A DNA stretch of 64,000 nucleotides from Nitrospirota bacterium (GCA_963701855.1 CAVPBK010000004.1:128001-192000); one strand, 5' to 3'; positions 1-64,000 are shown, counted from the first letter of the stretch. Program-made: numbers and translations. The notes: generated by a model not told the origin, from the letters alone.

Positions 1-2
1 TT

Positions 3-587
3 GCCGCGCCGTTCGAGCGGCAAGCCCTGATCAAGTTACGGCATATCGCCGGCGATTCCGCGCTGGGGCATCAACTGGAAACACACCGAGACTCCTTCGT
101 CTACGGAGTAGCTCCCTGGGACATTCCCGCAGCACTGGAACTCCGGAGACAACAGCTCAGACAAATGGTCGCGCCTGGAAAGGTCAACGTGAAATATAGC
201 GCGGGAGGACTCATCGACATCGAATATGCCGCGCAATACCTGCAAGTGATGCATGGCCACAACCACCCGAGCCTCCGCACACCGAATACCCTGCAGGCAC
301 TCGCCGCACTGGTCAATGAGGGACTGATCACACGCACCGATGGAGCAGGCCTCCGGAAAGCCTACATCTTCATCCGAATGTTGGTCAACGGATTGCGCAT
401 GGTCAGGGGAAACACCAAGGATCTTGTGCTCCCTCCTTCCGATTCGGAAGAGTTTGTCAGTCTTGCCCGCCGCATCGGCTACACGAGAGACGATTGGCGA
501 GCCGGCGCTCGCGATTTGCAGTCAGATATCGAGCAGCATATGACACTCACCAAGCCGTTCTTTGAGCGGACGTTCGGAGCGTTATGA
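3..587 (+). CDS. glnE: Glutamine synthetase adenylyltransferase, C-terminal part (5' truncated by window edge)
   Basis: Frame is open from position 3: AAPFERQALIKLRHIAGD...NVKYSAGGLIDIEYAAQYLQ. This matches the GlnE motifs WExQAL and K...GGxxDIEF. Confidence 0.85.
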   Translation, partial: AAPFERQALIKLRHIAGDSALGHQLETHRDSFVYGVAPWDIPAALELRRQQLRQMVAPGKVNVKYSAGGLIDIEYAAQYLQVMHGHNHPSLRTPNTLQALAALVNEGLITRTDGAGLRKAYIFIRMLVNGLRMVRGNTKDLVLPPSDSEEFVSLARRIGYTRDDWRAGARDLQSDIEQHMTLTKPFFERTFGAL

Positions 588-605
588 GGGAAGACGGCCA
601 GGTGA

Positions 606-840
606 CCTCCTTACTCGCAGAACGCGCACGATAAGAATGTGCTCGCTTGGGGCAAGAGCGCGTCTCGGCGCGCTCGGGGTTGGGCGGGTGAGAATGCTGC
701 GCGCAGTGAAGGGCAGCCTTGGGCCGCTCCCCTAAAGAGAGGGTGGTTAGGAGAGGAAGAAGACCTCGTTCGACGATCGCAGTGGAATCAATCTGGGTGA
801 CATTCCCGGAAGAGTAAAACAAGCAAGCTTGGAGGGAGCA
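606..840. repeat. Interspersed intergenic repeat element (REP/MITE-like); boundaries approximate
   Basis: 606-645 matches the reverse complement of 33037-33076 at 32/40 nt (core CTCGCAGAACGCGC.CGAT). Confidence 0.55.
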
Positions 841-1136
841 TGTATAACTTCGTTAGGCCGAAGCACCTCAGCCGTTGATACAGAGATGCGCTGATTCTCT
901 TCTCGACCATGCAGCATGAGATTGCTCCATCCTCGTCAAGCCTCACGAATGAATTTACTCCCCGTCTTGACCAAATTCTTCACGAGATGACCCCACGTGA
1001 CTCATGTTCCGCATGATCACCATGCGCTTCGAATCTTGCGATTTTTACTAATGACTACACCGGTTCAGACGTGCTCGGCGCGCTTGTATCATATCAGAAG
1101 GTCGCAAGCCCCTCTTAGCGCGCCGCTGCACCTCAT

Positions 1137-1238
1137 TCAAGAGTCACTTCTCTGCAACCATCCCCACGCCATGGCCAAGAGTCCAAGCGAAGCGAAGTAC
1201 AGCGAGCCATTGATCAACACAGCATTTATCATAGTCAT
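1137..1238 (-). CDS. Putative 33-aa single-pass membrane peptide
   Basis: MTMINAVLINGSLYFASLGLLAMAWGWLQRSDS*. Shine-Dalgarno AAAGGAG is 7 nt upstream, and a sigma54-like promoter lies at 1290-1305. Confidence 0.55.
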   Translation of the reverse strand: MTMINAVLINGSLYFASLGLLAMAWGWLQRSDS

Positions 1239-1289
1239 AGTGTTTCTCCTTTCCTGAAACATTAATCATGCATTCAGCATGTCAGAAAT

Positions 1290-1305
1290 AGCACAGGCCG
1301 TGCCG
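1290..1305 (-). promoter_or_regulatory. Putative sigma54 -24/-12 promoter
   Basis: Minus strand reads CGGCACGGCCTGTGCT, i.e. GG-N10-GC. It lies just downstream of a sigma54 activator gene. Confidence 0.6.
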
Positions 1306-1494
1306 CTCTTACCCTTTTCAACCGTTTTGTCTCAAGCTATTGGAATGCTGGGTCTATTGGGGGATATCTTGAGGAGTAAATGAGGAGGACGGAGGCTTAT
1401 CCCATGATGGATCACGGCTAGTCGCGGGTCTATCTCATGATTGATCGAGGGTTGCCCCTTCTTCTGAATTCTGTGGGAAGGATATTCTGAATCT

Positions 1495-3058
1495 TCAGCT
1501 AGACTGCGGTCGAGTCATCCCAAACTGCTTCATCCGGCTGCGCAGGGTGCCGGGATTTAGCCCCAAACGTATCAGCCGCTCCATTGGGACCTTCGATGCG
1601 CCAATTCGTCAGTGTGAGAGTCTGCAGAATATGCTGGCGTTCGAGTTCTTTGAGGTCGGCTGATAGCGGCGCTGTGAAGGATGAGTCCTGCGAACCTAAG
1701 ACATGTTCGTCGATTCGCAATACCGGCTCACGAGAGAGAATCATCGCTCGTTCAATCACATTTTCCAGCTCACGGACGTTGCCAGGCCAGGTGTAGCGAA
1801 TCAACCGTTCTAGAGATTCCTGGTCGATATCCTTGCACGAACGTCCGAGTTTCACGCAATATTGTTTCAGGAAATGTCGAGCCAATATGGGGATATCCTC
1901 CGGGCGATTCCTAAGTGGAGGCACGGCGATTGGAAAGATATTCAGACGATAAAATAGATCGGCGCGGAACGTACCGTCTTTGACGGCGGCAGGCAAGTTG
2001 CGATTGGTGGCGGCTATCACACGAACATCTACACGAATGGGCTGTTTCCCACCCAGACGATCAATCAGGCCATCTTGCAAGACTCGTAACAACTTGGCCT
2101 GTGTCTCCAAAGGCATTTCACCAATTTCATCCAAGAAGAGGGTTCCACCATGGGCCAGCTCAAATCGGCCTTCGCGTGCGCGGTCAGCCCCGGTGAACGC
2201 GCCTCGTTCATGGCCAAACAATTCACTTTCGACCAACCCGGCCGGAAAGGCGGCACAATTGACACAAACCATGGGTTTCGAGTGCCGCGGGCTCCAATCA
2301 TGGATCGCCTGAGCAATCAGTTCCTTGCCAGTTCCTGTTTCACCCGTAATGAACACGGTCGATGGGGTGGGCGCCACGTCGCGTGCAAGACCTATCACAT
2401 GCCGAAAGGCAAGGCTCTTCCCCACCAACGAGCCTATGTCCTTCGTGAGCTTCAGTTCTTCGGTGAGGTAGACGTTTTCCTTGGCAAGCTGGTCTCGCAA
2501 TCGATCGATCTGTTCGTATGCTTGGACATGATCGATCGCATAAGCGATCTGCATCGCCACTTGCGTCAAAAACTCAAGATCCCCTGGATCAGGAGCGCCC
2601 GACTCGATACTGCCGATATTCAGAATGCCTATACATCTGTCTCTCACGAGAAGAGGCAGATTGATCATTCGTCCGAGGCCTTCTTGGACATACCATTCGT
2701 CTTCGAGGAAGACTTGATCCCGCTTCAAGTCAGGACGGATGTGTACAGTTTTATGATCGTAAACCCAACCCATGCCGCTTCCAACATGTGGAACAATGGC
2801 ATTGCGTTGTAGCACCACCTGCGCCATCGTCGTTGCCATGACATAAAACATGAACCCGTCGGCCTCACGATCGTACTGTGTGACAGACGCCCGTGCCCAT
2901 GGAATGACCTTAGTAATCTCGGCGGTAATCGCCTCCCAGAGGCTGTGCATATCACGTTGCGAATTGAGCACAACAGCGACAGCCAAGAGGGCTCGATAGT
3001 TTATTTCAATCCGGTCCATAGGCTTGTCAATATTCTCTGATCGAACAAATTCAATCAC
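1495..3058 (-). CDS. GAF-domain sigma54-dependent activator (FhlA/NifA-like), with a 1-nt frameshift in the C-terminal HTH near 1570
   Basis: GAF domain followed by Walker A GETGTGKE, ESELFGHERGAFTGA, Walker B FLDEIG and WPGNVRELEN. The HTH end RLGLNPGTLRSRMKQFGM continues in another frame to a TGA at 1495-1497. Confidence 0.88.
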
Positions 3059-3213
3059 AGCGCCTGTCCTGATGTCTATGCCGTCATTTGCGAAAGCTCA
3101 ATCACCCATTACCGTCCCTAATTTGCTTGTTCGATACCATATTCGAACAAGCAAATCAGGAGAGAGAAATGATCTTGCAATCCAACACCAAGAGTTTCAC
3201 GGAACGGAGGTCG

Positions 3214-3654
3214 TTACTCAATCCAGATCAGATTGAGAGCAAGCGATTCTGCGGCATCCCGCTGTCTGACATCGGCGGTGACGAAGGGAATGGTTAGGCC
3301 TGAGGCAGCTTGGAATGTGAGTGCCGATGCGACATGCAAGGCATCAAGGGTTCTGAGCCCTATTCTCTGGACTAGCTCTTCGGCTTGGCTCAGCACGATC
3401 GGCCCCACTTCGACCAGCTCCCAGTAATCCCTGTCTTTGTGAAGTCTCGACCGGATGGCTAGAAAATCCCGCTGGGTTATCTCGCCGGTTGTCCGTCTGC
3501 GGCTGAGTGCGGATAGGGCTTCGACCGGAGCCAGGGCAGAAGTAAGAAACTGGTACCGTTGGAGTAGTTTTCTCGACGCAGATGACCCAGCCTCTTTCAC
3601 GTATCGTTTCACTAATACGCTGGTGTCGAAATAGGCCCAGCGGGCCGCCGTCAA
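3214..3654 (-). CDS. vapC: PIN-domain toxin (VapC family)
   Basis: YFDTSVLVKRY...LRTLDALHVASA...FVTAD PIN motifs; overlaps the antitoxin stop by 4 nt. Confidence 0.9.
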   Translation of the reverse strand: MTAARWAYFDTSVLVKRYVKEAGSSASRKLLQRYQFLTSALAPVEALSALSRRRTTGEITQRDFLAIRSRLHKDRDYWELVEVGPIVLSQAEELVQRIGLRTLDALHVASALTFQAASGLTIPFVTADVRQRDAAESLALNLIWIE

Positions 3655-3929
3655 CGGTCGCCCCTTTCCTCACAAACCGTCTGAGAGACCGGCATGCCAC
3701 GCACCGATCGAGGCCCCCACGAAGGGAGGGCGCCGCGCCTGGCTGCGGGACGCAAGAACCCAGCGGTTTCGAGTCTCTGAATGATGGATTCCGTCTCGTC
3801 GCCGCCACGAATGGGTTTCACCACAGCCAGCGGTCTTCCCCGCTCTGTCAACAATACTTCCTTCCCTCCTCGGACCGCCTTCATGAGCCGAGAGAACTGC
3901 TGGTTGGCTTCACGTAAACCGATCTGCAT
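3651..3929 (-). CDS. Phd/YefM-family antitoxin
   Basis: MQIGLREANQQFSRLMKAVRGGKEVLLTERGRPLAVV fits the Phd/YefM N-terminal pattern; it lies upstream of a PIN toxin. Confidence 0.88.
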   Translation of the reverse strand: MQIGLREANQQFSRLMKAVRGGKEVLLTERGRPLAVVKPIRGGDETESIIQRLETAGFLRPAARRGALPSWGPRSVRGMPVSQTVCEERGDR

Positions 3930-3947
3930 AGACCCACCTCCTAGAAT

Positions 3948-3991
3948 GTAGTGACATCACTACTATAAATCCACCGCGGAGGCTCTGTCAA
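3948..3991 (-). promoter_or_regulatory. Sigma70 promoter of the TA operon with palindromic operator
   Basis: TTGACA-N18-TATAGT (3991-3962). The palindrome GTAGTGA-CA-TCACTAC (3948-3963) overlaps the -10/+1 region, as is typical of TA autorepression. Confidence 0.7.
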
Positions 3992-4046
3992 ATTCTCATT
4001 CGTCAGGAAGAGCCCCGAGTGCTAACCTGGAGGGATTTCACAAGCG

Positions 4047-4098
4047 AGAAATACAACGGCGTCCGTCTCCTAATTATGGAAGACAGACGCCGTATTCT
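4047..4098 (-). terminator. Intrinsic terminator downstream of glnA
   Basis: Minus strand reads ACGGCGTCTGTCTTCC-ATAATTA-GGAGACGGACGCCGT followed by TGTATTTCT. Confidence 0.6.
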
Positions 4099-4199
4099 CA
4101 TTTACCTATGTCGAGAACCTTACTGAGTCGGGGGAGGCGCAGAACAGACGAGAAACGCGCTTTTCCGAGCCAGTCTCGTCCTTCTCGATTGAGCGAAAT

Positions 4200-5610
4200 C
4201 TACACATCGTAATAGAGGACATACTCGTACGGATGCGGCCGCAACCGCATAGGATCGACTTCCTTTTTGCGTTTGTAGCTGATCCAGGCTTCAATCAGGT
4301 CCTTACTGAAGACCCCGCCCTTGAGCAGAAACTGGTGGTCCTGTTCGAGGTTGCTCAATGCTTCGTCGAGGCTACCCGGCATCGTGCGAATCGCCGCCGC
4401 TTCCTCCGGCTCGAGATCGTACAGATCCTTTTCAGCCGGCTCACCTGGATTGATCTTGTTCTCGATCCCGTCCAACCCTGCCATGAGCATGGCGGAAAAT
4501 GCGAGGTACGGGTTCGCGGTCGGGTCGGGAAAGCGCACCTCGATCCGTTTGGCTTTCGGGCTTGGTGAGTACATGGGAATCCGGACGCCTGCCGACCGAT
4601 TCCTGCTGGAATAGGCCAGCAGGACCGGCGCCTCGATACCCGGGTGTGAGCCGCTTGTAGGAATTTGTCGTCGGATTCGTAAACGCCGCCAGCGCCGGAG
4701 CATGTTTCAGGATGCCTCCGATATAGTAGAGACAGAGTTGCGAGATGCCGGCATATTCCTTCCCCGCAAATAGGGGCTTCCCATCTTTCCAGATGCTTTG
4801 ATGCGTATGCATGCCGGTCCCGTTGTCCCCAAAGATCGGCTTGGGCATGAAGGTCGCAGTTTTGCCATGGCGGCGGGCCACGTTCTTGACGATGTACTTG
4901 TACATCATCAATTGATCTGCTGTTTTGACCAGCGACCCAAATCGGATATCGATTTCCGCCTGGCCTGCCGTCGCCGTCTCGTGGTGATGTTTCTCAACGG
5001 AAATCCCGACCTTTTGCATCTCCAGGACCATCTCGCTGCGGATATCCTGTTGCGTATCGGTTGGCGGGACCGGAAAGTAGCCTTCCTTGTGACGGATTTT
5101 CCCGCCCAAGTTGTGGCCTTCCTGCCCGATGTTCCAAGCGCCTTCTTCGGAATCGATGAAGTAGTAGCCGCTGTGGCCCGTCTGATCGTACCGGACATGA
5201 TCGAAGATGAAGAACTCCGCCTCCGGACCCCAGTAGGAAGTATCGCCGATCTTCGTGCTCTGGAGATATTTTTCCGCCTTCTGCGCCACAAACCGCGAAT
5301 CACGATCATAGGGCTCTCGCGTAATCGGATCGACAATGTTACCGACGAGGCTCAGTGTCGGAACCGCACAGAACGGATCGAGACAGACCGCGGACGAATC
5401 GGGGATCATCAGCAGATCGCTGTCGTTGATGGCTTTCCAGCCCCGGATTGATGAACCGTCCAACCCGGACCCATCCTTGAACAGCCCTTCAGTCAGCTCT
5501 TCCACGGGAATCGAGAAGTGCTGCCAGGTGCCGATCAGGTCCACAAACTTCAAGTCCACCATCTGGACTTTATGCTTCTTCGCAAACTCCAATACCTCGC
5601 GGGGATTCAT
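4200..5610 (-). CDS. glnA: Glutamine synthetase type I, frameshifted by a 1-nt insertion near 4637
   Basis: The N-terminal ORF ([34 protein letters not shown]) and the C-terminal ORF ([31 protein letters not shown]) join after removing one base in GGG-TATC-GAG. Confidence 0.93.
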
Positions 5611-5634
5611 TCCGATCCTCCTTATAAACCCAAT

Positions 5635-10201
<4,567 letters not shown>

Positions 10202-10434
10202 ATTTGCATCCTTTCATCCCTTGGTTCAGGACGAGGTTGACTATACGTTCGTTGAATTGTTCTAAGCGGCCCCCCTGGTTGACTCACGCTCCCTCTTCGT
10301 CGGGTTAGGGCTGTGGCGCGCGCTGGCTCAGCCCCTCATAGTTTTGTTGTGCCAAAAATTATCGCTTTCAATCCCGTCATGGTCTACCGACTGCGCATCG
10401 GCGCGGCACAGTTGCTGGCTCATTTCGTGACGGA

Positions 10435-10462
10435 TCCCTTCGTGGACTAGTCCACGAAGGGA
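10435..10462. other. Perfect 28-bp palindrome downstream of the porin gene
   Basis: TCCCTTCGTGGACTAGTCCACGAAGGGA equals its own reverse complement. Confidence 0.7.
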
Positions 10463-10502
10463 CCGGCATATCACAATTCAACTGACTTCCGTCTCACTAC
10501 AC

Positions 10503-11888
10503 TTAGAACATATACGCGACTGAGAATCCCAGGGTGTTTTGAAAGTTCGCTGCTTGAGTGCCCTTCAGGTAGACATTATGATCTGCATGGTCATATCGAT
10601 ACTCGACCCTTGTCTGCAAGGCTGGAGCCGGCTTCCACTGGAGTGTAAAGGTCGTCTCCCAAGCGGTCAGGCCGTTCCCATTCACAAAAGGGTTGTTAGT
10701 GATAGTGGGTAAGGTATTTTGCGTGACAGTGTTGCCGGAAACAAAATTCTGACCCACACCATTACCGGCGCAGGTATTGGTGTTGCCAACTGTGTTAAAA
10801 CCTCCACCGCAGGCACGGGATCCACCGGCATCCTCCCAGATTTCTCCACGAGCCCTGAAACTGAAGGCATTGGGCTTCGTCTGATCATTAAAGTCATGGA
10901 TCAAATAGGCGACAAATCCGTTCCAGCGGCCATTACCGGAAGGATTACTCGGTGTGCCACCAGGACCGACGAGTGGGCTCGCATGACTTTCATTCCCGTA
11001 ATAGGGCTCCAAGATGAGGGTGGTGGTGTCGACAGGCTTGATCGTGATGATCGCGCCAGTCACCACCCGCTTGGCGGTAGGATCGCACCCTGCGGTGCCG
11101 CTCTGACAGATTCCGACCCCTGCAACTGTTCCATTATTATTTCCATTACCCTGTTCCGGTCCATAAGACCCGAAGAAACTGATGCCGAACTTTTCATGCG
11201 GCGTCAAGGCCACGAGGTATTCGAACGATTTGCCCCTGTTGTTGTCTTCGACGTTGTCCCACCCGTTGATCAATCCGATGGACGCCGTCGCCCACTTCGC
11301 AAACGGGTAGGTAAACCGGATACCGGTGGTCGTGAAGGCTTGGCTCAGACCGAACATCATGGTGCGTGAAAAGTTGGGATTCTCCCATGCGTTGATCACT
11401 TCATACCCGATCAAGGTGTTGATCTTTCCTGCTTGAATCTTCAAGCCGTTGCCGATCGGGGCGATGTACTCTGCATACATCTCCTGCGTATCCAGTTCGG
11501 TATTGTCATTACCTGGTTGGAAATTTGTGCGAGCACGCGAGAACCTGGCATCGGTTCCAAAATTGATCCGCGCCCGAAAGCCCACCCGATCCATGCCGCT
11601 GCCTGAGGCATTGGCCGGCCGTTCAAATACAAGCTGCGTCAAATTCGCCATGAATGAATTGGCCGCTGTGTCGAAAATACGCAGTTGATTAATGTTATTG
11701 TACGGATTATTGAAATTCTGTGTATAGGATGTCAGCACGGTCCCGGAGATCTGAAAACCCATCTTATCCCAGAGGGCTTTGGCATCATCCGTAGTGGCCA
11801 CTTGGGCAAATACCGAGTGGCTGCCAAGCAGTGAGACAAGCGCGCACATGCTTATCCCTATTCCGATACGTTTACTTGCTGACTTCAT
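10503..11888 (-). CDS. Outer-membrane beta-barrel porin (putative BBP2/OmpL-like family)
   Basis: Signal peptide MKSASK...SVFA after SD GAGGAGG; GKINTLIGYEVI, RVEYRYD and a C-terminal Phe (FSVAYMF). First gene of the amtB operon. Confidence 0.75.
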   Translation of the reverse strand: MKSASKRIGIGISMCALVSLLGSHSVFAQVATTDDAKALWDKMGFQISGTVLTSYTQNFNNPYNNINQLRIFDTAANSFMANLTQLVFERPANASGSGMDRVGFRARINFGTDARFSRARTNFQPGNDNTELDTQEMYAEYIAPIGNGLKIQAGKINTLIGYEVINAWENPNFSRTMMFGLSQAFTTTGIRFTYPFAKWATASIGLINGWDNVEDNNRGKSFEYLVALTPHEKFGISFFGSYGPEQGNGNNNGTVAGVGICQSGTAGCDPTAKRVVTGAIITIKPVDTTTLILEPYYGNESHASPLVGPGGTPSNPSGNGRWNGFVAYLIHDFNDQTKPNAFSFRARGEIWEDAGGSRACGGGFNTVGNTNTCAGNGVGQNFVSGNTVTQNTLPTITNNPFVNGNGLTAWETTFTLQWKPAPALQTRVEYRYDHADHNVYLKGTQAANFQNTLGFSVAYMF

Positions 11889-11942
11889 GCGATCCTCCTC
11901 ATCCAATTTGGTGATTCGGTTACTTCCTTACTTCTCCTACCT

Positions 11943-11976
11943 CAACGTCATTGTCGCCACGCACGCCATTGTGCGT
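11943..11976 (-). promoter_or_regulatory. Second tandem pair of ANTAR-type hexaloop hairpins
   Basis: ACGCAC-AATGGC-GTGCGT followed 2 nt later by CGAC-AATGAC-GTTG. Confidence 0.7.
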
Positions 11977-12161
11977 AACCGCCGGCCCCTACCAGTCCAC
12001 TCGGCTCTTACTTGCGCATCGATTCCCACCATCCTATGGACGCATACCACTACTCAGCAGCCATTCTTCCACAAAGGGTGTTTCTCGCCAATGAATGGTT
12101 GCTTTTCGGCTTTTCCCACCATTTGGTTCATCAACCATCGTGGTTCGTCAGGCCGAATGTG

Positions 12162-12204
12162 AATAAAATAAAACGTCCTCTAGCCCCACTGGGGCTGGAG
12201 GACG
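12162..12204 (-). terminator. Leader (attenuator) intrinsic terminator
   Basis: CGTCCTC-C-AGCCCC-AGT-GGGGCT-A-GAGGACG followed by TTTTATTTTATT, located between the promoter and the first gene. Confidence 0.85.
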
Positions 12205-12257
12205 CCATTGTCCATTCCGAACTATATCTAGGCCGGTGGGAAACGCCGTTGTTCCCC
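12200..12257 (-). promoter_or_regulatory. ANTAR-binding dual-hairpin RNA motif overlapping the terminator
   Basis: P1 is GGGGAAC-AACGGC-GTTTCCC (12257-12238). P2 is GGAC-AATGGC-GTCC (12213-12200), and its 3' arm is also the terminator 5' arm. Confidence 0.8.
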
Positions 12258-12303
12258 TATGATCTACACAGGCCACACTTTGTGAGCCCTTAAACTCCGC
12301 GCC

Positions 12304-12332
12304 CTTATACCTGTCTCAGGAAAATCTGTCAA
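12304..12332 (-). promoter_or_regulatory. Sigma70 promoter of the porin-amtB-glnB-glnD-glnA operon
   Basis: TTGACA-N17-TATAAG. Confidence 0.7.
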
Positions 12333-12479
12333 TGCTTATCTCGGACTACAGGCCGAAGGCTGAAGGTTGCAAACGTGGGAGCAACATTCCGGAGGCTGAA
12401 AGCTTCGGCCTTGCGACTTCCTTTGGCCTTCAGCCTATCTCGCCTTTCCCGCTCGATCTGTGCTAGATTTCCTCTACCT

Positions 12480-13514
12480 ATGGCTCTTTCACCTCAGCCT
12501 TCGCTCTTCCCAGCGGCTGCCCCGCGTTTCACGTTTCACGCTTTACGGTTCACGATTCCTCTGAACAGCATCCTGCTGGCCCTGCTCTGTGTAGTCGGCA
12601 CCGCCTGCGGCACGACCGCCCCGACCGGCAAAATCCTCTTTGAGGATCCTCGCGGATCCGTGTCCCTCCAGAAGATTTCCGACCCGTCGATTCAGGCCAA
12701 CCATCCGATCAGTCTGGAGCCGGCCCTACTGGCCCAGCTATTGACAGGCATACAGCTTCATGATGAAGGTCTTGGAGAACACCATGTCCGGGGCATTCAG
12801 ACTTTAATTGAAGGAAAAGCAGCTCTTACCTATCCCCTCTTTTCGGAAGACCAGGTCCAGTTCCTCGCTCCATTGATAGCAGAGGCATTACGTACGGCAA
12901 CCATTAATCAGTCTGTCGAGTTTCGTGTTGTGACAACGATAGAAGGTTCGAATAGATTTCAATCGCCGACCACGGAAACGACCACCGGTTCTCTCTATGC
13001 TTATGGGCGGCAGTTGTACGTCATCCTGACTCAATATAACTACAACCCGATGTTGGCGAACCTGGCCTTTGCCGAGCAAAGCCACCGATCACAGGACCCA
13101 CTCGATTATTCAGGCCTCAAGCATCGTACGCTGCGGTTCACTCCGAAAGCCGCGCTCCGGGCTGATAGTCCTGATCCGCCGACGATGGGAAAACCGACCG
13201 ACAGGTTTCTTGCCGTCGATTATCAACTGCTGCAACAGGCCTGGCGAAATCTCGAAGCCAAAAGGCAAGCTGCGCCTCAGGCGGAAGGCGAGGCGCTAGA
13301 AGCCGCTCGCGCAGCCGAAGCCCAGGCCCGGGCGGCCGAAGCTCAGGCTCGCACAGCCGAAGCCCAGGCCCGTAATACAGCCGAGGCCCAGGCTCGCGCA
13401 ACCGAATCCCAGGCTCGTAATACAGAGGCCCTGACCCAGGAGGTGGAGATCCTCAAGAGGCAATTGGAATCCATTCAAAAACAACTCGGCAACCAGAATC
13501 AGCAGAAAAAATGA
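12480..13514 (+). CDS. Hypothetical lipoprotein, paralog 1, with C-terminal coiled coil
   Basis: Lipobox-like LLCVVGTAC, high similarity to 13625-14473, and AEAQAR repeats. Start codon uncertain. Confidence 0.75.
   Translation: MALSPQPSLFPAAAPRFTFHALRFTIPLNSILLALLCVVGTACGTTAPTGKILFEDPRGSVSLQKISDPSIQANHPISLEPALLAQLLTGIQLHDEGLGEHHVRGIQTLIEGKAALTYPLFSEDQVQFLAPLIAEALRTATINQSVEFRVVTTIEGSNRFQSPTTETTTGSLYAYGRQLYVILTQYNYNPMLANLAFAEQSHRSQDPLDYSGLKHRTLRFTPKAALRADSPDPPTMGKPTDRFLAVDYQLLQQAWRNLEAKRQAAPQAEGEALEAARAAEAQARAAEAQARTAEAQARNTAEAQARATESQARNTEALTQEVEILKRQLESIQKQLGNQNQQKK
13314..13430 (+). repeat. Coding tandem repeat, about 5 copies of 21-24 nt (AEAQAR[A/T/NT])
   Basis: GCCGAAGCCCAGGCCCG-like units at about 13314, 13335, 13356, 13380 and 13401. 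Confidence 0.85.
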
Positions 13515-13541
13515 AAGCTGCGGGCCCAGGCTGAAGGAGTT

Positions 13542-13580
13542 TAGGCTGAAGGTTTTGAAACGTCAGACTCCGGCCTTCAG
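13542..13580. repeat. GGCTGAAGG-family element, inverted partner of 14505-14544
   Basis: TAGGCTGAAGGTTTTGAAACGTCAGACTCCGGCCTTCAG. Confidence 0.7.
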
Positions 13581-13624
13581 TCTATCGACCTTCAGCCTGA
13601 ACCCTGTTAAATTCACTCCCACCG

Positions 13625-14473
13625 ATGACTCCTTCACCAAAGTATCAGGCAGGGAAACTGTCCTACAGTCGTGTGCTTCTGCCGGCCCTGCTCTGTGTAG
13701 CCGGCACCGCCTGCAGCATGACCGCCCCGACCGGAACAATCCTCTTTGAGGACGCTCGTGGATCCGTGTCGCTGCAGACGATTGCTGACCCATTGATTCA
13801 GGCCAGTCATCCGATCAATCTGGAACCAGCCCTTCTCGCCCAGCTATTGACAGGCTTAGAGATTCATGAAAAAGGGATTGGGCCCCATCGTCTTATTGTC
13901 GAGGGCTTTGCAGGACAGCCATCTACCTACCCTCTCTTCTCGAAAGATCAGATCCAGTTCCTCGCTCCACTGCTTGCGGAGGGCTTGCGTACGGCAACCG
14001 CCAATCAGTCTATCGAGTATCGTGTGGTGACGACGCAGGAAGGTTCGAATAGATTTCAATCACCGACCACGGAAACAACCGCCGGGTCTCTCTATGCCCA
14101 TGGCCGACAGCTGTACGTGATCCTCTCTCAATATCGCTACAACCCGATGCGGACGAACCTGAACATGGGCGATATCACTTACCGATCACAGGAACCACTC
14201 GATTATTCAGGCCTCAGGTACCGTACGCTGTGGTTCACTCCGAAAGCCGCGCTCCGAACCGATAGCCCGAATCCGCCGACCAAGGAAAAGTCGACCGACA
14301 GGTTTGTTGCCATCGAGTATCAGCTACTGGACCACGCGTCGCTAGAAGCAGCTCGTGCGGCCGAAGCCCGGGCTCGCTCCACAGAGGCCTTGGCTCAGGA
14401 GGTGGAAGCCCTCAAGCAGGAACTGGAATCCATGAAAAAACAACTCGGCAGCCAGAATCAGCAGCAAAAATGA
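13625..14473 (+). CDS. Hypothetical lipoprotein, paralog 2
   Basis: LLCVAGTAC lipobox-like motif; shares EPALLAQLLTG, EGSNRFQSPTTETT and FTPKAALR with paralog 1. Confidence 0.8.
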   Translation: MTPSPKYQAGKLSYSRVLLPALLCVAGTACSMTAPTGTILFEDARGSVSLQTIADPLIQASHPINLEPALLAQLLTGLEIHEKGIGPHRLIVEGFAGQPSTYPLFSKDQIQFLAPLLAEGLRTATANQSIEYRVVTTQEGSNRFQSPTTETTAGSLYAHGRQLYVILSQYRYNPMRTNLNMGDITYRSQEPLDYSGLRYRTLWFTPKAALRTDSPNPPTKEKSTDRFVAIEYQLLDHASLEAARAAEARARSTEALAQEVEALKQELESMKKQLGSQNQQQK

Positions 14474-14504
14474 AGGCTGAGATCCGGGGCTGAATGGGGT
14501 AAGG

Positions 14505-14544
14505 CCGAAGGTCGGAGTCTGGCTTTTCGAAACCTTCAGGCCTA
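14505..14544. repeat. GGCTGAAGG-family element, inverted copy
   Basis: Reverse complement reads TAGGCCTGAAGGTTTCGAAAAGCCAGACTCCGACCTTCGG; overlaps the nadE stop codon. Confidence 0.7.
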
Positions 14545-16317
14545 CGAATTCCGGTAGCCGTTCGTGATCGGCATTCGTCGATCCTTCCCCAAGGCCCTGT
14601 GAGTGATCTTGATGCCGATCGGCGCCTGCCGGCGCTTGTACTCGCTGCCATCCACCATCGTCATGACCCGCGCCACCGTGGCGCGGTCGTACCCCGCTTC
14701 GACGATCTCTTCGAGAGACCGGTCTTCTTCCACATAGGCCTGGAGAATGGGATCGAGAATCTCGTAGGGCGGCAACGAGTCTTGATCCTTTTGATTGGGC
14801 CTCAACTCGGCAGTCGGCGGCCGATCGAGCGTCCGTTTGGGAATCACGAGGGTTGCGCCACGGAGGTTACGGAGCCGCGCCAGGTCATACACCATCGTCT
14901 TGGGCACGTCTTTGATTACGGCAAATCCGCCGGCCATATCACCATATAATGTGGCGTATCCCACGCTCATCTCGCTCTTGTTGCCGGTGGTGAGCACTAG
15001 ATGGCCGAATTTATTGGAGAAGGCCATGAGAAGATTGCCCCGGATGCGGGCCTGGAGGTTCTCTTCCGTCGTATCAGGCGCATGCCCCTCAAATGTCTCT
15101 GCAAGCGCCTGCCGATAGCGGTCGAACAGCGCCGTGATGGGAATCGTTCGGACGGAGATCCCGAGTCGTGTCCCCAATTCGGCAACATCGTCGTGACTGT
15201 CTTGCGACGTATAGGGCGACGGCATGAACAGACCCCACACGTTTTCGGCGCCGAGCGCATCGACGGCGAGCACAGCAGTCAGCGCCGAGTCCACTCCGCC
15301 GCTTAGGCCGATCACCACACGTGTAAATCCGTTTTTCCTCACGTAGTCGCGCACCCCCAGCGTGAGAGCCCGATAGACTTCCTCCAGCTGCTCCAAGACC
15401 GATGCCACATCGGGGACTGCGCGCACCCGCGTTTTTTGAACCGATGGAAGCGGCGCAGCGCAGACCTCCACCGCAGAGGCAACGCGCCGCGGCAAGAGCT
15501 TTTTCCGGCCGGTTCGTCTCGCCCGCGCAACCGCCTCCATATTGAGGTCGGCGACGATCAGATCTTCTTCAAAGGCTTTCCCCCGCGCAATCACCTCACC
15601 CTGGTGATTGAGAATCACACTGCTCCCATCGAAGACCAGTTCATCCTGACCGCCGACCGCGTTGGTATAGGTGAGCACCACCCCGTTTTCTCTCGCGCGG
15701 GTCGCCAACATCTGTTCGCGTACCAGGCTCTTGCCCAGATGAAACGGCGAGGCATTGATATTCACGATCACTTCGGCGCCTGCTGCCGCCTGCAAACCGG
15801 TCGGACCATCCGGCAACCAAACATCTTCGCAAATGTTGACGCCGACCACTGTGCCACGCAGACGAATAAGCGGCAGCCGCCGGCCTGGATGAAAATAGCG
15901 GCTCTCGTCGAACACACCGTAGTTCGGCAGGTACCACTTGCAATAGGTCGTGATGAGTTTTTGATCTGCGATGACCGCCGCCGCGTTGTAGAGTTCGTGT
16001 GCGCCGGCCTGCACCACCGATGAGCGAGCCGGTTTCGGATCTATTCCGTCGCTCTGGCTGACGTAGCCCACCACCGCGGCAAAGCCCCGACAGTGGCGGA
16101 CGACTTCCTGGAGCGCGCGGCGGTTGTCCGCGACAAAACGTGGCTTTAACAAGAGATCTTCAGGCGGATAGCCGGTGATCGCCAGCTCCGGGAATGCGAC
16201 CAAGTCGGCCTTCGCCTTCTTCGCCTCTCGCAGCCAAGCCGAGATCCGACGGACGTTCCCATCCAGATCCCCGACCGTCGGATTCATCTGCGCCATGGCG
16301 ATACGAAAAGTACGCAT
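14542..16317 (-). CDS. nadE: Glutamine-dependent NAD+ synthetase
   Basis: Nitrilase-like domain (FPEL, LPNYGVFDE, ICED) plus synthetase domain (GLSGGVDS, ENLQARIR, TGNKSE, SEYKRRQ). Confidence 0.96.
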   Translation of the reverse strand: MRTFRIAMAQMNPTVGDLDGNVRRISAWLREAKKAKADLVAFPELAITGYPPEDLLLKPRFVADNRRALQEVVRHCRGFAAVVGYVSQSDGIDPKPARSSVVQAGAHELYNAAAVIADQKLITTYCKWYLPNYGVFDESRYFHPGRRLPLIRLRGTVVGVNICEDVWLPDGPTGLQAAAGAEVIVNINASPFHLGKSLVREQMLATRARENGVVLTYTNAVGGQDELVFDGSSVILNHQGEVIARGKAFEEDLIVADLNMEAVARARRTGRKKLLPRRVASAVEVCAAPLPSVQKTRVRAVPDVASVLEQLEEVYRALTLGVRDYVRKNGFTRVVIGLSGGVDSALTAVLAVDALGAENVWGLFMPSPYTSQDSHDDVAELGTRLGISVRTIPITALFDRYRQALAETFEGHAPDTTEENLQARIRGNLLMAFSNKFGHLVLTTGNKSEMSVGYATLYGDMAGGFAVIKDVPKTMVYDLARLRNLRGATLVIPKRTLDRPPTAELRPNQKDQDSLPPYEILDPILQAYVEEDRSLEEIVEAGYDRATVARVMTMVDGSEYKRRQAPIGIKITHRALGKDRRMPITNGYRNS

Positions 16318-16424
16318 AGGACTTCACACCATCATGCAGGCGATCGAAGTTCCGCTGTGCACACAATAGGTTTTCTGCAGACTGTCAGATCCACAGCTTC
16401 AGAGGACTTCCTCATAGACCAAAC

Positions 16425-17690
16425 CTACCCACGCTGTTTTTCAGCCCGTTGGTCGAGCTCTCCGGCTAAGAGCACGGCTTCGGCTATCTCGCGCATTGAC
16501 TTCCTGAAATCCATACTTTGCCGCTGAATGAGTTTGAAGGCCTCTTCTTCAGTCAGCTTCTTCGAGCGCATCAGGTAGCCCTTGGCCCGTTCCATGAGCT
16601 TCCGAAGCGCCAGCGCTTCCTGCATCTCATGGGATTTCTCAATCAGAGTCGTATGCTCGATGGCAATGGCGGCCTGATTGGCGATGGCCTGGAGCAATTT
16701 GACCTCTTCGCTGGTGAACACGTGCGGAGCGGACGTATAGCTATTGATCACGCCCAACGCCTTATCCCGCACCATCATCGGTACCGAAAGCAATGAGCAC
16801 AGTCCTTCCTTCTTGGCCATATCCGGATACATATAGTCTCGCTCTAGGGAGACGTCGAGCACGATAATCGGCCGGCGGTCTTTCACGGCACGGCCACAGA
16901 TACTCTGCCCAACCTTGAGGTTCGGCTTGCGGCGATACTGTTCGCTGAGGCTTTGCGTCGCCGCAATCCGCAGTTCCCCGCTGGCCTCCTCCAAGAGCAT
17001 AATCGAGCAGATCTTGGAGTTCATCATTTGCGCGGTCATCGTCACCAGGAGTTCAAGCACGTCTTTGATCAACCGATTGGACGCCACTGTTTCTGAGACC
17101 TGCGACAACATTTCCACTTGCAAGGCTTTGCGTTGCATTTGATCGTAGAGCCGCGCATTCTCGATCGCTCCTCCGACTTGATTGGCGATCGTCGAGAGTA
17201 ATGCGATCTCATTGGGTTGATAGCGCTTTAGGCGCTTATGCTGGACGTTGATTACGCCGACCACTTCCTTTTTCGCCATGATCGGTACGGAGACAAAGGC
17301 TTGGTAGCGGTCTTCTGGAAGGTTGTGAAAGAACTTGAAACGTGGATCATCGCTCGCATTACTCGGAATCACGACGCGCATCCGTTCCTGAGCGACCCAC
17401 CCGGTGATGCCTTCTCCCAAACCGATTGTGATGCGGCCAATCAATTTCGGGTGAGGGTTTTTCGAAGCTCGTAGAATGAGTTCGTCCTGGCTATCCGACA
17501 AAAGATACAGGAGGCAGGCATCCGCTTTGGTGACTTCGACGACAACCTCGACGATATGCTTGAGAATGGCTTCGAGATCCAGTTGGTTGCTGATCGACGC
17601 AGAAATCCGATGGAGCACATCGACTTCGCGTGTTTTTTCGCGCAAGGCCTGTTGGAGATACGCAACAGATGGCGTGCGTTTGGTGGTCAT
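16425..17690 (-). CDS. GAF-GAF-ANTAR RNA-binding regulator
   Basis: Two GAF domains and a C-terminal ANTAR signature RKLMERAKGYLM...LTEEEAFKLIQRQSMDFRKSMREIAEAV. Confidence 0.92.
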   Translation of the reverse strand: MTTKRTPSVAYLQQALREKTREVDVLHRISASISNQLDLEAILKHIVEVVVEVTKADACLLYLLSDSQDELILRASKNPHPKLIGRITIGLGEGITGWVAQERMRVVIPSNASDDPRFKFFHNLPEDRYQAFVSVPIMAKKEVVGVINVQHKRLKRYQPNEIALLSTIANQVGGAIENARLYDQMQRKALQVEMLSQVSETVASNRLIKDVLELLVTMTAQMMNSKICSIMLLEEASGELRIAATQSLSEQYRRKPNLKVGQSICGRAVKDRRPIIVLDVSLERDYMYPDMAKKEGLCSLLSVPMMVRDKALGVINSYTSAPHVFTSEEVKLLQAIANQAAIAIEHTTLIEKSHEMQEALALRKLMERAKGYLMRSKKLTEEEAFKLIQRQSMDFRKSMREIAEAVLLAGELDQRAEKQRG

Positions 17691-17717
17691 TGAGATTTAC
17701 CTTTGTGTAGGATCCCT

Positions 17718-18866
17718 TCAACGGACAGGATGCTTGCCTGACCGGCGGCCACTCAACGTTCGGTTCCCACGGACGTGTTTGCGCTTAAACCACGCAGCAC
17801 AAACCTGCTGCTCGATCGGCTGAATAACCACTTCCCCAATCCGCACTGGCCATACCCCGATCACCTGCCCCCCGATTACCTTCTTGTCATGTTGCATGGC
17901 GCCCCAGAGAGAGCTAAAGGATGCCTGTGAAACCTGTTCGGATAACCCGGCACGCTGCACCAAAATTTCGATCCGTTCGACAACATCTCTTCCACACAAG
18001 CCCATATGGCAAGCCAAATCCGCCTCCTGCACCAATCCAACCCCAACCGCTTCGCCATGAATCAACCCACGATAGCCTGAGAGTGACTCCAATGCATGTC
18101 CGATTGTGTGGCCGTAATTGAGAATGCGTCGGCGGTTCGACTCCCGCTCGTCCGAGGCAACCACATGCGCTTTGATTTCACAAGATCGTTTGATCGCGTG
18201 GATAACCGGCACTTCATCGAGTTTCAACAGCGCAGGAATCTCCCGCTCCAGAAAGGCGAAGAATTCTTCATCGGCGATTATGCCGTATTTAATCACTTCG
18301 GCAAGACCCGCAATCCACTCGCGACGTGGCAGGGTGCGTAGCGTGAGGGGATCGATCAATACCGCACGCGGCTGGTAAAACGCCCCGATAAGATTCTTTC
18401 CCAGCCGATGGTCTACGCCGGTCTTGCCCCCGACACTGGAATCTACTTGAGCCACAAGTGTGGTCGGCACTTGCACGAACGGAATTCCCCGTTGATAGAT
18501 TGCAGCCGCAAATCCGGTGACATCACCGATGACTCCGCCACCGAGAGCCAGCAACAGGGACTGACGTTCAAACTTGTGTCTGGCTAGCACATCGAGGATC
18601 CTGGCGATTGTGCCGAGCGTCTTTGTTCGCTCTCCCGGCGGCAGGATAATCGGAGTCGGATCATAGCCCGCCTTGCAAAGTGAGCGGAGAGTCCCGTGAA
18701 GATAACGGCTTGCCACATGCGTATCTGTGACCACCCCGATCTTCGGAGAAGCGGTAAGGGAACTAAGCCTATCACCCACTGTCGCTAGTACCCCAGGATA
18801 AAGGACGATGTCGTAGCTTCGCTCCCCCAAGTTCACCGGAACAATTTGTTCTGCCACACCAGCCAT
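17718..18866 (-). CDS. aroB: 3-dehydroquinate synthase
   Basis: LGGGVIGD, VPTTLVAQVDSSVGGKTG, LNYGHTIGHALE and HGEAV motifs. Confidence 0.96.
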   Translation of the reverse strand: MAGVAEQIVPVNLGERSYDIVLYPGVLATVGDRLSSLTASPKIGVVTDTHVASRYLHGTLRSLCKAGYDPTPIILPPGERTKTLGTIARILDVLARHKFERQSLLLALGGGVIGDVTGFAAAIYQRGIPFVQVPTTLVAQVDSSVGGKTGVDHRLGKNLIGAFYQPRAVLIDPLTLRTLPRREWIAGLAEVIKYGIIADEEFFAFLEREIPALLKLDEVPVIHAIKRSCEIKAHVVASDERESNRRRILNYGHTIGHALESLSGYRGLIHGEAVGVGLVQEADLACHMGLCGRDVVERIEILVQRAGLSEQVSQASFSSLWGAMQHDKKVIGGQVIGVWPVRIGEVVIQPIEQQVCAAWFKRKHVRGNRTLSGRRSGKHPVR

Positions 18867-19254
18867 GCTCAACGACGGTCTCTACTGACGAAACATACCA
18901 GCTGCCAATCCGATTCTGTTTGATTGCGAAGATCTAGATTCACGAACAACTTCGCTCACGGTGATAATGAGTTGCGATGGCTGACATCGCGCAGGATGGT
19001 ACCACAACGGCTCGGGAACTAGAAGGTTTTCAGGTAGGCCTCCGAGCCAAAAGATCGTATTTACAGCCTCGGAAGCACCTGGTTTAGATTTACTGAGGCT
19101 CCGCGCAAGCTGAGGGGAGTAGTATTACAACCTGATCATGTCAGAGATACGCAGCGGACTGGAGGGTATGCATTGGAGGGTCGCGACGACGCATCAACCG
19201 CGAAAACTCACCATACTTGAGTTCCCCGTCAATGAAGAGTTCAAACGTTCACTT

Positions 19255-19470
19255 CTAACAGGCTGCGACCAACTATATGGACACGCCAACCTTCACTGGT
19301 TCACATGAATGGCATAACATGAGAGCACCGCGCAGGATAGCCGAGCAAGAATGGATGGATATGCGACACGAGGCTGAATCCAATCTATCCATGTCACACC
19401 ATTCGCACCTGCCTCGAGATTCACGCGCCATGCGCTATGACCCTGGCGGACTTTGTCAGCATCCTGCTAG
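19255..19470. mobile_element. Possible degenerate MITE-like element
   Basis: Imperfect terminal inverted repeats CTAACAGGCTGC-GACCAAC (19255-19273) and rc CTAGCAGGATGCTGACAAAG (19451-19470), about 15/20 identical. Confidence 0.35.
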
Positions 19471-21413
19471 CTGGTCTTGACAATATTGGGCGTCAAGAAG
19501 ATGAGCAGCTCTTGTTTCGCTACAGCCTCGGTCTTCGACTTGAAAAGCCATCCCAAAACCGGCACGCGAGAGAGGTAGGGGATACCAGCTACGCTGTTGC
19601 TCTGCGTATCGATAAAGACCCCGCCGATCACCATGGTCTCGCCATCGCGAACATTGACCTGAGTAGTGGCTTCTTTGCGGTCGATGCTTGGACCAGCCGG
19701 ATTGCTTCGTGCACCGACTGAATTTTTCGTTGCGCGAACCTTCATCATAATCAGCTTACCGGTTTCCTTGGGGTCTCGCGAGGTAATCTGAGGAGTCACG
19801 TTCAGTTCCAAGTTCGCATCCACAAAGGTCGTCTGAGTTCCCTGGAGAGAGGTCGTCTGGAATGGGATCGACTCTCCCTGTGAAATCTTGGCCTCTCGCT
19901 TGTCCAAAGTTGTGACCTTCGGCGAGGCTATGACTTTAGTCAGACCAAGTAACTCACCTGCCGACAACCGTACATCCAACAGCGCTCCATCTGTTTTTCC
20001 AATCGTGAACCCGACACCAGGAGTCGACGTCAAGCCACCGACTGTGGCGGGAAGATTGACCAGAAAATCAGATGCTTGATGTCCAAATGGTCCGACAACG
20101 CCTGACCTGAAGTTCGCCACCCCAGTGCCTGCAAGCTGGTTCAGATTCTGAATACCCCACTGAACCCCTAGCGAACGTGTATAGGTTGTGTCAGCCTGCA
20201 CAATCCTCGCTTCGATTTGGACTTGAGGCACTTCGAGATCGAGCCCATCAATGAGTTGTTTTATCACCCCCATCTGGTTTTCCGTATCCCGGGCGATCAA
20301 GGCATTGGACCCCACGCTCATTTGCATCAACCCTCTCGGGCTCAAGTACTGCCGAAGCGATGTCATGAGTTCTTGCGCTTGCAGGTTTCTAATATAGAAC
20401 ACCCGCTCGACCAGTGGTTCTGCTCTCACCTTGGCATCTAACGCCTGCGCCGCTTCAGTCTGTTGTTTAGCAATGTTCGCCAACGAATCGATCCAAAGGA
20501 TATTACTCTGCCGAATCTTGCCTAACCCATTCATCTGCAAAATCATATCGAGCGCCTGATCCCAGGGCACACTCACGAGTTTCATCGTGACCTTGTTCTT
20601 GACCCCTTCACCGATAACCATGTTAAACCCACTCACTTCGGCAATGAGGCGCAGCACATTACTGATGTCAGCCTGCTGGAAATCGAGCGAGATACGCCGG
20701 CCAACATAACGCGTTTCCCCAACAATCAAATCTTCCGTTGGCAGGCTTTTCGTACCGCTATCCGCCTCGGAGGTCATCTGGACAGATTGCACATGAAATT
20801 TCGTTGAAGACCGATGAACCGCAGCCATTGCCCGCTGGGCCGCCCGGGAAGTGGCATCCGCCTGAACCGGAAGCATCACAGAGTTTTCTGACGTAATGTT
20901 TTTGACCGCCTCGCCACGATACGAGTCCGTATTGGCAACCATATCCGTACCGGCGCCTTCTCGAAGCGTCACAATAAGATTCGTGCCTTGTGGTTCAACC
21001 GAGTAGGTAGCTGAACCGGCAAGATCCAATACCAGCCGTACTCTATCAGCATGATAGCCCAGACGCACTCGCTTCAACATCTGATGATTTACCAATATGA
21101 CTGGCTTGCGTACGACTGAAGCCACGCCTGGAATGTCGATCATGAGGCGCCGCTCATCAAGACGCCTCACCTCGTGGGTGAGCCTCCCGTCCCCCGAGAT
21201 GACGACACGGATGTCGTCCGTGCCGCGCTGAACATCTATGCCGGTCAGGGTCTGCGCCAGACCTCTCTCGACGCTCGATGACGTGCCTGAATCGACAGCA
21301 GATACGTCAGTCGATGCCCCTATAGCCGGTATGGCCATCGAAACACTAAGCGCTCCCACCGCTGAGAGTACGCGAACAAATACTGCAGTTGTCTTAGTCA
21401 GCTTAGGTGTCAT
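19467..21413 (-). CDS. pilQ: Type IV pilus secretin with AMIN domain
   Basis: RISLDFQQADI, VPWDQALD, QVQIEARIV and ELLIFLTP motifs. Confidence 0.95.
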   Translation of the reverse strand: MTPKLTKTTAVFVRVLSAVGALSVSMAIPAIGASTDVSAVDSGTSSSVERGLAQTLTGIDVQRGTDDIRVVISGDGRLTHEVRRLDERRLMIDIPGVASVVRKPVILVNHQMLKRVRLGYHADRVRLVLDLAGSATYSVEPQGTNLIVTLREGAGTDMVANTDSYRGEAVKNITSENSVMLPVQADATSRAAQRAMAAVHRSSTKFHVQSVQMTSEADSGTKSLPTEDLIVGETRYVGRRISLDFQQADISNVLRLIAEVSGFNMVIGEGVKNKVTMKLVSVPWDQALDMILQMNGLGKIRQSNILWIDSLANIAKQQTEAAQALDAKVRAEPLVERVFYIRNLQAQELMTSLRQYLSPRGLMQMSVGSNALIARDTENQMGVIKQLIDGLDLEVPQVQIEARIVQADTTYTRSLGVQWGIQNLNQLAGTGVANFRSGVVGPFGHQASDFLVNLPATVGGLTSTPGVGFTIGKTDGALLDVRLSAGELLGLTKVIASPKVTTLDKREAKISQGESIPFQTTSLQGTQTTFVDANLELNVTPQITSRDPKETGKLIMMKVRATKNSVGARSNPAGPSIDRKEATTQVNVRDGETMVIGGVFIDTQSNSVAGIPYLSRVPVLGWLFKSKTEAVAKQELLIFLTPNIVKTS

Positions 21414-22009
21414 TCTGCGCCTTCTTTCGGGTGAAGGAGCTTGACGTACTCTCGCTCCTGTTTACTCCCATACACATCTGTAAACCGTTCTTGCACCACA
21501 ATCCCTTTCTCCGTCACGGCACTCACCACACCATTATTGGGGCCGATACGCGTTCCCCGACGCACCGTATACCCATTTCCATCTGGGGTCTGAACCATGG
21601 CCGTATAGCCGTAGCCCCCCCATATCACAGCAATCAGGTTCATCTCAGTGAGCCCAACGCGCTGGAGCGGGGGTAACGTGGGATCAATCGGCCCGAGCCC
21701 CAACTGTTGTAACACTGGCACGAACGGATCGCGCCGCCCAGAAGGGTCATAGGTATGTGTGCTCACTGGCTCCACCATTAAATTGGGTACGACTGGCTGA
21801 ACATTCCCATCGCCAGCTGCCGGAGCCAGCGCTGGAGACGGTACGTGTCTCGGCACATCACTGAGAGAAGGTACTTTTAAGGAATCCTGCCGCATTGGGC
21901 TAATTTGCTGGATATGAGAACTTATACCTGTCTCAGCAAAGCCCAGGCCAGCTGTGACAAACAGACCGACACATCCAATCAGAATCATGCTTGTTATCTT
22001 CATGGTCAA
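21410..22009 (-). CDS. pilP: Type IV pilus assembly protein PilP
   Basis: YDPSGRRDPF and AMVQTPDGNGYTVRRGTRIG motifs; operon position. Confidence 0.88.
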   Translation of the reverse strand: MTMKITSMILIGCVGLFVTAGLGFAETGISSHIQQISPMRQDSLKVPSLSDVPRHVPSPALAPAAGDGNVQPVVPNLMVEPVSTHTYDPSGRRDPFVPVLQQLGLGPIDPTLPPLQRVGLTEMNLIAVIWGGYGYTAMVQTPDGNGYTVRRGTRIGPNNGVVSAVTEKGIVVQERFTDVYGSKQEREYVKLLHPKEGAE

Positions 22010-22072
22010 CCGCCAGTTCTCACAGATGGCAATTCCCGCTCATGGCCTCGCACACATCTAAGACTCTGTTCC

Positions 22073-22699
22073 CTATTTCTTCTGAGGAATCGCCGGAGCT
22101 ACCGCAACCAGCTTAGGTTCCTCTGGTGCCGCATAGGCGATAAGTTCGAACACGGTCTGCGTAACAACCCGTCCCTTCTCAAACTTTGGAGCCCCCATCT
22201 TGAGGCCGGACACGGTCACAATCCGAGGCATCGCGTTGACTCGATCGAAAAATAAGGCTGCGGTATGGTAGCCACCGGAGACCTCTACGTTCACCGGCAT
22301 CCGCACAAAAAGTTTCGATGGATCTTCGCTCTTGGGACTCGGTTTCCACAGCTTAATGTCGAGCCCAAGGCGAATCCCCAAGTCTGACACCTGTTTAAGC
22401 AACATGATCGCCTCCTCTTCAGGCGGCAGCCGTTCTTTCTTTTTTGCAAGCTCAATCTCTAGTTGCTTACTCGCAGCAATGAGTTCATCAAGGTGCTTGA
22501 CTTTAATGGTCAACGTTTGAATCTGGCTGTCGAGGGCGCCAATCTCTCCCTGGAGCCCTGCAATCTCCGCAGACTTTGGTTCAGCTACATAGTAATAGAA
22601 GCCCACGATAATCCCGGCAAGAACCATTACAAGAAGCCCCACCTTCTGAACTAATGGGATTGATCGCAATAGGTCAAGATTAATAGCAGGCAGCTTCAT
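22073..22699 (-). CDS. pilO: Type IV pilus assembly protein PilO
   Basis: N-terminal TM, coiled coil, LP..EE and GGYH..ALFFDRV..MPRIV. Confidence 0.9.
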   Translation of the reverse strand: MKLPAINLDLLRSIPLVQKVGLLVMVLAGIIVGFYYYVAEPKSAEIAGLQGEIGALDSQIQTLTIKVKHLDELIAASKQLEIELAKKKERLPPEEEAIMLLKQVSDLGIRLGLDIKLWKPSPKSEDPSKLFVRMPVNVEVSGGYHTAALFFDRVNAMPRIVTVSGLKMGAPKFEKGRVVTQTVFELIAYAAPEEPKLVAVAPAIPQKK

Positions 22700-22704
22700 G
22701 ATGC

Positions 22705-23256
22705 TTACCCTTTAAGACGGAAACCAAGTTTAAACTGATAGATATTGAGTTGGCTCTCCACCGCAGCTTTACTTTCTTGTAGATTGATGTTCGAGAAATA
22801 GTCGGTACGGCGTAGGTTGTTCACGAATTCCACTACGTCATCGTTAGTCGCCGCACGACCCTCAAGATCGATCTCTTTCCCGGTAACCGCTACTCTCACT
22901 AGCCACACCTTCAGCGGCTCCAGGCTCTGACTGACATGGTCGAGCACCTTGACAGGGCCGCCACGTGACTTCTCCAATTCGTCGATGATACGATTTTTGT
23001 CTTCCAGTACTTTCTTTCTGATTTCAAAATCAGAAACCTGCTTCACTTGTTCCTTCAGCTGCGCGACCTGCTTCTCCCTGTCGAGTTTTTCAACCTGCCG
23101 CGCGTTTATCTCGTCATCGAGTGAAGCCGAGTACCACCAGCATCCCGCCAGGGTAATGAACAAGATTCCCACACCCAACAGGAACTGTGCTCTGATATCA
23201 TACTGAGGCTTCGACTTATGCCCTTTAGGCCCCGGCAATAAATTAATGCGAATCAT
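22705..23256 (-). CDS. pilN: Type IV pilus assembly protein PilN
   Basis: MIRINLLP motif followed by TM and coiled coil. Confidence 0.92.
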   Translation of the reverse strand: MIRINLLPGPKGHKSKPQYDIRAQFLLGVGILFITLAGCWWYSASLDDEINARQVEKLDREKQVAQLKEQVKQVSDFEIRKKVLEDKNRIIDELEKSRGGPVKVLDHVSQSLEPLKVWLVRVAVTGKEIDLEGRAATNDDVVEFVNNLRRTDYFSNINLQESKAAVESQLNIYQFKLGFRLKG

Positions 23257-24362
23257 CGATCCCCTACCGATCTAAGGGCTAATCCAACCCCCACAGCAGC
23301 CAGCGGAGCCAGTTCGGCTAACGCATTCTGATCGAAATTGGATCCTGACGTATCAATCTCACTGAATGGATTCGCCATCTCGACGGCAGCCTGCATTCGG
23401 TCTCTCAATTGCGTCTCCAGCCCCTTGATCTGAGCGCCCCCCCCGCACAAGAGAACCTGCTGAACGTCTGCATCCGACATGGTTGACTTGAAATAATCGA
23501 TGGTCCGCGCAATTTCCGACGCAACCTCGGCATTGACACTGTCGATGACCGTGGTCACCGCGGCCTGATTGCTCCCTGCGGAACGTGCCCCTTTTTTCGT
23601 TTCCTCCGCCTCTTCGTAAGACATGCCCACTTCTCGTTGAATGGCTTCCGTATAGCGATTCCCCCCGATAGGAATATCACGAGTGAACAGCGAGATGCCG
23701 TCCCGAATAATATTGATATTCATGACACTGGCGCCAATATTGACGAGTGCCGTCGTGTCCCCCTGCGAGACAGGGTAGTTGATCGCATGCATGTTTTCGA
23801 TCGCAAAGGCATCCACATCCATGACGATAGGAAGCAACCCCGCTCCCTTGACGAGTTCGGTCAGCTCATTAATCTTGTCTTTTTTGGCCGCAACCAGAAT
23901 GATCGACATCTCTCCCTGGGCATCGCCCGCGGCCTCAGAAGAGGGCAACACACTGAAGTCGATGTTCACCTCATTAATATCGAACGGGATATACTGCTCC
24001 GCAGCAAGCCTCACCTGCCCCTCCAACTCCTCATCAGGCATCGGCGGCAAGCTGATCTTTTTAATGATAACCGCATGGCCAGAAATCGACACGGCGACTT
24101 GCTTCACCTTGATATTCGTTTCCTCAAATAATTCCTTAATCGCCGACACCACCCGCCCCTCATCCATCACCGTACCATCGACGATAACTTCCGCCTCAAG
24201 TGGCTTAAAACCAAATTTCTGGAGAATGTACCGCCCTCGGCTTTCCTTCAACTGGACGAGCTTGATGCCACTTGACCCGATATCCAACCCGACGAGCTGC
24301 CGCTTCGGGGTGAACATTGAGAAGAGATCGGTTTCAGCGAGACTCTTGAATGAACTCAACAT
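23253..24362 (-). CDS. pilM: Type IV pilus assembly protein PilM
   Basis: VGLDIGSSGIK, AEQYIPF, LCGGGA and VGLALR motifs. Confidence 0.94.
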   Translation of the reverse strand: MLSSFKSLAETDLFSMFTPKRQLVGLDIGSSGIKLVQLKESRGRYILQKFGFKPLEAEVIVDGTVMDEGRVVSAIKELFEETNIKVKQVAVSISGHAVIIKKISLPPMPDEELEGQVRLAAEQYIPFDINEVNIDFSVLPSSEAAGDAQGEMSIILVAAKKDKINELTELVKGAGLLPIVMDVDAFAIENMHAINYPVSQGDTTALVNIGASVMNINIIRDGISLFTRDIPIGGNRYTEAIQREVGMSYEEAEETKKGARSAGSNQAAVTTVIDSVNAEVASEIARTIDYFKSTMSDADVQQVLLCGGGAQIKGLETQLRDRMQAAVEMANPFSEIDTSGSNFDQNALAELAPLAAVGVGLALRSVGDR

Positions 24363-24621
24363 ACGTGCCTCTGACTGTACACGACTATCCGCGCAAGACA
24401 AATCTTTATGTAAATTTTGCACTGACTGTCGATCATGACCACACCCCCGCGATCTTCAACGTTCTCAAAAAAGAATATGCATCGAGATTATTGCGGCCAT
24501 TTACTTGCATCCTATCCTCCACTCCACATTTCTCGTATAAGGAGCCGTATGGAGATGAATCATGCCTGACACACGTCTGAACTATGCGTCTGTATTGGGG
24601 ATTGGGTTCATGCACATGCTA

Positions 24622-24649
24622 AGTATAGTTCAGATGCTCTACCTGTCAA
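24622..24649 (-). promoter_or_regulatory. Putative sigma70 promoter of pilMNOPQ
   Basis: TTGACA-N16-TATACT. Confidence 0.55.
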
Positions 24650-24730
24650 GCAAATCACTTTTCACGCACACGCTTAATCACGGAAAGACGTGCGGTGATG
24701 GCAGGAGGAAGAGCGTACTGATTGCGTGGG

Positions 24731-25597
24731 TTATTGCCTATGAAGATCGCGATGAGCGACGGTCACTTGATATCCAAGCACTGAAAAACTTTCTTGGAGC
24801 CGGCCGGCAATCGCCACAGACCGATGACGTCCGCCGGTGCAGCCAATTCCAACATTCAAATAACTGCGGCGTTCTCGTTCGAAGAGAGGAATGAGGAATT
24901 TGAAGAGGCCTTCAAGCTGCCCAATAAACGCGACAGCGTCCGGATCGGCCAGCACATAGGTTCGCACCCGCGGGTCTTCTCCGGTCAATGGTTTGAGGTC
25001 GGGAACGAAGAATGGGTTCCGCAAGAACCGGACATCAAACAGGAGGTCGATGTCGTACGGTACACCGAACTTATAGCCGAATGTCGCTAGCGAGATAGTC
25101 AATCGGCGAAGCGCGCCCTCCTGCCTGAACTGCCTGACCAACAACTCTCGCAACTCATGCACCGTCATATCGGAGGTATCAATAATACGATCGGCGTGGC
25201 GCTGCAGATCGGCGAGACGCTCCTTTTCAAACCGCACCCCCTCCAGCACCGGAAGATGCGGCAGGAGTGGGTGCGGTCTCCGAGACTCCGAAAATCGGCG
25301 TACTAGTACCTCTTCACGAGCTTCAAAAAATATCAACTCAACCGCATGACCAAATGCTTTAACCCGCTCAAGAATCCCCACGACATCGGAAAAGAACACC
25401 CGTTCTCTGACATCAATACCGAGCGCGACATTCTTAATCTCCCCCCCCTGCTGATGGCACAACTCGACAAATTCCGGCAGAAGGGCTGGCGGAAGATTGT
25501 CGATGCAGAAATACCCAACATCTTCAAAGCACTTGAGTGCATGCGATTTCCCTGAACCAGAAAGACCGCTGATCACGACTAATTTGAGTGCAGCCAT
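24731..25597 (-). CDS. rapZ: RNase adapter RapZ/YvcJ family P-loop protein
   Basis: SGLSGSGKS, DNLP, FSESRRPHP and GCTGGRHRS motifs. Confidence 0.95.
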   Translation of the reverse strand: MAALKLVVISGLSGSGKSHALKCFEDVGYFCIDNLPPALLPEFVELCHQQGGEIKNVALGIDVRERVFFSDVVGILERVKAFGHAVELIFFEAREEVLVRRFSESRRPHPLLPHLPVLEGVRFEKERLADLQRHADRIIDTSDMTVHELRELLVRQFRQEGALRRLTISLATFGYKFGVPYDIDLLFDVRFLRNPFFVPDLKPLTGEDPRVRTYVLADPDAVAFIGQLEGLFKFLIPLFERERRSYLNVGIGCTGGRHRSVAIAGRLQESFSVLGYQVTVAHRDLHRQ

Positions 25598-25610
25598 GCC
25601 CGCCTGTTCC

Positions 25611-26126
25611 TTATGGATCGATCAGGACCACTCGATCATGATCGAGGCGCTGTAGTATCTGCAACTTTCCAGAAGACAGGGCAGTGAATACCACCAATGA
25701 GCCAGGGAGAGGGTCTAGTTGGCGCTTCGCATCTTCCAAAGTCAGAACTGCCCGAACTGGACGAACGACTTCAATCTCTTCCTCCTCCTTACGAATAGCC
25801 TGGCGCAGAACCTTGCGAACTGATCTCTTGGCCGGTTCTTTATAGTCAGCCTGGCGTTCCTTGTGTTTTCGTATCTGGGCACCCAAGCGATCCACAAGCT
25901 GGTCGATCGTCGCGTACATTTCCCGCGTCGAAGCTTTTGCCTGAATTCGTCGCCCTTGCATTGCACAGACGACCTCCGCACTATGTTGAAGCTTGCTCAC
26001 ACCCAGAATCACTTCCAGATGGGTCAGCTTCACTTCATATCGCACGAGCCGCTCAAACCGACTTTCAATATGGTGTCTGAGCGCGGACGTGATAACGAGG
26101 TGTCGTCCTGTAATTTTCATAAACAT
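25611..26126 (-). CDS. hpf: Ribosome hibernation promoting factor (long-type, with C-terminal extension)
   Basis: ITGRHLVITSALR and MYATIDQLVDRLGAQIRKHK; follows rpoN. Confidence 0.88.
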   Translation of the reverse strand: MFMKITGRHLVITSALRHHIESRFERLVRYEVKLTHLEVILGVSKLQHSAEVVCAMQGRRIQAKASTREMYATIDQLVDRLGAQIRKHKERQADYKEPAKRSVRKVLRQAIRKEEEEIEVVRPVRAVLTLEDAKRQLDPLPGSLVVFTALSSGKLQILQRLDHDRVVLIDP

Positions 26127-26253
26127 TCATCCTTTCTCGCTGAAAAGCCTCGGCCCTCTGCCATTCGACTATGCTTGTTAGTTCTGAGCATCAGTACCAC
26201 CAGGAGAGAAACCAGATAAGAGGCGCGTACACGCGCAGCTGGACAGGGAAGGT

Positions 26254-27765
26254 CTAAAAGAAACGCTTACGCTGAGTGGCGGATGGAATATGTTCTTCCG
26301 CCCGATACTTGGCCACCGTCCGTCGCGCGATCACAACCTGCTGCGTAAGCAGCCGCGCGGCAATCTCTTCATCTTTGAGAGGGTGGCTCGCATCTTCCTC
26401 CGCCACCATTTTCCGAATCATCTCTCTCACCGTCACGGACGACATCATGTCGGAGTGCTGGTCCGCTCGCTGCAAACCAGCATTGAAAAAGAACTTCAGC
26501 TCCAGCATTCCTTGTGGGCAATACATGTACTTATTTGCCGTCACACGGCTGATTGTCGACTCGTGCATCCCAATATCCTCAGCCACCTGCTTGAGCACCA
26601 ACGGTTTGAGATGCTGCACGCCCTTTTCAAAGAACTGCTCCTGAAACTTCACGATACTTGCCACCACCTTGACAATCGTTTTATTCCGCTGCTCAATGCT
26701 GCGAATGACCCATTGCGCAGCCCGCAGCTTTTCATCTAGATAGGCCTTTGTCTCCGCCGACCCGCTCTCCCCTCCCCCCATCAGTTGCTTATAGTACGGA
26801 CTGATTCTCATACGAGGCAGTCCGTCGTCGTTCAGTAGTACCACCCACTCCCCTTCATTCTTGACGACAAACACGTCAGGGACAATCACATAGTTCTGAG
26901 TGTTGGTAAACGGTCGTCCGGGCTTCGGTTCAAGTACTTCAATAACCTTTGTCGCCTGGAAAACCTCTTCTACTGTCACGTCTAAGGCTTTCGCGATCCT
27001 CGCATACTGTTTTTTCTCCAAGTCTTTGAGATGATGCTGAATGATGGCTTCAACGATCGATCCCTTCAATGCGCCTGGCCGAGCCCCTAATGACCCCATC
27101 GGACTCTTCCCCAAGTGTCCGACTTGTAAGAGCAGGCATTCCGCAAGATCTCGTGCCGCCACGCCAGTCGGATCAAAGCTTTGAATATCCTTCAGGACTG
27201 ACTCCGCTTCCACCTCAGGGAAATCGGTTCCCCCGACCATCTCTGCGAGAGACATGCGCAGGTACCCATCATCGTCAAGGTTACCGATGATCAACCGCCC
27301 AATTTCCTTTTCACGATCCGATAAACCAGAAAACGACAGCTGCCAGAGGAGATGGTCTTCCAGGGATGTGGCTTTCGCCATGGTTTGTTCATAGGATGGA
27401 AACTCGTCCTGCGAGGACGACCGAGACTCGGATCCGCCTATCCGACGATCACTCCCAAAATATTCTTCCCAACCAGCCGCTGAGGCCTCATCCGGTGTAT
27501 CTCGTTCTTCCGGAGTCGACTCCTCCGCATTCGATGCCTCACTGTCCGCCGATGCCGCAGCATCTTCCGCCTTTTCCTCTGCACTTCCGGCCTCGCTCTC
27601 TTCTGTCTCAGTGGGAAGATCTTCCAAGAGCGGATTCTCCATCAAATGCTGAGTGAGGCTCTGATGGAGCTCGAGTCTCGACAGCTGCAGCAGTTTAATC
27701 GCCTGCTGCAGCTGGGGAGTCATGATCAGCTTTTGACTCAGTCGAAGGTCGAGCCGGAGCTTCAT
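26254..27765 (-). CDS. rpoN: RNA polymerase sigma-54 factor
   Basis: MTPQLQQAIKLLQL, HESTISR and RpoN box ARRTVAKYR. Confidence 0.98.
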   Translation of the reverse strand: MKLRLDLRLSQKLIMTPQLQQAIKLLQLSRLELHQSLTQHLMENPLLEDLPTETEESEAGSAEEKAEDAAASADSEASNAEESTPEERDTPDEASAAGWEEYFGSDRRIGGSESRSSSQDEFPSYEQTMAKATSLEDHLLWQLSFSGLSDREKEIGRLIIGNLDDDGYLRMSLAEMVGGTDFPEVEAESVLKDIQSFDPTGVAARDLAECLLLQVGHLGKSPMGSLGARPGALKGSIVEAIIQHHLKDLEKKQYARIAKALDVTVEEVFQATKVIEVLEPKPGRPFTNTQNYVIVPDVFVVKNEGEWVVLLNDDGLPRMRISPYYKQLMGGGESGSAETKAYLDEKLRAAQWVIRSIEQRNKTIVKVVASIVKFQEQFFEKGVQHLKPLVLKQVAEDIGMHESTISRVTANKYMYCPQGMLELKFFFNAGLQRADQHSDMMSSVTVREMIRKMVAEEDASHPLKDEEIAARLLTQQVVIARRTVAKYRAEEHIPSATQRKRFF

Positions 27766-27784
27766 AGGCACACACCCTTACGCG

Positions 27785-28567
27785 TCATAGCTTGAATCGT
27801 TCTCCCAGGTAAACGGCGCGCGCCGTCTCACTCTTGACAATGGATTCTGGAGACCCTGCTTCAAGAATCAACCCTTCGTTGATAATGTAGGCCCGGTCCG
27901 TAATGGACAGTGTCTCCTGGACATTGTGATCGGTGATCAAAATGCCGATCTCTTTTTCTTTCAATCGAGAAATAATTTGTTGGATGTCGGCGACGGCAAT
28001 CGGGTCGATCCCTGCAAAAGGTTCGTCGAGCAACATGAATGACGGGCTCGTCGCGAGTGCCCTAGTAATTTCCAGCCGCCGACGTTCCCCACCTGACAAC
28101 GCATACGCCATGCTCGTTCGAATATGGCTGAGATCCAGTTCCTTGAGAAGGAGATCGACACGGTCGCGACGCTCTGACCGAGAATAGTTCAGCATTTCAA
28201 GAATTGCCAGAATATTGTCTTCAACCGACAAACGTCGAAACACTGATGATTCTTGGGGAAGATACCCTATTCCTTTCCGCGCACGTCTGTACATTGGCAG
28301 ATCCGTGATCACCTCTTCTCCGAGCAAGATCGCCCCTTCATCTGGCTGGCATAGACCGACGATCATGTCAAAAATGGTGGTTTTTCCAGCCCCATTAGGT
28401 CCCAGCAAACCCACGACCTCCCCAGCGCGGATTTCGATCGAGACGCCTTTCACAACCTTACGCGCACGAAAGCTTTTCACCAATCCCGTCGCGCGTAACC
28501 AGTCACCCTCTGCCCTGTTCACCGGGAAGCCAGTCAGCGACGCATTTCCCTGAATCGACTCGATCAC
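27785..28567 (-). CDS. lptB: LPS export ABC ATPase
   Basis: [29 protein letters not shown] and ITDHNV motifs. Confidence 0.96.
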
Positions 28568-29145
28568 TTAGTTGCCCCCCCATCCGGTTCAATCCGTACA
28601 TGCGAGCCTCCCTCCACTACGCTCCGATCCTCTGCCAAGAACATGGTGATTTGCTTACCGCTAACCCTTGTTCCCTTATCCCAGGCCACTGGGTCACCAG
28701 TCAGAACGATCTTATCCCCATCTTGGTAGTAGATGGCTTTCTCACAGGTCGCATTCCCTGAATCCTTTTCGATCTTTACTCGTCCGGTCGCCTCAATCCT
28801 GTTGACCGATCGACTCGACACAGTCGGCACGGCATCAGGCCCTTTCGAAGACGCAGCCCCCTTGACGGCCTCATGTCCTTTCTGATTATCGCCTGTGGAG
28901 GGATCGTGCGCGCGAAATAGCACGACCATGCGATCGGAATAGACAACCAACGACCCGCGAGTCAGTACAACCGCCCCTTCAAAGACCGCTTGGCTGTCCT
29001 GATTTTTTACAGTCATCTTCTTGGACGTAATGGTCGTGCTGACCGCTTGATCAACGCCGCCTTTGGGAATAGCAGCGTCAGCCGATTCGCTCAATGAAGC
29101 CATCCCAAGCGGGAACACATTAAGAAGCAGGAGCCAAATCCACAT
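28564..29145 (-). CDS. lptA: LPS transport periplasmic protein
   Basis: Signal peptide and OstA-like beta-jellyroll pattern ([22 protein letters not shown]); operon position. Confidence 0.85.
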
Positions 29146-29692
29146 GTACGTCCTCAAGCACTTCAAATTCTTCACGATCCAAATGTCCCAACAACCCGCG
29201 CCCCGTCACCTCTAAGCCATGCCCAACGATACGGACGGGATCTTGCGTACGGATCTCTCCTGTCTGATCAGTCCAAGCCAGATGGTTTGTGTAAATCACA
29301 TACCCACTCTCAGTACGAATCACGAGTGGTTCTGATCGGTTCGCAAGTACGAAGTTCTTCGTTTCCGTGTTCAATGTCCCTTCATCTCCGGTGACCGTCA
29401 ATTCCTTGCCCTGCTGGCCGAACAGTGTCACTGCGACAACTTGGAGCATTGCCCGTCTGTCCCGTTCAAAGAGCCGAGCCTCTTGCGCCTGCACCTTCCA
29501 TTGAACCGTATCGCCCTTCGTTTGGGTGAACGTAAACTGGGAGATCGTCGCATCAGCTCTGTCCATGGAGCCTGGCACCACTGCCGTTGGGGTGGGAACC
29601 GTTGTCGAATTGGTCACGAGCAAATACACGAGGAAACAGGCCAACACCGCACTAAGCGCTAACAAACCTCCTTGTGCCCAGCGTTGCCACAC
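29120..29692 (-). CDS. lptC: LPS export protein LptC
   Basis: N-terminal TM followed by beta-rich domain; upstream of lptA. GTG start at 29692 inferred. Confidence 0.8.
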   Translation of the reverse strand: MWQRWAQGGLLALSAVLACFLVYLLVTNSTTVPTPTAVVPGSMDRADATISQFTFTQTKGDTVQWKVQAQEARLFERDRRAMLQVVAVTLFGQQGKELTVTGDEGTLNTETKNFVLANRSEPLVIRTESGYVIYTNHLAWTDQTGEIRTQDPVRIVGHGLEVTGRGLLGHLDREEFEVLEDVHVDLAPAS

Positions 29693-29730
29693 TTTGTCCC
29701 TGCTCTCATTTTTGAGCAATATGAAGAAAA

Positions 29731-29747
29731 CTGGCACGATAGTAGCA
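29731..29747 (+). promoter_or_regulatory. Sigma54 -24/-12 consensus site, antisense to the lptC-rpoN operon
   Basis: CTGGCACGATAGTAGCA versus consensus YTGGCACGrNNNTTGCW. Confidence 0.6.
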
Positions 29748-29767
29748 TGCACTTATTACCAAGTAAA
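29739..29767 (-). promoter_or_regulatory. Putative sigma70 promoter of lptCAB-rpoN
   Basis: TTTACT-N17-TACTAT with TG extended -10. Confidence 0.5.
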
Positions 29768-29810
29768 CTTATGCCGGAACCACGGCATGGGCTACTCGGG
29801 AAGATGGAGT

Positions 29811-29840
29811 CAATAACCCCGCCCTTTCGGGACGGGGCTT
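29811..29840 (-). terminator. Terminator-like hairpin after rplQ
   Basis: GCCCCGTCCC-GAAA-GGGCGGGGT followed by TATTG. Confidence 0.6.
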
Positions 29841-29930
29841 CCTGGAAAATATTTATGGACGGGACTGGGAGAATTTGTCGAAGCGTTAACGCAGCGGCAC
29901 ACACGCGAATAGATCTCGCGGACAAGAGAC

Positions 29931-30353
29931 CTATCCAGCAGTGGGGCTCGCAGAGGCTGATGCAGCAGGCGCTTGTTTCTTTGTAGACACAGTTTCAGGC
30001 CGTGTAACGAGTTCGATCGCAACAAGCTTCGCAGCATCGCCGATCCGCCGTCTCGTCTTCACCATCCTCGTATAACCACCGGGGCGATCTTTAAATCGAG
30101 GCGCCACATCACTGAATAGTTTCGAGACGACGTCCTTGCTTCGGATAAATGCAAGAGCTTGCCGCCGAGCCGGCAATGTCCCCTCTTTACCAAGCGTAAT
30201 CATCCGGTCTGTGAACCCTCGAACTTCTTTCGCCTTGGCCTCAGTCGTCTCGATACGCTCATGCTCGAGCAGCGAAGTTACGAGACTTCGGAACAGCGCC
30301 CATCGATGTTTGGTCTGTCGTCCGAGCTGTCTGCCTTTTTTTCTATGACGCAC
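29931..30353 (-). CDS. rplQ: 50S ribosomal protein L17
   Basis: [21 protein letters not shown] and RPGGYTR. Confidence 0.98.
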
Positions 30354-30370
30354 GGCTTCCCTCTTGTTTG

Positions 30371-31372
30371 TTACTCGCTCTTCGAACTACCGCTGATCTG
30401 CTGCACCGCATCCAGCTTCACCCCGAGTCCCAGGCCCATCTCCGTCAATATTTCCTTAATTTCGTTGAGCGATTTCTTGCCAAAATTCTTCGTCCTCAAC
30501 ATCTCTCCTTCGGTCTTCTGAACTAAGTCGGCGATAGTCTTGATATTTGCGTTCTTCAGGCAGTTTGCAGCACGGACAGACAACTCCAACTCGTTTACGC
30601 TACGGAACAGATGCTTATTGACCTCACGTTGCGCCTCATCGCTCCCAAGATCGGCACGCCCTTCGACCCGCTCATCGGGATTGATAAAGATATCGATATG
30701 ATCACGCAAAATGCTGGCCGCTGTGGACAAGGCATCGCGAGGCGAGATGGTCCCATCCGTCCAGATTTCCAAGGTCAATTTATCATAGTCGGTCATGCGA
30801 CCGACGCGGGCATTCTCCACATGAAAGTTCACGCGCTTGATAGGGGAAAATACCGAATCGATCGCGATTACACCAATCGGAAGCCCTTCTTCTTTATTTC
30901 GCTCGGCAGGCACATACCCACGCCCATGCTTTACCGTCATTTCCATATCGAACGAGGCATCCTTGTCCAACGTCGCAATGTGAAGATTCGGGGTCAAGAT
31001 GGTCACGTCTGCATCATGAATAATATCGGACCCCTTCGCTTCACCAGGCCCCTTCTTCTTGAGACGAAGCGTCTTCGGCTTATCAGTATGTACCGCGAGC
31101 CGTAGCCCTTTCACATTCAAAATAATGGAGGTCACATCTTCCGTGATGCCAGAAATCGTGGAGAACTCGTGCAGGACCCCTTCGATCTTCACGGTGGTCA
31201 CTGCCGCGCCCGTCAGCGACGACAACAGTACACGCCGTAATGCATTGCCGACCGTTGTCCCAAACCCACGTTCATACGCCTCCGTCGTAAATCTTCCGAA
31301 CGTTTGGTTATGCGTATCTTTGTCGACTTCCACCCGCATCGGGATCTGAAAGTCTTTCATCGCTTTAATCAT
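30371..31372 (-). CDS. rpoA: RNA polymerase alpha subunit
   Basis: [19 protein letters not shown] and [11 protein letters not shown]. Confidence 0.98.
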
Positions 31373-31455
31373 GTCTCCCCCTTCATCTCATCGAGTAGCC
31401 AGCCACTGAACGGTACCAGTTCCCCGCAGAGACCGCCCCTCTCCCAATTCCGCAT

Positions 31456-32082
31456 CTACCTAGAATACAACTCCACCACCATCTGCTCATTCACCGGCAG
31501 CGAAATCTGATCTTTCGACGGCAGTGTCCGTACCATGCCTTTAAATGCCGGCTTGTCCAGCTCCAACCACTCTGGAATACCTCGTCCATCAACCGACTCT
31601 AAGGCCGCCTGGATTGAAATCAATGAGCGACTTCGCTCTCGAACGCTAATGATGTCACCCGCCTTGACCTGTGCACCAGGCACATTGATCTTCCGACCAT
31701 TCATGGTTAGATGCCCATGGCTTACCAGCTGCCTTGCTTCTTTTCGTGAAGCGCCGAATCCTAGTCGGTAGGCCACATTATCCAGTCGGCATTCCAGCAA
31801 CCGTAAGAGCACTTCGCCGGTAATGCCAGACTGCCGTTCCGCACGCTCAAACACACCACGGAACTGGCATTCCATTAGACCGTAAATTCTGCGCAGCTTC
31901 TGCTTTTCTCTGAGCTGGGTGCTGTATTCTGAGTTCCTCGGACGCTTTTGCCCATGCTGTCCAGGAGGATAGCTCCGTCGCTCGATGGCGCATTTCTCCG
32001 TCATACAGCGCGAGCCTTTCAGAAACAACTTCTCACCCTCTCGCCGACACAACCGACAGACGGGGCCTCGATACTTTGCCAC
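31456..32082 (-). CDS. rpsD: 30S ribosomal protein S4
   Basis: CRLCRREG, PPGQHG, LECRLDN and VELYSR. Confidence 0.98.
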   Translation of the reverse strand: MAKYRGPVCRLCRREGEKLFLKGSRCMTEKCAIERRSYPPGQHGQKRPRNSEYSTQLREKQKLRRIYGLMECQFRGVFERAERQSGITGEVLLRLLECRLDNVAYRLGFGASRKEARQLVSHGHLTMNGRKINVPGAQVKAGDIISVRERSRSLISIQAALESVDGRGIPEWLELDKPAFKGMVRTLPSKDQISLPVNEQMVVELYSR

Positions 32083-32163
32083 TGCTCTACCTCCGGTTAC
32101 CGGACATCACCACGCAGGTGTGCCCAACAATTCTCATGTCTTCGACTCTCCCAACACACACCA

Positions 32164-32547
32164 CTAGACGCGCCGCCGCTTCGGTGGACGGCATCCATTG
32201 TGTGGAATCGGGGTTACATCACGAATCATATGGATCCGCAATCCAGCGGCCTGGAGAGATCGGATCGCTGACTCACGACCGGACCCAGGCCCATTCACAT
32301 AGACATCCACCGTGCGCATTCCACTCTCCATTGCCTTGCGCGCAGCAGCCTCACCGGCCCGCTGAGCCGCAAACGGCGTGCTCTTGCGAGAGCCCTTGAA
32401 GCCCTGGTTCCCTGAGCTTGCCCATACAATCGTGTTGCCGCTCATATCGGTAATGGTGACGATCGTATTATTGAAGGAGGCCTGGACATGGGCCACCCCG
32501 CTCTGCACGATCCGGCGCTCTTTCTTCTTCCCTTTTTTGATACTCAT
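32164..32547 (-). CDS. rpsK: 30S ribosomal protein S11
   Basis: ASFNNTIVT and [18 protein letters not shown]. Confidence 0.98.
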
Positions 32548-32577
32548 ACAGCTCCCTAGTCAAGTGACGGCCGCGCA

Positions 32578-32964
32578 CTAGGCCGAACGCGCAGGCGGTT
32601 TTGGTTTGCTTCCTACACCTGAGCGACGGCCTTTTCTTGTCCGCGCATTCGTCTTGGTCCGCTGGCCACGGACTGGCAGCCCTTTCCGATGACGCAGACC
32701 ACGGTACGTGCCGCTATCGATCAATCGCTTGATGTTCATCGAGAAGGTCTTTCTCAGATCGCCTTCAACCTGATAGCCTTCTTGAATAATTTCTCGAATC
32801 TTGACGATATGCTCTTCGCTCAAGTCCTTCACACGAATTGCTCCATCGATCCCGGCCTTGCTCAGGATAGAGAGTGCGGATGCCCGGCCAATCCCATAAA
32901 CATAGGTCAGGCCGATGTCCGCCCGCTTCTCCCTCGGCAAATCTACCCCAGAAATACGAGCCAT
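32578..32964 (-). CDS. rpsM: 30S ribosomal protein S13
   Basis: [10 protein letters not shown] and [18 protein letters not shown]. Confidence 0.98.
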
Positions 32965-33009
32965 AGTTCCTCCTACCCTCTTCCTGTAACACTCTCACTG
33001 GCCGGAGCT

Positions 33010-33085
33010 GGGTGGGCCTCAACTGCGCGCATCGAACGAGCGCCGTTTCATCGCGCGCGTTCTGCGAGCACGGAGGCCGCCCATC
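33010..33085. repeat. Copy of the interspersed repeat seen at 606-645, between rpmJ and rpsM
   Basis: Reverse complement reads CCTCCGTGCTCGCAGAACGCGCGCGATGAAACGGCGCTCGTTCGATGCGCGCAGT. Confidence 0.55.
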
Positions 33086-33098
33086 CCCTGCCGCACTT

Positions 33099-33212
33099 CT
33101 ATCCTTGGCGCTGCTTGTGGCGCGGATTCTCGCAGAGGATTCGCACCACTCCCTTGCGCCGGACCACCTTACATTTTGCACAGATCGGCTTGACGGATGA
33201 TCGCACTTTCAT
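33099..33212 (-). CDS. rpmJ: 50S ribosomal protein L36 (not in ORF track)
   Basis: Translated by hand: [37 protein letters not shown]. Confidence 0.97.
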
Positions 33213-33228
33213 ATTCTATTTCACACTC

Positions 33229-33447
33229 CTACTTAAACCGATAGGTGATCCGCCCACGCGTTAGATCGTACGGCGACAGCTCCACGGTCACCTTATCACC
33301 GGGAAGAATGCGGATAAAATGCATGCGCATTTTCCCTGAAATATGTGCAAGAATCTTATGGCCATTGTCCAGCGATACCCGAAACATCGCGTTTGGTAAC
33401 GTCTCGTTCACTGTGCCTTGAATTTCGATGATATCTTCTTTTGGCAC
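33229..33447 (-). CDS. infA: Translation initiation factor IF-1
   Basis: [15 protein letters not shown] and [10 protein letters not shown]. Confidence 0.98.
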
Positions 33448-33494
33448 TACCTCTATCCCTTCTCTCCAAACCGCATACTCATGCCTTCAACTTC

Positions 33495-34244
33495 TCAGAG
33501 CCGACTTAAAATACACGGCGGCCCGCTCGGCTCAATCGCAATCGTATGTTCGAAATGCGCCGAGAGACTCCCATCTATCGTCACAGCTGTCCATCGATCA
33601 TCAAGAACCTTGACGGCAGCGCCCCCCATGTTAACCATCGGCTCGATCGCGAGGACCATCCCTGCCTGTAACCTGGGCCCCTGCCCAGCCTTGCCATAAT
33701 TCGGCACCTGTGGCTCTTCATGCAACTGCCGGCCAATTCCATGGCCTACAAACTCTGTCACGACCGAGTACCCGGCAGACTCCACATGCCGCTGAACCGC
33801 ATACGAAATATCAGATAGTCGATGACCCACCACCGCTTGCTCGATTCCGAGATACATCGCTTCTTCAGTCACTTGAACCAAACGGGCATTCCGCTCGGTC
33901 GTCTGCCCCACCGGGACCGTGACCGCTGAGTCCCCATAAAACCCGCCAACGATTGCCCCAAGGTCGAGTCCGATGATATCCCCTTCTTTTAGCACTCGCT
34001 TGGAAGGAATTCCGTGGACAACCTGGTCATTTACCGAAGCACAGAGCGTCTTTGGGTAATTCCGATACCCCTTAAACGCAGGCTTCGCACCACGGGACCG
34101 AATCTCTTCCTCGGCTATACGGTCCAACTCATCGGTCGTGATGCCTGGCCGCACGGCCTTCTGCAATATTTGTAATGTCTCTGCCACCACTCTCGACGCC
34201 TGAGCCATCACCGCAATCTCATCCAGCGTCTTGAGAATGATCAT
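33495..34244 (-). CDS. map: Methionine aminopeptidase type I
   Basis: VVHGIP, GHGIG..LHEEP, AIEPM and SAHFEHT. Confidence 0.97.
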   Translation of the reverse strand: MIILKTLDEIAVMAQASRVVAETLQILQKAVRPGITTDELDRIAEEEIRSRGAKPAFKGYRNYPKTLCASVNDQVVHGIPSKRVLKEGDIIGLDLGAIVGGFYGDSAVTVPVGQTTERNARLVQVTEEAMYLGIEQAVVGHRLSDISYAVQRHVESAGYSVVTEFVGHGIGRQLHEEPQVPNYGKAGQGPRLQAGMVLAIEPMVNMGGAAVKVLDDRWTAVTIDGSLSAHFEHTIAIEPSGPPCILSRL

Positions 34245-34897
34245 GTTCCCCGGTACGGTGCCAGCTCCTGCGAGAGATGCCGAAAGACGATATCCACTGC
34301 ACCCGATGCATCCATAGGAAACAATAACTGCCGTTCATCGTAATAGCGGACAAGTGGGGCCGTCTGTTCGTCATAGACTTTCAGACGCATCTCGATCGCA
34401 TCGCGGCGATCGTCGCTGCGCTGCACGAGCGGCTCTCCGCATCGATCGCAAATCCCATCCACCTTGGACGGCGCAAAGTCTACATGGAACGTCGCTTGAC
34501 ACTTCGGGCAACTTCGGCGACCGCTCAATCTCCTCACGACATCCTCGCGCGAAACCTGAAAATTCACAACCCGGTCCAACGCAACCCCTTTGGATGTCAA
34601 CACCGTTCCCAATGCTTCTGCCTGTGGAACAGTTCTGGGAAATCCATCCAGAACGAATCCATTCGCGCAGCTGAGATCGGCTAACTTTTCCCTGACTAGT
34701 CCAATCACCACGGCGTCAGGAACCAAGTTCCCCTGATCCATATAACTCTTCGCCTCAAGGCCCAGCATAGTCCGGTTGCGCACCGCCTCGCGAAGAAGAT
34801 CACCGGTCGAGATCTTTGCCACCTGATACTGTGCCGCGATACGGTCAGCCTGAGTCCCCTTGCCTACTCCTGGTGCGCCGAGAAACACCACCCGCAT
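34241..34897 (-). CDS. adk: Adenylate kinase with Zn-binding LID
   Basis: GAPGVGKGTQ, STGDLLR, LDGFPR and CxxC...CxxC. Confidence 0.97.
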   Translation of the reverse strand: MRVVFLGAPGVGKGTQADRIAAQYQVAKISTGDLLREAVRNRTMLGLEAKSYMDQGNLVPDAVVIGLVREKLADLSCANGFVLDGFPRTVPQAEALGTVLTSKGVALDRVVNFQVSREDVVRRLSGRRSCPKCQATFHVDFAPSKVDGICDRCGEPLVQRSDDRRDAIEMRLKVYDEQTAPLVRYYDERQLLFPMDASGAVDIVFRHLSQELAPYRGT

Positions 34898-34906
34898 GGA
34901 TTTCCC

Positions 34907-36226
34907 TCACCCACTCCGCCCACGAAGCGGGGCCATACCCTTACCAAGAAACCCTTCATAATTCCGCATGAGCATGTGAGACTCAATCTGCTGGGCCGTA
35001 TCAAGTCCGACACCGATCACGATCAGCAGCGAGGTGCCGCCGAAATAGAAAGGCACACCTAGTTTATAGATCAATAACTCAGGGATTACACAGACGATCG
35101 CAAGATAGATCGATCCGGCAAACGTAATTCTCGTGAGCACCTTATAAATATAATCAGAAGTCCGTACTCCGGGACGAATCCCGGGAATGAATCCACCATA
35201 CTTCTTCATGTTGTCCGCCATATCCACTGGGTTTAAAACCACGGCGGTATAAAAGAAACAGAAAAATAGAATAAGGCCAACATACATCAGTGTATATAAT
35301 ATCGACCCGGGCGCGAGTTGGGCGCCAATATCCTTGACCCATGGCGTCTCGAAAAACCCGGCAATCGTCGCAGGAAATGCAATAATGGACGATGCAAAAA
35401 TAGGCGGAATTACTCCCGCGGTATTGATCTTCAACGGAATATGGGTGCTCTGCCCACCGAACACCCTGCGTCCGATGACCCGCTTTGCGTACTGAACCGG
35501 TACTTTCCGCCTCCCGCTTTCGAGGAAGACAATGGCTCCCACCACCACGACCATGAGCAAGGCGAGGGAGACTAGCAAGAAAATACTGAGCTGCCCGACC
35601 TTGTACAGTTCAAATGTCTGGGCGACAGCGGAAGGCAATCGCGCGACAATCCCCGCAAAAATAATCAAGGAAATGCCGTTCCCGATGCCTCGCTCGGTAA
35701 TCTGTTCACCGAGCCACATGAGGAAGCCTGTGCCGGCTGTCAAGGTGATAACCGTCATCAGACGGAATCCCCACCCACCGCTCATTACAAATGCGCCGTT
35801 ATTCATTTGTTCGAGACCTACGGCGATCCCGAAGCCCTGAATCACCGCAATGCCGATCGTCCCGAATCGAGTGTACTGAATAATCTTTTTTCGACCGCGT
35901 TCGCCCTCTTTGGCCAACTTCGTGAGGTGCGGAACAACTACGGTCAGCAGCTGAAGAATGATCGACGCACTGATATAGGGCATAATGCCCAGCGCCAAGA
36001 TCGTCAACCGCGAGAGCGATCCGCCAGAAAAAATATCCAAAAACCCGAGCAACGCGCCGCCTTCCTTTTGCAGAAACTCTGAGAGGGCGTCGCCGTTAAT
36101 CCCGGGCGTAGGAATATGCGCCCCGATCCGATACACTACCAACATCCCCATGGTAAAGAGGATACGGGTGCGCAGCTCGGGAATTTTTAAAATATTCTGA
36201 AAACTGGTCAGGAGTCTCTCAAACAC
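34907..36226 (-). CDS. secY: Preprotein translocase SecY
   Basis: ALGIMPYISASII, WLGEQIT, GGFIPGIRPG and FGGTSLLI. GTG start at 36226. Confidence 0.97.
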   Translation of the reverse strand: MFERLLTSFQNILKIPELRTRILFTMGMLVVYRIGAHIPTPGINGDALSEFLQKEGGALLGFLDIFSGGSLSRLTILALGIMPYISASIILQLLTVVVPHLTKLAKEGERGRKKIIQYTRFGTIGIAVIQGFGIAVGLEQMNNGAFVMSGGWGFRLMTVITLTAGTGFLMWLGEQITERGIGNGISLIIFAGIVARLPSAVAQTFELYKVGQLSIFLLVSLALLMVVVVGAIVFLESGRRKVPVQYAKRVIGRRVFGGQSTHIPLKINTAGVIPPIFASSIIAFPATIAGFFETPWVKDIGAQLAPGSILYTLMYVGLILFFCFFYTAVVLNPVDMADNMKKYGGFIPGIRPGVRTSDYIYKVLTRITFAGSIYLAIVCVIPELLIYKLGVPFYFGGTSLLIVIGVGLDTAQQIESHMLMRNYEGFLGKGMAPLRGRSG

Positions 36227-36674
36227 CGGGGATGACCTCGACTCTCCCTCCAGCTGCTTGAATCTTTGCCTCTGCGGACTTGCTGAACTTATGCGCCTGC
36301 ACCACAATCGCCTTCGTAAGGTCTCCATTTCCAAGGATCTTGATCGGCAACGACTTGCGCTTCACCAAGCCGGCATCGACCAACGTCTGCGGTGTGATGG
36401 TGCCGGGCGTGATCATCTCACTCAAGCTTTTCAGATTGACAATCGAGTACTCTTTGCGAAATATGTTTGTAAAGCCATGCTTCGGCACTCGACGGATCAG
36501 GGACATCTGGCCGCCTTCAAACCCACCCGCCTGTCGACTCCGACCGCCAGACCTGGCTAACAAACCCTTGTGGCCCTTGCCTGATGTTTTCCCATGACCA
36601 GAGCCTGGTCCACGACCGATACGCTTTCGCCGTTTCCTGGATCCTTTTGCAGGAGCGAGATTATGTAAGTTCAT
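36219..36674 (-). CDS. rplO: 50S ribosomal protein L15
   Basis: RIGRGPGSGHGKT and GFEGGQ. Confidence 0.97.
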   Translation of the reverse strand: MNLHNLAPAKGSRKRRKRIGRGPGSGHGKTSGKGHKGLLARSGGRSRQAGGFEGGQMSLIRRVPKHGFTNIFRKEYSIVNLKSLSEMITPGTITPQTLVDAGLVKRKSLPIKILGNGDLTKAIVVQAHKFSKSAEAKIQAAGGRVEVIPGV

Positions 36675-36880
36675 TGTGGCTGCACTTCCAATAGATATCC
36701 AACTTTGCCGATCATCCCTCTGACTTGCGGAGTATTGGGACGAGTCACTCTCTGTCTGATCTTCCTCAAACCGAGACCACTCAAAACAAGCCGATGCTTT
36801 TGCGGTGTGCCGATCGGGCTTCGTCGCAAGGTGATCACGAACCCCTTTGGAGTAGCCGTGGCGGTCTTCACTGTTGGCAT
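36671..36880 (-). CDS. rpmD: 50S ribosomal protein L30
   Basis: ITLRRSPIG...LGLRKI...VRGMI. Confidence 0.95.
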   Translation of the reverse strand: MPTVKTATATPKGFVITLRRSPIGTPQKHRLVLSGLGLRKIRQRVTRPNTPQVRGMIGKVGYLLEVQPQ

Positions 36881-37389
36881 TAGGCACTCACCTTATCCTG
36901 TGCATCGCCCGTCATATTACGGCGCATTTTGAGAACGTCTTCAGCATTGCGGAGTTGACAAAGCCCGTTGAGCGTGGCGCGAACAGTATTAAATGGATTT
37001 CCACGGCCCAGCGTCTTTGCGATGATGTTATGGACGCCGGCGACCTCGACCACCGCCCGAACGGCGCCCCCAGCAATAATTCCTGCCCCCTTCTTTGCCG
37101 GCTTGAGAAGGACATGCTCGGCCCCGAACAGCCCGTGTACCTCATGCGCAATCGTCCCAGACGTGAGGGCGACATGCACAAGGTTTTTCTTGGCCTGCTC
37201 AACCGCCTTCGAGATCGCCACAGGCACTTCCGCAGCCTTCCCTTTCCCGATGCCGACCCATCCCTGTCCATCTCCAACGACAACCAGCGCGCAGAAGTTG
37301 AACCGCTTTCCACCCTTCACGACTTTCGCCACGCGGTTGATAAAGACAACCTTGTCCTTCAGGCTTAGTTCATCTGGATTAACTCGCAC
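36880..37389 (-). CDS. rpsE: 30S ribosomal protein S5
   Basis: [14 protein letters not shown] and GIIAGG. Confidence 0.98.
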
Positions 37390-37448
37390 CTAACATTTCT
37401 CCTCTTTGTTCCCTTCGCTCCCGCACCGTGGCGGAAACGTGGCACGAT

Positions 37449-37814
37449 CTAGAACTGCAGACCGCCTTCACGTGATGCCTCAGCCAACGCTTTGACGCGT
37501 CCGTGGTACATCCGGCCACCACGATCGAATACCACAGTCTGCACCTTGACGGCTTTAGCCCGTTCGGCTAACAACTTTCCAACAGCCTTTGCGCCGGCAA
37601 TGCTGCCGGTGGATTTCACCGAGGTACGCAAAGACTTATCCAGTGAGGACGCGGCAGCCAACGTGGCCCCCTTGAGATCGTCAACGATCTGGGCGTAGAT
37701 ATGAGCGCGGCTGCGAAACACGTTGAGACGTGGCCGCTCAGCCGTTCCAAAGACTCGATTTCGCACCCGCTGCTTTCGCCTGGTTAACTGACTCGCTTTA
37801 TCTGCAGCATTCAT
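37449..37814 (-). CDS. rplR: 50S ribosomal protein L18
   Basis: RPRLNVFRS and VFDRGG..YHGRV. Confidence 0.98.
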
Positions 37815-37822
37815 GAATCACC

Positions 37823-38359
37823 TTACTTTCCTGTCTTTCCGGCTTTCTTTCGCAACACTTCCCCGGCATAGCGAACGCCCTTTTGCTTATAGACGTCGGG
37901 AGGCTTGATAGCTCGCAAGTTCGCCGCGACCTGACCCACCAATCGTTTGTCAGCCCCCTTCACATTGATCAGCGTTTGCTTGTCCACCTTCACATCGATT
38001 CCAACAGGAATTGGATAGGTGACTGGGTTGATATAGCCCAAATTGAAGCTCATCGTTCGACCCTGCACAGCGACCTTATATCCCACTCCGGTGATTTCTA
38101 AGTTACGTTCATAGCCCTTTGTCACACCTTGAATAATGTTGCTCAGCTCCGCGCGAGTCAACCCATGCATAGCACGGATTTGTCGATCTTCATTTGAGCG
38201 GCTCACCACGAGCTGTCCATTCGCAACTGAAACCCCAAGGCCCGTAGACAACGACCAATCGATTTTCCCGAGTGGACCTTTCACGGACACGATAGGCCCA
38301 GCAACTTTGACATCCACTCCAGCTGGAATTACGATTGGTCTTTTTCCTATGCGCGACAT
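37823..38359 (-). CDS. rplF: 50S ribosomal protein L6
   Basis: MSRIGKRPI and PDVYKQKGVRY. Confidence 0.98.
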   Translation of the reverse strand: MSRIGKRPIVIPAGVDVKVAGPIVSVKGPLGKIDWSLSTGLGVSVANGQLVVSRSNEDRQIRAMHGLTRAELSNIIQGVTKGYERNLEITGVGYKVAVQGRTMSFNLGYINPVTYPIPVGIDVKVDKQTLINVKGADKRLVGQVAANLRAIKPPDVYKQKGVRYAGEVLRKKAGKTGK

Positions 38360-38414
38360 CGATGCCTCGTTCCTCTAGCCAGCCGTCCATTGACAATCTG
38401 ACTTACTCTGCCCA

Positions 38415-38810
38415 TTACCACACCGCGCACAACACTTCGCCGCCCAATCCAGCACGACGAGAGTCCTGATCCGTCATCAATCCCTTTGAAGTGGACAAGA
38501 TCGCCATGCCAATGCCGTTTTTGACTCGCGGGATGTCTTTGATCCCTACATACACACGGCGGCCAGGCTTACTCACCCGCTGCATGCCGGTGACTATGGG
38601 TTGCCCTTCTGCCACATACCGTAACTGTACTTTCAGCACAGGATGTCCATCCGCGATGTCTGCCTGAACGCTCTGAATATATCCTTCGTTCTGGAGAACC
38701 CGAAGGACTTCGCGCTTGAGACGAGAGGCTGGAACGCTCACAACATCGTGACGTCGCCGAAACCCGTTTTGTAATCGTACTAAGAGGTCGCTAATGGGAT
38801 CTGTAACCAT
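38415..38810 (-). CDS. rpsH: 30S ribosomal protein S8
   Basis: DPISDLL, SKPGRRVY and STSKG. Confidence 0.98.
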   Translation of the reverse strand: MVTDPISDLLVRLQNGFRRRHDVVSVPASRLKREVLRVLQNEGYIQSVQADIADGHPVLKVQLRYVAEGQPIVTGMQRVSKPGRRVYVGIKDIPRVKNGIGMAILSTSKGLMTDQDSRRAGLGGEVLCAVW

Positions 38811-38884
38811 ACCAACCCTTTCGCTAACGTTCGTCGTGTGACCGAATGCAACTTACCAGTCCGGTGATGCAGAAAGTAGATACC

Positions 38885-39070
38885 CTACCAACTCGACTTC
38901 CGAACCCCCGGGATTTCTCCCTTCAGGCTCAGCAACCGAAAGCAAATTCTGCACATGCGAAACCGGCGCAAGAACCCTCTCACACGCCCGCAGATCTCAC
39001 ATCGGTGATAGTCTCTGACTGGAAACTTCGCTTTGACGGCCGATTTATTTCTGAGCGCTAATCTCGACAC
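38885..39070 (-). CDS. rpsN: 30S ribosomal protein S14 (Zn-type)
   Basis: RCEICGR...MCRICFR...[11 protein letters not shown]. Confidence 0.97.
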
Positions 39071-39091
39071 CTGCAGCTCCTTCGCTTGACA

Positions 39092-39748
39092 TTACGTCCG
39101 GAATGGCATTCCCAAATGTTTCAACAGCGCCCGGCCCTCATCGTTGGTTCTGGCGGTCGTGACAATCGTAATGTCCATTCCATGGATAGATGCAACCTCG
39201 TCATACTTAATCTCGGGGAAAATGAGCTGTTCTTTGAGTCCAAGCGTGTAATTACCTCGGCCATCGAACGACTTTGGCGAGACCCCTCGGAAGTCTCGAA
39301 TCCGTGGCAACGACAACGTCACGAGACGATCGAAAAACTCCCACATCCTACGACTACGCAGTGTGACCTTGGTGCCGATCGGCATCCCTTGGCGCAACTT
39401 GAAAGAGGCAATGGCCTTCTTTGCCTTTGTAATCAGAGGCTTTTGACCAGTAATCGCGCCCAACTCCCCGGCGGCGCTCTCCAACAACTTCACGTTCTGA
39501 ATGGCTTCCCCCATCCCCACGTTCAATACAATCCGCTCAAGCTTCGGGACCTGCATGATGTTTTTATAGCCGAACTCTTTCATGAGTGCGGGCACAACCT
39601 TCTGCAAGTAGGTCTCGCGCATCCGTGGATTGAACTTGGACTCTTCGCTGCCCTCGTCCATTGCCTGCGGTGCCGACGACCCTTCCTTCTTCTTGGGTGA
39701 TCGCCGCTCTGACGTCTTGCCGCCTTTTCCTGATTCAACCTTCGCCAT
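39092..39748 (-). CDS. rplE: 50S ribosomal protein L5 with N-terminal extension
   Basis: [21 protein letters not shown] and FDGRGNY. Confidence 0.97.
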
Positions 39749-39763
39749 CTGGCGTCCTCACTC

Positions 39764-40099
39764 CTACTCGACTGAGTCGTTCGATTTTTTGCTGAACCGG
39801 ACCCGCCGACCGTCATCGAGCGTCCGCACTCCAAGCCGGGTCGGCTTCTGCGTCACTGGACAGAGATACATCACATTTGAGACCGCAAAGGGCGCTTCTC
39901 GCTCGAGGATGCCGCCTTGCTTGACTTTCTGATTCGGCTTGGTGTGGCGCTTGATCATGTTCAATTTTTCGACCACAACCTTGCCCGCTCCGGGATCAAC
40001 CGAGAGCACTTTCCCAGACTTGCCACGATCGCGCCCAGCGATCACAACCACCACATCGCCCTTACGAATTCGATTCTTCTGCAATCCCTGCTTATTCAT
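39764..40099 (-). CDS. rplX: 50S ribosomal protein L24
   Basis: [19 protein letters not shown]. Confidence 0.97.
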
Positions 40100-40118
40100 C
40101 CCACCGTCTCCACCCTCG

Positions 40119-40487
40119 CTACAGCACTTCCGGAGCTAGGGAAATAATCTTCATGAACTTCTTCCACCGCAGCTCGCGCGCAATCGGTCCAAAAATGCGA
40201 GTTCCAACCGGATCACCATCCTTATTGATCAGTACGCAGGCATTCCGATCGAACTTGATATAGGAACCATCATCCCGACGCACTTCCTTGGTTGTTCTCA
40301 CGACCACGGCTCGGCTTACATCGCCCTTCTTGACCGTTGCTGCAGGAATGGCCTCTTTGACAGCCACAACGACAATATCTCCGAGAGAGGCGTACCGACG
40401 CCTGGTTCCCCCAAGCACATGAAAGCACATAGCCTGCTTGGCACCGGAGTTATCGGCCACGTCCATGTATGTATAGCTTTGAATCAT
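40119..40487 (-). CDS. rplN: 50S ribosomal protein L14
   Basis: [15 protein letters not shown] and ISLAPEVL. Confidence 0.98.
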
Positions 40488-40525
40488 AGTCCCGGTGTTT
40501 CCTCTACCCTTCGCACGACCTCAAA

Positions 40526-40792
40526 CTACTCGCCCCGTCCCTTTTCCACGACTTCGATAACCCGCATATGCTTATCTTTACTGATTGGCCTCGTCTCGAC
40601 CATACGCACACGGTCGCCGATCTTGCAGGCATTGTCCTCGTCGTGGGCTTTGAATTTCGTTACCCGTCGAAGCACTTTACGGTAGAGTGGGTGAATAACC
40701 GAACGTTCGATCTCGACGACCACAGTCTTATTCATCTTATTGCTGACCACACGCCCAACCCATTCGCGCCGTTTATTTGCTGACTCTCCCAT
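40526..40792 (-). CDS. rpsQ: 30S ribosomal protein S17
   Basis: [11 protein letters not shown] and ETRPISK. Confidence 0.97.
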
Positions 40793-40794
40793 CC

Positions 40795-41016
40795 TCAAGC
40801 CCCTTTCGCCGCGGTAGAGATTGGATCGGCCTGCGTAAGCTCGTATTGAAGCGTCTTTACCCTGGCAATGGATCGCTTCGTCTTTCGAATCTGCATAGGG
40901 TTTTCCAGCCGCCCAGTTCCCAGCTGAAAACGAAGATTGAAGAGTTCCTGCGTGAGCTGCTGCGTCTTCTCAGCCAACTCCGGCCCCGTGAGCTGCCGTA
41001 ATTCTTTCACATCCAT
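40795..41016 (-). CDS. rpmC: 50S ribosomal protein L29
   Basis: ELFNLRFQ and IARVKT. Confidence 0.96.
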
Positions 41017-41055
41017 GAATGCACTCCCTTACCCTTGCGTCCGGTTCGATCGATG

Positions 41056-41469
41056 CTAAAACTCTCCGCGAATGACGCACTTTGTGGCAATGGGCAACTT
41101 ATGCGAAGCCAATCGGAACGCCTCTTTGGCGACATCCGGCGTCACACCATCCATCTCATAAAGAATGCGGCCGGGCTTGACAACGGCGACCCAGTATTCC
41201 GGATTGCCCTTCCCCTTACCCATTCGAGTTTCGGCAGGCTTTTTGGTGATCGGCTTATCGGGGAAAATTCTCGTCCACACCTGGCCACCGCGCTTCACAC
41301 ACCGAGTGATCGCAATGCGCGCCGCCTCAATCTGCCGGCTGGTGATCCAGCCAGGCTCAAGCGCCTTTAGCCCAAACTCTCCGAGGGTAATCTGACTGCC
41401 ACGATAGGCCTTGCCCGTCATGCGTCCCTTCATCATTTTACGGAACTTAACTTTCTTTGGTGCTAACAC
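41056..41469 (-). CDS. rplP: 50S ribosomal protein L16
   Basis: RQIEAAR and ETRMGKGKG. Confidence 0.98.
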
Positions 41470-41483
41470 AATACCCTCTTGAA

Positions 41484-42155
41484 TTACCCAAGCCTGCGGT
41501 CAAATGACGACTCTTTATTGAGGGGCTGTAACGGAAGGATTTCCCCTTTATAGATCCAGGTCTTGATCCCGATCTGCCCCATCGTTGTGTGGGCTTCGGC
41601 AAACCCGTAGTCAATGTCTGCCCGGAGCGTATGGAGAGGCACACGGCCCTCGCGGTACCATTCTGAACGAGCGATTTCCGCTCCGCCAAGACGCCCCCCC
41701 ACCATGATCTTGATACCCTGGGCTCCAAGACGAAGTGCGGACTGCACACTTCGCTTCATGGCTCGACGAAATGCCACACGCTTTTCTAGCTGAGTAGCGA
41801 CATTTTCACATACCAACTGAGCATCCAGTTCCGGCTTCTTGATTTCTTTCACCGTAATGTAGACCTGGCCGGAGTAGCTCTTCTCCAACTCCGCCTTGAG
41901 CTTGTCTACCTCAGCCCCCTTACGACCGATGATGATACCGGGGCGTGCGGTGTGAATAATCACACGCGTCTGGTCTCCAGATCGTTCGATTTCCACCTTG
42001 GCCACACCGGCATGAAAGAGGCGTTGCTTGACCATCTTGCGAATCCTGATATCCTGATGGAGCAGCTTCGCGTAATCCTTGCTGGCATACCACCGAGATG
42101 ACCAAGTAACGTTGTATCCTAACCGGTACCCGATCGGATGTGTCTTATGCCCCAT
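41484..42155 (-). CDS. rpsC: 30S ribosomal protein S3
   Basis: [13 protein letters not shown] and [13 protein letters not shown]. Confidence 0.98.
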
Positions 42156-42211
42156 AACTTCTTGCGCCTCACTCAGACAGGAAATGAATCCACTTCACCA
42201 ACCATCTCTAT

Positions 42212-42565
42212 CTACTTCTTTTCTTTCACGCTGGGAACCGACACGACGACAGTAATGTGACTCATGCGCTTTTGAATCGCATTCGCACGCCCCTGCGACC
42301 GCGACCGAAAGCGTTTCAACGTCGGCCCGCAGTCGACAAATGCCTTAGACACCACCATTGATTCACTATCGCCCATCTCTTTTTGCTCCGCATTGGCCAC
42401 GGCAGATCGCAAAATCTTTTCAACCACCTTCGACGCCTGACGCGGCAACCCCCTGAGCATGGCCAAGGCCATGGGAACTTGCTGCCCACGAATCAAATCG
42501 ACCACTGGGCGGGCCTTCCTAGGAGAAACCCGTACGAACCGTAAAACTGCTTGTGCTTCAGCCAT
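42212..42565 (-). CDS. rplV: 50S ribosomal protein L22
   Basis: VSPRKAR and SAVANAE; ATG at 42565. Confidence 0.97.
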
Positions 42566-42608
42566 AACCGTCCTATCCAATCGAGTGTGCCGAGACCGTA
42601 ACCTATCC

Positions 42609-42896
42609 CTATTTAAGGGCGACCGATTTTTCTGTCCTGGCGTGCCCATGCCCCTTAAAGAATCTGGTCGGAGCAAACTCACCCAGCTTGTGCCCAACCA
42701 TGTTTTCCGTTACAAAGACAGGAATAAATTTCTTTCCGTTATGAACCGCGAACGTATGCCCGATCATATCTGGAATGACCGTGGACCGTCGCGACCAGGT
42801 CTTAATAATCTTTCGATCCTTATTCTGATTCATCCGCTCCACTTTCTGGAGCAGATGGACGTCAACGAATGCGCCCTTACTGACTGACCTCGGCAT
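42609..42896 (-). CDS. rpsS: 30S ribosomal protein S19
   Basis: KTWSRRS and [11 protein letters not shown]. Confidence 0.98.
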
Positions 42897-42905
42897 CGCG
42901 TACTC

Positions 42906-43730
42906 CTACTTGCGGCGGGAAATAATGAACTTGTCCGTCGCCTTGTTGTTCCTGGTCTTGTAACCCTTAGTTGGAAGACCCCATGGGGAAACCGGATGAG
43001 GATTGCCCTGTCCAGATTTTCCTTCGCCGCCACCATGCGGGTGATCAACTGGATTCATCACGACTCCGCGCACATTCGGGCGTCGGCCCAACCATCGCAC
43101 CCGACCGGCCTTTCCAACATTAATATTCTCATGATCCGTATTCCCAACCTGTCCGACAGTTGCCATGCAAGTTGAAAGAATTCTCCGCATTTCACCGGAT
43201 CTGAGCCTCACCTGCACATATTCGCCATCACGCCCCATCACCTGAGCGGCGCCACCCGCACTGCGGATCAGCTGTCCGCCTTTCCCAGGCTTCAACTCCA
43301 CATTGTGAATGGTCGTTCCCAACGGCATACTGGAGAGGGGCAACGCATTCCCAGTACGAACCTCTGAGCCAACACCGGACTGCACCACATTCCCGACTTC
43401 TAGGCCAACCGGAGCCAAGATATAGCGCTTCTCGCCATCCTTATAGTGCACCAAGGCAATCCGAGCCGACCGATTAGGATCATATTCAAGGGCAGCAATA
43501 GTCCCTGGAATTCCAGTCTTGTCGCGCCGGAAATCTATTTTTCGATAGAGCCGTTTATGCCCTCCTCCACGGAAACGTACAGTCGTCCGACCATCGTTGT
43601 TCCTCGCACCGGTGCTGCGACGGAATGACGTGAGCGATTTCTCGGGCCTCTTCTTCGACAGCTCTTCTGTCGTTACCGCAGTCATCCCACGACGTCCCGG
43701 CGTCCTCGGCTTATATACTCTGATCCCCAT
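42906..43730 (-). CDS. rplB: 50S ribosomal protein L2
   Basis: EYDPNRSA and [16 protein letters not shown] at 43730. Confidence 0.98.
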
Positions 43731-43780
43731 ACAACAGTCGTCCTTCCAGCACACCGAGGCCAGCCCGGTGCAGGTTCCCG

Positions 43781-44074
43781 CTATGCGCTCTCGTAGAGCT
43801 CCAACTTCTCGCCTTCCTTGAGCTTGACAAAGGCCTTTTTCCAATCTGACCGCTTACCAGAGAAGCGCCCCAAGCGCTTCACCTTGCCCCGAACATTCAT
43901 CACATTCACTCGCTCGACCTTCACCTTCAACAATGTTTCAACCGCTTGCTTAATCTGGACACGATTCGCATCCGGGTGAACGAGAAAACCCACCGTGTTA
44001 TTGCTTTCACGCATCGCCGTAATCTTTTCCGTCAGCAACGGCTGCAACAGAATGCTATGGAGATCCACCTTCAT
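43781..44074 (-). CDS. rplW: 50S ribosomal protein L23
   Basis: PLLTEK, IKQAVE and WKKAFV. Confidence 0.97.
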
Positions 44075-44694
44075 GCCCAGACCTCCTTCACCCGCGGCAA
44101 CTCACGCTCAAGAATCAGAATCACTTCAGCACGAACAATATCGTAGACGTTCAGTCCTTCAGGCCCCACAACGCACACATTGGGAAGATTGCCTGCAGCT
44201 TGAGCCAATCCAGCATGCCCGGCACCCGCCACAATCAAGGCATAGGCCCCAGCGCCCAAATTGGCCAACGCTTGAGCCAATAGTTTCGTCTTGGGCTGGT
44301 CCAACGACAGACTCGATACGATCACCAATTGACCATCAGCCAACTTTGCCGACAGCGCACTTTGAAGGGCTGCACGATATTTCTTTTTCGGCATGCTGTA
44401 GGAATAATCACGTGGCTTCGGCCCAAACACCGATCCACCATGACGCCATACAGGAGAACGAATCGACCCTGCCCGTGCCCGCCCTGTATGCTTTTGCTTC
44501 CACGGCTTTTTACCGGACCCTGCCACTTCTCCTCGCCGCAATGTCGACGCCGTGCCCTGACGCTCACAGGCACGCTGCATCACCACCGCCTCATGAACTA
44601 AGGCCGAATGTGGTTTACAGCCGAATACTTCTTCGGGAAGATCGACGGATCCGACCTTCTGTCTCTTTAAATCAACGACATCAACCGTGGGCAT
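44071..44694 (-). CDS. rplD: 50S ribosomal protein L4
   Basis: KPWKQKHTGRARAGS and FGPKPRDY. Confidence 0.98.
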   Translation of the reverse strand: MPTVDVVDLKRQKVGSVDLPEEVFGCKPHSALVHEAVVMQRACERQGTASTLRRGEVAGSGKKPWKQKHTGRARAGSIRSPVWRHGGSVFGPKPRDYSYSMPKKKYRAALQSALSAKLADGQLVIVSSLSLDQPKTKLLAQALANLGAGAYALIVAGAGHAGLAQAAGNLPNVCVVGPEGLNVYDIVRAEVILILERELPRVKEVWA

Positions 44695-44697
44695 GCC

Positions 44698-45318
44698 CTA
44701 CCCCTTCTTCGACTTTCTCACCATGATCAGTCCATTTGCCGCACCAGGAATGGCCCCGCGAACGAACAGCAAGTTTTCATCAGGTCTGGATTCAATAACT
44801 CTTAATCTTTGGGCCGTAATCCTCTTCGCCCCCATGTGCCCAGGCAACGTCTTCCCTTTCCAGACACGAGAAGGATAGGAACTAGCACCCATCGAACCGG
44901 GATGACGATGGAACATCGACCCGTGAGATTCTGGGCCACCGGCATAATGATGCCGCTTTACTACCCCCTGAAATCCCTTTCCCTTCGAAATACCGATGAC
45001 ATCCACCCAGTCGCCTTTTTTGAAGATATCGACTTTGATGGATTGTCCCACTGTCACCTCACCGACCTTTTGAAACTCTCTGAGCACACGAGTGGCAGGA
45101 GCTTCCGTCTTCTTCAGATGACCAAGCTCGGCTTTGGACAACTTGCGTTCTTTCACTTCGCCAAAAGACAACTGGACGGATTCGTATCCATCACGCTCTT
45201 TTGTCTTGATCGTAACCACACGGCAAGGACCTGCCTCAATAACGGTCACAGGCGTAAACCGCGTCTCATCAAATATCTGGGTCATTCCTAGCTTTTTACC
45301 CAACAACCCGTTCGTCAT
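44698..45318 (-). CDS. rplC: 50S ribosomal protein L3
   Basis: GKKLGMTQ and SKGKGFQG. Confidence 0.98.
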   Translation of the reverse strand: MTNGLLGKKLGMTQIFDETRFTPVTVIEAGPCRVVTIKTKERDGYESVQLSFGEVKERKLSKAELGHLKKTEAPATRVLREFQKVGEVTVGQSIKVDIFKKGDWVDVIGISKGKGFQGVVKRHHYAGGPESHGSMFHRHPGSMGASSYPSRVWKGKTLPGHMGAKRITAQRLRVIESRPDENLLFVRGAIPGAANGLIMVRKSKKG

Positions 45319-45346
45319 GCGTAACGTTCCTTATCAGTCTCTAGTC

Positions 45347-45661
45347 TTAGAGCTTAATCTCGACATCTACGCCGGCGGCCAAGTTCAACTTCATCAGGGA
45401 ATCCATGGTTTCAGGAGTCGCATCCATGATGTCCATCAAACGCTTGTGAGTCCTGATTTCGAACTGTTCGCGAGCCTTCTTATCTGCATGCGTCGCACTT
45501 TGCACCGTAAACTTCTCGATGCGCGTAGGAAGCGGAATCGGCCCCACAATTTTTGCCCCGCTCCGGCGGACGGTTTCCACAATTTCTGCCACTGACTGGT
45601 CTAAGACGCGGTAATCAAACCCGCGCAATCGAATTCTAATTCTTTGCTCAACCTTAACCAT
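45347..45661 (-). CDS. rpsJ: 30S ribosomal protein S10
   Basis: [16 protein letters not shown] and [11 protein letters not shown]. Confidence 0.97.
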
Positions 45662-45688
45662 TCATTCCTCAATTCATCCGGCCAATCA

Positions 45689-46894
<1,206 letters not shown>

Positions 46895-46932
46895 ACCCGC
46901 TCCCTTTCGTCCGCACTCAAGAATCGACTCGA

Positions 46933-49014
46933 CTACTCACCCCGATACTTGGCAACAATGGCTTCTGAAATCTGCCTGGGCACCGGCTCGTATCGGTCAA
47001 ACTCCATACTATAGGTGGCACGACCCTGCGTTCGAGACCGAAGATCGGTTGCATACCCGAACATTTCACTGAGTGGCACTGACGCATCAATGACCTGAGC
47101 AGCCGCCCGCCCCTTCATACCTTGGATCTTGCCTCGACGACCGTTCAAATTGCCGATCACATCGCCCATAAAGTCCTGGGGAACCACAACTTCCACCTTC
47201 ATGATCGGCTCGAGCAACACCGGATCGGCTCTCTTACAAGCATCGAGAAATGCCATCGAACCGGCTATCTTAAACGCCATTTCATTGGAATCGACGTCAT
47301 GAAACGACCCGTCGATTACTGTAACCCGCACGTCGCGAAGCGGATAGCCCGCGATCACCCCGGAATCAAGCCGTTCCTTCACACCTTTTTCGATCGCAGG
47401 GATGAACTCTTTTGGAATAGAGCCTCCGACAGTCTTATTGATGAACTCCAAGCCTTTACCTGACTCAGTAGGTTCGACAGTCAACACGACGTGTCCATAC
47501 TGGCCACGACCACCGGTCTGCTTAATATATTTAGACTCAGCTTCAGCCTTCCTGCGAATCGTTTCCCGAAAGGCCACTTCCGGTTTTCCGACATTGGCCT
47601 CTACCTTGAACTCACGCAGCATACGATCGACGATGATTTCCAGATGCAGCTCCCCCATCCCTGCAATGATGGTCTGCGCGGTCTCTTCATCCGTCTTCAC
47701 CCGAAATGATGGATCTTCCTGCGCCAACTTCTGGAGCGCGAACCCCATCTTCTCTTGATCTTGCTTGGTTTTTGGCTCAATCGCCATGGCAATGACCGGC
47801 TCAGGAAACTTCATCACCTCGAGCAGGACCGGCTGCTTTTCATCCGCTAGCGTATCTCCGGTTGTCGCCCCCTTTAGTCCGACGGCTGCGACAATATCAC
47901 CCGCATAGGCCACATCGATATCTTCCCGCTTATTTGCATGCATCTTCAGAAGACGTCCAACGCGATCCCTCGTCCCCTTCGTCACATTCGAGACCGACGT
48001 TCCCGTCTTCAACGTGCCGGAATATACCCGTAGAAATGTGAGCTGACCCGCAAAGGGATCTGTCATAATCTTGAAGGCTAAGGCTGCGAAGGGCTCACTA
48101 TCTGACGGACGTCGCTTTACTTCCTGTTCGGTATTCGGATCAATCCCAGTCACTGATTCGACATCCAGAGGAGACGGAAGAAAATCTACGACCCCATCCA
48201 ACAACTGCTGCACGCCCTTGTTCTTAAAAGCCGACCCGCACAGAATAGGAGTCATCTTCATCGAAATCACGCCCGCACGAATAGCGCGACGAATCTCTTC
48301 TTCCGTTAAGGGCTGGCCATTGAGATACTTTTCCATTGCCTGCTCGTCAAATTCAGCAACCGCATCCAGCATTTTATCGCGGTATTCCTTAGCCCGGTCG
48401 AGCAGATCAGGAGGAATCTCCTTGACGATGTACTTGGCACCAAGCGTCTCGTCGTCGTACACATAGGCCTTCATTGTCACAAGATCGATCGACCCCTTAA
48501 ATTCAGACTCTCGCCCGATGGGAATCTGAATCGGAACAGGGTTTGCTCCCAACCGATCAATCATTGTCTGGACGCTGACATAGAAATCTGCGCCGATTCG
48601 GTCCATCTTGTTCATGAACGCAATCCTCGGCACACTATACTTATCCGCCTGCCGCCAGACCGTCTCCGATTGCGGCTCAACCCCCTGCACGGAGTCAAAC
48701 ACCGCCACAGCCCCATCGAGAACCCGAAGCGAACGCTCGACCTCAATCGTAAAATCAACGTGCCCTGGGGTGTCGATGATATTGATTCGGTGGTCTCGCC
48801 AGAAACAAGTCGTTGCAGCAGCCGTAATTGTAATACCGCGCTCCCGCTCCTGCTCCATCCAGTCCATCGTCGCCGCACCTTCGTGAACTTCACCCATCTT
48901 GTGTGAAATTCCTGTGTAGAAGAGGATGCGCTCCGTAGTCGTCGTCTTACCGGCATCAATGTGAGCCATGATGCCGATATTCCGAGTTTGCTCTAATGGT
49001 GATTGACGCGCCAC
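46933..49014 (-). CDS. fusA: Elongation factor G
   Basis: [15 protein letters not shown] and [11 protein letters not shown] start at 49014. Confidence 0.99.
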
Positions 49015-49125
49015 GTACTTCCCCTGAAAAAATATATGCCGCAACCAGGGCCGGTGAAACGCTGCGATTTGCAATCACCCGCGTGAGCGGATCGCAGCAC
49101 GGCCCAGCTGCAGCACAGAACGACG

Positions 49126-49596
49126 CTACCAGCGATAATGCGCGAACGCCTTATTGGCTTCCGCCATCCGATGCACGTCTTCTCGCTTCTTAACCGCCGC
49201 CCCCGTATTGTTCGATGCGTCCAACAACTCAGCTGCAAGCTTCTCTCTCATACTCTTACCGCCTCGAGTCCTGGAATATTCCGCCAACCATCGAAGCGCC
49301 AGCGACATCCGGCGAGCCGGGCGAATTTCCACCGGCACCTGGTACGAGGCACCACCCACTCGACGCGACTTCACCTCAACGACTGGCTTCACATTATCAA
49401 GCGCTGACCGGAATACTTTAAGTGGATCGTTGCCGGTCTTCTCCTGAATAACATCGAAAGCTCCGTAGCAAATACGCTCAGCCGTACTCTTCTTTCCACC
49501 TGACATCAGAATATTCAAAAATTTCCCGACGAGCTTATCCCGATATCGCACATCAGGAAGTGGATCGCGGTGGTCTAAAAATCTAGTCCTTGGCAT
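49126..49596 (-). CDS. rpsG: 30S ribosomal protein S7
   Basis: [12 protein letters not shown] and [13 protein letters not shown]. Confidence 0.98.
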
Positions 49597-49636
49597 GTGT
49601 CATTCACTCTCTCATTACCAAACTGTGATAATTATC

Positions 49637-50008
49637 TTACTTGGGACGCTTCGCTCCATACTTCGAACGGCTCTGTTTTCGATCCGCCACACCGACAGCA
49701 TCAAGAGCACCTCTGACAATGTGGTAGCGCACACCCGGCAAGTCCTTCACACGACCGCCACGCACAAGTACGATGGAATGCTCTTGAAGGTTGTGGCCGA
49801 CACCGGGGATATATGTTGTGACTTCCATTCCGTTCGTCAACCTGACACGCGCAACTTTACGCAGCGCCGAGTTCGGCTTCTTCGGCGTTGAGGTATAGAC
49901 ACGAAGACAGACACCACGCTTCTGAGGACAGGACTTGAGTGCAGGACTCTTGGTCTTCCCGTGCGCTAGCTGGCGACCTTTTCTGACTAACTGATTAATT
50001 GTCGGCAT
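49637..50008 (-). CDS. rpsL: 30S ribosomal protein S12
   Basis: [10 protein letters not shown] and [10 protein letters not shown]. Confidence 0.99.
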
Positions 50009-50080
50009 TAGTACGTCACTCTCATCTTCGTAACAGTTTGACCGTTTTCCACTTTAACCCTTCAGGGGCAGAGCCGGTGG

Positions 50081-50109
50081 ATTGTAGTGAGCATTGATCG
50101 CTGTGTCAA
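50081..50109 (-). promoter_or_regulatory. Sigma70 promoter of the str operon
   Basis: TTGACA-N17-TACAAT. Confidence 0.8.
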
Positions 50110-50131
50110 GCCTTCACTTTCATCGCTTGCA

Positions 50132-54310
<4,179 letters not shown>

Positions 54311-54359
54311 GGTAGTGACCTCCTCTGACGCCGACCGCTATGGCCGGCACACAAATGGG

Positions 54360-57300
54360 TTAGTCTTGCGACTTGACCAGTTCGACGTCGAGTCCCAAAC
54401 TCTGCAGCTCTTTGACCAAGACGTTAAACGACTCGGGCAATCCAGGCTCCAGGAATGGCTCACCCTTGACGATCGCTTCGTACATCCGCGATCGGCCCGG
54501 CACGTCGTCCGATTTGACCGTCAAGAACTCTTGCAGCGTGGACGCAGCCCCATAGGCCTGCAACGCCCACACTTCCATTTCTCCTAACCGCTGGCCGCCG
54601 AATTGGGCTTTGCCGCCGAGCGGTTGCTGCGTGACGAGCGAATAGGGACCGATTGACCGTGCGTGAATCTTGTCATCGACCAAGTGGTGGAGCTTCAAGA
54701 CATACATGTAGCCGACCGTGACGGGACTGCCGAACATTTCTCCGGTTCGACCGTCCATCAGCAGGGTTTGCCCGCTGGTCGGCAAGTTCGCTTTTTTGAG
54801 TAGTTCCTTAATCTCTGTTTCTGACGCCCCATCGAATACCGGGCTCGCCACCTTGATCCCCAATGCCTTGGCCGCCCAACCCAGGTGAGTTTCTAGAATT
54901 TGACCGACGTTCATTCGTGACGGCACGCCGAGTGGATTCAGCACAATTTCCACCGGAGTCCCATCCGGTAAGCAGGGCATGTCTTCCTCGGGTAAGACCC
55001 GAGAGACCACGCCTTTGTTTCCATGCCGCCCGGCCATCTTGTCGCCGACCTGAATTTTGCGCTTCATCGACACATAGACCTTGACGAGCTTGATCACACC
55101 AGGCGGAAGCTCATCGCCCCGCTTCAGGCGTCCCACCTTCTCGTCGTACAGCGTCTGAAGGATTTCGATCTGCTCCTTCGCCCGCCGCTCGACGTCTTCC
55201 AGTTCTTTCTGCTCGTCAGGATCGCTCAGAATGATGTAGCGGACCGTCTCATCCGGCAACCGTTTGAGAATCTCTGCGGTCAGCTTGCCCTTCTTTTTCA
55301 GAATGACATCGCCGCTCTCAGGATCCATCAAATCACGGCCGACCACCTTCCCCAGCAGCAGTTTTCTGAACTTCTTCGTTTTTTCTTCGTCGATGATACG
55401 AAGCTCCTCGTGGTGATCACGCTGGAGCTTCATCGCATCGTCGCTTTCGATACTCTTGGAACGTTCGTCCTTATCGAGCCCCTTGCGTGAAAAGATTTTC
55501 ACATCGACGACGATGCCCTCGACACCCGGCGGCACTGTGAGCGATGTATCCTTCACATCGCCCGCTTTCTCACCAAAGATGGCCCGCAGCAGCTTTTCTT
55601 CCGGCGTCAGCTGTGTTTCGCCTTTCGGCGTCACCTTCCCGACCAGAATATTTCCAGGCTTCACTTCGGCCCCGATACGGATAATCCCGCTCTCGTCAAG
55701 ATCGCGAAGCGCTTCCTCTCCAACGTTCGGAATGTCGCGCGTAATGTCCTCTTTCCCCAACTTGGTGTCGCGGGCCTCCACTTCGAATTCCTCAATGTGA
55801 ATCGAGGTGAACGCATCCTCACGCACCAGCTTTTCACTCAACAGAATGGCGTCTTCGAAGTTGTATCCGCCCCAGGGCATGAAGGCGACCAAAATGTTCT
55901 TACCCAATGCCAGTTCGCCATGATCGATGGCGGGACCGTCGGCTAAGACCTGTCCCACTTTCACGGGCTGCCCAAGCCGAACCACTGGCGTCTGCGTAAT
56001 GGTCGTACTTTGATTCGATCGCTGAAACTTGATCAGATCGTACACGTCCAAGCCGGCATCATTTCTTTTCCGACCTTCTTTCGAGTCGGCACGCACAACG
56101 ATCCTCGTGGCATCCACGCTTTCCACGACACCGGCACGCCGGGCCTGCACGACATAGCCCGAATCACGCGCGACCACGGTTTCCATTCCCGTACCGACTA
56201 ACGGAGCCTCCGACTTAAGCAGCGGCACCGCCTGACGCTGCATGTTCGATCCCATCAAGGCACGGTTGGCGTCGTCATGTTCCAAGAACGGCACCAAGGC
56301 AGTAGCCACGCTCACCACCTGTTTCGGCGACACGTCCATGTACTCGATCTTATCTGAGGTGGCTGTCACGAAATCTCCGGCAGCTCGCGCCGAAATATTT
56401 TCGGATACCAGGCGGCCAGACGCATCCACTTTGGAGTTCGCCTGTGCGATGATGTACTTATCCCCTTCGATCGCGGAAAGAAACTCGATTTCGTCGGTAA
56501 CCCGCCCCTTCACCACTTTGCGATATGGCGCTTCAATAAATCCAAACTTATTGATGCGCGCATAGGTCGCCAACGACGTGATCAAGCCGATGTTCGGGCC
56601 TTCCGGCGTTTCAATCGGACAAATACGGCTATAGTGCGAAGGATGGACGTCGCGAACTTCGAACCCCGCTCGCTCTCTGGTCAACCCGCCGGGACCGAGC
56701 GCAGAAAGCCGCCGTTTGTGTGTAATTTCTGCGAGCGGGTTCGTTTGGTCCATGAATTGAGACAGCTGGCTGCTGCTGAAGAACTCTTTCACGGCAGCGA
56801 CCACGGGCTTCGCATTGATCAAATCGTGCGGCAGCACTGTTTCCATATCCAGCAGATTCATCCGTTCCTTGATACTGCGCTCCATGCGGACTAACCCGAG
56901 TCGGAATTGGTTCTCCAACAACTCGCCGACCGAACGGACACGACGATTGCCCAGGTGGTCGATGTCGTCGATTTCGCCCTTGCCCAGTTTCAAGTTCACG
57001 AGATAGCGAATCACCTCGACCATGTCCTGCGCCGTTAGCGTCCGCTGCTCCAGCGGCAGATCGAGACCCAGCTTCTTATTCAACTTCAGGCGCCCAACCG
57101 GCGAAAGATCGTACCGCTTGGAGTTCATGAACAGATTGTCGAAGAGTGCTCGCGCCGTGTCGACTGAGGGCGTTTCTCCCGGCCGCAAGCGGCGATAGAT
57201 CTCGACCATCGCCTCCTCTTTGGAGACGGTCTTATCCATCTCCAAGGTGTCCAGAATCACCGGCGTCGATGTAACCGTATCGAAGTAGATCGCCTTGAAT

Positions 57301-58316
57301 TCTTCAATGTCGCTTTCGAGCAGCGACTCGACAATCTCAGCGGTGAGCCGCTGATTTTTCTCAGCTATCTTGTTTTTCTTTGAATCCACCAGTTCGGTCA
57401 GGACCGCACGACCGACCAATTCGCTCGGCGCAAGCGGGATTTCCTTCACGCCAGCCGCCTTGAGCTTTGCGATGAGCCCCTTCGTAAGCTTGGCGCCTTC
57501 CCGCACCAATGGTTCCTTGCCGCCTTTTTCTAACACTTCCGCCGAACAGCGCAGACCCTGATGAATCTCAGGGTCGAGTTTTCGCAGCATCTTGCCCTTG
57601 GCGATCCGAATCTCCTCGACCGGGTAATACATCTTGAGCAAATCGTCGCCCGAATACCCGAAGGCCTTCAACAGAATGGTCGTCGGCATTTTTCGCCGAC
57701 GGTCAATGCGCACATAGAGAATATCGCGAGCATCGAATTCGAAATCCAACCACGATCCGCGATAGGGAATGATTCTGGCAGAGTACAACACCTTGCCGCT
57801 GGAGTGCGTCCGGCCCTTATCGTGCGTAAAAGACGCCCCCGGAGACCGATGCAACTGACTGACCACCACACGTTCCGTGCCATTGACAATGAAAGTTCCC
57901 CGCTCCGTCATGAGCGGCAGCTCGCCGACGTAGACTTCCTGCTCTCGGACGTCGAGCACCTTTTTCTTGGAACCCTTATCTTCCTTGTCGAACACGACCA
58001 AGCGTACTCGGAGCTTGAGTGGAACAGCAAAGGTCATTCCCTGTTCAAGGCATTCTCGCTCATCGTACTTTGGGGTGCCGAGCGTGTAGCTCGTAAACTC
58101 CAATACGGCCGTATTGTTGTAGTCCGGAATCGGAAAGACGCTCGCCAGGGCTGCCTGGAGCCCATGATCTTTGCGACGTTCCGGCTCGACCTCCCGCTGA
58201 AGAAATTCTTCATAGGAGCGCTTCTGGATCTCAATAAGATCGGGAATTTCGATGCTGCTATGAATGCGAGAGTAGTCTTTTCGCTCGATAAACTCTTGCA
58301 GAGTCGTTTCGGACAT
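54360..58316 (-). CDS. rpoB: RNA polymerase beta subunit
   Basis: [21 protein letters not shown] and [15 protein letters not shown] at 58316. Confidence 0.99.
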
Positions 58317-58403
58317 TCGCCGGTCCTCCACTACACAATGGGCAAACTTGGGCGCCCGCACATGGCAGACGCCCACAGATTCTAGAGACTGGTCAAATCG
58401 AGA

Positions 58404-58802
58404 CTACTTGATCTCGACCTTGGCGCCGCTCTCTTCGAGCTTCTTCTTCATGGTGTCGCATTCTTCCTTCGTCACACCGGTCTTCACAGGCTTTGGCGCG
58501 CCTTCGACCAGATCCTTCGCTTCCTTCAACCCGAGGCTGGTGAGTTCGCGAACGACCTTAATGACTTGGATTTTCTTGTCCGCCGGAGCAGACACAAGCA
58601 CGACGTCGAACGCTGTCTTCTCTTCAGCTGCAGCGGCGGCACCCCCACCTGCTGCAGGAGCGGCAGCAGCGACCGGTGCGGCAGCAGTGACGCCGAATCG
58701 AGCCTCTAACCCCTTCACGAGTTCTGCTAAATCGAGCACACTCATCGTCTCGATGGCCTTGATTAACTCTTCCTGTGATAATTTTGCCGTGGTCGTTGAC
58801 AT
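58404..58802 (-). CDS. rplL: 50S ribosomal protein L7/L12 (internal start)
   Basis: [30 protein letters not shown]...[10 protein letters not shown]...GAKVEIK; SD AAGGAG lies 8 nt upstream of ATG 58802. Confidence 0.9.
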
Positions 58803-59336
58803 GTCCCCATCTCCTTTTCGTTTGTCTTGAATGGCTGCAATGACTCTCACAAATTTCGACAAGACCGCGCTAAGCGTATACACCAGGCCACGCGCCGGTC
58901 CCTGCATGGCCGACAATAACATCGCAATGAGAACTTCCTTCTTCGGCAGCTTCGCAACCGCCGCCAACTCAGCCGGCTGCACCACCTTGCCTTCCAACAC
59001 ACCGATGGTGATCTTAATCTTCTGTTCGCGCTTCTCCGCCAGAATAAAATCCCGAAGGATCTTGGTGGGGAGCACCGGATCGTCATAGCCGATCACCAGC
59101 CCCGTCGGTCCCTTAAGATACGTCTTCACCCCTGAAAGGATCGTGCCCTCAGAAGCACGGGCAGCCAACGTATTCTTCACGACCTTGTATTCGGCTTTGG
59201 CGCCTCGCAACAGCTTGCGAAGTTCCGTAACCTGGTTGACGGAAAGCCCGGCACTTTCGGTGACTATGGCAAGCCGTGCACGACCGAATGTCTCCGTCAA
59301 CTCTGCAACGGCTGTCGATTTCTCGTCCTTATTCAT
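58404..59336 (-). CDS. rplJ: 50S ribosomal protein L10 fused in frame to L7/L12 (310 aa)
   Basis: Residues 1-~175 are L10 ([18 protein letters not shown]) and continue with no stop codon into L7/L12. Confidence 0.9.
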
Positions 59337-59373
59337 AATCGAACCCTTCCCCTTCCACGCGGCAACACCCCGA

Positions 59374-60066
59374 CTAACTCCACTCCTTGGCTAACGCAAT
59401 GGCGTCAAGCTTCACCCCAGGCCCCATCGTGCTCGAAAGAGTCGCGCTCATCAGATAGCGCCCTTTGCACGAGGCGGGCTTTGCTTTGATCACGGCCTCA
59501 AGAACCGCCGCAGCATTGTCATAGAGCTGCTCAGGCTGAAACGATACCTTCCCGACAGGCACCTGAATGATTCCGGCCTTTTCAACCTTGTACTCCACAC
59601 GACCCTTACGGATTTCCGACACGGCCTTGCCGACGTCAAAGGTCACGGTCCCGGTCTTCGGATTCGGCATAAGCCCGCGAGGGCCCAGAGCCTTTCCGAG
59701 CTTCCCGACGGCCGCCATGAGATCCGGAGTCGAAATGGCACAATCGAAGTCCAGCCATCCACCCTTGATCTTTTCCATCAAGTCATCGGACCCGACATAG
59801 TCCGCTCCGGCTTGCCGCGCCTCCTGCTCCTTCTCTCCCTTGGCAAAGACCAGCACGCGCACTTTCTTCCCCGTGCCATGCGGCAGCGAGGTCGTGCCAC
59901 GCACCATTTGGTCCGCACGTTTAGGATCGACGCCTAGGCGAAGCGCCAGATCGACGGATTCATCAAACTTTGTGAAGGCTGAACGCTTCACCGCCTCGAC
60001 TGCCTCACGCAGAGCATAGGTCCGAGGTTCAAGCTTCTCAACTGCCGCTCTCATCTTCTTCCCCAT
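59374..60066 (-). CDS. rplA: 50S ribosomal protein L1
   Basis: [14 protein letters not shown] and [11 protein letters not shown]. Confidence 0.98.
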
Positions 60067-60139
60067 TTCCGTTCTCCCCTCTACACCATCGCAAATTCTG
60101 GATCGGGCAGTACGTGGCAGTCCTGCCTGATCTAACGCC

Positions 60140-60565
60140 TCACCCTTGAACTACCACTCCCATACTGCGCGCCGTCCCCTCAATGATCTTGATCGCCCCC
60201 TCAAGATCGACGGCATTGAGATCCGTCAGCTTTTTTTGTGCGATCTCACGCAACTGCGCCTTTGTAATCTTTCCGACCTTGTCTTTCTGGGGAACACCTG
60301 ATCCCTTAATGATACCCGCAGCCTTCTTCAAGAGATCGGACGCCGGCGGAGTTTTCATCACAAAGGTAAACGACCGGTCCTTGTAGACCGTGATGACCAC
60401 CGGGATGATGCTATCCCCTTCTTTTTGCGTCTTCGCGTTGAACTGCTTGCAAAACTCCATGATGTTGACACCGTGCTGACCCAGCGACGGTCCGACAGGG
60501 GGAGCCGGGTTTGCCTTCCCGGCTGGAATCTGCAACTTAATCTGTGCCGATACTTCCTTGGCCAT
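60140..60565 (-). CDS. rplK: 50S ribosomal protein L11
   Basis: [12 protein letters not shown] and GTARSMG. Confidence 0.98.
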
Positions 60566-60602
60566 GTCCTACACTCCTACCCGCGTTCGACCATTTCGGA
60601 GG

Positions 60603-61139
60603 TTAAATCCGCTCAACTTGCAAAAACCCAAGCTCCACCGGAGTGGAGCGTCCAAAAATACTGACCAGGACTTTAAGCCGGGCATGGTCCTGAGCCACTT
60701 CGTCCACCACACCATTAAATCCAAGAAACGGCCCATCGATGATCCGCACATTATCCGTCTTGATAAATTTGACCTGTTCACGTGGCCCGGACGCTCCCAC
60801 ATCAACCTGCTTCAACAGCGACTCTACTTCGCCCATCGACAAGGGTGTAGGCTGCGCACCAGCGCCGACAAATCCTGTGACCTTCGGCGTCTCTTTGATC
60901 ATCTGCAAGGTCTCATCGATGAGCGGGGACTCCAACTCCACAATCACATAACCCGGGAAAAACTTTCGTCGAGACGTTCGGCGCTTACCGTCCTTGATCT
61001 CGATCACATCCTCCGTCGGCACGAGTACCTGTCCCAGCTTCTCAACCAATCCCATTTGATTGGCTCGTTCCAGTAAGCTGGTCTTCACCCGTCCCTCGAA
61101 GCCTGCGTAGGTATGAATGACGTACCAATTCTTTGCCAT
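60603..61139 (-). CDS. nusG: Transcription termination/antitermination factor NusG
   Basis: WYVIHTYAGFE, FFPGYV and IFGRSTPVEL. Confidence 0.98.
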   Translation of the reverse strand: MAKNWYVIHTYAGFEGRVKTSLLERANQMGLVEKLGQVLVPTEDVIEIKDGKRRTSRRKFFPGYVIVELESPLIDETLQMIKETPKVTGFVGAGAQPTPLSMGEVESLLKQVDVGASGPREQVKFIKTDNVRIIDGPFLGFNGVVDEVAQDHARLKVLVSIFGRSTPVELGFLQVERI

Positions 61140-61203
61140 GCCCTACCCTCGGATCATTGGTTGACTGTATGTCATGCGGAGGCTCTCACTTCCTGATATC
61201 TGT

Positions 61204-61398
61204 CTATATAATCTTGCTCACTACCCATACGAGAATCGAGTCGACGGCCGACAGATACAGAGACATGATGATGCAGAAGACAATGACCACTGTCGTGGAC
61301 CCGATCGTTTCGGCCCGAGTCGGAAACGACACTTTCTTCAACTCTCCACGCACATCGATGAAGAACTCTCGGATAGAATCCGTAAACTTCCTGAACAT
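61204..61398 (-). CDS. secE: Preprotein translocase SecE
   Basis: ELKKVSFPTR plus a single TM; upstream of nusG. Confidence 0.93.
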   Translation of the reverse strand: MFRKFTDSIREFFIDVRGELKKVSFPTRAETIGSTTVVIVFCIIMSLYLSAVDSILVWVVSKII

Positions 61399-61532
61399 GC
61401 GCACCTCACCTTCGCTTCTTAGAGAGAGAGAACGCGCTTCGCCCCCTCACCTCGCCCAACTTCCCCGCTCGCCACAAACCTACTCGCAATCTACCGTCGG
61501 TATTGATCCTGACCCTTCCACTACCCAGCGAT

Positions 61533-61607
61533 TGGCAGGGGCACTAGGATTTGAACCCAGACTCTCGGTTTTGGAGACCGATGTGCTACCATTGACACCA
61601 TGCCCCT
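61533..61607 (-). tRNA. tRNA-Trp (CCA)
   Basis: AGGGGCA...GGTCTCCAAAACC...GGTTCAAATCC...TGCCCCTGCCA. Confidence 0.95.
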
Positions 61608-61646
61608 ACGACGGCTGACACCCAGCCATTGAGCCGGCAGCCCAAC

Positions 61647-61796
61647 TTACTTCACTTCCTTATGGGCAATGTGTTTCCGACAGAACTTGCAGAACTTATT
61701 CCGCTCAAGCCGATCCGGATCGTTCTTCTTATTCTTCATCGTGGAATAGTTCCGCTGCTTGCAGATCGTGCATGCCAAATCAATGATCTCTCGCAT
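61647..61796 (-). CDS. rpmG: 50S ribosomal protein L33, Zn-type (not in ORF track)
   Basis: Translated by hand: [49 protein letters not shown]. Confidence 0.96.
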
Positions 61797-61834
61797 CTCA
61801 ATACTCCCATGCCGTCATACGACAACAGTCAGAT

Positions 61835-63040
<1,206 letters not shown>

Positions 63041-63123
63041 ACCGTACTCCTTTTCTAAAAATCCCCGGAAGCCCTACCGCCTCACGCACTCTTAATGAGC
63101 CCATGGATCGAGCGATCTCTTCC

Positions 63124-63199
63124 TGGAGCCCACGACGCGGATCGAACGCGTGACCTCGTCCTTACCAAGGACGTGCTCTACCAACTGAGCTACGTGGGC
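63124..63199 (-). tRNA. tRNA-Thr (GGT)
   Basis: GCCCACG...GTCCTTGGTAAGGAC...GTTCGATCC...CGTGGGCTCCA. Confidence 0.96.
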
Positions 63200-63207
63200 G
63201 TCCCTCT

Positions 63208-63305
63208 CCGTGAAACGTGAATCGTAAAAGGTGAAACGGCGCTCCATATCTACCGAACTACCGACCCAGACACTTCCTCGACATTTCACGTTTTACGCCT
63301 CGCGT
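63208..63305. repeat. Inverted degenerate heptamer arrays (CGTGAAA / TTTCACG) between tRNAs
   Basis: CGTGAAACGTGAATCGTAAAAGGTGAAACG ... CATTTCACGTTTTACGCCTCGCG. Confidence 0.6.
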
Positions 63306-63312
63306 CTTCTCT

Positions 63313-63387
63313 TGGAGCGGGCGATGGGATTTGAACCCACGACAGCCAGCTTGGAAGGCTGGAACTCTACCACTGAGCTACGCCCGC
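63313..63387 (-). tRNA. tRNA-Gly (TCC)
   Basis: GCGGGCG...CCAGCCTTCCAAGCTGG...GGTTCAAATCC...CGCCCGCTCCA. Confidence 0.96.
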
Positions 63388-63394
63388 CCATCAT

Positions 63395-63466
63395 TGAATG
63401 CTGAGTGCGCAGTGCTGAGTTCAAAGGCTGATTTCTCATTCGCTCAACATTCAGCACTCACCACTC
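63395..63466. repeat. Inverted degenerate heptamer arrays (TGCTGAG / CTCAGCA) between tRNAs
   Basis: TGAATGCTGAGTGCGCAGTGCTGAGT ... GCTCAACATTCAGCACTCACCACTC. Confidence 0.6.
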
Positions 63467-63488
63467 GGAACTTGCCTGCATCCAGCTT

Positions 63489-63573
63489 TGGTGGGCAGGC
63501 AAGGATTCGAACCTTGGAAGCCGATGGCAACAGATTTACAGTCTGCCCCCTTTGGCCACTTGGGTACCTGCCC
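63489..63573 (-). tRNA. tRNA-Tyr (GTA)
   Basis: GGGCAGG...GCAGACTGTAAATCTGT, long variable arm, GGTTCGAATCC...CCTGCCCACCA. Confidence 0.96.
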
Positions 63574-63741
63574 GAAACGCTTTCACACGACACAACAATT
63601 CTAAATGCTTCCTTACCATTATCTTTTTCATCCGTATGATGAAAAAATAAAAGCAAGCCGGTCCACGCACGGCCCCCACTCCTTATTGAACAAGGATGAA
63701 TGAGGTGCGCTGTGGACATAGACTTGTTTATGAAACGCTGG

Positions 63742-63770
63742 ATTCTATTGATGAAGTATGGCGATGTCAA
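63742..63770 (-). promoter_or_regulatory. Sigma70 promoter of the tRNA-tuf operon
   Basis: TTGACA-N17-TAGAAT. Confidence 0.8.
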
Positions 63771-64000
63771 GACCCAAAAGCAGAATTATCTTGTTTTTAT
63801 CCGAAACTCATTTCCATAGAGAGGAGGTTTCCCCTAGCCCCGTCCTGCCAAGTCCTCTCTTTTTCGTATTTACCTTTCTCGACGATATCTTATTTCCTAT
63901 GTCAATCTCACTTTCCCGACGCCCCACAGATATTTCATATGCTTATGGAAATACACATTTTACTATCTGCACTGACCTTGTCGTTCAATTCCCTGACCCA

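Follow-up and report, generated by a model that had tools for sequence, protein, structure and literature searches.

The leader that precedes the porin-amtB-glnB-glnD-glnA genes on the minus strand of the analysed window (the whole 64,000-nt stretch of DNA) appears to be an ANTAR-type transcription attenuator that is run by a GAF-GAF-ANTAR protein and belongs to a nitrogen-assimilation regulon of the Nitrospirales. From comparative sequence analysis, we give this reading a probability of about 0.8. The analysis, all of it in silico, establishes the RNA structures with their mutual exclusion, their conservation and covariation, which genes they precede, and their joint occurrence with the protein. 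Although the switch mechanism is already known, the lineage, the sensor and the wiring are a gain. Among the nitrite oxidisers of soils, waters and treatment plants, Nitrospira are the main group, and they include complete nitrifiers. Genetic tools are lacking for this group, and the leaders supply a concrete regulon that can be tested, together with a candidate for its regulator.

Architecture of the leader

The leader comprises the following elements.

12304..12332, minus strand: sigma-70-type promoter-like site (TTGACA at 12332-12327, spacer of 17 nt, TATAAG at 12309-12304)
12238..12257, minus strand: P1 hairpin, GGGGAAC-AACGGC-GTTTCCC, with a 7-bp stem and the hexaloop AACGGC (A at position 1, G at position 4); folding energy -10.1 kcal/mol
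12214..12237, minus strand: linker between P1 and P2, 24 nt
12200..12213, minus strand: P2 hairpin, GGAC-AATGGC-GTCC, with a 4-bp stem and a hexaloop (A at position 1, G at position 4); -5.2 kcal/mol alone
12162..12206, minus strand: intrinsic terminator (hairpin plus U-run) of 15 pairs with one mismatch and the loop AGU, followed by UUUUAUUUUAUU
12032..12161, minus strand: variable spacer between the terminator and a second dual hexaloop

The 5' arm of the terminator includes loop bases 4-6 of P2 and the complete 3' arm of P2 (GUCC), and P2 and the terminator are therefore mutually exclusive. The terminator folds with -27 kcal/mol (z -5.0), and the minimum-free-energy fold of the leader contains the terminator, not P2. 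The 151-nt leader as a whole has a folding z of -4.06, and none of 200 shuffles folded as well. All four hexaloops of the leader, at both sites, carry A at position 1 and G at position 4. The preliminary description had proposed the promoter, P1 and P2 from the sequence, together with a strong terminator exclusive of P2; sequence reading and folding confirm all of these elements on the minus strand at the places it had given.

Simple consensus scans missed both the promoter, because its -10 hexamer ends in G instead of T, and the terminator, because of the one stem mismatch. Read by eye, TTGACA recurs in 30 of 31 related leaders, the exception having TTGACG, and is followed by a hexamer resembling TATAAG or TACAAG, and no sigma-54 promoter was seen by eye in the leader. 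The promoter looks strong and of sigma-70 type, and it is probably unregulated, or constitutive.

The arrangement of hairpins and terminator at the leader exceeds what chance would give. The genome holds four dual hairpins whose loops read AANGGC and whose stems have 3 bp or more, and a terminator follows only the one in this leader. The exact pattern GGAC-RANG(2-3 more bases)-GTCC occurs at 13 places in the genome, three others of which have an A-A-x-G hexaloop; these were dropped, because each sits inside or next to a coding region or has no sizeable gene after it. A looser dual-hairpin scan of the genome gave 639 matches and is uninformative. Covariance models built from relatives score the leader with 117.6 and 97.2 bits, and the models R1 and R2 match this single leader in the source genome, where no leader in the style of the second family (see below) was seen before nadE.

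Conservation and covariation

The leader was compared with relatives (Nitrospira) and searched for by BLAST in 60 relatives. The borders of the conserved block run exactly from P1 to the terminator, and 32 of the 36 genus genomes were matched. The alignments cover query positions 1-176 and 310-461 and mostly not the stretch between, which holds the variable spacer at 12032..12161; in some relatives, the two conserved blocks stand about 30 nt apart. Among 31 related leaders, the linker ranges from about 10 to 35 nt and is variable in sequence, whereas the hairpins that flank it are invariant.

In the alignment of the 31 close copies (A1), A at positions 1 and 2 and G at position 4 are invariant columns in both loops, and some distant P2 loops start with G instead of A. 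P1 shows compensatory changes at all 7 pairs over 41 family members, with 98.0% of cells paired, and its covariation score, from an alignment fitted to the model, was reached by none of 500 shuffles. The GGAC/GTCC stem of P2 is unchanged in 40-41 of the 41 members, and since it hardly varies, it gives no covariation evidence for or against P2; P2 and its flanks together are extremely conserved among relatives. The terminator is 99.4% paired in the 31 leaders, with 2 pairs altered on both sides, and in more distant copies very different terminator sequences are still paired and end in a U-run. The 3' arm of P2 also lies inside the terminator in the related copies that were inspected. P1 is not recognisable in some family members, namely the second family's nadE leaders and some tandem copies.

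These data bear on the view that the hairpins play no part in regulation, the terminator being either a common constitutive attenuator or a relic. Such a view would fit the weak 4-bp P2 and a minimum-free-energy fold that favours the terminator. However, it leaves the invariant hairpin stems and loops beside a variable linker, the covariation of P1, and the repeated use of the same layout ahead of many nitrogen genes whose terminators are unrelated in sequence to be explained, and we consider it extremely unlikely.

Searches against known RNA families address a different view, that of a riboswitch that binds a metabolite, or of an attenuator that needs no protein, with a nitrogen metabolite sensed by the RNA itself and hairpins that only look ANTAR-like. 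At the gathering score, Rfam matched four tRNAs and nothing else in the 64-kb window, and at E values up to 10 it matched nothing riboswitch-like or otherwise relevant in the leader. The nearest family, narK RNA (RF03032), aligns weakly to P1 and P2 with 17.5 bits against a gathering score of 43.2 (E 0.76), and the leader is not a member of it. The conserved part of the leader is made of two small hexaloop hairpins and a free linker, with no pocket-forming core, and within the order the RNA occurs only alongside the ANTAR protein. Glutamine riboswitches exist, riboswitches are generally laid out as a terminator with an alternative pairing upstream of it, and the extreme conservation of P2 with its flanks would also suit one; against the preceding observations, we nevertheless regard a riboswitch as very unlikely and prefer the ANTAR-type attenuator.

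The candidate regulator

16425..17690, minus strand: GAF-GAF-ANTAR protein of 421 aa (Pfam GAF_2 in two stretches, E 9.3e-46; ANTAR, E 1.3e-18)

The proposed regulator is encoded 4 kb from the leader, with nadE and two divergent ORFs between. Its C-terminal ANTAR domain (PF03861, residues 355-407) scores 66.9 bits against a cut-off of 27.3, aligns to the solved ANTAR proteins 1s8n, 6wsh and 4akk, and is the sole ANTAR domain of the 4.3-Mb genome. No Pfam match to a receiver domain (Response_reg) was found in the protein, which has two GAF domains instead. GAF-ANTAR architectures are common, including in mycobacteria and Streptomyces, and were still described as uncharacterised in several reports (PMC3369931, bioRxiv 10.1101/660928, PMC12591593, PMC12838073); the literature searched yielded no characterised GAF-ANTAR protein. 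If our reading is true, the Nitrospira protein would be the first of its kind for which an RNA target is assigned and a ligand is plausible.

The first GAF domain best matches the GAF domain of PtsP (PDB 3ci6, E 9e-23; 3trc, E 9e-17). It also matches NCBIfam PRK11061 (PtsP) over positions 7-164 (E 4.9e-39) and TIGR01817 (NifA) over positions 4-169 (E 1.1e-29); the PtsP and NifA matches are domain-level ones, below the full-length cut-offs and at about one third identity. The GAF domain of PtsP is reported to bind glutamine (PMC4848567) and that of NifA 2-oxoglutarate (PMC8219145). The GAF domains of PtsP (EI-Ntr) and NifA are the best sequence matches for those of the regulator and report nitrogen status, whereas their outputs are a phosphotransferase and a sigma-54 activator, and that of the Nitrospira protein is ANTAR. 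A resemblance at this level of identity, about one third, does not speak directly to the ligand. We give somewhat less than even odds to the possibility that glutamine and/or 2-oxoglutarate are sensed by the PtsP/NifA-like GAF domains, with read-through then occurring under nitrogen limitation.

Co-occurrence of the RNA and the protein

Among 150 genomes drawn from the phylum, the ANTAR protein and the RNA occurred together in 17 of 17 ANTAR-bearing and in 0 of 8 ANTAR-less genomes of two families. Both the domain and the RNA are present in the same 10 of 18 genomes of the source organism's own family and in 7/7 of a second family, and both are absent from eight genomes of a sister genus, all of them 99% complete. 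The genomes compared within this one order are kin and not independent, and one loss event may account for all eight ANTAR-less genomes. In a third family, the protein is present in 9/9 genomes and the RNA in 5/5 tested, with three of the RNA matches directly after the ANTAR gene, and a fourth has neither a protein ortholog (0/5) nor the RNA (0/5). Among the 36 genus genomes, five, with a completeness of 71-97% and in 190-520 contigs, lacked an RNA match; the ANTAR protein or a fragment of it is encoded in four of these, and the fifth (71% complete) has a weak GAF match only. Outside the order, the RNA model matches almost nothing in 46 ANTAR-bearing genomes, so the co-occurrence is limited to one order; a single weak match (E 8e-5) lies in a family without ANTAR.

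Copies of the leader precede porin-amtB(-PII), nadE-glnD, and formate/nitrite-transporter genes with nirA-like reductase genes, as well as an NMT1_2 ABC transporter (cyanate/nitrate-type), a UrtA-like (urea-type) binding protein, and a sigma-54 activator with a nitrite transporter. Further copies precede an alpha carbonic anhydrase and unknown proteins. The second family has a leader of the same kind directly 3' of the ANTAR gene and before nadE.

The attenuator could also be ANTAR-like and yet be worked by another RNA-binding factor, with the GAF-GAF-ANTAR protein acting on different targets. The genome, however, encodes only one ANTAR protein, the presence and absence of RNA and protein agree across four families, and in two other families a leader of this kind starts within about 60-200 nt of the end of the ANTAR gene. 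What speaks for another factor is distance, that is, the 4 kb with nadE and two divergent ORFs in the source genome and the about 20 kb between the porin leader and the ANTAR gene in several relatives, as well as a long linker that departs from the rule for EutV (PMC8934654). We judge another factor very unlikely and retain the GAF-GAF-ANTAR protein as the candidate regulator. The preliminary description had named this protein, placing its gene upstream on the same strand, where Pfam finds ANTAR and two GAF stretches, and had proposed an ANTAR mechanism. Both proposals gain comparative support from the conserved P1-to-terminator block, the covariation of P1, the nitrogen genes and the co-occurrence. 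The co-occurrence with orthologs of the protein, which it had suggested as a check, is seen in the counts above, and the hairpin loops, whose conservation it had asked for, are conserved in the close copies, with some distant P2 loops starting with G.

Proposed mechanism

The binding of the regulator, the read-through and the signal are inferred. Transcription would begin at the sigma-70-type promoter, and P1 would fold first. By default, the terminator (-27 kcal/mol) would outcompete P2 (-5 kcal/mol), and RNA polymerase would halt at about 12165, before porin-amtB-glnB-glnD-glnA. The active GAF-GAF-ANTAR protein would bind the A-x-x-G hexaloops, P1 and then P2, and keep P2 closed, which would withhold the 5' arm of the terminator and allow read-through. 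Across the Nitrospirales, this protein, acting at leaders of this kind, may control the uptake of ammonium and nitrite, cyanate/nitrate-type and urea-type uptake, nirA, and nadE-glnD.

A wider reading, which we hold only tentatively and consider rather unlikely, would extend this scheme. The GAF-GAF-ANTAR protein would be a one-component sensor that reads glutamine and/or 2-oxoglutarate directly, and the same sensor would be the master switch of nitrogen assimilation in Nitrospira and its order, acting after initiation and replacing control of the NtrC, NtcA or GlnR type. The RNA sites would fall into two classes, dual hexaloops that overlap a terminator and terminator-less ones immediately ahead of the ribosome-binding region. 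The latter would adjust translation or the fate of the mRNA, or would provide feedback by titrating the regulator. The family lineage without an AmtB-type transporter would have lost the protein and all RNA sites together.

Relation to known ANTAR systems

The targets of ANTAR proteins are dual hexaloops with A at position 1 and G at position 4, with P2 within the terminator (PMC3369931, PMC8934654). In Geobacter sulfurreducens, GnfK/GnfR carry out ANTAR antitermination at the nifH, glnK and amtB leaders (Ueki and Lovley 2010; PMC2995071), where GnfR is reported to bind a conserved CAGGCAANGGCGCC, holding a GGC-AANGGC-GCC hairpin that overlaps the terminator. P1 and P2 of the Nitrospira leader share this AANGGC loop consensus. 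On the other hand, GnfR consists of a receiver and ANTAR and is phosphorylated by GnfK, whereas the Nitrospira protein has two GAF domains and no receiver; the GnfR target promoters are sigma-54 dependent, whereas the Nitrospira promoter is sigma-70-like and constitutive-looking; and the GnfR regulon serves nitrogen fixation, whereas that of Nitrospira would serve the assimilation of ammonium, nitrite, cyanate and urea (PMC2995071).

The eut leaders of Enterococcus faecalis, controlled by EutV/EutW, likewise have an A1/G4 dual hexaloop with P2 in the 5' arm of the terminator and an RNA-binding ANTAR output, but EutV is a response regulator and the Nitrospira protein is without a receiver (PMC3369931, PMC8934654). 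The eut linker is short and constrained in length, and its extension by 20 nt abolished antitermination by EutV; the Nitrospira linker of 24 nt, variable among relatives, falls outside the eut type in this respect (PMC8934654). NasR of Klebsiella and NasT/NasS exemplify one-component or partner-regulated ANTAR control of nitrate/nitrite assimilation. As in the proposed switch, an ANTAR protein antiterminates at the leader of an operon for nitrogen assimilation and needs no phosphorylation; the sensors differ, being a NIT domain in NasR and the partner NasS for NasT, both responsive to nitrate/nitrite, and a GAF pair in Nitrospira (PMC12591593).

The statement in the preliminary description that no characterised example is known has to be withdrawn, as GnfR antiterminates glnK and amtB leaders in Geobacter (PMC2995071) and ammonium-transporter ANTAR RNAs have been listed (PMC3369931). 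The genome search of Ramesh et al. 2012 has 18 ammonium-transporter rows in supplementary file 6 and also gives hits at PII, urea, nitrite/nitrate transporter and nitrite reductase genes; the searched supplements of that paper hold no rows for Nitrospira, Leptospirillum or Thermodesulfovibrio (PMC3369931). Among the literature matches listed, judged by title or abstract, there was no relevant report of ANTAR control in Nitrospira. The predicted system is new in its Nitrospira lineage, its uncharacterised GAF-GAF sensor, its long variable linker and its second conserved, terminator-less dual hexaloop.

The putative operon behind the leader

10503..11888, minus strand: BBP2/OmpL-like beta-barrel porin, the first gene after the leader (Pfam PF07642, E 9.2e-57)
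about 11893-11900, minus strand: Shine-Dalgarno sequence of the porin gene, GAGGAGGA, read beside the ATG at 11888
8825..10201, minus strand: amtB, ammonium transporter (Pfam PF00909, E 5.1e-126)
8385..8723, minus strand: PII protein, glnB/glnK (Pfam PF00543, E 2.9e-32)
5635..8388, minus strand: glnD, PII uridylyltransferase (Pfam PF08335, E 8.5e-36); its start overlaps the end of the PII gene
4200..5610, minus strand: glnA, glutamine synthetase, frameshifted (two frames, one extra base near 4635)
4056..4093, minus strand: terminator-like hairpin after glnA (15 pairs, 9 of them G-C)

The ORF list starts the porin gene at a TTG at 11906; this start was rejected in favour of the ATG at 11888. 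The porin and amtB genes are separated by 300 nt containing a strong 12-bp hairpin at 10435-10461, and because of this gap only the porin gene lies with certainty behind the switch in the source genome. The frame of glnA is intact in three relatives (466-470 codons), and the hairpin at 4056-4093 is likely the end of the operon.

Metatranscriptome contigs from four RNA runs of four studies cover the porin gene and its 5' UTR up to 11936, 12015, 11956 and 12003. None of them spans 12038-12500, and they come from related organisms with 90-99% likeness, so that starts, ends and levels are not readable from them.

A second dual hexaloop near the porin start

11943..11979, minus strand: second dual hexaloop, P1' GTTACGCAC-AATGGC-GTGCGTGGC directly followed by P2' CGAC-AATGAC-GTTG

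The genome hairpin scan also returned a second dual hexaloop, absent from the preliminary description, whose two hairpins are separated by a linker of 0-2 nt and which is conserved in 25 leaders. No terminator follows it at 11943-11979, so P2' does not lie within a terminator as P2 does. RNAalifold on this block gave only the two hairpins, with 0 compensatory pairs and no competing structure, and the local fold is no better than that of shuffles (z -0.49). A model built from the second dual hexaloop matched 4 of 151 genomes, all four of them ANTAR-bearing.

Architecture of the porin-amtB leader

The leader, the genes behind it and the candidate regulator gene comprise the following elements of the window.

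Features of the leader, the genes behind it and the candidate regulator gene
12332-12304, minus: promoter-like site read from the sequence (TTGACA 12332-12327, 17-nt spacer, TATAAG 12309-12304)
12257-12238, minus: P1 hairpin GGGGAAC-AACGGC-GTTTCCC, read from the sequence; -10.1 kcal/mol folded alone
12213-12200, minus: P2 hairpin GGAC-AATGGC-GTCC, read from the sequence; -5.2 kcal/mol folded alone
12206-12162, minus: terminator hairpin and U-run; -27 kcal/mol folded alone
11979-11943, minus: second dual hexaloop, GTTACGCAC-AATGGC-GTGCGTGGC followed directly by CGAC-AATGAC-GTTG, ~55 nt before the porin start
10503-11888, minus: BBP2-type porin (ATG at 11888), first gene behind the leader
8825-10201, minus: amtB
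8385-8723, minus: PII gene
5635-8388, minus: glnD
4200-5610, minus: glnA
4056-4093, minus: terminator-like hairpin after glnA
16425-17690, minus: GAF-GAF-ANTAR gene, with aroB before and nadE after it on the same strand

Sequence reading and folding confirmed the promoter, P1, P2, the overlapping terminator and the ANTAR gene where the preliminary description had placed them. In the host leader, 46 nt separate TATAAG from P1, and the P1-P2 linker is 24 nt long. Since loop bases 4-6 and the whole 3' arm of P2 are paired in the 5' arm of the terminator, P2 and the terminator are mutually exclusive. The leader of 151 nt has a fold z of -4.06, and 0/200 shuffles folded better. A simple consensus scan calls neither the promoter, because the -10 hexamer ends in G, nor the terminator, because of one stem mismatch. 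The host genome contains four dual hairpins that combine AANGGC loops with stems of 3 bp or more, and only the one in the porin-amtB leader is accompanied by a terminator. Apart from the short fixed linker known from eut leaders, the leader RNA shows the features that define ANTAR targets, and the candidate regulator carries the single ANTAR domain of the 4.3-Mb host assembly. The proposed control by this protein is well supported in silico, and we consider, with a probability of about 80%, that the GAF-GAF-ANTAR protein operates the leader as an ANTAR antitermination switch.

Many leaders of the genus share a conserved GAGATA(A/G)GCA motif directly upstream of the -35 hexamer (12333-12345, minus, in the window), which could serve as a UP element or be recognised by a DNA-binding regulator.

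Conservation and covariation of the leader

BLAST of a 461-nt leader query against 60 relatives matched 32 of the 36 genomes of the genus, with conserved blocks at query 83-176 (P1 start to the end of the terminator U-run) and 310-461. P1 and P2 are invariant or nearly so in 31 aligned copies, and the linker varies in length and sequence. Both loops keep A1, A2, G4 and C6 and vary at position 5; in the P1 loop, position 3 can also be C, T or A. In the terminator, 99.4% of cells are paired and two pairs are changed on both sides. Of the 31 rows, 30 have TTGACA as the -35 hexamer and one has TTGACG, followed by a hexamer that by eye resembles TATAAG/TACAAG; the promoter-P1 distance, also judged by eye, lies between about 12 and 45 nt among related leaders.

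A covariance model of P1 and P2 (R1) recovered additional copies that diverge more; a genome often has several of them, and some stand as tandem pairs. These retain P2 as GGAC-loop-GTCC, and GTCC always starts a terminator whose remainder is unrelated between copies. Their P1 stems differ by compensatory changes, for example GGGCAAC/GTTGCCT, CAGAGAC/GTCTCTG and CGGGAAC/GTTCCCG, as well as CGAGGC/GCCTCG, AATGAC/GTCATT and GTGAAAC/GTTTCGC. Among 41 copies, in an alignment fitted to the model, all seven P1 pairs are changed on both sides with 98.0% of cells paired, the P1 covariation score was reached by none of 500 shuffles, and P2 lacks any variation. Some family copies have no recognisable P1, and some P2 loops begin with G.

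In related DNA records of the second family (L062, about 1500-1690, and the same place in L063-L065, L071 and L073-L075), a leader precedes nadE-glnD at most about 140 nt past the ANTAR gene. It has P2 and a terminator, P1 is not recognisable, and it may be a single-hexaloop variant. Records L090, L080, L077, L079 and L081 carry two complete tandem elements about 100 nt apart with one gene behind both, so that two successive terminators would have to be overridden.

Co-occurrence of the RNA and the ANTAR protein

Full-length regulator orthologs (E below 1e-170) were found in 33 of the 36 genomes of the genus, with fragments at contig ends in two more and absence from one (G007, 71% complete). 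All genomes of the second (10/10) and third (9/9) families of the same order have them, and none of the five of a fourth family does, where only GAF-level matches occur (E 1e-8 to 1e-13). R1 matched 31/36, 10/10, 2/9 and 0/5 genomes of these groups, respectively. The five genomes of the genus without an R1 match are all fragmented (190-520 contigs), and four of them, G007 being the exception, carry the protein or a fragment. The broader model R2 matched five of five genomes tested in the third family, three matches lying directly past the ANTAR gene and four of six being weak (E 6e-4 to 4e-3); it matched 0/5 in the fourth.

An even draw of 150 genomes from the phylum was searched with the Pfam ANTAR model and R2. 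The ANTAR domain is present in 10/18 genomes of the host's family and 7/7 of the second, and within these families R2 matched exactly those 17 genomes. A sister genus, represented by eight genomes that are each 99% complete, has neither. These counts, 17 genomes with both and eight without either, are drawn from relatives and are not independent; the eight may represent one loss. Outside the order, R2 matched just three, weakly, of 46 more ANTAR-bearing genomes, and also one genome of an ANTAR-less family (E 8e-5). R2 is lineage-specific, with some false positives.

In all four ANTAR-less genomes tested (G161, G104, G087 and G096), the ammonium-transporter family is represented only by a distant member (E about 1e-55). 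Two AmtB-type genes (E about 1e-130) are present in G069, which belongs to the same genus and carries ANTAR. Judging from these genomes, the sister genus appears to have jointly lost or replaced the regulator, its RNA sites and one main target.

Genes behind the leaders

Genes read downstream of 24 leader copies
porin-amtB, with or without PII
nadE-glnD
formate/nitrite-family transporter and nirA-like nitrite/sulfite reductase
NMT1_2-type ABC transporter
uncharacterised 440-450-aa protein and UrtA-like binding protein
sigma-54 activator (two copies; formate/nitrite-family transporter next in one)
alpha carbonic anhydrase
LuxR-type regulator; cNMP-binding regulator
several uncharacterised ~300-aa proteins

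Most of these genes have nitrogen-assimilation functions. Searches of the host genome with R1 and R2 gave no leader beyond the porin-amtB one.

A second dual hexaloop without a terminator

The dual hexaloop at 11979-11943, which the preliminary description had missed, is kept in 25 leaders. RNAalifold predicts these two hairpins alone for the block, with no compensatory pairs. No terminator lies downstream; a purine-rich stretch, a small hairpin, a Shine-Dalgarno sequence and the ATG follow instead. Its covariance model (R3) matches 4/151 genomes, all ANTAR-bearing and each with a terminator-type element in the same leader. In record L108, a copy also precedes an uncharacterised 422-aa protein with a signal-peptide-like start. 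ANTAR sites are reported to be not necessarily terminator-linked (Walshe et al., PMC8934654), and the second site may act on translation or on RNA stability, or it may serve to titrate the regulator.

Relation to known systems and the sensor domains

The claim that ANTAR control of amtB/glnK leaders had no characterised example does not hold, since GnfR of Geobacter is reported to act by antitermination at the glnK and amtB leaders, and it binds a sequence with the AANGGC loop also seen here (PMC2995071). In many bacteria, Ramesh et al. (2012) predicted ANTAR RNAs upstream of genes for PII, nitrite reductase and the transporters of ammonium, urea and nitrite/nitrate, and they described PAS- and GAF-ANTAR proteins as all uncharacterised at that time (PMC3369931); supplementary file 6 of that paper lists 'ammonium transporter' in 18 rows and contains no row from Nitrospira, Leptospirillum or Thermodesulfovibrio. 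In later texts (bioRxiv 10.1101/660928, PMC12591593 and PMC12838073), GAF-ANTAR is still an architecture without a studied member, and whole-word literature searches for ANTAR and Nitrospira gave nothing relevant by title or abstract among the matches listed. The antitermination mechanism and its tie to ammonium uptake are already known; new here are the lineage, the type of sensor, the long unconstrained linker and the second site, which lacks a terminator.

The solved structures nearest to GAF1 are an unnamed GAF structure (3e0y, E 2e-27) and the PtsP GAFs 3ci6 (E 9e-23) and 3trc (E 9e-17), with a NifA-like activator also among the closest. NCBIfam matches to PtsP (positions 7-164, E 4.9e-39, two stretches) and NifA (positions 4-169, E 1.1e-29) are domain-level and far below the full-length cut-offs. 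Since the PtsP GAF is reported to bind glutamine (PMC4848567) and the NifA GAF 2-oxoglutarate (PMC8219145), a nitrogen-status metabolite is by analogy a plausible ligand of the regulator. Public annotations of the orthologs read only 'GAF domain-containing', 'GAF and ANTAR domain-containing', 'unknown function' or 'signal transduction protein with GAF and PtsI domain'.

Other observations on the locus

Two divergent ORFs between the leader and nadE (12375-13514, plus, 379 aa; 13625-14473, plus, 282 aa) have no Pfam match at E up to 0.01. Just past the porin stop codon lies a perfect 12-bp hairpin, CCCTTCGTGGAC-TAG-GTCCACGAAGGG (10435-10461, minus), without a U-run, and the porin-amtB gap is 300 nt here versus only 24-35 nt in relatives. 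This hairpin could set different porin and amtB levels or mark separate transcripts.

One extra base near 4635 breaks the glnA frame in two (GGGTATCGAGG here versus GGGTAT-GAGG in the closest relative). The insertion does not fall in a homopolymer, and glnA is intact in three relatives (466-470 codons); either glnA is a genuine pseudogene here or the extra base is an error of the assembly. The host genome has another glutamine synthetase gene on contig C9. About 1.1 kb downstream of glnA lies a GAF-AAA+ sigma-54 activator (1499-3058, minus), most similar to FhlA, NifA and NorR, and ANTAR-type leaders precede sigma-54 activator genes in another family of the order.
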